From an uncultured Aeromicrobium sp. (GTDB lineage Bacteria; Actinomycetota; Actinomycetes; Propionibacteriales; Nocardioidaceae): 43,157 nucleotides of DNA. Where the stretch lies: NCBI RefSeq assembly GCF_946221465.1, contig NZ_CAMJVP010000001.1, forward strand, positions 1 through 43,157, written 5' to 3'. The position numbers and the translations under genes are program-made. Shown here piece by piece: positions 1 through 43,157 of this stretch (position 1 is the stretch's first letter; the number at the start of each line of letters is the position of its first letter). The notes below the pieces were generated by a model. The model was not told the DNA's origin. It saw only the letters and a program-made list of their open reading frames with translations, and did no database searches.

Positions 1-461
1 AGAAGAGACAGCAGGCGCACGCGAGGACCCAGGGGGGAGGGCAGGCGCACGAGCCGGAGCAGATCGACGATTCGGTCGTCGCCGCTCGGCAGCCCGTGGA
101 CGGCGAGAGCCTCGCGGATCTGCGCCCCGACCCGCATCGAGGGGGTCAGCGCGTGCCCGGCGTTCTGCGAGACCAGCGCGACCATCCCGCCGCGCAGCTT
201 CCGCAGCCGTTCGGCCGGAAGCGAGAAGACGTCCTCACCAAAGACCGTCACGGTGCCGCGGTCCACACTCGAGCCCTCGCGCAGGTGTCCCAGCAGCGTG
301 CGGGCGACCGTGGACTTGCCGCTGCCTGACTCGCCCACGAGCCCGAGCGTCCGGCCCCGTTGCAGCTCGAAGCAGACGTCCTCGGCCACGACGATGCGCT
401 GGTCGCCGGCGCGGTAGGAGACGGTGAGGCCCTCGACGCGGGCGGTGATCGTTTCGGTCAT
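1..461 (-). CDS. Peptide/nickel ABC transporter ATP-binding protein (DppD/OppD-like); 3' end runs off the window
   Basis: ATG at 461 overlaps the stop of the upstream permease. Reads MTETITARVEGLTVSYRAGDQRIVVAEDVCFELQRGRTLGLVGESGSGKST (Walker A). Confidence 0.9.
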   Translation of the reverse strand, partial: MTETITARVEGLTVSYRAGDQRIVVAEDVCFELQRGRTLGLVGESGSGKSTVARTLLGHLREGSSVDRGTVTVFGEDVFSLPAERLRKLRGGMVALVSQNAGHALTPSMRVGAQIREALAVHGLPSGDDRIVDLLRLVRLPSPLGPRVRLLSL

Positions 462-1306
462 CAGAGGACTCCTGGTCGGGCGCGGTCCACGCCGAAGTGT
501 TTGCCGAGGCCGTCGGCGGCAAGGTTGAGACCGACGACTAGCAGGGACAGCGCCACGATCGGGGCGATGGTTCCGGCGGGCGCGACCGTCAAGGCGGTGC
601 GGTTCTCCTGGATCATCAGACCCCAGTCGGGCGTCGGCGGGTTCACGCCGAAGCCGAGGAACGACAGGGTGGAGACCAGCAGGACCACCCAGGAGGCGCG
701 CATCGCGAACTCCACGAGCACAGTGTCGAGGATGTTCGGCAGCACCTCCCGTCCGATGATCGGCAGTGAGCGCTCGCCGCGGGCCTTCGCTGCGGTGACA
801 TAGCCGGACGAGAGCACGGGCCGGGCCGCGCCGCGCACCACGCGCGCGACGGCCGGCACGTAGACCACGGCGATCGCGATCACCAGCACCGGGACACTGT
901 TGCCGAACACCGACACGATGAGCAGCAGCGCCAGCACCGAGGGAACGGCGAGCACCGCGTCGAGCACGCGGGTGATCGCGCCGTCGACCCAGCGGCCGTA
1001 GTACGCAGCGACGGCACCGATGAGTGTTCCGACAACGACGGCGATGGTGGTGGCGAAGGCCGAGACCAGGAGCGCGAAGCGACCGCCTTCGATCGTGCGC
1101 GAGAGGATGTCACGTCCGTACTGGTCGGTCCCGAGCCAATGGCTCCAGCTGGCACCGGCGAGCGCGTGCTCGGCGTCGGTCGCGACGGGGTCATAGGGCG
1201 CGAGCCAGGGGGCTAGGAGTGCGACGAGCACCGTGAAGCCGACGAAGACCAGACCGAGCTTCGTGCCGGCGGTGAGCTGTCCGAGGCCGCGAAGACGGGG
1301 GATCAT
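461..1306 (-). CDS. Peptide/nickel ABC transporter permease (DppC/OppC-like)
   Basis: HWLGTDQYGRD motif, EAA-type loop (YVTAAKARGE), PPTPDWG motif, multiple TM segments. Confidence 0.93.
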   Translation of the reverse strand: MIPRLRGLGQLTAGTKLGLVFVGFTVLVALLAPWLAPYDPVATDAEHALAGASWSHWLGTDQYGRDILSRTIEGGRFALLVSAFATTIAVVVGTLIGAVAAYYGRWVDGAITRVLDAVLAVPSVLALLLIVSVFGNSVPVLVIAIAVVYVPAVARVVRGAARPVLSSGYVTAAKARGERSLPIIGREVLPNILDTVLVEFAMRASWVVLLVSTLSFLGFGVNPPTPDWGLMIQENRTALTVAPAGTIAPIVALSLLVVGLNLAADGLGKHFGVDRARPGVL

Positions 1307-2304
1307 CGGGGGTCCTCCTGGGGGACGGGCGTCGCGCTGCTGCGTCGGCGCCGCGGCTGGTGCAAGGTCCGCTGGCGCGGGTCGGCGGCGAGCGCGAGCA
1401 GATCGGCGAGCAGGTTGACCGTCACGTAGACGACGGCACTGAGGACGGCGATCGCCTGGAGCACAGGGAGGTCACGCGTGGAGACCGAGTCGATCATGAG
1501 CTTGCCGAGCCCGGGGTAGTTGAAGACCGATTCGACGACCACGACGCCGCCGAGCAGCCAGGCGACGTTGATGGACACCACCGGGAGCACGGGCAGGACG
1601 GCGGTGGGGGCCACGTGGCGCCAGAGCACCCGGCGCCGGGGAACGCCTTTGAGTGTCGCCGTCGTCGCGTACTCGGTCGCCAGGCCGTCGATCGTGGACG
1701 AGCGCATCGCGCGGATGATGTACGCGCCCATCGCGACGACGAGGGTGATGCAGGGCAGCACGATCGCCGGCAACAGGTCGCCGAACGTTGCGTCCGGACC
1801 CTGGAGCACGACGGAGGGGAAGACCGGGATCGCGATCGCGAACGCCAGCACCAGCAGGGTCGCCACGACGAACTCGGGGATGCTCATGGCGATGAGCGAG
1901 AGCACCGAGACGCTCGAGTCGGTGGCGGTGCCGCGGCGTGCCCCGGCGAGGATGCCCAGCAGGAGCGAGACCGTGATGCCCACGACGATCGCAGGCACGG
2001 CGATCAGCAGCGAGTGAGAGAAAGCGGTCCAGAGGGTGGAGGACACCGCGGCTCCCGACACCAGCGACGTGCCGAAGTCCCCGGTGACGGCGCCGCCGAG
2101 CCATTCGATGAAGCGGACCCAAACGTTGGTGTCGAGGCCGAGTTGCTCGCGCAGCGTGGCGACGGCCTCGTCGGTGGCGTTCTGGCCGAGCAGCTGCTCC
2201 GCGACGTCGCCGGGAAGGGCTTGGGCCGCGAAGAAGACGAAGAACGCCGCGAGGAACAGGGTGACGACGGAGGTCACAACGCGGGTGGAGATCATCCGCA
2301 GCAT
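1303..2304 (-). CDS. Peptide/nickel ABC transporter permease (DppB/OppB-like)
   Basis: GDFGTSL, VVVESVFNYPGLG and RDLPVLQA motifs; overlaps the next gene. Confidence 0.93.
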   Translation of the reverse strand: MLRMISTRVVTSVVTLFLAAFFVFFAAQALPGDVAEQLLGQNATDEAVATLREQLGLDTNVWVRFIEWLGGAVTGDFGTSLVSGAAVSSTLWTAFSHSLLIAVPAIVVGITVSLLLGILAGARRGTATDSSVSVLSLIAMSIPEFVVATLLVLAFAIAIPVFPSVVLQGPDATFGDLLPAIVLPCITLVVAMGAYIIRAMRSSTIDGLATEYATTATLKGVPRRRVLWRHVAPTAVLPVLPVVSINVAWLLGGVVVVESVFNYPGLGKLMIDSVSTRDLPVLQAIAVLSAVVYVTVNLLADLLALAADPRQRTLHQPRRRRSSATPVPQEDPR

Positions 2305-2307
2305 GGC

Positions 2308-3858
2308 TCAGTCCTCCTTCAGGCCGAGGGCCAGGTAATCGAACTCGAAGCCGTATTCGTCGTAGTTGACGACTTCCTCGGACAGCCCGACGAGGCGGTC
2401 CCCGAACACCGGGGTGAGGTCGGCGCCATCGTCGATCACCAGTTGCTGGGCGTCCTGGTACTTCTGACGACGCGTCGTGTCGTTCGTGTCGGCGCGGGCG
2501 GCGTCGAGTAGCTGATCGAACTGGGGATTCGACCACGCGGACTCGTTGTAGCTCGATCCGGTGCGGAAGATCTGGTTCAGCAGCTGATCGACGGGGCGTC
2601 CGGTGAACCAGTAACTCACCATGAGCGGCTCGCTCATCCAGACCTGCGTGTAGTAGGAGTCGGCGGCGACGTTGGTGATGCGCAGGTCGATGCCCGCTTG
2701 CTTGACCTGATCGGCGAACGCCACCGCGATGGCGGTGAAGTTCGGTTCGTACGCCGAGGTGTAGATGCGGGTGGAGAAGCCCTCGCGGCCGATCTGCTTG
2801 AGGATCGAGCGAGCCTTCTCGGGGTCGTATTCGCGCTGCACGTCCAGGTGTGCGGCGAGCTCGGGCGGCACGGGGTTGTCCCATCCGGCGGTCCCGGTTC
2901 CCTGCAGCGCTGTGGACAAGATCGCCCGCGGGTCGTACGCCAGCTTCATTGCCTGGCGCATGCGCGGGTCGGCGAACTCCTCGCTCGTGGCCAGCATCGG
3001 AATCGTGTACCACTGGGCGTTCGTGACGCGGGCGACGGTGGTGCCGGGGGAGTTGGCGACGACGCGCGCCGTCGGATTGTCGAGGTTGGTCTGAGAGAGC
3101 AGGTCCACCTGCCGCGACAGCAGGGCGTTGACGCGCGCCGAGGTGTCCTGGATCGAGTAGAACTCGATGCGATCGAGGGCGGCGCGGCCGTCGAAGTAGT
3201 CCTCGTTGGCCCGGACGGCTCCGGCGCCGGCTGGGGTGTAGCTCTCGAGGATGAACGGTCCGGTGCCGATGCCCGTTCGGCCGATCGTGTCCGCCGAATC
3301 CTCGGGGATGATGTAGCACTGGTAGGCGGTGAGTAGTGAGGGGAACTCGGCGTTGGGCGTCGAGAGGCGGAAGCGCACGGACGTGTCGTCGACGGCGTCG
3401 ATCCCGGCGATGATCGACAACGTGCCGGCCTGGGGCGAGGCCGTGTCGGGGTCCAGGAGATGTTCGAAGGTGTAGCGCACGTCGCGTGAGGTGAGCCGGC
3501 GGCCGTCATGGAAGTTGACTCCCGTGCGAAGGCGGAAATCCCACACCGTGGCGTCGGCGTTCGACGACCAGTCGGTCGCCAGGTCGGGAATGGTCTCGCC
3601 TTCGCGGTTCAGCCGCACCAGGCGGTTGTAGAGCGCGCCTAGGTACTCGTAGGCGGAGAGAGAACTGGCGGGGTCGAGGGTTTCGGCGGCGCTCGCGGCG
3701 GGGCGCGCGATGCGCATCGTGGCGCCGCGTCGCGCCGGTCCGGTGGCGGCCCGCTCAGGCACGCTGAGCGCGGGAGCGCCGCAGGCGGCCAGGCCGAATG
3801 CGGCGACGCCGCCGAGCGCGCCGCCGAGCAGCGTCCGCCGGTTGATCGAGGGGGTCAC
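2308..3858 (-). CDS. ABC transporter substrate-binding lipoprotein, family 5, Tat-exported
   Basis: Twin-arginine signal (INRRTLLG), lipobox LAAC, PDLATDW...FRLRTGVNFHDG and GTGPF motifs; AGGAGG upstream of GTG. Confidence 0.93.
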   Translation of the reverse strand: MTPSINRRTLLGGALGGVAAFGLAACGAPALSVPERAATGPARRGATMRIARPAASAAETLDPASSLSAYEYLGALYNRLVRLNREGETIPDLATDWSSNADATVWDFRLRTGVNFHDGRRLTSRDVRYTFEHLLDPDTASPQAGTLSIIAGIDAVDDTSVRFRLSTPNAEFPSLLTAYQCYIIPEDSADTIGRTGIGTGPFILESYTPAGAGAVRANEDYFDGRAALDRIEFYSIQDTSARVNALLSRQVDLLSQTNLDNPTARVVANSPGTTVARVTNAQWYTIPMLATSEEFADPRMRQAMKLAYDPRAILSTALQGTGTAGWDNPVPPELAAHLDVQREYDPEKARSILKQIGREGFSTRIYTSAYEPNFTAIAVAFADQVKQAGIDLRITNVAADSYYTQVWMSEPLMVSYWFTGRPVDQLLNQIFRTGSSYNESAWSNPQFDQLLDAARADTNDTTRRQKYQDAQQLVIDDGADLTPVFGDRLVGLSEEVVNYDEYGFEFDYLALGLKED

Positions 3859-3953
3859 GAAGCCTCCTGTGCTTATCGTTCATCTGCACGATAAGCGCAT
3901 GATGGCGTGCAGTGAAAGTCGTGTCACGCAGATTTAACGTGCCCGCGGCGGGC

Positions 3954-4886
3954 TCAGGCGGTCACATCGGTCGTCGGATCGGCCTGGAATGACGCTGAGA
4001 TGTCGCGCAGGAAGCTGATCGCCGCTGTTACCGCGGGGGAGGGTCCTCGGCGCCCCGTTCGGTGGCGTAATGCGAGACGGCGGGCTCCCAGGCCGGGGAC
4101 GTCGGCGACTTCAACTCCCTCGGGCAGGGGGCCTTGGAGGGCAAGCGAAGGCAGGATCGTCATGCCCTCGCCGGCGGCGACGAGTGCCAGGGCGGTGGGG
4201 TACTCGGCGTAGGTGTGCACCGAGGTCGACTGCCTGAGCGAGGTGCGGACGCGGTGCACCGCCTGGGAGGTGGCGGCCGAGGCGACGACACCGAGCCAGG
4301 GTGTGCGGAGGCGCTCGAGTTCGACCAGCTCGGTGGCGGCGAGGGTGCCGGCGGGGGCCACCAGCTTCCAGGGGTCGTCGAGCAGTGGAATCTCGCGGAT
4401 CGCAGGGCCGAGCGCCGGAGCGGTCTCGGCGGCGTCGTACTCGACGATGGCGATCTCCAGATCTGCTGCTCGCAGGGCGCGTAAGAGCTCTGTTCGCGGG
4501 CCTTCGTGGATCTGCAGTTCGACCCCGTACAGCTCTTCGCGCCACCGGGGCAGCGCGGGCGCGAGCACGGAGGAGAAGAACGTCTGGAAGCCGCCGAGGC
4601 GTACGACGCCGGTCGGGTCGTCGCCTCCGGAGGCCAGCCGGAGTTCGGTCTCGTTGATCTCTCGTTCGATGTTCTCGGCGAGTTCGGCGAGTTCGCGTCC
4701 GGCCGGGGTGAGGGTCACGCCGCGCGGTGTTCGCTCGACCAGGGGTTGGCCAACTTCGGCCTCGAGGCGCGTGAGTTGCTGCGACACCGCCGAGGGTGTG
4801 ACATGCAGCGCATCGGCAGCCGCCAAGACGCCACCAGTGCGCGCGATGGCGAGGAAAAACGGAAGGCGGGACGGCTGGATGCGCAT
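3954..4886 (-). CDS. LysR-family transcriptional regulator
   Basis: HTH GGVLAAADALHVTPSAVSQQLTRLE...LVERTPRGVTLTPAG; C-terminal LALVAAGEGMTILP. Start chosen at ATG 4886. Confidence 0.93.
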   Translation of the reverse strand: MRIQPSRLPFFLAIARTGGVLAAADALHVTPSAVSQQLTRLEAEVGQPLVERTPRGVTLTPAGRELAELAENIEREINETELRLASGGDDPTGVVRLGGFQTFFSSVLAPALPRWREELYGVELQIHEGPRTELLRALRAADLEIAIVEYDAAETAPALGPAIREIPLLDDPWKLVAPAGTLAATELVELERLRTPWLGVVASAATSQAVHRVRTSLRQSTSVHTYAEYPTALALVAAGEGMTILPSLALQGPLPEGVEVADVPGLGARRLALRHRTGRRGPSPAVTAAISFLRDISASFQADPTTDVTA

Positions 4887-5008
4887 ATTCACACATCCTA
4901 AACCCAGGATTGCAAAAAGTGCACTTGAGTTGAACCTGTCAACCTCCTCAGAATTGTCGTGCGCGGTTCGTTCGGGATCGCGCATCGCCATGTGTGGGAG
5001 GAGGAACG

Positions 5009-5278
5009 ATGGACGGACTTGTCGCTGGGATCCTGGGTTGGTTGGGCACCGCCGGCACCTTCGCCGCGTACCTCTTGCTATGGCGAGGTCGGGTGGCGTC
5101 GACGTCGATCACCTATGCGGCGATGAACACGATCGGTGGTGTGCTGGCTGGAACCGCCGGAGCTCTCTATGGGGCGTGGCCGGTGGTTGCGTCCAACACC
5201 ATCTGGGCGGCTATCGGCGCGCACACCTTGGTGATGACGCTGCGTGCTCGCTCACGGCGGCAGTCGCCTGTGATCTGA
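5009..5278 (+). CDS. Small (89 aa) three-TM membrane protein, CBU_0592-like
   Basis: GGAGGAGG SD before ATG 5009; hydrophobic, LGWLG...AYLL...YAAMNTIGG...AWPVVASNTIW pattern; divergent from LysR. Confidence 0.7.
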   Translation: MDGLVAGILGWLGTAGTFAAYLLLWRGRVASTSITYAAMNTIGGVLAGTAGALYGAWPVVASNTIWAAIGAHTLVMTLRARSRRQSPVI

Positions 5279-5313
5279 TCGTCTGGCGTTGGCGCTCCGC
5301 GTTGGAACGAGCG

Positions 5314-6087
5314 TCAGGCGAGGGCGGGACGGAGCAGGTCAACGCGGTTGGTTGTGATCGCGTCGACGCCCAGCGCAGCGAGGCGCCTTGCCTGTGTGGG
5401 GGAGTCGACGGTCCAGGCGGTCACCGTCTTGCCGCGATCGTGGATCTGATCGACGACCCGCTGGGTGAGGAAGGTGGCGTCGAGATGGAACTCGTCGTAG
5501 CTCTCCAGGTCCACGGTTCGGGGTCGGCGCACACTCACCAGTCCGATGCGTGCCCCCGGGATTACTTGGCGCACGGCGTCGATGAGCGGCCGTCGGAAGC
5601 TCATGAATGTGATGTTCTCGCGGCTGCCGATAGCGGTGCGGAGCGCCATTGCGAAATCTAGCGGGTCCGCCGGGGTGGTTTTGAGCTCGATCGACAGGTG
5701 ATGTGGCCGATCGCGGAACGCCTTGACGATATCGGCGACGAAGGGCAGCGGTGTACCCGCCCACAATTCGCCCTTCCACGAGCCGGCGTCGAGGCGGGCG
5801 ATCTCGGCTGCGGTGAACGAGGAGATCGGATCGCCCGCCCGCCCGGGGAAGACCCTGGCGACGTCTGTGGTTCGCCGCAACGTCTGATCGTGGTGCGCGA
5901 TGACGTGGCCGTCGGCGGTGAGATGAACGTCGAATTCGATTCCGTCGGCGCCGAGCGCCGCGGCGTCGAGGAACGCGGGGAGCGTGTTCTCCGGAGCGGT
6001 GGCACTCTGCCCTCGGTGGCCGTTGATGCGGGTGGTGCGTAGCCGGGTCGTGGTCAGCTGCGACGGCGTGACGACGGGCTCGGACAT
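5314..6087 (-). CDS. Glycerophosphodiester phosphodiesterase family protein
   Basis: GHRG...APENTLPAF, IEFDVHLTADG...HD, AWTVD, GVDAITTN motifs. Confidence 0.93.
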   Translation of the reverse strand: MSEPVVTPSQLTTTRLRTTRINGHRGQSATAPENTLPAFLDAAALGADGIEFDVHLTADGHVIAHHDQTLRRTTDVARVFPGRAGDPISSFTAAEIARLDAGSWKGELWAGTPLPFVADIVKAFRDRPHHLSIELKTTPADPLDFAMALRTAIGSRENITFMSFRRPLIDAVRQVIPGARIGLVSVRRPRTVDLESYDEFHLDATFLTQRVVDQIHDRGKTVTAWTVDSPTQARRLAALGVDAITTNRVDLLRPALA

Positions 6088-6139
6088 GTGGTCCCCCTCG
6101 TGGGCGAAATCCCTGTCGCAATTCAGGGTGGACGGCACG

Positions 6140-6261
6140 GGTGAAGGTTGAGCCGACGTGACGTGAACAGCCGGCGACGAATGACTGAGGACTCGCCGAG
6201 AACGTGCTTGCAGTTCATCCCAGAAGGTGGATGGCGGTAGAGTTTGCCCAGGTCACTAAGT
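6140..6261 (+). promoter_or_regulatory. Leader of CRISPR array 1
   Basis: Abuts the first repeat; ends TTTGCCCAGGTCACTAAGT, similar to TTTGTGCAGGTCAAGA before array 2; the degenerate repeat is at the other end. Left boundary approximate. Confidence 0.65.
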
Positions 6262-8983
6262 GTGCTCCCCGCGTGAGCGGGGATGATCCTTGAGGAGGTC
6301 GACATCGCGCCGGTGGTGCCGACGTGCTCCCCGCGTGAGCGGGGATGATCCCCGTCGGTTGAGGTTGTGGTCGTTGTACTTGGCGTGCTCCCCGCGTGAG
6401 CGGGGATGATCCGCATGGCCGTCGTGAGCCGGTCGCCGAGTGGGCGTGCTCCCCGCGTGAGCGGGGATGATCCCCGACAGATCAGTGACTCTGAGCGCAT
6501 CCAGCAGTGCTCCCCGCGTGAGCGGGGATGATCCGACCTCGATATCGACCTCGTCGAAGCCACGACCGGTGCTCCCCGCGTGAGCGGGGATGATCCGAGA
6601 CCGAGCCCACTTCGGCAGCAGAACGTGAGGTGCTCCCCGCGTGAGCGGGGATGATCCCACTTTCGACGGCGCGATGGACCGGGTGAAAGCGTGCTCCCCG
6701 CGTGAGCGGGGATGATCCGGTCCGCCCCATCGACCTCGGCGGCGAAGCCAAGGTGCTCCCCGCGTGAGCGGGGATGATCCCGGGCCTTCGACGAGGGACC
6801 ATGGCCACGCATGGGTGCTCCCCGCGTGAGCGGGGATGATCCGGTCGGCGACCTACTCAAGGGCGTTTTCGACTCGTGCTCCCCGCGTGAGCGGGGATGA
6901 TCCGCCGAGAGCTTCGCTGATCTGGGCATAGGTTTTGTGCTCCCCGCGTGAGCGGGGATGATCCGGAGCACGCTGACGCCTGGCGCGACCGCGAGAGGTG
7001 CTCCCCGCGTGAGCGGGGATGATCCCGGCGCACGCTTCCCCTTCTCCCCTACGACGCGGGTGCTCCCCGCGTGAGCGGGGATGATCCGCCCCGGCGTACA
7101 TCCGCGACGCTGTACTCGCGGGTGCTCCCCGCGTGAGCGGGGATGATCCGCCGATCCCACTGCCCACCGACAAGATCGATGTGTGCTCCCCGCGTGAGCG
7201 GGGATGATCCCGACCTCAAAGCCGCCCACCAGGCCGCAGGCTCGTGCTCCCCGCGTGAGCGGGGATGATCCGAACCGAAAGCTGCCTCGCAGTCGGCCAT
7301 CTTGGTGCTCCCCGCGTGAGCGGGGATGATCCCCTCGTCGCGCAGCTACGCGAGACGTTCGCGATGTGCTCCCCGCGTGAGCGGGGATGATCCCGTCCGC
7401 GTGGAGGAGACCGACAAGATCGAGTCGTGCTCCCCGCGTGAGCGGGGATGATCCCCCGACCCGGCGCGTCCATCCGTCGGTGAGCACGTGCTCCCCGCGT
7501 GAGCGGGGATGATCCGCCGCCGCACTCTGGGCCGGATACCACGAGGGAGTGCTCCCCGCGTGAGCGGGGATGATCCTCCACGACCGATCCGAGACCACCA
7601 GCAGCGGCTGTGCTCCCCGCGTGAGCGGGGATGATCCCTCCGTCTCGGTGAGCTTGTAGATGCCGCTCATGTGCTCCCCGCGTGAGCGGGGATGATCCCG
7701 GCCGCTGCCTCCTGCGCCCGTCCGGCTGCCTGTGCTCCCCGCGTGAGCGGGGATGATCCGACCGGGTGATCTTCATCGACGTCGTTGATGAGGTGCTCCC
7801 CGCGTGAGCGGGGATGATCCTGGAGTCGTCACCAGGATCTCGACATGGGTGACGGTGCTCCCCGCGTGAGCGGGGATGATCCGATGCTCTCGACCATCGG
7901 GTCCCGCAGCTACGAGTGCTCCCCGCGTGAGCGGGGATGATCCGAACGGCGGCGGCATCGCCCTGGCCGGCCCCCAGTGCTCCCCGCGTGAGCGGGGATG
8001 ATCCCGTCGCTGTCGTGGCGATGGCCCAGCTCAACCGGTGCTCCCCGCGTGAGCGGGGATGATCCCTTCAGGTCACCTGGATCTCGGGGGCCAGCGGAGT
8101 GCTCCCCGCGTGAGCGGGGATGATCCGACTCTCGAGGCGCTGCGCGCGGCCGACCGCTAGTGCTCCCCGCGTGAGCGGGGATGATCCGCCGAGGTCCGAT
8201 CCGTCCTCCTCCAGATCTTCGTGCTCCCCGCGTGAGCGGGGATGATCCGGACGCGAAGTTCGGCCAGATGGTGCCGGCGTCGTGCTCCCCGCGTGAGCGG
8301 GGATGATCCCATCGTCACCGCCGAGGACCGCTACGTCGATGTGTGCTCCCCGCGTGAGCGGGGATGATCCGCGCTCGCGACCGCGTTGCGGAGCCGGTCG
8401 AAGGTGCTCCCCGCGTGAGCGGGGATGATCCGGGCTGCTCCTGGACGCCGGTCGTGTGGAGGATGTGCTCCCCGCGTGAGCGGGGATGATCCCACGATGG
8501 AGCCGTGTTCTCCGTCCTCATCGACGTGCTCCCCGCGTGAGCGGGGATGATCCGGTGCTCTGAGGCTCGGACAGCTGGCGGACGCATGTGCTCCCCGCGT
8601 GAGCGGGGATGATCCGGTCGCGGCGAAGGCTGGACTGACGCTGGGCGCGTGCTCCCCGCGTGAGCGGGGATGATCCGATACCGCGACGTTGAAGGTCGTT
8701 CGCCAGAGCGTGCTCCCCGCGTGAGCGGGGATGATCCCGTCCACCTGACCATCTGGACCGAGCAGTGCGAGTGCTCCCCGCGTGAGCGGGGATGATCCGG
8801 TTCCGGAAGGCTCCTGAGCCATGTCGCGGGGGTGCTCCCCGCGTGAGCGGGGATGATCCCACCGGGTCACCGCCTGCGGCACCGACGATGTGGTGCTCCC
8901 CGCGTGAGCGGGGATGATCCCCGCTCACCGCCGTGTTCCAGATCCAGCGCCGGCGGTGCTCCTCGCGTGAGTAGGAATCATCC
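6262..8983 (+). CRISPR. Type I-E CRISPR array 1: 45 repeats (last degenerate), 44 spacers of 33-35 nt
   Basis: 28-bp repeat GTGCTCCCCGCGTGAGCGGGGATGATCC, ~61-bp period; terminal copy GTGCTCCTCGCGTGAGTAGGAATCATCC at 8956-8983. Confidence 0.99.
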
Positions 8984-8984
8984 C

Positions 8985-9054
8985 TATCAACGTTCATTGA
9001 TAATAAGTATTGTAAATGTTCTTTAACATACAGGAGTATTGCCGTACGTTTACA
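8985..9054 (+). promoter_or_regulatory. hipBA promoter with three putative 18-bp HipB operators
   Basis: AT-rich; related 18-mers at 8985, 9011 and 9037 (26-bp period); the first is the palindrome TATCA-N8-TGATA. Confidence 0.55.
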
Positions 9055-9056
9055 TC

Positions 9057-9344
9057 ATGGACAGGTACTCAGCGGCTACCCCGGCCGACCTCGGAGCCCT
9101 CATCCGTCGCCTCCGCAAGGAGCGCGGCCTCTCCCAGTTGAGCCTATGCGAAGCCGCGGGAGTCTCACACCCCTTCCTCGTCCGCCTGGAACAAGGACAT
9201 AGCCGCGCCGAACTCGGTAAGGTTTTTGACGTCGTACGAGCGCTCAACGCCGCCGTAACCTTGACCAAAGTCGACGCGAACGACATCCAACCGAAAGGGC
9301 GTAATCAGCTGCTCGACGACCTGTTCGGAGGCCTCGATGAGTGA
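9057..9344 (+). CDS. hipB: HipB-like XRE/HTH antitoxin
   Basis: PADLGALIRRLRKERGLSQLSLCEAAGVSHPFLVRLEQGH HTH; overlaps the hipA start; alternative TTG start at 9039. Confidence 0.88.
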   Translation: MDRYSAATPADLGALIRRLRKERGLSQLSLCEAAGVSHPFLVRLEQGHSRAELGKVFDVVRALNAAVTLTKVDANDIQPKGRNQLLDDLFGGLDE

Positions 9345-10644
9345 GCTCATCACTTTCTACGACGGCCGCGAGATCGGTACCCTGACCCGCACTCCGAAAG
9401 GTCGCCTGACCTTCACCTACTCCCAGGACGCCGACGTCCCGCTCTCCCCCTCTCTCCCCTTGGCGGAACCGGCTCACCCACCCAAGGCTGTGGAGACGTT
9501 TGTTGAAGGCCTCTTGCCGGAGAACGAGGCCACCCGGACCAGGTGGGCCCGACGCTTCAAAACCTCGGCCCGCCCGTTCGACCTGCTCGCTCATATGGGC
9601 CTCGAATGCGCAGGGGCCGTCCAATTCGCGCCGGAGGAGCGCCGCGACGAGGTGACCTCCGGCGGCCACTACGAGCCCGTCGACGAGCAGTACATCGGCA
9701 AACGGCTGCGCGAGGTCGGAGCGGACGGGGCGTCATGGACTCGCCCCGATGAAGCGTGGTCGCTGGCTGGGGCGCAGGCAAAGTTCGCGCTCGCGTACAT
9801 CGATGGTCGATGGTTTGAAGCGCACGGCGCCGCACCCACGACGCACATCTTTAAACCGGGCATCAGCCGGCTGAAGCATCAAGCGTCCGTCGAGCACCTG
9901 ACTGCCCGCGTCTTCGACCGTCTCGGGGTTCGGGCAGCCCCGACTCGGATAGAGGCGTTCGATGGTGTGCCTGCTCTGGTGGTGACCCGATACGACCGCC
10001 GACGGGTCCCGCTCACTGCGTCGGCAGCCAGCAGGCGGCCCACTCCACCTCCTACCGGACGACCCGCGGGCTGGCACAACCGGATCGCCCGCGTGCACCA
10101 AGTCGACCTGTGCCAAGCACTGAAGTACAGCCCGCTGAACAAGTACGAGGCCGAACGCGGCCCAGGGATACGGCAGGTCGTTGACCTGCTCCGTCGTGTC
10201 GGGGACAACGGTGGAGTGGAGGCGTTCGCCAAGGCTGCGATCGCCAACGTGGTGACGGGCAGCCCGGACGCGCACGCGAAAAACTACTCATTGCTGTGGT
10301 TGGAGGGACGCTGGCTGCTGGCGCCCGTCTACGACGTAGCAACAGCCCTGCCCTACGACTCGTCCGTTGGCGAAATCGACACGGTTGCCATGGCGGTGGG
10401 CGGGGAGCGACGCCTCGATCGGATCGGACGTCATCACTGGGCAAAATTCGCCACCGCTGTCGGATTCCCTCAGGACACGGTTCACAGCTGGCTTTTCGAG
10501 ATGCTCGATGAGGTCGAGGCGGCTTTCAACGCGGAATTGGACATGCTGGATGTCGAACTGGGACAAAAAGAGTTGCGTGATCGACTGCTGCCCACGCTGA
10601 GTCACCACATCGCGCGACTGCGTCGGCTATATGCTCCCAGGTGA
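9337..10644 (+). CDS. hipA: HipA-family Ser/Thr kinase toxin
   Basis: N-domain LSPSLP...FVEGLLPEN; P-loop SLAGAQAKFAL; HIFKPG; catalytic DAHAKNYS; LAPVYD. Confidence 0.95.
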   Translation: MSELITFYDGREIGTLTRTPKGRLTFTYSQDADVPLSPSLPLAEPAHPPKAVETFVEGLLPENEATRTRWARRFKTSARPFDLLAHMGLECAGAVQFAPEERRDEVTSGGHYEPVDEQYIGKRLREVGADGASWTRPDEAWSLAGAQAKFALAYIDGRWFEAHGAAPTTHIFKPGISRLKHQASVEHLTARVFDRLGVRAAPTRIEAFDGVPALVVTRYDRRRVPLTASAASRRPTPPPTGRPAGWHNRIARVHQVDLCQALKYSPLNKYEAERGPGIRQVVDLLRRVGDNGGVEAFAKAAIANVVTGSPDAHAKNYSLLWLEGRWLLAPVYDVATALPYDSSVGEIDTVAMAVGGERRLDRIGRHHWAKFATAVGFPQDTVHSWLFEMLDEVEAAFNAELDMLDVELGQKELRDRLLPTLSHHIARLRRLYAPR

Positions 10645-10657
10645 GCGGGGACGAAAG
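10631..10657 (+). repeat. Solitary degenerate CRISPR repeat overlapping the hipA stop codon
   Basis: ATGCTCCCAG-GTGAGCGGGGACGAAAG vs the array-1 repeat: about 21 of 28 positions match with one gap. Confidence 0.6.
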
Positions 10658-10768
10658 CTTCGAAGTGGGTCCCCACCGCTGCCGATTGGCGTCGATTCGC
10701 GGGATTTCGCCGATCTCATGACCTCAGCTTCCCCGGTTGCCGGTTGACACCGGCCGTTTCTGATGGCC

Positions 10769-11280
10769 TCAGCCGAAAGGCCGGACCGGGATGAACTCCG
10801 CCAGCGGCACCGGGTCGCGGGTCACCTGGTGCTCCCGCAGCAGATGGACGTACTCGCCTTTGTCGATCACCCCGTCGTATTCCTCGAGCATGGCATCGTC
10901 GGCTTGGGCGGCGAAAAACACGAGTCGACGATCTGCTCGATGAGCGCATCACGCACCTCGATGAGAACCGCCCGCTCGTCGTCGTACAGCTCAGCCGTCG
11001 TCGGGTCATCGCCAAGCTCCGCACGAGCAGTCGGCGTCAGCGCCGATGAATGTACTGCCTGGAGCACGAGGTTGAGGCTGAAACGGCATCGGACCTTCTC
11101 GCGGGCGATCTCGTCCACCAGTGCGTTGTGAACAAAGATGCGGTCGACGAGGGGTCTTCCTCCAACATGTTCGACACGTCGGCGAGCGCGAGCTGCGGTC
11201 GCTCACCTCGCGGGACCGAGCCCTACGCCGACGGCGACGTCGCGAGCGGGGTCCTCTCCATGGCCGGCGTTGGAGCGGAT
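10769..11280 (-). pseudogene. Frameshifted remnant of an unknown gene
   Basis: Protein-like segments in different frames: ...ALADVSNMLEEDPSS / VDEIAREKVR...LIEVRDALIEQIVDS / AAQADDAMLEEYDGVIDKGEYVHLLREHQVTRDPVPLAEFIPVRPFG*. 5' boundary approximate. Confidence 0.45.
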
Positions 11281-11327
11281 GTCTTGTCAGCCGTCCGGGT
11301 CACGGCATAGTCTGCTTTCACGTTCTG

Positions 11328-11343
11328 TGTAATGATCGGTCCA
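11328..11343. promoter_or_regulatory. Putative TetR operator (variant copy)
   Basis: TGTAATGATCGGTCCA, 2 mismatches from the copy at 21656; ends 14 bp before the prpD-like ATG. Confidence 0.6.
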
Positions 11344-11357
11344 TAAATGGAGATGTC

Positions 11358-12689
11358 ATGAGCCACGCGAGAGAACTCGCCGAGTTTGCCACGACGGTTC
11401 ACATCGGAGCGGCGCCGCAGGTGGTCGTCGACAAGCTCAAAACCACCCTCCTGCACAACCTGGGAATGCTGCGTGCTGGGGGAGCGCTTTCCGACCCCGC
11501 TGTCCAGGTCGCCAGCCCTTCGGACTCTGCCCAAGATGCGACGCTCCTCTGGAGCGGGCGACGTGCGCACCGAGACCGCGCCGTTCTTGCCAATGCCGCG
11601 GCCATTCACGCGCGAACCCAGGACGATACGCATCTGCCGGCAATCACTCATCTGGCCGCGACATGCTTGCCACCGCTGCTGGCGACCGCTGAGCTCACCG
11701 GCGCATCGGGTCGGCAACTGCTCGATGCGATGCTCGCCTCCTACGAGGTCGGTGCCGCAGTCGCCGTTCCGATTGGCCCTCCGGCGTCGGCCCGAGGGTT
11801 TCGCCCCTCAAGTGTGTTGGGCGCAGTCGCAGCGAGCGTCGGCGTCGCCCGGCTGATGAAGCTGAACGCGGATCAGACAGTGTCGGCCATCGGTCTGGCC
11901 GCTTCCTTCGGCGGAGGCACCGGCCAGACCTGGGTCGCTGGAACGGGTGAATGGCAGTACCAGGTAGGTGTTGCAGGTCGCAACGGCCTACTCGCCGCTG
12001 AACTCGCAGCTACCGGAGTGACAGGAGCGCCCGACAGCCTGGAAGGCGCCGCCGGACTTTATGCTGCCTTCGCGGGGTTCAGCGATCTTCCCGGTGAGCC
12101 GTGGCGCTTGGGTACCACCTGGAGAACGCTGGACGTCACCTACAAGCCCTTCCCTGTCTGCGCCATCAATCAGATGCCGGTGACGATCTTGATTCAGATG
12201 ATGTCCGAACTCGAGTTCGGAGCCGAGGAGATCGCCTCGCTGGAACTTCGGCTGTCACCGGCGGAGGCCGCCTATCCCGGCACCGATGCGCCGGGTCCTT
12301 TCGACGGAGTCGGTAGCGCGCTGATGAGCGCTCAGTGGTGTCTCGCGATTGCTGCGATCGAGCGCGGCGTCACCCGCTCGATGGTCGAGGACCTTGCGCG
12401 CGAGGACTACCGTGAACTGGCGCGGCGTATCACAGTGACGAGCGATCCCGAACTCAACTCCGGTCAGTGCGTGATCTCGGTCAAGGGCGACCGTGGAGAA
12501 TGGTCGAGCCGCCAGGTGACGTGTACTCCTTCCTTCAACTGGGACTTCGATGAGGTCCACCGGCGGTTGGCAGCGCTGGGGGAGGAACGCGGCATGAGCA
12601 TGTCCGCCCTTGACGGACTCGCCACCTGCTTGAGGACGCTTGAGCACGCCAGCGCCGCCGACGTGATCCAAGCTCTGCTCGTCCCGTGA
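11358..12689 (+). CDS. MmgE/PrpD family protein
   Basis: AVLANAAAIHARTQDDTH...HLAA, RGFRPSSVLG, LEGAAGLY, YKPFPVCA motifs; GGAG SD before ATG 11358. Confidence 0.9.
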   Translation: MSHARELAEFATTVHIGAAPQVVVDKLKTTLLHNLGMLRAGGALSDPAVQVASPSDSAQDATLLWSGRRAHRDRAVLANAAAIHARTQDDTHLPAITHLAATCLPPLLATAELTGASGRQLLDAMLASYEVGAAVAVPIGPPASARGFRPSSVLGAVAASVGVARLMKLNADQTVSAIGLAASFGGGTGQTWVAGTGEWQYQVGVAGRNGLLAAELAATGVTGAPDSLEGAAGLYAAFAGFSDLPGEPWRLGTTWRTLDVTYKPFPVCAINQMPVTILIQMMSELEFGAEEIASLELRLSPAEAAYPGTDAPGPFDGVGSALMSAQWCLAIAAIERGVTRSMVEDLAREDYRELARRITVTSDPELNSGQCVISVKGDRGEWSSRQVTCTPSFNWDFDEVHRRLAALGEERGMSMSALDGLATCLRTLEHASAADVIQALLVP

Positions 12690-12713
12690 TCGAAGGCTCG
12701 CAACCACATCGGG

Positions 12714-13865
12714 CTACGTCGCCCCGAGCATTCGGCGGGCGATGACATCGCGCTGGATCTCGCTGGTTCCCTCGCCGATCTCCAGGATCTTGGCGTCGGA
12801 GTAGAACCGCGCGATGGCGCTCTCGCGCATGAACCCATAGCCGCCGTGAAGCTGCAGGCTGTCGCTTGCCACACGGTTGGCCATCTCCGAGGCATAGAGC
12901 TTGGCGATGGCGGCCTCCCGGCTGAAAGGCTGCCCGGAGTCGGCAAGCCAGGCCGCCCGATAGACCATCCACCGGGCAGTTTCCACGCCGGTAGCCATGT
13001 CGGCGATCTTGTGCCGCACGGCTTGGAAGCCGTGGAGCGGCCTTCCGAACTGGTGGCGATCTTGGACCTGGCGAAGCGCCAGGTCCAAGCAGGCCTGCGC
13101 CAATGACAGGCTCAGAGCGGCGACGCTGATCCGCCCGCCGTCAAGGACCTCCAGGAACTGCTTCAGGCCCCGACCTTCGTCCCCGATGAGGTGGTCGTCA
13201 CTCACCCAACACTGGTCGAAGACGAGTTCGCGGGTGTCACCGGCGTTCCACCCGAGTTTGTCGAGTGGCGCGCCCATGGTGAAGCCCTCAGTGCCCGCGG
13301 GAATGAAGAAGGTGCCGTACTGCTTGCGCCCGTCTGACTCGCCGGTGACCGCCAAGATGGTAACGCCCAGACTCATCTCAGTTCCGGCGTTGGAGATGAA
13401 CATCTTGGTGCCGTCGATGACCCAACCTCCGGCGTCTCGCCGCGCTCGGGTGCGAATCGACGCGGCGTCGGACCCCGCGGTCGGCTCAGTGAGGCCGAAA
13501 GCACCGATGTGCGTCCCCGTGGCCAAGGGACGCAGCCAGCGCTCCTTCTGCTCTGGGGTGCCGAAACGTGCCAGCGGCAGCGAGGCGATCGTGCAATGGG
13601 CATTCCAGCTCGATGCCACCGACTGGTCTGCTTTGCCGATCTCCTCCATCGCGGTCACGTAGGTGACGTAACCGGCGTCGGCGCCGCCGTATTCTTCGGC
13701 GATGAGCATGCCCATCAGACCCAGGTCGCCCATCTGCCGGAACACCTCGACGGGGAAGGTATGGTCGCGCGACCAGCGATCGGCGTGAGGGGCGATCTTC
13801 TCGGTAGCGAATGCGCGACAAAGGTCGCGCACTGCGAGAGTCTCCGGTGACAGAGAGAAATCCAT
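12714..13865 (-). CDS. Acyl-CoA dehydrogenase
   Basis: AFGLTEPTAGSDA, DGTKMFISN, RHQFGRPL..FQAV, QLHGGYGF, IGEGTSEIQR. Confidence 0.96.
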   Translation of the reverse strand: MDFSLSPETLAVRDLCRAFATEKIAPHADRWSRDHTFPVEVFRQMGDLGLMGMLIAEEYGGADAGYVTYVTAMEEIGKADQSVASSWNAHCTIASLPLARFGTPEQKERWLRPLATGTHIGAFGLTEPTAGSDAASIRTRARRDAGGWVIDGTKMFISNAGTEMSLGVTILAVTGESDGRKQYGTFFIPAGTEGFTMGAPLDKLGWNAGDTRELVFDQCWVSDDHLIGDEGRGLKQFLEVLDGGRISVAALSLSLAQACLDLALRQVQDRHQFGRPLHGFQAVRHKIADMATGVETARWMVYRAAWLADSGQPFSREAAIAKLYASEMANRVASDSLQLHGGYGFMRESAIARFYSDAKILEIGEGTSEIQRDVIARRMLGAT

Positions 13866-13875
13866 GTCAAGTCCT

Positions 13876-14943
13876 TCAGTTCGGTGCGCCGTGGCGCGGT
13901 GTCAGGAGGAGCTTCAAATCATCATGTGGTCCACTGCTCATCAGTTCGAACCACTGGGGTGCGTCCTCTAAAGGTGCGATTCGGGTCAGATAGGGCGATG
14001 GATCGAGACGCCGGGCGGCGATCAGCCCCAGGACCCGCTCGATATCGCGGTTGTAGCCCAGCGAGCCTCGGACCTGGCGCTCGTACAGCACCACCTGGCG
14101 TAGATCACATTCGATCGTGCTCGGACTGATGCCGGCGACTGCGAGAGTCCCGCCGCGCCGCAAAGACCGCAGGCCCAAGTCGAAGGCTTGCGGGTGCCCG
14201 GTGGCTTCGATGGCCGAGTCCGGCCCCTGTCGCCCGGTGCGCACGAAGACCTCTTTGCGCACGTCGCTCGTGCGTGGGTCGAAGACTTCCGTGGCTCCCA
14301 GGGATAGCGCCAGCTGGGCACGCTCGGGGACGGGTTCGCTGACGAAGATCTGCGTCGCGCCGAGCGCCGCCGCACTCAGCAGCGCTGCGATGCCGATGGG
14401 GCCGGCTCCGGTGATCAACACCGACGATCCGGCCGTGACGTCAGCCCGCTTGGCCGCGTGCAGACCGACGGCGAGCGGCTCCGCGACGGCTGCCTGCCTG
14501 GCCGTGACACCGTCGGGCACGGCGACGACCTGGACACGTGGGACGACGACCTTCTCGGCGAGCGCGCCATCGCAGGCCAGGCCAACTGATCCGCCCCGGG
14601 CGCACAAGTGGTAGTCCCCGCGCTCGCAGGCGGCGCATCGTCCGCAGCGCAGGCAAGGATCGACGGTGACGAGCTGGCCGATGCGCAAATCGTCGACACC
14701 GTCGCCGACTGCCGCGACAGTTCCGCTGAACTCGTGACCGAGCGTGATCGGTGGCTGCGCCCCGGTGAGCGGATGTGGTCCGGAGCGGATCATGACCGGA
14801 CCGTGCCGGAACTCGTGCAGATCGGTGCCGCAGATTCCGCAGGCCTCGACCTCGATCAGCACCTGATCTGGACCCGCCGTCGGCTCGTCGATGTCGTCGA
14901 TCCGAAGGTCCCCCGCGGCATGCCACCGCACAGCGCGCATCAC
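13876..14943 (-). CDS. Zn-dependent alcohol dehydrogenase (2,3-butanediol dehydrogenase-like MDR)
   Basis: CGICGTDLHE, GHEFSG, structural Zn CGRCAACERGDYHLC, GAGPIG. Confidence 0.93.
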   Translation of the reverse strand: MMRAVRWHAAGDLRIDDIDEPTAGPDQVLIEVEACGICGTDLHEFRHGPVMIRSGPHPLTGAQPPITLGHEFSGTVAAVGDGVDDLRIGQLVTVDPCLRCGRCAACERGDYHLCARGGSVGLACDGALAEKVVVPRVQVVAVPDGVTARQAAVAEPLAVGLHAAKRADVTAGSSVLITGAGPIGIAALLSAAALGATQIFVSEPVPERAQLALSLGATEVFDPRTSDVRKEVFVRTGRQGPDSAIEATGHPQAFDLGLRSLRRGGTLAVAGISPSTIECDLRQVVLYERQVRGSLGYNRDIERVLGLIAARRLDPSPYLTRIAPLEDAPQWFELMSSGPHDDLKLLLTPRHGAPN

Positions 14944-14980
14944 CGCTCACCTCCTGCGTGATGAGCAGTGCACTGCGGTG

Positions 14981-15634
14981 TCAGTCGTGGTCGAGCAGCT
15001 TCCTGGCGGCCGTCTCGGCGGCTTCCACCCCGGCTGTCGAGGCGCCGAAGCCCAACATGAGCGTGCGGAAGTAGGTGGTCGACAGATTCGAGGCATCCCA
15101 CGGCATGGTGCTGCGAGCCCACTGATACGTGTGGTTGTGCAGGTTCAAGAACTGCAAGGTGGCGAGCCGCGGATCGTCGACGGCCAGGTCGCCGTCGGTC
15201 GTTGCATCGATCAGCAGCTGCTGCACGATCTGCTCGAACTGCTTGCGCTGGGCGCGGAAGCGAGACCGGTTCTCTCCCGAGAGGTGGCGATAGTCGTGTT
15301 CGTAGACCCAGACGTGGTCGAGCCGCTCGAGAATGCCGTCGATGAGCTGTTGTGAAACGAGTCGCAGCCGCACCATCGCCGCGACGGGCAGCTTTTCGAT
15401 CCGGTTGGCGGCCTCCAACAGCGGACTCAGTACCCGGCTCTGGATTTCGACGAGCAGTTGCTCCTTGGACCCGATGTAGTAGTAGAGAGCTCCTTTGCCC
15501 AGGCCCACTTCCTTGCACAGATCGAGGATCCCGGTGGCCGCGTAACCCTGCTTCGCGAAGATCCGCGCCGCGTCGTCGATGATTTCCTGACGCCGACTCT
15601 CGAAGTCCGGGCCATGGCCGAGCGGGCGTGCCAT
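14981..15634 (-). CDS. TetR/AcrR-family transcriptional regulator
   Basis: RQEIIDDAARIFAKQGYAATGILDLCKEVGLGKGALYYYIGSKEQLL HTH; GAAGGA SD before ATG 15634. Confidence 0.93.
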   Translation of the reverse strand: MARPLGHGPDFESRRQEIIDDAARIFAKQGYAATGILDLCKEVGLGKGALYYYIGSKEQLLVEIQSRVLSPLLEAANRIEKLPVAAMVRLRLVSQQLIDGILERLDHVWVYEHDYRHLSGENRSRFRAQRKQFEQIVQQLLIDATTDGDLAVDDPRLATLQFLNLHNHTYQWARSTMPWDASNLSTTYFRTLMLGFGASTAGVEAAETAARKLLDHD

Positions 15635-15693
15635 CGACGGTTCCTTCCGCACGAATGCCGACCTGCCTGGGCGGCAGGGATCGAACGCTAAGT

Positions 15694-16494
15694 CTAGTCC
15701 CGTCCACGAGTGCTCCTTGCTTCGGTCGGATCCGTTCTGTCGCGCTCGAGGAAGCGCCGCATCGATTCCTCTCGCTGGGGGGTGGCGAAAGTGCCAGCCA
15801 GGAGTGAACGTTCCAGCGCCAGACCCTCGGGCGAGACCGGGCAGGCGGCGTCAACGGCTAGCTTGGCCGCGCGCAGCGCATGCGGCGATGCTGTGGCGAA
15901 CTCCCGGGCCATGGCGATGGCCCGGTCGAGGGTGTCACCGGGATCGGTCATCTCGTCGAGGAGTCCCAAAGCCAAGGCTTCGGCTGCCTGGACGTGACGG
16001 CCGGAGAAGATGAGCTGCTTTGCGGTGCTGCGCCCGACGATCTGAGTGAGGCGCTGTGTGCCGCCCGAGCCCGGAATGATGCCGAGCTTCACTTCCGGCA
16101 GTCCGATGACGCAGTCTCGAGAGCCGACGCGGATGTCGGCGGCGAGAGCCAGTTCCAGCCCCCCGCCGAGGGCGTAACCGTTGATGGCCGCGATGACGGG
16201 AACAGGTAGTTCCGCCAGGGCGGTGAAGGTCCGTTGAAGCCGTTCGTTCCATCGGCTGATCTCGCGGTAGTCCATGCGTGACAGCGCAGCGATGTCGGCG
16301 CCGGCAGCAAAATGGCGGGGCCCTCCGTGGATCACGCAGGCTCGCACGGAGTCATCGTCCGCCACGTGCCGTACCGCAGCGCTCAGTGCGTCACGTAGCT
16401 GAGAATCGATCGGATTGAGCGGTGGCCGTTGCAAGGTCAGGGTGACGACGGGGCCCTCGCGGCTGATGTGGACCGCGGGTCGGGCGCCAGTCAC
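15694..16494 (-). CDS. Enoyl-CoA hydratase/isomerase
   Basis: FAAGADI, AAINGYALGGGLELALAAD, PEVKLGIIPGSGGTQRL (both catalytic Glu present). Confidence 0.95.
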   Translation of the reverse strand: MTGARPAVHISREGPVVTLTLQRPPLNPIDSQLRDALSAAVRHVADDDSVRACVIHGGPRHFAAGADIAALSRMDYREISRWNERLQRTFTALAELPVPVIAAINGYALGGGLELALAADIRVGSRDCVIGLPEVKLGIIPGSGGTQRLTQIVGRSTAKQLIFSGRHVQAAEALALGLLDEMTDPGDTLDRAIAMAREFATASPHALRAAKLAVDAACPVSPEGLALERSLLAGTFATPQREESMRRFLERDRTDPTEARSTRGRD

Positions 16495-17219
16495 GACGGC
16501 TCACCCACAGCGGTCGCGACCATCTGCGCCAGTGTGTGCACCTGCGTGGGTGACGTCGCTGAGGTGGCGTGCACCCAGAGTTCCACCAGGGTGACGATCT
16601 CGACGGCGAACGCGTCACTGCCGCCGGGTACGACACGTCGCTGTTCGGTCCCCACGACCACGGTCAGCGGCGCCATGGGGGCTGGGAACGCGCGCGGAGC
16701 CAGGCCGCTGAGATCGATGATCTCGATCTCAGCCTCTGCGCGATCGGCCGCCTCGTGACCGCTGGTGAGTTGCCGTGCGATGGCCGCATCGTCCAGAAGC
16801 CAGATCGATTCGATCACCACCTCCCGCCAGTCGCCTTCGGCGGGTTGACGGAACTTCACCGGCACTGTTCCCCCGTGGGTGGCGCGTCGCTGCCGCGCAC
16901 ACGCTTTGGCGACGGCCGTGAGTCGCTGGGGGACGCTGGCCACGGCGCAGCGAACGTCGAACCCGAACCAGGTTCCCCCCGACGTTGGTGTCGTCAGCGC
17001 GCCCGCAGATGAGGGTGACGCCTGAGAGGCGATGGTCATGGCCTGCTTGAGCCGTATCGGCGACTCGACGGGCGCGTCGATACTCGACGGCTCAACGCCG
17101 GCGTCGCGAAGTGCGGCCCGGGCTGCGGGGGTGATCGCACGTCGAGCGCCAGAGCTCGAAAGAGGCTGTGGTTGAAAGGGCCAGGGTGGAGCCATGCCGG
17201 CACGGAGGGTCATCGTCAT
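16491..17219 (-). CDS. Degenerate 2-oxoacid dehydrogenase E2-like protein (no lipoyl domain, no DHRxxDG)
   Basis: ATGA overlap with the E1 stop; PSBD-like AITPAARAALRDAGVEPSSI; C-terminus resembles the E2 catalytic-domain end. Confidence 0.55.
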   Translation of the reverse strand: MTMTLRAGMAPPWPFQPQPLSSSGARRAITPAARAALRDAGVEPSSIDAPVESPIRLKQAMTIASQASPSSAGALTTPTSGGTWFGFDVRCAVASVPQRLTAVAKACARQRRATHGGTVPVKFRQPAEGDWREVVIESIWLLDDAAIARQLTSGHEAADRAEAEIEIIDLSGLAPRAFPAPMAPLTVVVGTEQRRVVPGGSDAFAVEIVTLVELWVHATSATSPTQVHTLAQMVATAVGEPS

Positions 17220-19204
17220 GCCGAGGTCACCACCTTGCGTGTCGTCTCGACGATGGCCGCTGCGTCCGGAAGCCAGAGGCGCTCCAGCGCGGCCGAGTAT
17301 GGACTCGGCATCGCGGGCGGGGCGACTCGAGCCACTGGTGCATCGAGATGCCAAAACCCCTCGTTGGCGGCGAGGGCAGCGATCTCGGCGCCCACGCCGA
17401 AGTCCTGAACCGCCTCGTGGGCGATGACCAGCCGGTGCGTCTTACTCAGCGAATCGACGATGGTGGACCGATCGAGGGGAGTGATCGTGCGCAGGTCGAT
17501 CACTTCGGCGTCGATGCCTTCGGCGGCCAACTCCTGAGCCGCCTTCAGCGCCTCGGTGAGCATGCGCGACCAGCTCACGATGGTCACGTCGGCGCCCTCA
17601 CGCACGATCTTCGCCTTGCCCAGGGGTACGAGATGATCAGGCCCGGGGCGCGGGCCCTTCATCCCGTATTGAAGGCGGTTCTCGACGAAGATGACCGGAT
17701 TGGGGTCATGGATGGCTGCCCGAAGCAGTCCGTAGGCGTCGGCGGGATTGGATGGCATGACGACCGTGAGACCGGGAATGTGGGCGAGGATCGCTTCGAG
17801 ACTCTGCGAATGCTGACTTCCCGACGAACGCCCGGTACCGAATTGAGTACGCACCACCAACGGCATGGCGGCTTTTCCGCCGGTCATGAAGCGCAGTTTG
17901 GCGGCCTGATTCATCAGCCCGTCCAGGCAGACGCCGATGAAGTCCATGTACATGATCTCGACGATCGGCTTCATGCCCGCCATCGCTGACCCGACGGCCG
18001 TGCCGATCACCGCAGTCTCGGAGATCGGAGTGTCGCGGACCCGATTCGGATGGGTTTGCTCCAGGCCCCGAAACAGACCGAAGACATTGCCCTGTGCCAC
18101 ATCGATACCTGCCAGGAACACCGCCGGATCGCTGTCCATCTCCCTCTCGATGGCCTCGCGGATGGCGGTCATCATCTTGAACGGCTCACCCTGTGGCTCG
18201 GCAGGCTCCGGCACCTCGGGGCGCTCGGCGTAGACGTGGTCGAAAAGCGTCTCGGCCGCTGGCGCCGGCGCGGAACGCGCGCTGGTGACGGCATACTCGA
18301 TCTCCGCGTCGATCTCGGCGTCGATCTCGTCGAACTCGTCGGATGAGATTCCCAGTTCCTCCCCGCGAGAGCGCATGAGGACGAGCGGATCCCGAGCTTT
18401 CCACGTGGCGAGTTCCTCATCGGTGCGGTACCGCTGGGGGTCTCCTTCGTAATGTCCGTGCCATCGGTAGGTTTCGGCCTCCACCAGAACCGGTCCGCCT
18501 CCGGCCCGCACTCGGTCGACGACCTCGCCCATCAGTTCTGCGACGGCCAGCACGTCGTTGCCGTCGACATGCTGGTAGTCGATGCCGTACCCGGCGGCCC
18601 GCTGTTCCAGACTTGCGCGGTGCTGGTTGTCGGCGTGGGAGAACTCCGCGTAGTGGTTGTTCTCGCACAGGAAGATGACCGGCAGATCCCAGACCGCCGC
18701 GAGGTTGATCGCCTCATGGAACATCCCCTGACCGACGGCGCCATCACCGAAGAAGGAGACGACGACATCGCTGCGTTCGCGTAGTTGCGCGGCCGTCGCG
18801 GCGCCGACGGCGATCGGTAGGCCCGCCGCGACGATGCCGTTGGCGCCGAAGATGCCCCGTTCAGGATCGGCGATGTGCATCGATCCACCGCGCCCGTGGT
18901 TGGTTCCGCTCTCGCGGCCCATGAGTTCAGCCATCATCTCCGCGGCGCTCAGGCCCTTGGCCAGGCAATGACCGTGGCCCCGGTGGGTCGAGGTGATGAC
19001 ATCGTCATCGCCCAGATGCCAACACGCTCCGACTGCCGTAGCCTCTTGGCCGATCGACAGGTGGACGAAGCCGGGGATCTCGGTTGCCTTGTACAGCTGC
19101 GAGGCACGTTGCTCGAAGACACGGATGCGACGCATGTCGCGGTACATACGTCGCGCGTTCTCGGCGTCTACCTGACCTGCTCGATGCGCTGTTGTGGTCA
19201 CCAT
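17216..19204 (-). CDS. Fused TPP-dependent dehydrogenase E1 alpha+beta (acetoin/2-oxoacid dehydrogenase-like)
   Basis: GFVHLSIGQEA, STHRGHGH, GDG...ENN TPP motif, YRWHGHYEGD; beta half DTPISE, QHSQSLE, EVIDLRTITPLD. Confidence 0.93.
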   Translation of the reverse strand: MVTTTAHRAGQVDAENARRMYRDMRRIRVFEQRASQLYKATEIPGFVHLSIGQEATAVGACWHLGDDDVITSTHRGHGHCLAKGLSAAEMMAELMGRESGTNHGRGGSMHIADPERGIFGANGIVAAGLPIAVGAATAAQLRERSDVVVSFFGDGAVGQGMFHEAINLAAVWDLPVIFLCENNHYAEFSHADNQHRASLEQRAAGYGIDYQHVDGNDVLAVAELMGEVVDRVRAGGGPVLVEAETYRWHGHYEGDPQRYRTDEELATWKARDPLVLMRSRGEELGISSDEFDEIDAEIDAEIEYAVTSARSAPAPAAETLFDHVYAERPEVPEPAEPQGEPFKMMTAIREAIEREMDSDPAVFLAGIDVAQGNVFGLFRGLEQTHPNRVRDTPISETAVIGTAVGSAMAGMKPIVEIMYMDFIGVCLDGLMNQAAKLRFMTGGKAAMPLVVRTQFGTGRSSGSQHSQSLEAILAHIPGLTVVMPSNPADAYGLLRAAIHDPNPVIFVENRLQYGMKGPRPGPDHLVPLGKAKIVREGADVTIVSWSRMLTEALKAAQELAAEGIDAEVIDLRTITPLDRSTIVDSLSKTHRLVIAHEAVQDFGVGAEIAALAANEGFWHLDAPVARVAPPAMPSPYSAALERLWLPDAAAIVETTRKVVTSA

Positions 19205-19953
19205 GCCTGCCACCCTCCATCGATGGTGATGTCGGCTCCGGTCATGTAGGAGGAGTCGTCGCTGAGAAGGAACACGGCAGCGGTACCGAGTTCGGCGGGA
19301 TCGCCCGTGCGTCCCATCGGGATGCGCCGGATGATGTCCTGTCCCCACGTGCTGGCCAATAGCCCCTCGCTGAGTTCGGTGGGGTAGTAGCCGGGGGTCA
19401 GTGTGTTGACTCGAATCGCCCGATCAGCCCATTCGACGGCAAGTGTCCGTGTCAACGCCTGCACGGCACCCTTGCTGGCCGCATAGGCGGCGATGCGCGG
19501 GTAGCCCACGCTTGCATGAACCGAGCCGATGTTGACGATCGAGCCTCCGCCACTGTCCAGCATGAGCCGTCCCGCCGCTTGACAACAGTTGAAGGTGCCG
19601 ATCACGTTGGTCGCCAGTACCTGTTCGACGACGTCGAGTGAGACACGTTCGCTTCGTTCGAAACTTGGGCTGATGCCCGCACAGTTGACGAGACCGTGGA
19701 TCGGTCCGCGGGCGGCGATATCCGCGGCGATGGCGGCAACGGTCGCTGCATCGGTGACTGAACCGGGAGCGACGATGACTCGGCCCTGCCGACGGGAGGA
19801 CGCGAACTCCTCAAGATTCTCGACGGATCTGGCTGTTGCGACGACGATTGCCCCTTCGTCGATCAGGGCATCGCCGATCGCCCTTCCCAGGCCTTTGCCC
19901 GCGCCGGTGAGCCAGATTGTCTTGCCGTCCAGGCGTCCGTTCGTGGCGTTCAT
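19198..19953 (-). CDS. SDR family oxidoreductase
   Basis: TGAGKGLG, VNCAG, YAASK, IDGG. Confidence 0.94.
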   Translation of the reverse strand: MNATNGRLDGKTIWLTGAGKGLGRAIGDALIDEGAIVVATARSVENLEEFASSRRQGRVIVAPGSVTDAATVAAIAADIAARGPIHGLVNCAGISPSFERSERVSLDVVEQVLATNVIGTFNCCQAAGRLMLDSGGGSIVNIGSVHASVGYPRIAAYAASKGAVQALTRTLAVEWADRAIRVNTLTPGYYPTELSEGLLASTWGQDIIRRIPMGRTGDPAELGTAAVFLLSDDSSYMTGADITIDGGWQAW

Positions 19954-21506
19954 CGGTCGGCCGGTTCGTCGGCGATCTGAACCCGGAGGTTACGCTTGAG
20001 TACTTTGCCGGAGGGCGTGCGCGGCAGCGCTTCAATGAAGGTGACGTACTTGGGCACTTTGAACTTCGCCAGTCGCTGACGACAGAAGTCGACGAGTTCC
20101 TCAGCTGATGCGTGCTCGCCCGGCTTGAGCACGACGTAGGCGCTTGGCACCTCTCCCCAACGCGGATCGGGGTGACCTATCACGGCTGCTTCCAGCACAG
20201 CCGGATGCTCGAACAGGGCGCGTTCGACCTCGGGCGAGGCGATGTTTTCGCCGCCGGAGACGATCATGTCCTTCTTGCGGTCCTCGATGTAGAGATAGCC
20301 GTCTTCGTCCATGCGGCCCATGTCCCCGGTGTGGAACCAGCCGTCGCGGATCGCCGCGGCGGTGGCGGCCTCGTCACGCCAATAGCCGTCGAAGACCTTC
20401 GGCCCGCGCACGGTGATCTCGCCGATCGTGTCCGGTGGAACCGGTTTGCCGTCAGCATCGACCACGCGGATCTGCTGGTGGGGGAGCGGCAGGCCGACCG
20501 AGCCGAGTTTGCTGACCATGTGGGCGCGGTCCATGAAGGTATCGCTGGAGACGGTCTCGGTCAGTCCGTAGGCGTCGGCGAACCACACGTGAGGGAGTGC
20601 GTCGAGGATCTGCCTCAGCCTGCTCTCGGGCATTTTCTCGCCACCGCTGAGGATGAGATTGAGGCTGGACAGGTCATGGTGGCGCAGGCCGGGACTCTGC
20701 AGGATCGCGTTGACCATCGCCGGGGCGAGCCAGACGCTTGTCCCACGGTGTTCCTCGATGAGCGACAGCAGGTTCGCGGCCTCGAATCGGCGCTGGAGAA
20801 CGAGCGTGCCGCCCGCGTGCAAGGTGGTCAGTCCGCCCATGTCGAGTGCGCCGACGTGGTAGAGGGGGCCGCCGACCACGGTCACCTCGGTGTCGTTCCA
20901 GCCGAACTGGAGCAGCATGCCGAGGTTCTTCCAGGCGAAGTTCTCGTGCGTGATCCGCACTCCCTTGGGGCGTGAGGTCGTTCCTGACGTGTACATGAGG
21001 CGCTGAAGGTCGCTGCGAGCGACATCGCACACCGGCATCTCGGTGTCGGAGTAGGGGGCGATGAAAGCTTCGAGGTCGAGGATGCCGTCGGGCCTTGCCG
21101 ACAATTGGTCGTCAGGCTCGCCGACGGTCAGGACGATGTCGACGTTGAGGCCGTCGATTGTTTCGGCGAGGTCATGGTGGAACTCGGGTTCGGTGACGAC
21201 GGCTCGCGCCTGGCTGTGCTCGATGATGTAGCGCCACTCGGGGATGGCGAGCCGGAAGTTCAGTGGCATGAATACGGCGCCGAGGCGATTGATGGCGTAG
21301 ATCATCTCGATGAACTCCGGGCGGTTCTGCATGAGGAGGGCGACCACGTCACCCTTGCTGACTCCGTGGTCGGCCAAGGCGGCTGCCATCGTCTGTGCCC
21401 GGCGAAGGAGCTCGCTGTAGGTGCGTCTGCCGTCACGCCACGCGAGCGCGGTCTTCTCGGGCCGGACCGCCGCGTGATGGTCCAGTGTCCCAGCGAAGTT
21501 GATCAT
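19950..21506 (-). CDS. Acyl-CoA synthetase / AMP-binding ligase
   Basis: YTSGTTSRPKG, YGLTE, GWFHTGD, DRKKDMIVSGGEN, LPRTPSGKVLK. Confidence 0.95.
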   Translation of the reverse strand: MINFAGTLDHHAAVRPEKTALAWRDGRRTYSELLRRAQTMAAALADHGVSKGDVVALLMQNRPEFIEMIYAINRLGAVFMPLNFRLAIPEWRYIIEHSQARAVVTEPEFHHDLAETIDGLNVDIVLTVGEPDDQLSARPDGILDLEAFIAPYSDTEMPVCDVARSDLQRLMYTSGTTSRPKGVRITHENFAWKNLGMLLQFGWNDTEVTVVGGPLYHVGALDMGGLTTLHAGGTLVLQRRFEAANLLSLIEEHRGTSVWLAPAMVNAILQSPGLRHHDLSSLNLILSGGEKMPESRLRQILDALPHVWFADAYGLTETVSSDTFMDRAHMVSKLGSVGLPLPHQQIRVVDADGKPVPPDTIGEITVRGPKVFDGYWRDEAATAAAIRDGWFHTGDMGRMDEDGYLYIEDRKKDMIVSGGENIASPEVERALFEHPAVLEAAVIGHPDPRWGEVPSAYVVLKPGEHASAEELVDFCRQRLAKFKVPKYVTFIEALPRTPSGKVLKRNLRVQIADEPADR

Positions 21507-21576
21507 CGTGAGTCGTTCTCCTCGGCTGCCGTTCGTCGGGATCGATCGGCTCGAATGGGTTCACTGTACTCAATCA

Positions 21577-21592
21577 TGGACCGATCGGTCCA
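21577..21592. promoter_or_regulatory. Putative TetR operator, perfect palindrome TGGACCGATCGGTCCA
   Basis: 16-bp perfect inverted repeat in the divergent intergenic region. Confidence 0.75.
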
Positions 21593-21655
21593 GAAAACAT
21601 TTTGGTGTCTTGTGCTTGCCCGCCACGTCGTTTACCGTGGTGTGCGTCACATGAG

Positions 21656-21671
21656 TGTACCGATCGGTCCA
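21656..21671. promoter_or_regulatory. Putative TetR operator, second copy TGTACCGATCGGTCCA
   Basis: 15/16 identical to the palindrome at 21577. Confidence 0.72.
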
Positions 21672-21727
21672 CGAAACGTACAGCTCGCCCCACTCCCCTG
21701 AAAGACCCACCGCAGGAGGCGGTCAGC

Positions 21728-21991
21728 ATGGCCATCACTCGCGATCACCCGCCGTCGGACCTCGTCGTCGTCCGCGACACGCTCACGGAAGCCGAACTCG
21801 CCGAGATCGGCGTCGACATCGAGCGGGACTTCCCCGGCTCGACCGCCGACGACTTCCGCCGCTACCCCGTGCTCACCGAGGGCGGATGGCACATGGTCGT
21901 CAAGCATCAACCGACCTTGACCTCCGTATGGCGCGAGCCGTGGGAACTCCTTGGCCCCATCCGGCTGACCTCTCACGGATTCGAACTCTGA
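21728..21991 (+). CDS. Small (87 aa) hypothetical protein heading the hydantoinase/oxoprolinase operon
   Basis: AGGAGG SD before ATG 21728; GC3-rich codons; first gene after the operators. Confidence 0.75.
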   Translation: MAITRDHPPSDLVVVRDTLTEAELAEIGVDIERDFPGSTADDFRRYPVLTEGGWHMVVKHQPTLTSVWREPWELLGPIRLTSHGFEL

Positions 21992-22028
21992 CCCCGCATC
22001 CCTGCCGAGAACACGAAGAGGACACCTC

Positions 22029-24077
22029 ATGAGCTCAAGCATGATCGGCGTCGACGTCGGCGGGACCTTCACCGACGTCGTCTCAGTCGAAAACGGCATG
22101 ATCACGACGGCCAAGGTCGCCACCGATGTCCGCACCACGGAAAAAGGTGTGCTGGCCGGCGCGGCCGAGGTCCAGGTCGAGAACGCCACCACCTTCAACC
22201 ACGCCAGCACACACGGCCTGAATGCGATCATCACTCGCAACCTGCCCAAGATCGCCTTCCTGGCGACCGAGGGCCACCGCGACATTCTCGACATGGGCCG
22301 TACCTGGAGGCCCGTCGACGGCCTGATGAATCCGCAGTGGCGCCGCTCCTACGGCGATGCCAACCGGCCGCTCGTACCGCGTTATCTGCGCCGTGGCATC
22401 CGGGAGCGGATGAAGGCCGACGGCTCGGTGCTGATCGGTCTGGACGAGGGCCAGGCCCGCGAACAGCTTGAACTCCTGCGACGCTGTGGCGTTCAGGGAG
22501 TCGCGATCTGCCTGATCAACGCCTACGTCGACAACCAGCACGAAGTGCGCCTACGCGATCTTGTCCGAGAGATCCTCGGCGACATCCCGGTCTCCATTTC
22601 CAGCGAGGTCTCCCCGTTGGCCAAGGAGTTCGCCCGCGCCTCGACGACCGTCATCGACGTGTTCATGCAGCTGATCTACGGCGATTACACACACCGTCTC
22701 GACAAGGGCTTGCGCGATCTCGGTTTCTCCGGGGATCTGAACTTCGCCGATTGCGCCGCGCAGCTGGTCCGGTCCGATATCGCGCTGGAGAGTCCGTTCA
22801 AGATCGTCTTCGCCGGTCCCGCGGGAGGAACGGTCTCCAGTGCACATTTCGGCGAGATCATCGGGGCGAACAATGTGCTGTGCGCCGACGTCGGCGGCAC
22901 CTCCTGTGACATCAGCTTGGTCATGGAGGGTCGACCGTTCGTCGACACCACCTTCGAACTCGAACACGATCTGATCGTCAATGCGCTGTCGATTGAAATC
23001 GACAGTATCGGCGCGGGCGGAGGCAGTCTTGTCACCGTCTCACCTGCCGGTGAGATCCGCGTCGGCCCGGGCAGTGCGGGTGCCGATCCCGGACCGGCGT
23101 GCTACGGGATCGGCGGAACTCAGCCGGCGACGACCGATACCTGCCTGTTGATGGGGATCATCGATCCCGATGGTTTCGCCGGAGGCAAGATGCGCCTGCA
23201 GCCGGAGCTGTCCCGACAAGCCTTCGAGGCGCTCGACACTCCACTCAGCTTTGAGCAGCGTGTGCAGTACGCCTTCAACATCGGGATCAACAACATCGCC
23301 GAAGGCCTCACCAACGTGGCCATCCAGCACGGCATCGACCCGCGCGACTACAGCCTGATGGCCTTTGGAGCGGCCGGTCCCATGCTGCTGCCGGCTGCCC
23401 TGCCACTCGTACGGGCGCGTGAGGTGATCGTGCCGCCGCATCCGGGGCTCTTCTCGGCCCTGGGACTGGTCAGTACCGATCTGGTCTACGCCGACAGCCG
23501 CAGTGCCTACACCATGCTGACCGAGGACGCGGCTGAGGTCGTCGACGAGGTGTACACGGGGATGGAGAACCGTCTGCGCGCGCAGCTGCGCGTCGCGGAC
23601 GGCGACGAGGTGGAGTTCGTCCGGACTTTTGACGGACGTCTCGCCGGGCAGACCTGGGAGACCCCGTTCGTCGAGGTGCCATCAGGTCGATTGACCGCCG
23701 ACGACATCGCTCGCATGGTGGCGAACTTTCATGACACGTACCAGGAACGCTCGGGCAATCGTTTCGAGGCACTTCCGGTGCAGGGAGTCACCTTCCGGGT
23801 TCAGGCGGTCGTCCCCAGCTCGAAGGTGAGCTATCCAACGCTGCCGGTTCGCGACGACGAGCACGCCTTGACGCCCACACGCGAGCTTCAGATCAACTAC
23901 CTGGGCGCACATCAGGAGGCCGTGACGGCCCACGAGTACCACCGCAGCGATCTGCGGGCCGGCGACATCATCGAGGGCCCCGCGATCATCCGCGAGGAAC
24001 TCTCCACCACCTTCATGATCCCCGGCCAGAAAGCCACGGTCGGTGCGCATGGCGAAATTTACATCCGAATGGCTTGA
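22029..24077 (+). CDS. Hydantoinase A/oxoprolinase family ATP-binding subunit
   Basis: IGVDVGGTFTD, SISSEVSP..KEFARASTT, DVGGTSCD, IGAGGGS, SAGADPGPACYG, FGAAGP, GLFSALG. Confidence 0.95.
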   Translation: MSSSMIGVDVGGTFTDVVSVENGMITTAKVATDVRTTEKGVLAGAAEVQVENATTFNHASTHGLNAIITRNLPKIAFLATEGHRDILDMGRTWRPVDGLMNPQWRRSYGDANRPLVPRYLRRGIRERMKADGSVLIGLDEGQAREQLELLRRCGVQGVAICLINAYVDNQHEVRLRDLVREILGDIPVSISSEVSPLAKEFARASTTVIDVFMQLIYGDYTHRLDKGLRDLGFSGDLNFADCAAQLVRSDIALESPFKIVFAGPAGGTVSSAHFGEIIGANNVLCADVGGTSCDISLVMEGRPFVDTTFELEHDLIVNALSIEIDSIGAGGGSLVTVSPAGEIRVGPGSAGADPGPACYGIGGTQPATTDTCLLMGIIDPDGFAGGKMRLQPELSRQAFEALDTPLSFEQRVQYAFNIGINNIAEGLTNVAIQHGIDPRDYSLMAFGAAGPMLLPAALPLVRAREVIVPPHPGLFSALGLVSTDLVYADSRSAYTMLTEDAAEVVDEVYTGMENRLRAQLRVADGDEVEFVRTFDGRLAGQTWETPFVEVPSGRLTADDIARMVANFHDTYQERSGNRFEALPVQGVTFRVQAVVPSSKVSYPTLPVRDDEHALTPTRELQINYLGAHQEAVTAHEYHRSDLRAGDIIEGPAIIREELSTTFMIPGQKATVGAHGEIYIRMA

Positions 24078-24094
24078 GAAGAGGACTATCGGTC

Positions 24095-26071
24095 ATGAAC
24101 ACCCCACCAACAGCGCCGATCACCGCGGATTCTGCACTGCTTCGCGACTTGTCCGATGAGCAGTTCTTCGAACGTTATGCCTGCGACCGCTTCACGGCTA
24201 CCGTCCTGTCGAGCCGTATGCGCTACATCGTGCAGCACATGTGTTCGGGCCTGCTGAAGAACGCGTTCTCACTTATCCTGCGCGACTGGTACGACTTCGC
24301 CGCGACGGTCTCAGGCCCGCCGGAACTGAACTATCCGATGTCGTCGTTGAGCAACAGCCTTGCGCTCTTCCTCGGCACGATGGCCGAAGGTGTCCGCAAC
24401 GCCATTGAGGAATACGGGCCGGAGAACCTGCGCGACGGCGATGTCGTGATCTGCAACGACCCGTATCGTGCCGGCAACCACGTCAACGACGTGTGTTTCA
24501 TCCGGCCGGTCTTCTACGAGGGCAGGATCGTCTCATTCGTGACACTGCGCGCCCACCAGCTCGACATGGGCGGCGTGGTGCCAGCCGGCTTCAGCGCCAC
24601 CAAGCACAACGTCTACGAGGACGGCGTCGTGATCAACCCGATGCTGCTCTATCAGGACGAGAAGCCGGTTCGCTCGACGTTCCATCTCATCTTCGACAAT
24701 GCGCGCTTCGGTGAGTTGCTTCTGCCCGACATCAAGACGATCTACCAGAACCTGTTGCTGGGGGAACGCCTCATCGTCGAGAGCATCGAACGTTACGGTG
24801 TCGACGCCTATCTCGGTGCCGTGCGCTACTGCACCGACGTCTCGGCCGAGGCCATGGCGCAGAGTCTGGCGGAGTTGCCAGACGGGGTCTATGAGGGGCA
24901 GTCCGGGATCGACTGCGATGCGGTGGATGACTCCATCGAGTACGTTCTGCGGGTCAAGTTGACCAAGATCGGACCTCACCTGGAGATTGACTTCTCCGGC
25001 ACCTCGCCCCAAGCGCGATCCAGCGTCAATTGCGGCGTCTTCGACACCAAGACGTCAGTGGGCGTGGCGCTGAAGTTCCTCCTCGACCCGCACACCCCGT
25101 TCACGTCCGGTTCGTATCGCAACATCGATCTGGTGATTCCGCCGGGAACCTTCATCAGCGCCACACCTCCGGACGGCGCCGTGTTCCTCTATTGGGAGAG
25201 CAGCAGCAATGTGCTGCTGGCCATCTTCCGCGCGCTCGAAGACGCACTCGGCCCGCGGGCCGTGGCGGGCGACTATGGCAGCCTCAGCATTCACAACGCC
25301 AGCGGTACCTTGCCCGATGGCACGCCGTGGGTGACGACCGCCCAGTGCGGGGGAGAACACGGGCCGTGGGGAGCGACGTCCGCGGGGGATGCCGACAGCT
25401 ACTCGGTGATGTATCAGGCGAACAATCTGGATCCGGCGACCGAGGCGATCGAATCCGACGTTCCGGCGGTGGTGTTGCGCAAGGAGTACGTGCCCGACTC
25501 CGCCGGGGCGGGCACCAACCGAGGTGGCGCGGCGGTGCTCAAGGACACGATGTACCTGAGCGAGGCAGACCACTGGTCCAATCCGTTACAGACCAAGCGT
25601 TCCAGTGGTATCGGCGTGTACGGCGGCAAAGACGGAATCAGCGGTGCGACGTGGCTGTTCGATGGTCAAGCAGTCGACGTCCCGGGGACCCAGCGCCTCG
25701 TTGGGTACGACGAGGACACCTACCGTGTCTCCACACCAATCGCGGGTGTGCTCGATCCGCAGACCAAGCAGCTTGCGCCGCAGACTGGCGAGTACTTCTA
25801 CTTCGCGAGCCAGCAGAACTGGCACACCACGGTCAACACGGTCTTTCGCTATCTGACTAATGGCGGCGGCGGATGGGGTGACCCCCTTGAGCGTGCGCCT
25901 GAGCGCGTGGTGCGCGATGTCCGTGACGAGTACGTGACGGTCGAGGGCGCTGCCCGTGACTATGGTGTCGTCGTCACCGGCGACCCCGCGACTGATCCCG
26001 AGGGTGTCGGTTTCGATGCCGAGGCCACCGCAGCTCTGCGTCGACAGATGCGTGAGGAAGTCCGACTGTGA
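24095..26071 (+). CDS. Hydantoinase B/oxoprolinase family subunit
   Basis: AFSLILRDWYD, CNDPYRAGNHVND, AHQLDMGG, DSAGAGTNRGG, GGGGWGDPLER...DVRDEYVT...ARDYGVV. Confidence 0.95.
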   Translation: MNTPPTAPITADSALLRDLSDEQFFERYACDRFTATVLSSRMRYIVQHMCSGLLKNAFSLILRDWYDFAATVSGPPELNYPMSSLSNSLALFLGTMAEGVRNAIEEYGPENLRDGDVVICNDPYRAGNHVNDVCFIRPVFYEGRIVSFVTLRAHQLDMGGVVPAGFSATKHNVYEDGVVINPMLLYQDEKPVRSTFHLIFDNARFGELLLPDIKTIYQNLLLGERLIVESIERYGVDAYLGAVRYCTDVSAEAMAQSLAELPDGVYEGQSGIDCDAVDDSIEYVLRVKLTKIGPHLEIDFSGTSPQARSSVNCGVFDTKTSVGVALKFLLDPHTPFTSGSYRNIDLVIPPGTFISATPPDGAVFLYWESSSNVLLAIFRALEDALGPRAVAGDYGSLSIHNASGTLPDGTPWVTTAQCGGEHGPWGATSAGDADSYSVMYQANNLDPATEAIESDVPAVVLRKEYVPDSAGAGTNRGGAAVLKDTMYLSEADHWSNPLQTKRSSGIGVYGGKDGISGATWLFDGQAVDVPGTQRLVGYDEDTYRVSTPIAGVLDPQTKQLAPQTGEYFYFASQQNWHTTVNTVFRYLTNGGGGWGDPLERAPERVVRDVRDEYVTVEGAARDYGVVVTGDPATDPEGVGFDAEATAALRRQMREEVRL

Positions 26072-26895
26072 AGGGGATTGATCTCACCGGTCGTGTCGCC
26101 GTCGTCACGGGAGCAGCAAGCGGGCTCGGTCAAGGCATTGCGATGGTGCTCGCAGACCACGGGGCCACGATCGTGGCGATCGACCGCGATGACGCGTCCG
26201 CGACAGTGGCCGAACTCGACAAGGGCGACGGGCATCAGGCCGTACGTGCCGACGTCTCCGACCATGAGGCGGTGGCACGTGCCTTTGACGAGATCGACGA
26301 CGTGCAGCAAGGAGTCGATATCCTGGTCAACTGTGCCGGAATTCGGGAGATCGAGTCCGTCCTCGACCTCGCTCCGGCCATGTGGCAGCGGGTGCTCGCG
26401 GTCAATCTGAGCGGGCCCTTCTACTGTGCTCAGCAGGCGGGACGTCGTATGGCGGAGCAGGGGCGCGGCGGTGCCATCGTCAATGTCACCTCGGTGGCTG
26501 GGTTGGTCGGGATGACGCACCGGCCGGCCTACACGGCGTCCAAGCACGGACTGGTCGGGCTGACTCGCAATCTCGCGCGCGACCTGTCTGCGCACGGTAT
26601 CCGGGTCAATGCCGTCGCGCCGGGTACGGTGCGGACCCCGTTGACCGAGCCTTATTACCGCGATGAAGCCTTCCTTCGAGGCGTCGAGGGCATGGTCCCG
26701 CTCGGGTTCGAGGGACAGCCGGCCGATGTCGGCCGGGCCGTGCTGTTCTATGCCAGCGATCTGTCGTCCTGGATCACCGGGACGGTCCTGCCGGTGGACG
26801 GGGGCTGGCTGGCAGAGCGCAACTACGCGCCGCCGGGTGCTACGGCCTACACCTCGGCGAGGTCGGGATCCCAGGAGGAGGTCGGCACGGTATGA
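26068..26895 (+). CDS. SDR family oxidoreductase
   Basis: TGAASGLG, VNCAG, YTASKHG, VDGG. Confidence 0.94.
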   Translation: MKGIDLTGRVAVVTGAASGLGQGIAMVLADHGATIVAIDRDDASATVAELDKGDGHQAVRADVSDHEAVARAFDEIDDVQQGVDILVNCAGIREIESVLDLAPAMWQRVLAVNLSGPFYCAQQAGRRMAEQGRGGAIVNVTSVAGLVGMTHRPAYTASKHGLVGLTRNLARDLSAHGIRVNAVAPGTVRTPLTEPYYRDEAFLRGVEGMVPLGFEGQPADVGRAVLFYASDLSSWITGTVLPVDGGWLAERNYAPPGATAYTSARSGSQEEVGTV

Positions 26896-28226
26896 GGCGG
26901 ACTGCATCCGTGAGGACGGCGCGCGAGGTCGACTCGGCACGGAGGTCGTTGACCGCCAGCACAGCCGGGCAGGTGCTCGAGTGGTACGAGTGGAGCGTCT
27001 ACGCTGCCTTCGCTCCGATCATCGCCGCTGTCATGTTCGACAGTGACGATCCGGTCTCTGCCCTGCTGTCGACGCTCGCGGTTTTCGCCGTGGGATTCCT
27101 GATGCGTCCGTTGGGCGGGTACGTTTTCGGACGCCTGGCCGATCAGCGAGGACGCAAGTTCGTCCTGATGGCGACCATGTTGACGATGGCGGCAGGCAGC
27201 GTCGTGATCGGACTCATGCCGACCTACTCCTCGATCGGGGTGTGGGCATCGGTGCTTTTGCTGGCGGTGCGGATGGCGCAGGGCTTTGCTCATGGAGGTG
27301 AATCGGCGACCGCCAACAGCTATGTCGCTGAGATTGCTCCGGTCCAGCGGCGGGGCATGTGGTCGAGCGTGCTCTGGATCTCGATCTACGCCGGGTCGGT
27401 TCTCGCGTTCCTGGTCAGCGCTCTGCTCGCCTCGGTGATGTCTGAAGCCACGTTGGAGGCATGGGGGTGGAGGATACCGTTCCTCCTCGGCGCTTTGGGG
27501 GCTGTCACGGTGATGTACATGCGGCGAGGCATGGACGAATCACATGCCTACACTGCGGCGGTCGAGGTCACGTCATCGACGGGACCAGTGGCCGACGCGG
27601 CATCGTCGTCCGTTGGTCGAACGGCCGTGACCAAAGCAGTGCTGGTGGTCATCGCGATGACATCGGGACTCACCGTCGTCCACTACACATGGACGTCCTA
27701 CGTCTCGACGTACGCGATCGCGGAACGGTCCATGGACCCCAGCGGTGCCTACTGGGCCGCAACGGCTGCCCAGGCGATCGCCCTGGTGGCATTGCCGCTG
27801 TGGGGCAGGCTGTCAGATGTCGTCGGCAGACGCCCTATGCTCTTGGCGTTCGCCCCGGCGATGGCGGTGCTGCAGGTGCCCTTGATGAGAATGATTTCCG
27901 ACGATCCTTGGACGCTGTTTGCGTCGGCGACGGTGGCGCTTCTGCTCGTGACCGCGCCGGGGGCGATGCTCGGTGCGGTGATGTCGGAGTTGTTCCCGAC
28001 GCGCATCCGCGCGCAGGCAATCGGGTTCGCGTACTCCGTCTCGGTGGCGGTCTTCGGCGGCAGCGCACCCTACTTGAATCAGTGGGCGATCGCTCACGAT
28101 CTGGAGCTGCTGAAGGACCTCTACATCATCGCGCTCTGTTTGGCGACCGGCATTGCGGGGTGGGTGATCCGTGAAACGAAGGGCGCCGGCCTCAACGAGG
28201 CGGGTATGGATCGATCGCTCCGATAG
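26892..28226 (+). CDS. MFS transporter, metabolite:H+ symporter (MHS) family
   Basis: GQVLEWYEW, FLMRPLGG..FGRLADQRGRK, RMAQGFAHGGE, WGWRIPF, ELFPTRIR. Confidence 0.93.
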   Translation: MRRTASVRTAREVDSARRSLTASTAGQVLEWYEWSVYAAFAPIIAAVMFDSDDPVSALLSTLAVFAVGFLMRPLGGYVFGRLADQRGRKFVLMATMLTMAAGSVVIGLMPTYSSIGVWASVLLLAVRMAQGFAHGGESATANSYVAEIAPVQRRGMWSSVLWISIYAGSVLAFLVSALLASVMSEATLEAWGWRIPFLLGALGAVTVMYMRRGMDESHAYTAAVEVTSSTGPVADAASSSVGRTAVTKAVLVVIAMTSGLTVVHYTWTSYVSTYAIAERSMDPSGAYWAATAAQAIALVALPLWGRLSDVVGRRPMLLAFAPAMAVLQVPLMRMISDDPWTLFASATVALLLVTAPGAMLGAVMSELFPTRIRAQAIGFAYSVSVAVFGGSAPYLNQWAIAHDLELLKDLYIIALCLATGIAGWVIRETKGAGLNEAGMDRSLR

Positions 28227-28256
28227 GCGGGTGCGTTCGGGGTAACGGGTGACCGT

Positions 28257-28604
28257 TCAGCGGGCGAAGCGCCGCCGCTTGGCGGCGGCGCTCCACCCGG
28301 AGGGTGCTGTTCGCCCTGCGGCGCCGCCGTCGTCAGAAGGTCGACGCATCAACGTGACACCATCAAGGTCCACCGGTTCCCAGTGATGCCGAGCAACCTT
28401 GAACTGGAGCCGTTGTTCGTTCCTGGCGCTGTAAACCATGATCGCTCTGCCGGTCGCGCTGAGTTCCACGATGCGGGCCCAGAGACGCTCACGCACTCGT
28501 GCTGAGGCGACACCCACGTAAACGCCCGGACTGATCTCCAGCAGCCAGCGCGTCAAGTCACCGCGGAGCCGCTCCGGCACCACCGTGAGGACGACAACGA
28601 TCAC
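28257..28604 (-). CDS. cas2: CRISPR-associated Cas2 (type I-E)
   Basis: MIVVVLTVVPERLRGDLTRWLLEISPGVYVG..SARVRERLW...VDLDGVTL. Confidence 0.96.
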   Translation of the reverse strand: MIVVVLTVVPERLRGDLTRWLLEISPGVYVGVASARVRERLWARIVELSATGRAIMVYSARNEQRLQFKVARHHWEPVDLDGVTLMRRPSDDGGAAGRTAPSGWSAAAKRRRFAR

Positions 28605-29557
28605 CAGTCGACCTCGTGATTCACTCCACCGCTGACAGCGCGATCAGCACCATCCCAGATACTCACCACGTTGCTGGACCAGAACGCATCGTCTTCGGGA
28701 TCTTCCTGCGGTAGCAGAAGAGCACGGACATCGCGCACGCAGCGAAGGAGAATCTGTCCATCACGCAGACGGTCCCGGACCGCGTGCCGCGCGGCAGCTG
28801 GAACGTCATCGTGCTTGGTGGGATCGGCCGCCACGTCGAAAGCGGCGGGAATCGACACCTCAGCCTTGTACAGGTCGGCGATGTCGTAGACGAAGGAACG
28901 TTCATGCCCGGTGTGAACGAAGCCAAGTCCCGGAGAGCAGCCGAGCGCCACGATCACGGCATGCACGACCCCGTACAGCGACGTGTTTGCCGCCGACAGT
29001 GCTTGATTGACGATGCTCGCTGAGGCGAAGTCGTGGACGTCGTAGTCGCGTCTGCTCCACTCCACTCCCGTGCGGGCGGCATGGGCGCGGTAGACACGTT
29101 TGACGCGCGCCCCTTCCCGTCCCCGAAGTTGCTGCATCGAAAGACCGGCGGTGTCCTCCTCCTCGGGGAATCGCATGGAGTACATCGTCCGAGCCACTGT
29201 CAAGCGCGAGCGTTGATTCGTCACGAGCCGGGCTTGGGCCTCCAACAGCCGCGAGGACTGGGTCAACGTCCGGCCATGCGCGTAGTAACGCACGCCTTGT
29301 TCACCGACCCACACCGCGGTCGCACCTGACTCGGCCAACAGCACCATCGCCTGATGACTCACGTTCGTGCCGGGGCCGAGCAGCAACGCGCCGAGCGACG
29401 CCGCGGGGATGTGGATGACTCCGCGTTCGTCCTTGGCGGTGATGGCATTGCTGTCGCGATGGACGACACAACGTTCCAGGTAGACGAAGCTCAAACGATC
29501 TTGAGCCCGGGTCAGATCACCCAGCGAGGGTGGCGGGGCTCCCGGGATGTCACGCAT
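28601..29557 (-). CDS. cas1: CRISPR-associated Cas1 (type I-E)
   Basis: LLLGPGT.VSH, WVGEQGVRYY, LRGREGARVK, LGFVHTG, FVYDIADLYK. Confidence 0.97.
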   Translation of the reverse strand: MRDIPGAPPPSLGDLTRAQDRLSFVYLERCVVHRDSNAITAKDERGVIHIPAASLGALLLGPGTNVSHQAMVLLAESGATAVWVGEQGVRYYAHGRTLTQSSRLLEAQARLVTNQRSRLTVARTMYSMRFPEEEDTAGLSMQQLRGREGARVKRVYRAHAARTGVEWSRRDYDVHDFASASIVNQALSAANTSLYGVVHAVIVALGCSPGLGFVHTGHERSFVYDIADLYKAEVSIPAAFDVAADPTKHDDVPAAARHAVRDRLRDGQILLRCVRDVRALLLPQEDPEDDAFWSSNVVSIWDGADRAVSGGVNHEVDW

Positions 29558-30227
29558 GATTCGACGGCGGGGTGACCAGGGTGAGGAGCCCGCAGCCGTA
29601 GGCCTTCGCCCGGCCCACCCCGCGGATCAGCGCCGTTCGTAACCGTTCGGCGTCGACGACCTCCAGTAACCCATCGAATTGTGCGCTGGCGATCGTGACC
29701 CGTCGACCCCGTTCGGCTTGATTGCGAGTGAACGTCCGAGAGTCGCGGCGGCTGACGGTCACCTGCGGGGCGCCGTCCTCGTCAAGGGGAAAGGACACGC
29801 CGAGATGCTCGGCCCGCGAAACCAGCCAGTCGCGCTGTTGTGTCGCGGTCAGATGGGGGATCGTGTGGACTCGCCCGGACTCGTCGCGCTTGCGAACCAC
29901 CGGGTTGCCACGGAGCCGGAAAGCCCACACCTGGTGGGATGCGAGCCGTGAGAGGAAAGGCGTGTACGGACGCGTTCGCCATGTTGCGTCAGGCCGCATC
30001 GGCCAGCCGTAACTCTCGATGCACGAGGTGAAATCGGGTTCGCGGGGACTGGCGACGAGCAGGCGGACATCATGGCGAGCGGTGGATTCGAGCCGCCACA
30101 GCACCCGGTCGCCCGCCTGGTGATCGGGGAACGCAGCCAGGACGGCTGCATGGATCCGCTGCGGGGAGGCGAGGAGGCGCTGTGTGGCCGGCCGCGATGG
30201 GTTCAACTGAAGCTGACTGAGAAACAC
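29550..30227 (-). CDS. cas6e: Cas6e (CasE/Cse3) crRNA endonuclease
   Basis: VFLSQLQLNP...IHAAV, FRLRGNP, Gly-rich loop GVGRAKAYGCGLLT; GTG start next to the cas5 stop. Confidence 0.95.
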   Translation of the reverse strand: MFLSQLQLNPSRPATQRLLASPQRIHAAVLAAFPDHQAGDRVLWRLESTARHDVRLLVASPREPDFTSCIESYGWPMRPDATWRTRPYTPFLSRLASHQVWAFRLRGNPVVRKRDESGRVHTIPHLTATQQRDWLVSRAEHLGVSFPLDEDGAPQVTVSRRDSRTFTRNQAERGRRVTIASAQFDGLLEVVDAERLRTALIRGVGRAKAYGCGLLTLVTPPSNHA

Positions 30228-30228
30228 G

Positions 30229-30918
30229 TCATCCCCCGCATTCGGCCACGGGATCGTGGACATCATGGTGGCCGACGGGATTGTTGACCGCCACCGGCTC
30301 GGCCTCCGTTACCGTGCGCCAGCCATATTGACGATCTCGCGGGTCGTAACTCAGGGGAACGTCGCGCATCGTGATCCCCTCCTCGCCCGGCTCGGCGTCA
30401 AGAAGGAGACGAAGTCGGACGGTCGAGGCCCTGTGCGTGCGCATCTCCCTCTCGGATGCGAGCCATGGTTCGTCGCGAAGAGCAGTCTCGAGATCGGTCC
30501 GGCGGACCCCCTTCGCAACTGGTCGCGAAGGAGGGCAGGAGCGCCGGCCCAGGTACAGGGGAAAGACCGGGTGGCGCAGCGCCTCATGCAGGCCATCGAT
30601 CATCGCGTCGTCACCTTCGACGCCGGCGAGAAACGTGGCGTCGGAGAGGTAGTAGCGGTACGTCAGCGGCAACGACTTCTGCTCACTCTGTGCCGTCTGG
30701 AAGTCGCGCAGGAGGGAGCCGGAGGCCTCGACACGCACGCCGAACCGCAACCGGACCAAGTCCTCGATCGAGTCCGTTCGTCGCCGTCCCTGAGCCGCTG
30801 CCAGGAGCCCGAGCACACCGCTCTTGGTCGGGACGTTCTCAGTGGCGCGTTGCGCGAACCGGCTCGAGGCCCCCCAGGACTGCATCGGCCCGGTCAGCAG
30901 CAGAAGGAGCGTGCTCAT
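30229..30918 (-). CDS. cas5e: Cas5e (CasD)
   Basis: LLLLLTGPMQSWG...PTKSGVLGLLAAAQG, RYYLSDA, LYLGRRSCPP. Confidence 0.96.
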   Translation of the reverse strand: MSTLLLLLTGPMQSWGASSRFAQRATENVPTKSGVLGLLAAAQGRRRTDSIEDLVRLRFGVRVEASGSLLRDFQTAQSEQKSLPLTYRYYLSDATFLAGVEGDDAMIDGLHEALRHPVFPLYLGRRSCPPSRPVAKGVRRTDLETALRDEPWLASEREMRTHRASTVRLRLLLDAEPGEEGITMRDVPLSYDPRDRQYGWRTVTEAEPVAVNNPVGHHDVHDPVAECGG

Positions 30919-32042
30919 CGTGAGGTCACCGAGGAACGCAGCTCATCGGCGACCTCGGCTACGAGCTGTTCAAGCGATACGGCCGCACCTCTCTCGGTGA
31001 GAGCCTCCGTGTCCGGATGTGCGCACACGACCCAGCTCTTCGGTGCCGTGGCCGGCGGGAATGCCTCGTCGAGCTTGTTCGCATGCTCGACGAGCGTCCC
31101 GGCCGCCCGAGCCAGTCGCGACTGTCCGCCTCCTGCGGTGACGGCGTCCTCGAAGGCGCCTGCAAGATTGATCGGCTGGTCGTAACGCACCGTCGCCATC
31201 ACAGCGTGGGGGAGTGTCCGGTTCGCGAACGTGTTCTGTTTACCGGTCGGCATGCTGCGCACGAAGGACTCGATGAAGGTCTCGACAGCACGGACCGTCG
31301 CCTCGGCGTCGCCGAGTGTCTGCTCAAGCGCGGGGACGTTCACGGTGCCGTACCGGTACAGGGTGGAGGAGTTGAACTCGACGGTCCCGATCATCCCGGC
31401 ACCAGCGTGATCGTCGTTGTCGACGTCGTCGACAGCGGTGAAGTAGTCGAACTCAGTCTCGACGCTGTGCACGCTGAGCGCGTGAGCGACCTGCGCGGCG
31501 GCGTCGACATTGATGTCGGTGAGGTTGGCCACCATCCGGCCGAAGAGCGCGACGTCGATCGAGTGGTCCAGCATCGCGATCGCCGCGGCGTCCTTCTTGG
31601 AGATCTTCTCGCCGCTGTGATGGGTTCGGATGGCGTAGTCGGCCAGGTTGTCGATCTGTCGCCTGCTGAGGAATACGAGATACTCGGACTCCTTGTCCGC
31701 GTCGGGCTCCGTCTCTCTGCCCCGGGGGACTTTCAACGAGAATCCGAGCCTTGTCAGCAGTTCGGTGGCCAGAGCCATGGCGGTCTCCTCGCCAATGGAC
31801 GGGTCCTGATCGGTGATGGCGTCCGTGAGAAGCCGAGGTAGGCGCTTGGTGCGCACACCGAGATCGCTGGAATCGAGTCGGCGCTGGAAATCGAGACGCA
31901 TCGCGCGCTTCCAGGCTTGACTGGAGACGCGAGCTCTGCGCGTTCCGCCGAACACGGCAGTCTTGGGGCTCCCAGTGTCGTCGCGATTGACGTTGCTGGG
32001 AGGCACGGATTGCAGGACGTGAAGATCGAGGTAGACGTTCAT
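30915..32042 (-). CDS. cas7e: Cas7e (CasC/Cse4)
   Basis: LHVLQSVPPSNVNRDDTGSPK...RVSSQAWKRAMR, ALFGRM, DYFTAVDD, PTGKQNTFA; ATG 32042. Confidence 0.97.
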   Translation of the reverse strand: MNVYLDLHVLQSVPPSNVNRDDTGSPKTAVFGGTRRARVSSQAWKRAMRLDFQRRLDSSDLGVRTKRLPRLLTDAITDQDPSIGEETAMALATELLTRLGFSLKVPRGRETEPDADKESEYLVFLSRRQIDNLADYAIRTHHSGEKISKKDAAAIAMLDHSIDVALFGRMVANLTDINVDAAAQVAHALSVHSVETEFDYFTAVDDVDNDDHAGAGMIGTVEFNSSTLYRYGTVNVPALEQTLGDAEATVRAVETFIESFVRSMPTGKQNTFANRTLPHAVMATVRYDQPINLAGAFEDAVTAGGGQSRLARAAGTLVEHANKLDEAFPPATAPKSWVVCAHPDTEALTERGAAVSLEQLVAEVADELRSSVTSR

Positions 32043-32698
32043 GCGGTCTCTCCTTCTGCGGTGGGGGGAGATGAGGGGGACGGGTCGTCGGCTGCGACGC
32101 GGTAGAAGTCTCGCCCCCAGGCCAGGCGGACCCGCCCGGCGGTGTCGGGGAACTGCAACCGCACCAATTGCTCGGCGAGCAGTCCGTAGTCGAGCGGGAT
32201 GTCCTCGCCGCGCAACTGATTGATGAGCCCGCGCGCATGGTGGGCGGTCTCGGCCATCGAGGTGGACGTCCCCAGCGCATCGAAGCGTCGACGCACGGGG
32301 TGAACTCGATCGGTGCTCAGGCCACCCTGTCGGTCGACGAGCCGTCGGGTGGCGCGGCCGAGTGAATGCCCCTGCTGGTGCATCCGGGCGGTCCGCTTGG
32401 ACTGCTGGTGCACGGCGAACAGGGTGAACGCCAGATATGCCGCCCATTCCTTCGCGCTGGGCCCTTCGAACCGCCGTTCATCGATGGCGTCTCCCACCGC
32501 CCGCAGGACGATGCCGGTCGCCTCGAAGTCGTCGCCGGGCGCGGCGCCGACACCGCGGCGCAGCCGGGCCAGATCAGCTACGGCGGCGGAACGGTTGTTC
32601 AGGTAGTCGTTCTGCAATCGGGTGACGGACTGCTCGACTGCCTTTCCGAGCCGGCTTCTGGCGCGGGGGCCGGCTTGTGCTGTCGATGATGCGGTCAT
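32039..32698 (-). CDS. cse2: Cas11e (CasB/Cse2)
   Basis: ADLARLRRG, TLFAVHQQS, SLGRA, RRFDAL, IPLDYGLLA, WGRDFY; lies between cas8e and cas7. Confidence 0.93.
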   Translation of the reverse strand: MTASSTAQAGPRARSRLGKAVEQSVTRLQNDYLNNRSAAVADLARLRRGVGAAPGDDFEATGIVLRAVGDAIDERRFEGPSAKEWAAYLAFTLFAVHQQSKRTARMHQQGHSLGRATRRLVDRQGGLSTDRVHPVRRRFDALGTSTSMAETAHHARGLINQLRGEDIPLDYGLLAEQLVRLQFPDTAGRVRLAWGRDFYRVAADDPSPSSPPTAEGETA

Positions 32699-34257
32699 GC
32701 GCTCTCCTGGTGGTCGAGTTGCAGGATCTTGTGCAGTTCCCGTCGAAACCACAGCTCCGCGGAACCGGTGTCGACGTGGCGTCCGCCGGCCACGCGGCCT
32801 ACCCACGCCGCTGGGCCGGCAACTTCACAGGCTTCACTGCCCGCGGCGATCGCGGCACGCCAGAGCGTCTCCGACCAGTCCAGATCGGCACTGGCCGCGG
32901 ATTTTCGGCTGTCGCGGAGTCCATCGACCCATCGGCGGAACGGTTCATCGAGGACCGCGTAGAACCGTTCGCGAGCGAGGGAACGTCCGGCGGCTTCGCC
33001 CCCGGCGGCGCGGTCGAGGTCGGCGACGAGATTCGCGTAGGCGACAGCCACTTTGTCCACCTTCTGGACCGCTTCGATCACCACCTGACGAAGCTCGCCG
33101 CGCTCGGCGGTCAAGATGCGCACGGGAAGCGCGATCTCGTCGTCGATTACGTCGCCGAGTACGGAGGCGTTACTGACGTAGTGGGCGCCGACGGCGCGAA
33201 GGTGGGGCACGTAGGAGTCGTCGAGTACACCTCGCTCGATCATCTCGCTGAGGTGATCGAGTGTTCCAGGGCCGGTGTCGCTGCTGAGCAGTGCGGTGAG
33301 TCCTCGCCAGACGGCTCGGTCGGGTTGATGGGTGACCGGCATGAACGCCTGCCCGCCGTACTTGCGGGCCTGTGTGGGGCTCTCGCGCCAGGCGGTCATC
33401 ATCTCGACTTGGCGGAGGTTGACCGCGCTGAAGCGGTCTCCGTTGGTGATGAGCACGGCATCGACGCGTGAGCCGTCGTGCCGTAACCGCACGCGTCGCG
33501 TCTGCCAGGTCAGCACCTCGGCTCGGCCGCGGGGACGGTAGGCGATGTCGAGGTCCTCGCGATGGCGGGGTGCGGCAGTGAACTCATCGGCGATTTCCCA
33601 GGCGGCGACATCCGGCGTGCCAGGCTTCTGAGGAACGAAGTTCAGCAGCAGAGTCTCCAGGAGGTTCTCGCCCTCCAGGAGGACCCCGCCGATGTGACCG
33701 GCTGCCCCCATCCCGATGGGATAGCCCTTCGAGTTCTTGACTCGAGGGTCGCCGACGGCGCCGCTTTTGATGCCTGAGACGTCGAAGGCGTGGCAGTGCA
33801 CCAGCCATCTGGCTGCCTCGGCGAAGCTCAACGACGTGACCGTTTCGCCGCTTTTGGTGCTGAGGTAGTCCGAGCCGGCGTCGGCGATCAATCGGGTCAG
33901 TTCGGTGAATTCGTTCTTCTGCGTTCGCAGATCGGCGACCTGGTAAAACGGCACGTTCGGATCCAGCAGGTCGAAGCGCCCGTGGAAGCGAGTCAAATAG
34001 TCTTTGATCTGCGCCAGAGGCAACTCTCGCGCGCGCCACCACTGCGCCCACTGGTCCGGTTGCTCGGCAGTCGCTCGGTACATGATGGCCAACAGCAGGC
34101 GGTACAGCGCTAATGACTGAGTCGACAGGTCGCCCAGAATCTGTCGAAGTGTCGCGGCCTCCTCGAAGACTTGCATGATGGAGCGCTCCGTCACGGCGCC
34201 GTCGAAGTTCTGCACGCGTAGCCACGGTTCGTCGATGAGGTTGAAGGTGGGCGTCAT
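32695..34257 (-). CDS. cse1: Cas8e (CasA/Cse1)
   Basis: FNLIDEPW, LYRLLLAI, RFDLLDP..PFYQ, AARWLVHCHAFDVSGIKSG, LTWQTRRVRL. Confidence 0.95.
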   Translation of the reverse strand: MTPTFNLIDEPWLRVQNFDGAVTERSIMQVFEEAATLRQILGDLSTQSLALYRLLLAIMYRATAEQPDQWAQWWRARELPLAQIKDYLTRFHGRFDLLDPNVPFYQVADLRTQKNEFTELTRLIADAGSDYLSTKSGETVTSLSFAEAARWLVHCHAFDVSGIKSGAVGDPRVKNSKGYPIGMGAAGHIGGVLLEGENLLETLLLNFVPQKPGTPDVAAWEIADEFTAAPRHREDLDIAYRPRGRAEVLTWQTRRVRLRHDGSRVDAVLITNGDRFSAVNLRQVEMMTAWRESPTQARKYGGQAFMPVTHQPDRAVWRGLTALLSSDTGPGTLDHLSEMIERGVLDDSYVPHLRAVGAHYVSNASVLGDVIDDEIALPVRILTAERGELRQVVIEAVQKVDKVAVAYANLVADLDRAAGGEAAGRSLARERFYAVLDEPFRRWVDGLRDSRKSAASADLDWSETLWRAAIAAGSEACEVAGPAAWVGRVAGGRHVDTGSAELWFRRELHKILQLDHQESA

Positions 34258-37100
34258 GGGAGTCCTGTCTCGTCTCGGACGGCAACGATGCCGAGCTCGT
34301 CGTCGTAGCTGATGAGGAAGTCTCGTACACGGGTCTGACAGTTCTCGTCGAGCACCAGCACCAACTGCTCGCGCAGCCACGGCGACGCCTGCCACCCGGC
34401 GAAGAAGTTCGCCTCGAGCGCCGCGATGGTCGCGTCGATCGCGCCCGGATGGGTCAGGGCCGGTGGAAGACCCACCGTGTGAGTGCTCACCCGACGCGCG
34501 ATCGCCGGCTCTGGTGGGAACTCTTGGGGCAATGGATCGGCCGACAGTGGATCGGTGCCCCATTCGTAGATCTCACTGCCGAATCGACGCACGACGATGG
34601 CGTCGAGCGATTCGCGGCCATCCCGCACCGTGGCACGGCCCTTGGCCTCGCTGGCGTCGTTCTCCTGCCCAGCCCAGCACGACAGGGGGTCGCTGGGCTC
34701 GGAGAGGAGGAAGGACTCGGCTTTCGACTGGCGCCGGTCGCGCAACGTCGCGGCCTCTTCGCCTGCCTCGCGAGCCATGTCGGCCAGTTCCGCGGGCACC
34801 TCGTAGGTGTCACTGTAGGCGTCTTGAACCAGTTCGGGGATGTCGGCAGGAAGGGTGAGGAGGCGGGGTCGGGGTAGTCCCAAGGTCACGAGGGAGCGAA
34901 GGAGCGAGTCGGTGCCGTAGATTGCCGTGGACGCCGGCTCGAAACGGGGGACGCGATGCTCCCATTCCACTCCGGTGACCAGCAACTCGGCTTCGCTGAG
35001 GGCTGTCGGGCGTCCCGAACGATGATGGCGGTGGAGTCGTCCCGCCCGCTGGAGAACCAGGTCCACCGGCGCCAGATCGGTGATCATCAGGTCGAAGTCG
35101 ACGTCGAGCGACTGCTCCACCACCTGGGTCGCGACGACGATGTGCCGAAAAGGACGAGCCTTCGCGCGAGCTGGGGAACCGAACGCGTCCAGTAGGTCTT
35201 GTTCTTTTCGCAGTCGGTCGGTCGCGATGAACCGTGCGTGGATCAGCGAGACCTCATCGCCGTAGCGTTCGCGAAGGTGCAGGTAGGTCGTCTGTGCTCG
35301 CTTGACCGAGTTGCGGATCACCACGGCACACCCTCCGTCCTGGAGACGCTCGCCGAGCGCGGTGTCGAGCGCCTCCAGGTCGTCGTCAAGCGGTGTCATT
35401 CGGATCACCGTCGACCGTTCGTCATCGGCCGGTGCGACGACCACGGCACCCTCGCGTGTGGTGGCGCTGACCAGCGGGTACGCCCGCGACTGGGCGATCT
35501 CGATGAAGGCGGCGGGGGTGCCGTACCGACCTCGCCGGTATGCCTGGAGCATGGCGACTCTTCGATCGCTCGGCAGTGTCGCGGAGAGCAGGATGACGGG
35601 CACCTCGTAGGCGCCGAGCCATTCGAGGGCCCGGTCCATGAACACCGCCATGTACTCGTCGGCGGCGTGGACTTCGTCGATCACGACGACTTTGTTGGCC
35701 AGCGCGAGATGCCGGAGGACGAGGTGGCGGCTCCTCAGTGCCATGAGCAGAATCTGGTCGATCGTGCCGACCGTGAAGTTGGCGAGCAGGCCCTTCTTCC
35801 GGCCGGACAGCCATTCGTGAACGACGGCGACCAGACGCGCGCGGCTGGCCGCGTCCTCGGCATGATCGATATCGCGTACCGACCCGTCGCGGACGATGCT
35901 GTTGAACTCGTCGTTGAGGCCGGCCTTGCTGTGGGCGAGGTGAAGCGGCGCCGATGCGCCTGACGGGTGCGGCAGACGCTCCACCCATGCCTTGATACGG
36001 CTGAAGATGGCGTTGCTCGTCGCCATGGACGGCAGGGCGAAGAACACGCCGCCGAAACCCTGGCTGGCGGCGAGGCGCTCGGCCAGGAGCAGGGCGGCCT
36101 CGGTCTTGCCGGTCCCCATGGGAGCTTCGATGATCGTGAGACCGGGCTCGTCGACCTGCTCGGGCAGATCCAAGAGGTCACGTTGTAGCGGTCGCGCACG
36201 AGACCCGGGAGGCAGGGCGAAGCGGTCCGCGAGCAGGGTGTCGGCGTCGTCGGTTGCTGCCTCGGGACGCCACGGTTCGGGCAGATGAAGCAGTTCCCAC
36301 GCTTTTGCCGCTCGGGCGTCGCTGAAGTCGTTGTAGGGGAAGAGTTCGGCGTTGCTCGCGATCCAGTCCGCCAGGATCACGATCGCTGTCAGCAGCGCCT
36401 GGGCGCTCGGCGGGATCGGAGCGCATCGCCACGTCGGCAGATGAGTAGCACCGCCGGCGCGCCGCAGCGACTCCTCCAACAATGTGACGCGTGCGCGCTG
36501 CCATGACTCGTCGCCGAGCAACTCTGTCGAGTTGCCGCGGCGAATGTCTGAGCTTGTCGGGAAGACGCCGTGGTGTCCGCCGACGACGATCGCGAGCCGG
36601 TTGGCTTCTGCACGCTCCCAGCCGTGGTCGTCCTCCAGCCAGCGTCTGAGTGCTATCTGACCGGCTGCGCCGTGGGGGAGCAAGGGGGATAATCGGTGGA
36701 CGATCAGCTCGAATGGGTAGCCGGCATTCCAGCACTGTTCGCGCAGTTCGGGGGTGCCTTTCACCTGGAACGCGGGGCTGGCTTTGCCGACGTCATGCCC
36801 TCCAGCGAGGAACACTGCGAGGGCGCGCGCTGCCGAATCTCCTCCGCAGGCGCGTGCCAAATAGCTCTTGACGGCCGGAGGTACCCAGTGCTCCCACAGC
36901 AGGGCGCAGACGTCGGCGCTGTCGGCGAGGTGCTGCGGTAGCGACAACCACGAACCGCCGTCTCCGGTCTTGGCCCAGAAGGTCCGCGCGAGAGAACTGG
37001 GCGGGTGGCCGGTCGGATGTTCATCCAACCGGCCACCGAACTTCACCGGTTCCGCCCCGTTTTCTGAAGCTCTCTGCCAAGCTGATTCACACGCACTCAC
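34254..37100 (-). CDS. cas3: Cas3 HD nuclease/helicase
   Basis: WAK, LPQHLADS, HDVGKAS, GHHG, ADWIAS; helicase APMGTGKTE, DEVH, SAT, QRAGRLHRH. Start at GTG 37100 (GGAGG SD) is uncertain. Confidence 0.95.
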   Translation of the reverse strand: MSACESAWQRASENGAEPVKFGGRLDEHPTGHPPSSLARTFWAKTGDGGSWLSLPQHLADSADVCALLWEHWVPPAVKSYLARACGGDSAARALAVFLAGGHDVGKASPAFQVKGTPELREQCWNAGYPFELIVHRLSPLLPHGAAGQIALRRWLEDDHGWERAEANRLAIVVGGHHGVFPTSSDIRRGNSTELLGDESWQRARVTLLEESLRRAGGATHLPTWRCAPIPPSAQALLTAIVILADWIASNAELFPYNDFSDARAAKAWELLHLPEPWRPEAATDDADTLLADRFALPPGSRARPLQRDLLDLPEQVDEPGLTIIEAPMGTGKTEAALLLAERLAASQGFGGVFFALPSMATSNAIFSRIKAWVERLPHPSGASAPLHLAHSKAGLNDEFNSIVRDGSVRDIDHAEDAASRARLVAVVHEWLSGRKKGLLANFTVGTIDQILLMALRSRHLVLRHLALANKVVVIDEVHAADEYMAVFMDRALEWLGAYEVPVILLSATLPSDRRVAMLQAYRRGRYGTPAAFIEIAQSRAYPLVSATTREGAVVVAPADDERSTVIRMTPLDDDLEALDTALGERLQDGGCAVVIRNSVKRAQTTYLHLRERYGDEVSLIHARFIATDRLRKEQDLLDAFGSPARAKARPFRHIVVATQVVEQSLDVDFDLMITDLAPVDLVLQRAGRLHRHHRSGRPTALSEAELLVTGVEWEHRVPRFEPASTAIYGTDSLLRSLVTLGLPRPRLLTLPADIPELVQDAYSDTYEVPAELADMAREAGEEAATLRDRRQSKAESFLLSEPSDPLSCWAGQENDASEAKGRATVRDGRESLDAIVVRRFGSEIYEWGTDPLSADPLPQEFPPEPAIARRVSTHTVGLPPALTHPGAIDATIAALEANFFAGWQASPWLREQLVLVLDENCQTRVRDFLISYDDELGIVAVRDETGLP

Positions 37101-37134
37101 ACCGCCCTCCCTCCTCTCGTGTCCGGCTCTTTGG

Positions 37135-37163
37135 AGCGTACAGAGGAAGTTGGTTCTCGTCCA
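37135..37163 (-). promoter_or_regulatory. Predicted cas3/cas operon promoter: -35 TGGACG, 17 bp, -10 TACGCT
   Basis: Sigma-70-like hexamers with 17-bp spacing, about 35 bp upstream of the predicted cas3 start. Confidence 0.55.
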
Positions 37164-37204
37164 GCAAACGTGTTGGATAGTCTTCTCCGGTGAGCGAGGC
37201 CAGC

Positions 37205-37294
37205 GAGAGAACCCCGCTTGTGCGGGGAGCATTGCACGAAACCTCACGCTCGCACCAGCAAACGTCGGATCATCCCCGCTCGCGCGGGGAGCAC
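37205..37294 (-). ncRNA. CRISPR mini-array (repeat, 34-nt spacer, degenerate repeat); putative regulatory crRNA-like RNA
   Basis: Minus strand: GTGCTCCCCGCGCGAGCGGGGATGATCC (37294-37267), spacer GACGTTTGCTGGTGCGAGCGTGAGGTTTCGTGCA, ATGCTCCCCGCACAAGCGGGGTTCTCTC (37232-37205); both repeats keep the CCCCGC/GCGGGG stem. Confidence 0.85.
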
Positions 37295-37499
37295 CCCTCG
37301 ACACTACCTGTTGGTGGTGATTCAGTGATCGCCGCCGCATGCTCTGCCTTGATGTCGTGAAGCGGCCTCGTGCTCATGTGGTCACGTTGCTGGCCCGGGT
37401 GAGCACGATGGCGCGGCTGGTGACGATCTCGCCGGGTTCTCGTGGCGCTGAGCGGTGGAGGGGTAGTCAAGTTCACCGGGACCGCACAGCCTTCTGAAC

Positions 37500-37635
37500 T
37501 GCAATCTTGCCGTGGCGGTTCTCGTTGTGGGTACGAGGGGCATCTCATTTCTCGACCTCTCCACGTGATTCGTCAGCGGGCTATGTGAAACTGATGCCGT
37601 TCAGACTTGTACGTTGCTGTTTGTGCAGGTCAAGA
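37500..37635 (+). promoter_or_regulatory. Leader of CRISPR array 2
   Basis: More AT-rich, ends TTTGTGCAGGTCAAGA at the first repeat. Left boundary approximate. Confidence 0.6.
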
Positions 37636-39798
37636 GTGCTCCCCGCGTGAGCGGGGGTGATCCCTTCCGCGACTCGGCGGCCTCGTCGAGGAGATCGTGC
37701 TCCCCGCGTGAGCGGGGGTGATCCCGGTCGCCCCTACATCAAGACCATCCCCACCCCGTGCTCCCCGCGTGAGCGGGGGTGATCCGGGCAGGCACTGTTG
37801 CAGGCAGTCGGTCCGACGGTGCTCCCCGCGTGAGCGGGGGTGATCCCACCACCAACGACGACAGCCAGACCAACGACGTGCTCCCCGCGTGAGCGGGGGT
37901 GATCCGTGCTGGCCACTGAGCAGCGTTTCGATGACGAGGTGCTCCCCGCGTGAGCGGGGGTGATCCTCCGGTCAGCTGCAAATCTCGTGGAGGAGATGAG
38001 TGCTCCCCGCGTGAGCGGGGGTGATCCCGTGACGAGAAGGCCCCGGGGACAGCGGGGAGGGTGCTCCCCGCGTGAGCGGGGGTGATCCGGATTGTTCGGG
38101 GCGTAGAGACCTGAGAGCTCAGTGCTCCCCGCGTGAGCGGGGGTGATCCCACCGCCCCGGCGACCAGCAGCACCGGAACGACGTGCTCCCCGCGTGAGCG
38201 GGGGTGATCCCTCGACATCCCCGGCGTCATCGAACTCGGCCTCGTGCTCCCCGCGTGAGCGGGGGTGATCCCAACCACGACGAGGTGCTGACCACGATCG
38301 GGAAGTGCTCCCCGCGTGAGCGGGGGTGATCCCTCGATCAAGGTCGATCGCATCCGGCAGGAGTGTGTGCTCCCCGCGTGAGCGGGGGTGATCCGCGAGG
38401 CTGCACTGAGTATCCCTATCGCATCATGTGCTCCCCGCGTGAGCGGGGGTGATCCGGTCACGTGAGGGACGTGAGCGCCCGGTGGCGCGTGCTCCCCGCG
38501 TGAGCGGGGGTGATCCCTACGTCGACGCCGCACCGGTCCGGCAGCACGTGTGCTCCCCGCGTGAGCGGGGGTGATCCCCGACCGCACCTCACGGCCCATC
38601 TGCTCGACACGTGCTCCCCGCGTGAGCGGGGGTGATCCCCGACCGCACCTCACGGCCCATCTGCTCGACACGTGCTCCCCGCGTGAGCGGGGGTGATCCC
38701 TCGATCGCGACCCGCCATGCGCTGAATCGCCAGTGCTCCCCGCGTGAGCGGGGGTGATCCGTTGCAGAGCCTCTGTGAAACCAGGCGGGATCGGTGCTCC
38801 CCGCGTGAGCGGGGGTGATCCTGTCATGCCCGGTCATGGGACAGATCATCCTCAGTGCTCCCCGCGTGAGCGGGGGTGATCCCTCCACGTCCGCGTTGCC
38901 CGCGAAATCGGCCGCGTGCTCCCCGCGTGAGCGGGGGTGATCCCATCGAGAACGAGCGAAAGAACGCCGGAGTCGAGTGCTCCCCGCGTGAGCGGGGGTG
39001 ATCCGATGACGGTTGGATTCTCCGCAACGACGTCATCGTGCTCCCCGCGTGAGCGGGGGTGATCCGCGCCGGCCTGGTCGGGCGAGCTGTGGTCCGGCGT
39101 GCTCCCCGCGTGAGCGGGGGTGATCCGCCGGGACCGTCGTGCCAGCGGCCGGTCTTGCCGTGCTCCCCGCGTGAGCGGGGGTGATCCGCGGGATGTTCGC
39201 CTCGAAGAGTCGGTGGCGGCGTGCTCCCCGCGTGAGCGGGGGTGATCCCGGGTTGGGGCGACGCGCCTACGCCTACCGGATGTGCTCCCCGCGTGAGCGG
39301 GGGTGATCCCTCGATCGACGCGATGATCGGCGTCGCCACGATGTGCTCCCCGCGTGAGCGGGGGTGATCCCGCCGCGTTTGTTGCGGTGCAGGAGATCGA
39401 CCTGTGCTCCCCGCGTGAGCGGGGGTGATCCGGTCAGGGGCGGGAATGGAGCAGTCGCATCGCTCGTGCTCCCCGCGTGAGCGGGGGTGATCCATGGCTT
39501 CGCCGCCCACGTGCGCGAACGGCTCGGTGCTCCCCGCGTGAGCGGGGGTGATCCGTTCCGTCGCTTGAGACGAGGAGCGCTCATGAAGTGCTCCCCGCGT
39601 GAGCGGGGGTGATCCCATCACGCCGCGGCCGACCGCCTCGCCGCCGTTGTGCTCCCCGCGTGAGCGGGGGTGATCCGTCGCATCACCGGCGTTCGACAGC
39701 GCCCAAATCGTGCTCCCCGCGTGAGCGGGGGTGATCCGGAGAACAGCGATGAGCAGTGAAGCGGTCGAGGGTGCTCCCCGCGTGAGCGGGGGTGATCC
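37636..39798 (+). CRISPR. Type I-E CRISPR array 2: 36 repeats, 35 spacers
   Basis: 28-bp repeat GTGCTCCCCGCGTGAGCGGGGGTGATCC, ~61-bp period; last repeat (39771-39798) is intact. Confidence 0.99.
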
Positions 39799-39810
39799 GG
39801 AACCCTCACC

Positions 39811-39987
39811 ATGACCACCACCCGCCTCGGCCCAGCACTCCTCAAACCACCCGACGCCGCCCGCCGGCTCAACGTCACGACAGAGGCTCTGCTCCGCCCG
39901 CTCCGTCTGAGCGATCAGCAGCCCGCGAAACCGGATGACTTAATCTCAATTTTCCTAGACAGATGCGCCCCTTCTGTGATGAGGTGA
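39811..39987 (+). pseudogene. Excisionase/HTH_17-like N-terminal fragment
   Basis: MTTTRLGPALLKPPDAARRLNVTTEALLR resembles LLTPxEAARRLGVSxxTLxR; the resemblance is lost after ~29 aa. Confidence 0.45.
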
Positions 39988-40006
39988 GGCAACATCGGAA
40001 TCGGGC

Positions 40007-43000
40007 ATGAGTGGTCGTGGCTCGGTCAGAGTAATCGGGGGGCCGCGGATGCGTGCTCGAGTCATTGCTGTTGCTGTCGCTGCGTTGGTAGGTGTGTCGG
40101 GATCGTTGTTGGCGGTGCCAACAGCGGCCGCCCCTAGCAGTCGTGAACCTCGTGAGCCTCGGGTTGGCAGCCCCCAGCTGAGGTGAATCGGACACCTGAG
40201 GGTCAGCGCCACAAGGTGACTGGGCCGAGAAACCCCTCAGTGACTCCTCAGCTGAGGAACGTAGCCCAGCCGCTACCGCGGTCGATGATGCTATCCCTGC
40301 ACCTGGGCTCGGAGTTCAAGATCACTACGGGTTCGAGGAGTTCGAGATCGACGACCGACAGAGCATCGCGGTCAACCTCGGCAACGGCAACCTGGCGCTC
40401 CGGGCGACGGATGTGACGATCAACGGTCCGGGGCTGGGTCTGTCGCTGGAACGGTTCTACAACGGATTGTCCGAACGTGCGGGGGCGTATGGGCCGCGCT
40501 GGTCGATCTCCGCGGCTGCCGATGTCGGCCTCGAGGTCGGACCCGGCAGCGTGGTGTTCCGCGCCCCGTCGGGATTCCGTGCCCGGTTCACCGATGACGG
40601 CAATGGTTGGGAACCACCGGCTGGTTTGCAGGCGGACCTGGAATCGCAGTCGAACGGTCAATGGGTCGTCTCCTACCGCCGGACGGGCGATCGTCTGGTC
40701 TTCACGGCAGGTGGATATCTGCTGCGGCATGAGGATCGCAACGGCAACGCGATCTCGTACGCCTACAACACCGACAACACGATCGCCTCGGTCACCGACC
40801 CTGCGGGCCGGGTGACGACGTTCACCCATGACGGCGGCAAGATCAGCAGCATCACCGACCCGGCCGAGCGAGTCACGAGCTTCACCTACGACGGCTCGCA
40901 TCGACTCACCGCAGTCGAGACCCCCGACAACGCCACTCGGTCGTACGGGTACACCGACGGCCGCTTGACCTCAATCACCACCGGCACCAGTGACACAACG
41001 GCCATCCAGTACGACGAAAACGGGCGGGTCACGTCGATCGACCATGCGGGTGAATCCCTCACTTCATTCACCTACGTGACGGGCCAGACCACCATCACCG
41101 ATGCGGGCGACAACGACACGACAGTCGACCTCGATAGCGAGGGCCGGGTCGTCTCTGTCACCGATCCGCTCGGGCGAACCAGGTCCCAGGAGTGGACACC
41201 AAACTCACAAATCGCGGCGACGACCGACGCGATGGGCAGCGACGGCGGGCAAGGCAATGTGACGTCGTTCAGTTACGACGACGCGAACAACCCGACCCAG
41301 GTGTCGCTGCCGACCGGAGCCGCCGCCCGCGCGACCTACACCTCAGATGCCGAGTGCGGCAGCGCGACCCAGGACCACCCCTACCTGGTCAAGTGCGCGA
41401 GCGACCCTGCCGGCAACAAGACCACGTACGAGTACGACGGCCCGGGCAACCTGATGAGCCAGACCGACACCACCGCCACCGGCGGACGCGAACTCTCCTA
41501 CACCCGCCAGGGCACCGACGGAGCCAGCTGCGGTGCGAAGAATGGGCAGATTTGCACCGCTACTGACGGTGAGGGCGGTGTCACTAGTTACAGCTACGAC
41601 GCTGACGGGAACGTCACCGCTGTGACGCCCCCAGCCCCGCTTGCTGCCACGGGCTACACCTATGACTCGGTAGGGCGTGTGGCGACGGTGACCGATGGAC
41701 GGGGCATTACGACTACCTATACCTACGACGAGCTGGATCGCCTCACCGGCCAGGAGTCCGGCAACGAGCAGTTCGCTAAGACCTACGACGCTGCTGGCCG
41801 CATGATCTACGACGACACCCTCGGGGCGAACCAGGTTCTTACCGATCTGGGCTACGACGGACGCGGCAGCCAGGTCCACGAGTACATCTACCATCCGGTG
41901 TCGCCCAACCCGACCTTCACCATGACGTACGACAACCGCGGCAACATGACCTCGTATCAAGACGCCGGGTCTGACGTGACGTACGTCTACGACGCGGCCA
42001 ACCAGCTGACCCGCGTCGAGCACGGCGGTGACGTGGTCGAACTCTCCTACGATGCCAACGGCCAAGAGCCCACCCGCTCCCTGCCTGGCGGGGCGGAAAT
42101 CAACCGCGAGTACGACAACTCCAGTCGGCTGACGCGAGTGAATGCGACCGATACGAACGATGACACGGTGATGGACTACTCGTACACGTTCGCAGATCCC
42201 GACGGAGGTGAAGACCGCGCCAAGATTCAGTCCCGAACCGACCATGCGGGGTTGGAGCGAGAAGCTGACACCACGCACACCTACGGATACGACTCGTTGA
42301 ACCGGCTCATCTCCGTGAACGAAAACACGCCGACATCCCATCAGGACTGGCTGTACGAGTACGACAACAACGGCAACCGCACCCGAGCCGAAGGCGTCGC
42401 CACCGTCTTCAATGACGCCAACCAGATCACCAGCATCGGCGGCTGGCCGGCAAACATCAGCTACGACCCGAACGGCAGCATCACCGAACGCCAGAACCAC
42501 TACAGCGTCGGCTACAACGACGCCGACCAGGCGACCAACTGGAACCTCGGCAGCCACCAAAACGAGATGGGCTACCTCGGGGGCACAAACGCTCGCAGAC
42601 TCTCCGTCGAGCACGACTTCGGCACGCAGTACGAGCTGCGCAGCCCTCTTGGACTGGCGTACACCGAAATCGACTCCGACATGGTCGACCCCGCCGACAG
42701 CCGCGTCAGCTACATCCACACACCCGACGGCGAACTCATCGGCACCGCCGACAGCAGCCAAGGCGCCCGCTACGTCATCACCGACCACCAGAACACCGTT
42801 GTCGGTGTCTTCTCCACAGGTGAACTCGCTGGAAGCATCGCCTACGACGCCTGGGGCAACGAGATCAGCCGCACCGGTGACCTCCTGGCTATCGGCTACG
42901 CCGGAGGAGAAACCGGCAGCCCGACAGGCCTCATCAAGTTCGGCGTCCGCTACTACGACCCCACCCTCGGCGTCTTCACCCAGATGGACCCCGCCGGCCA

Positions 43001-43157
43001 AGAACACAACCCCTACACCTACGCCGCCGCCGACCCCATCAACAACACGGACCCCACAGGACTTTCATGCACAGGAGCAATCGTTAGTGGTGCGGTCGGT
43101 GGTGCCGTGACCGGCGCCCTGGCCGGGGCGTACGTTGCTGGAGTTGGCGCAGTACCT
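40007..43157 (+). CDS. RHS/YD-repeat polymorphic toxin-like protein; N-terminus frameshifted, C-terminus runs off the window
   Basis: Frame from 40200 (spot-checked to the window end): DUF6531-like AVNLGNGNL...LERFYN, many YD repeats, core GLIKFGVRYYDPTLGVFTQMDP...NPYTYAAADPINNTDPTG; signal peptide in another frame. Confidence 0.88.

Follow-up and report, generated by a model that had tools for sequence, protein, structure and literature searches.

The CreR class of guide RNAs has already been described for type I-E CRISPR-Cas systems, and the closest known case is that of Salmonella enterica. As presented by Liu et al. (bioRxiv 10.1101/2023.03.10.532045), the S. enterica guide matches its target over 15 bases next to an AAG PAM, ~140 bp upstream of casA, and the repression is relieved by competition from crRNAs or by Acr proteins. 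Shmakov et al. (bioRxiv 10.1101/2023.03.03.530964 = PMC10120712) report class 1 regulatory mini-arrays in ~19% of bacterial I-E loci, with repeat-like sequences enriched next to cas3; the criterion given in their text is a seed-anchored partial match of at least 10 bp, with a canonical PAM, near a cas promoter. Cheng et al. (2021, PMC8501985) describe the toxin RNA of CreTA as carrying signals for efficient translation, a pair of adjacent rare codons and, further downstream, a stem-loop. A comparable principle appears in the long tracrRNA isoform, tracr-L, which represses its own cas9 (Workman et al. 2021, as cited in Liu et al., bioRxiv 10.1101/2023.03.10.532045).

Here, we analyze a one-spacer mini-array upstream of cas3 in an actinobacterial type I-E locus, which is very probably a functional CreR-type autorepressor of the cas operon. 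This reading, put forward in the original prediction, is supported by the anatomy of the element, by a PAM-plus-seed match close by, by covariation with Aeromicrobium camelliae and by validation of the AAC PAM in the system's own arrays. The resemblance to S. enterica CreR, as far as that element is described in the source, extends to the subtype, to a degenerate mini-CRISPR of two repeats in which psi-R1 supplies the 5' handle and psi-R2 the 3' handle, and to a partial match that is PAM-proximal and PAM-flanked and precedes the first gene of the operon under control. Autorepression, relieved by crRNA load or Acr proteins, is the behavior to be expected of this element as well. The published mini-arrays of Shmakov et al. 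likewise have a CRISPR-like upstream repeat, a diverged second repeat and a partial, seed-anchored, PAM-flanked match. CreA, as portrayed in PMC8501985, is also a degenerate two-repeat guide with an 8-nt 5' handle and a 3' handle, and Cascade repression by it depends on partial complementarity. With tracr-L the element would share the principle that a natural, partially matching guide makes an effector repress its own promoter.

The differences concern mainly position and extent. In the Salmonella system as described, creR lies between cas3 and casA and controls PcasA, whereas the mini-array studied here is upstream of cas3 in a locus where that gap is absent. Since cas3 heads the operon, the brake would extend to cas3 and to cas1-cas2, unlike in Salmonella. 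In the I-E examples given by Shmakov et al., the mini-array is in the cas3-cas8 gap, opposite in direction to cas3, and has the cas8e promoter as its target, whereas this mini-array has the same direction as cas3 and its target in front of that gene. The match comprises 11 bases with AAC, compared to the 15 bases with AAG reported for Salmonella CreR, and 11 paired bases are close to the lower limit of what has been published (15 in S. enterica; at least 10 as a search criterion). CreA, as described, is defined by its partner, a toxin RNA in which two rare codons are adjacent, and the leader found here is without such a pair. Unlike this element, tracr-L belongs to class 2, is derived from tracrRNA and, in the account cited, is without a mini-array. 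The locus represents no new class, and it or its A. camelliae homologue may be among the supplementary lists of Shmakov et al. or Liu et al. It would add a well-supported actinobacterial type I-E case of CRISPR self-regulation by a crRNA-like guide.

The cas locus and its mini-array

The window, by which we mean the whole stretch of 43,157 nucleotides that was analyzed, is from an Aeromicrobium-like assembly (G000; 3.48 Mb, 436 contigs, 96.9% complete), and the closest Cas3 is that of A. camelliae YS17T (locus L021), which is 94% identical. The complete operon cas3-cse1-cse2-cas7-cas5-cas6e-cas1-cas2 is on the minus strand, with Pfam matches for all eight proteins; cas3 (34254..37100) is its first gene, and it continues down to 28257. 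The cas6e gene is intact, and every Cascade gene is encoded in the operon. The Cse1 domain begins approximately at the cas3 stop, so there is no gap between cas3 and cse1, and a single promoter upstream of cas3 must therefore serve the operon. Both large arrays are on the plus strand, array 1 at 6262-8921 with 44 repeats and array 2 at 37636-39799 with 36, and the 536-nt interval between cas3 and array 2 contains the mini-array on the minus strand.

The original prediction of a one-spacer mini-array, with two repeats on the minus strand and opposite to both large arrays, is borne out in coordinates and strands. As in described CreR elements, a single spacer-like sequence is framed by two repeat-like ones, within the cas locus and apart from the arrays. 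The first repeat, psi-R1 (37266..37294, minus strand), is near canonical, consisting of the Cas6e hairpin and the 8-nt 5' handle ATGATCCG; it is identical to the array-1 repeat at 28 of 29 positions, with one loop base different and all 8 bases of the 5' handle the same. At loop base 37282, contigs from public runs show the canonical letter in other strains. Next is a psi-spacer of 33 nt (37233..37265, minus strand), with bases 1-11 as its seed (37265-37255), and then psi-R2 (37204..37232, minus strand), a decayed repeat that has kept the 3'-handle hairpin and lost the 5'-handle portion. Its 3'-handle part is identical at 17 of 21 positions, with the 6-bp stem intact in a pattern search, and its last 8 nt agree at 3 of 8. 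The claim that both repeats keep the hairpin stem although the second has diverged was correct, and both hairpins are present in the predicted MFE fold. Retention of the 5' handle in psi-R1 together with the 3'-handle hairpin in psi-R2 is the combination that characterizes CreR.

Just upstream of R1, on the minus strand, is a conserved block (37295..37320) that is identical in A. camelliae and includes a -10-like TAGTGT (37306-37301) 6 nt before R1; this block is the putative creR promoter. We also considered an ordinary immune-memory array, which is ruled out by the single spacer, the loss of the handle part of R2 and the finding that, in the assembly, at least 11 anchored bases are matched only at the partial self-site near cas3 and at one CCA-flanked site.

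The mini-array had been described as hidden in an over-extended cas3 ORF, and the open frame at 34254-37340 does span it; the HD domain of Cas3 starts at residue 42, numbered from the SD-led GTG at 37100. An element buried in this manner shows why annotation pipelines miss such genes. Pfam gave no match for the ORFs overlapping the mini-array region (36868-37320, plus strand; 37270-37548, minus strand), and an Rfam search of the region returned only a chance hairpin match to a miRNA model. None of the listed runs is on record as RNA. Run X1, for which the RNA-seq label is a guess, contributes two contigs of read length (151 nt; 37126-37275 and 37283-37430), while the cas3 body is uncovered; DNA carry-over is possible, and we draw no conclusion from these contigs.

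Other features of the arrays and their surroundings can be recorded here. Repeat position 22 is consistently A in array 1 and G in array 2, and R1 of the mini-array has the array-1 form. Array 1 has a degenerate terminal repeat at 8954-8982 followed by a markedly AT-rich stretch, the rest of the window being GC rich. A third array with the same repeat is present on contig C62 of the assembly, at about 450-940, and it includes a spacer that agrees with the array-1 spacer at 7151 in 28 of 31 bases. Between the conserved array-2 leader and the mini-array, ~198 nt at about 37358-37555 are absent from A. camelliae, as an alignment gap, and a 92-aa open frame without a Pfam match crosses this segment.

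The self-match, its PAM and the promoter region

The window has exactly two copies of ACGTTTGCTGG, both on the minus strand (37265-37255 and 37171-37161), and the second directly follows AAC, precisely as predicted. The second copy is a protospacer seed (37161..37171) identical to spacer bases 1-11 at all 11 positions, and the AAC PAM (37172..37174, minus strand) is directly 5' of the protospacer on the crRNA-identical strand. The match amounts to 11 of 33 bases, is PAM-proximal and is anchored at spacer base 1, as is typical of the partial matches of CreR. For spacer bases 12-33 the target match is gone, and a nominal 33-nt Cascade footprint would extend to about 37139. Beyond the seed, the original prediction had additional pairing of CGAG across a 1-nt bulge. 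These bases are present in the sequence, and we give them no weight because four shifted bases are expected by chance and because Cascade holds the guide in fixed 5-nt segments.

The probability of such a match was estimated for the 105 nt from R2 to the cas3 start (37100-37204), on both strands, with composition-preserving shuffles and without a PAM requirement. An anchored run of at least 11 bases was seen in 16 of 200,000 shuffled mini-spacers, and the 78 genuine spacers of the window have anchored runs of at most 7 bases in the same interval on both strands. Taken alone, an 11-mer match genome-wide would not be remarkable; assembly-wide, one further anchored site matches the mini-spacer over the same length, with CCA as its PAM. 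No second site with an AA[G/C] PAM and at least 10 anchored bases was found in the 3.48-Mb assembly. The PAM-flanked 11-base self-match is not due to chance, as the site is 94 nt from the spacer, anchored at base 1 and flanked by a PAM.

The final base of a type I-E repeat originates from the PAM. At this 29th position, 38 of 80 repeats have G, 36 have C, 5 have T and 1 has A. A BLAST comparison of the spacers to their own assembly resulted in five clear protospacers. One is next to AAG (spacer 39006 to contig C75, 33/33) and two are next to AAC (spacer 7700 to contig C43, 29/31; spacer 6353 to contig C63, 25 PAM-proximal bases), and the remaining two have non-AA sequences, namely GCT (spacer 6291 to contig C164, 34/34) and GCC (spacer 6782 to contig C3, 33/34). 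The original prediction had started from the use of AAG/AAC-type PAMs in type I-E. Because C is about as frequent as G at the 29th repeat base (36 versus 38 of 80) and two protospacers are AAC flanked, AAC is a genuine acquisition PAM of the present system, the sample being small. The five contigs with protospacers (C164, C3, C75, C43 and C63) could represent self-targeting, a prophage or plasmid, or mis-binned mobile elements.

Contigs of four public runs cover the target, three of them identical and one variant. The variant, a low-depth contig of run X7, has one change at protospacer position 6 (37166) and another outside the PAM (37177). Runs X1 and X6 also span the spacer seed, which is unchanged.

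Measured from the SD-led GTG at 37100, the target is 61-71 nt upstream, and it overlaps a weak TGGACG-N17-TACGCT on the minus strand (37135..37163), with -35 at 37163-37158 and -10 at 37140-37135, which is a candidate promoter of the cas operon. The predicted -35 box did not find confirmation. A scan for the sigma-70 consensus found no promoter in 36900-37700 and none in L021 either; the hexamer pair is a plausible cas promoter of actinobacterial type, and its -10-like hexamer aligns with TAGCCT of L021. The claim that the target is over a -35 is weakened because it depends on this weak hexamer pair. Promoter occlusion and a roadblock to read-through from the creR promoter are both possible.

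Relatives of the element and the cas leader

To follow the element beyond the window, we compared it to the A. camelliae locus, in which the order of array-2 leader, mini-array and cas3 is identical. The degree of conservation differs sharply along the element. Over the 40 nt upstream of R1, 34 are shared, and the 26 nt adjoining R1, including TAGTGT, are identical. R1 agrees at 28 of 29 positions, spacer bases 1-12 at 8 of 12 and R2 at 22 of 29. Spacer bases 13-32 agree at 6 of 20, which is the chance level and fits a constraint confined to the seed.

A global alignment from the target to the SD places the window protospacer in register with an AAG-flanked site of L021 (target B). The L021 guide starts GTGTTGGTTGGT, and the aligned target reads AAG followed by GTGTTTGTTGGT; the corresponding 11 bases of the window are the same in guide and target. 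Positions 1, 2 and 8 differ between the window and L021 in guide and target alike, and the sole seed mismatch between the L021 guide and its target is at position 6. Type I-E Cascade flips out guide position 6, as it does every 6th position. Scored alone, L021 matches at 7 of 7 seed positions and 11 of 14 scored positions, with AAG as the PAM. A second, weaker AAC-flanked site (bases 1-7) is 21 nt upstream of target B. Spacer-target covariation had been proposed as a check, and in this one close relative guide and target have changed together at three seed positions. The comparison, with one close relative as its basis, points to a guide-target pair that is maintained in relatives. In sequence terms the case is unusually clean, with a PAM validated by the system's own arrays and three covarying seed positions, and A. 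camelliae YS17T, a cultured type strain with the homologue, is a tractable test organism.

A more distant congener (locus L074 of genome G391; Cas3 53% identical) has a mini-array at L074:1190-1330 with an unusually short spacer of 21 nt. Its best AAC-flanked target matches at 12 of 14 scored positions, with mismatches at seed positions 2 and 3, and if the guide is read from the opposite end, the PAM would be GGA. The fit of this element to the CreR scheme is ambiguous, and it is left out of the supporting evidence. The best target of L074 coincides in part with a terminator-like hairpin and T-run just upstream of a promoter-like stretch containing TTGACT.

Three other loci of the genus with related cas3 genes (L075-L077) have no mini-array, and the element is thus dispensable. 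Related cas3 genes are present in only 6 of 117 genomes of the genus, and the mini-array junction pattern matches 2 of 401 genomes of the family (G000 and G296) and none of the metagenome contigs. A scan of metagenomes for Cas3 returned 72 loci, none above 45% identity, adding no close relative, and a DNA search of 61 relatives gave matches to CRISPR repeats only.

Downstream of the target is the cas operon leader (37004..37114, minus strand), with a strong SD (37114-37105), a GTG at 37100, a rare-codon frame and a 15-bp hairpin (37037-37004) over an alternative cas3 start. Leader codons 2-12 are mostly rare in the genome, among them AGT, TGT, TCA, GCT and AGA (0.7 per thousand). AGA occurs once, as codon 10, and the rare codons are scattered, without the consecutive pair of a CreTA toxin. 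In A. camelliae (L021:2985-3095), the hairpin is retained through a paired one-base insertion, and the leader frame is a 26-codon uORF with a TGA that overlaps the cas3 ATG in the top of the hairpin; in the window, the frame is fused in frame to cas3. The two leader frames have four base differences, and because all four change the amino acid, the comparison suggests selection of the leader at the RNA level and not at the protein level. The more distant congener has an unrelated 49-codon uORF (L074:1380-1545), the stop of which overlaps the cas3 GTG (GTGA). Pfam gave no match for the leader frame, and the leader sequence has a single copy in the assembly, which rules out a dispersed repeat. 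As it is continuous with cas3, by fusion in the window and by stop/start overlap in L021, the leader looks like a translational-coupling leader.

Regulatory readings and wider occurrence

The CreR-type reading implies a series of steps. We infer that creR is transcribed, with a start expected from the conserved block adjoining R1, and that Cas6e would cleave at the base of both repeat hairpins, releasing a processed RNA of ~62 nt made up of an 8-nt 5' handle, a 33-nt pseudo-spacer and a 21-nt 3' hairpin. Cascade loaded with this guide would recognize AAC at 37174-37172, and pairing would be limited to the first two 5-nt guide segments (11 bases), which should suffice for binding while falling far short of the full R-loop that licenses Cas3. 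At this position, 61-71 nt before the SD-led start and over the likely -35 to -10 region, Cascade would occlude or block RNA polymerase. Repression would cover the whole operon, that is, cas3, the Cascade genes and cas1-cas2, such that a guide upstream of cas3 would throttle the nuclease and adaptation genes besides Cascade. The mini-array guide would compete for Cascade with the crRNAs of more than 80 spacers, and repression should as a result be relieved when the crRNA load is heavy or when Cascade is lost or inhibited.

Several other explanations have to be weighed against autorepression. The mini-array might be an inert relic, an old inverted array fragment with a spacer from neighboring DNA, now decaying, in which case the 11-nt identity would be a remnant. 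Decay of R2, loss of the target match for spacer bases 12-33, absence of the mini-array from three congeneric I-E loci and the poor seed fit of the L074 guide to its best target are all in keeping with this. Neutral decay, however, would not spare R1 (28/29) and 26 upstream bases while the 3' part of the spacer is at 6/20, nor would it alter guide and target together at three seed positions. What has been kept is the 5' handle, the seed and the 3' hairpin, and what has been lost is the remainder. A kept processing signal and seed, a free spacer 3' part and paired changes make up the pattern predicted for a functional guide, as judged from this comparison, and not that of neutral decay, and we consider a relic unlikely.

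The leader brings in a different possibility, that of a CreTA-like addiction module in which the guide would be an antitoxin (CreA) repressing a toxic leader RNA and cells without Cascade would be arrested. Such a module would account for the strong SD, the GTG, the rare codons at 2-12 (AGA, 0.7 per thousand) and the 15-bp hairpin downstream of the target, as well as for the change of amino acid at 4 of 4 base differences from L021 in the leader frame; the published work names four elements as critical for H. hispanica CreT, and the leader has three of them (SD, efficient start codon and stem-loop). The one it lacks is the defining consecutive pair of rare codons after the start, there being one AGA at codon 10, and its continuity with cas3 makes it more like a translational-coupling leader than a separate toxin RNA. 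An addiction module is, in our view, very unlikely. Finally, the main target of the guide could be elsewhere, in another gene, the divergent array-2 leader or a mobile element, with the cas3 site secondary. Short seeds permit many sites, the text of Shmakov et al. does not exclude further targets, and the assembly, in 436 contigs, is 96.9% complete. Against this, the assembly has no other AA[G/C] site with at least 10 anchored bases, and the site near cas3 covaries with the guide in L021; a main target elsewhere appears extremely improbable.

Autorepression of the CreR type remains the preferred reading, and it could be combined with a second layer in the leader. The brake might reach beyond cas3 transcription if the leader were a translational gate tied to ribosome or rare-tRNA supply, or a CreT-like tRNA-sequestering element leading to dependence on Cascade, which we regard as improbable. 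If a CreT-like, tRNA-sequestering leader were to prove true, the locus would amount to a hybrid of CreR and CreTA, fused in a bacterial type I-E system.

The architecture is recurrent, as shown by a wider survey of sequences upstream of cas3. The survey pool consisted of 122 loci (49 from genomes, 72 from metagenomes and L074); removal of those with <300 nt of sequence ahead of the Cas3 match left 106 for examination. The filter called for paired GC-rich hairpins of I-E type outside arrays, a perfect seed at positions 1-5 and 7-8 and agreement at 9 or more of 10 early positions. In cas3-sense orientation it yielded L021 and 18 near-identical human-gut contigs, which, being near identical, count as one lineage. 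The filter is blind to repeats of other sequence types, and the survey count is consequently a lower bound. In this unrelated gut lineage, the mini-array is upstream of cas3 (L082:1240-1410 and 17 other contigs, within the set L080-L092, L096, L099, L129, L137 and L139). Over bases 1-18, its guide departs from the target at positions 6 and 12 only. The target has AAG as its PAM and begins 14 nt past a near-consensus TTGACA-N18-TATGCT promoter, making this element a textbook-clean I-E CreR candidate. In loci of the Schaalia type, a mini-array upstream of cas3 (L032:2670-2830 and L095:1170-1330, and also in L147) has a copy of a 17-nt direct repeat on either side, and the two copies agree at 16 of 17 positions.
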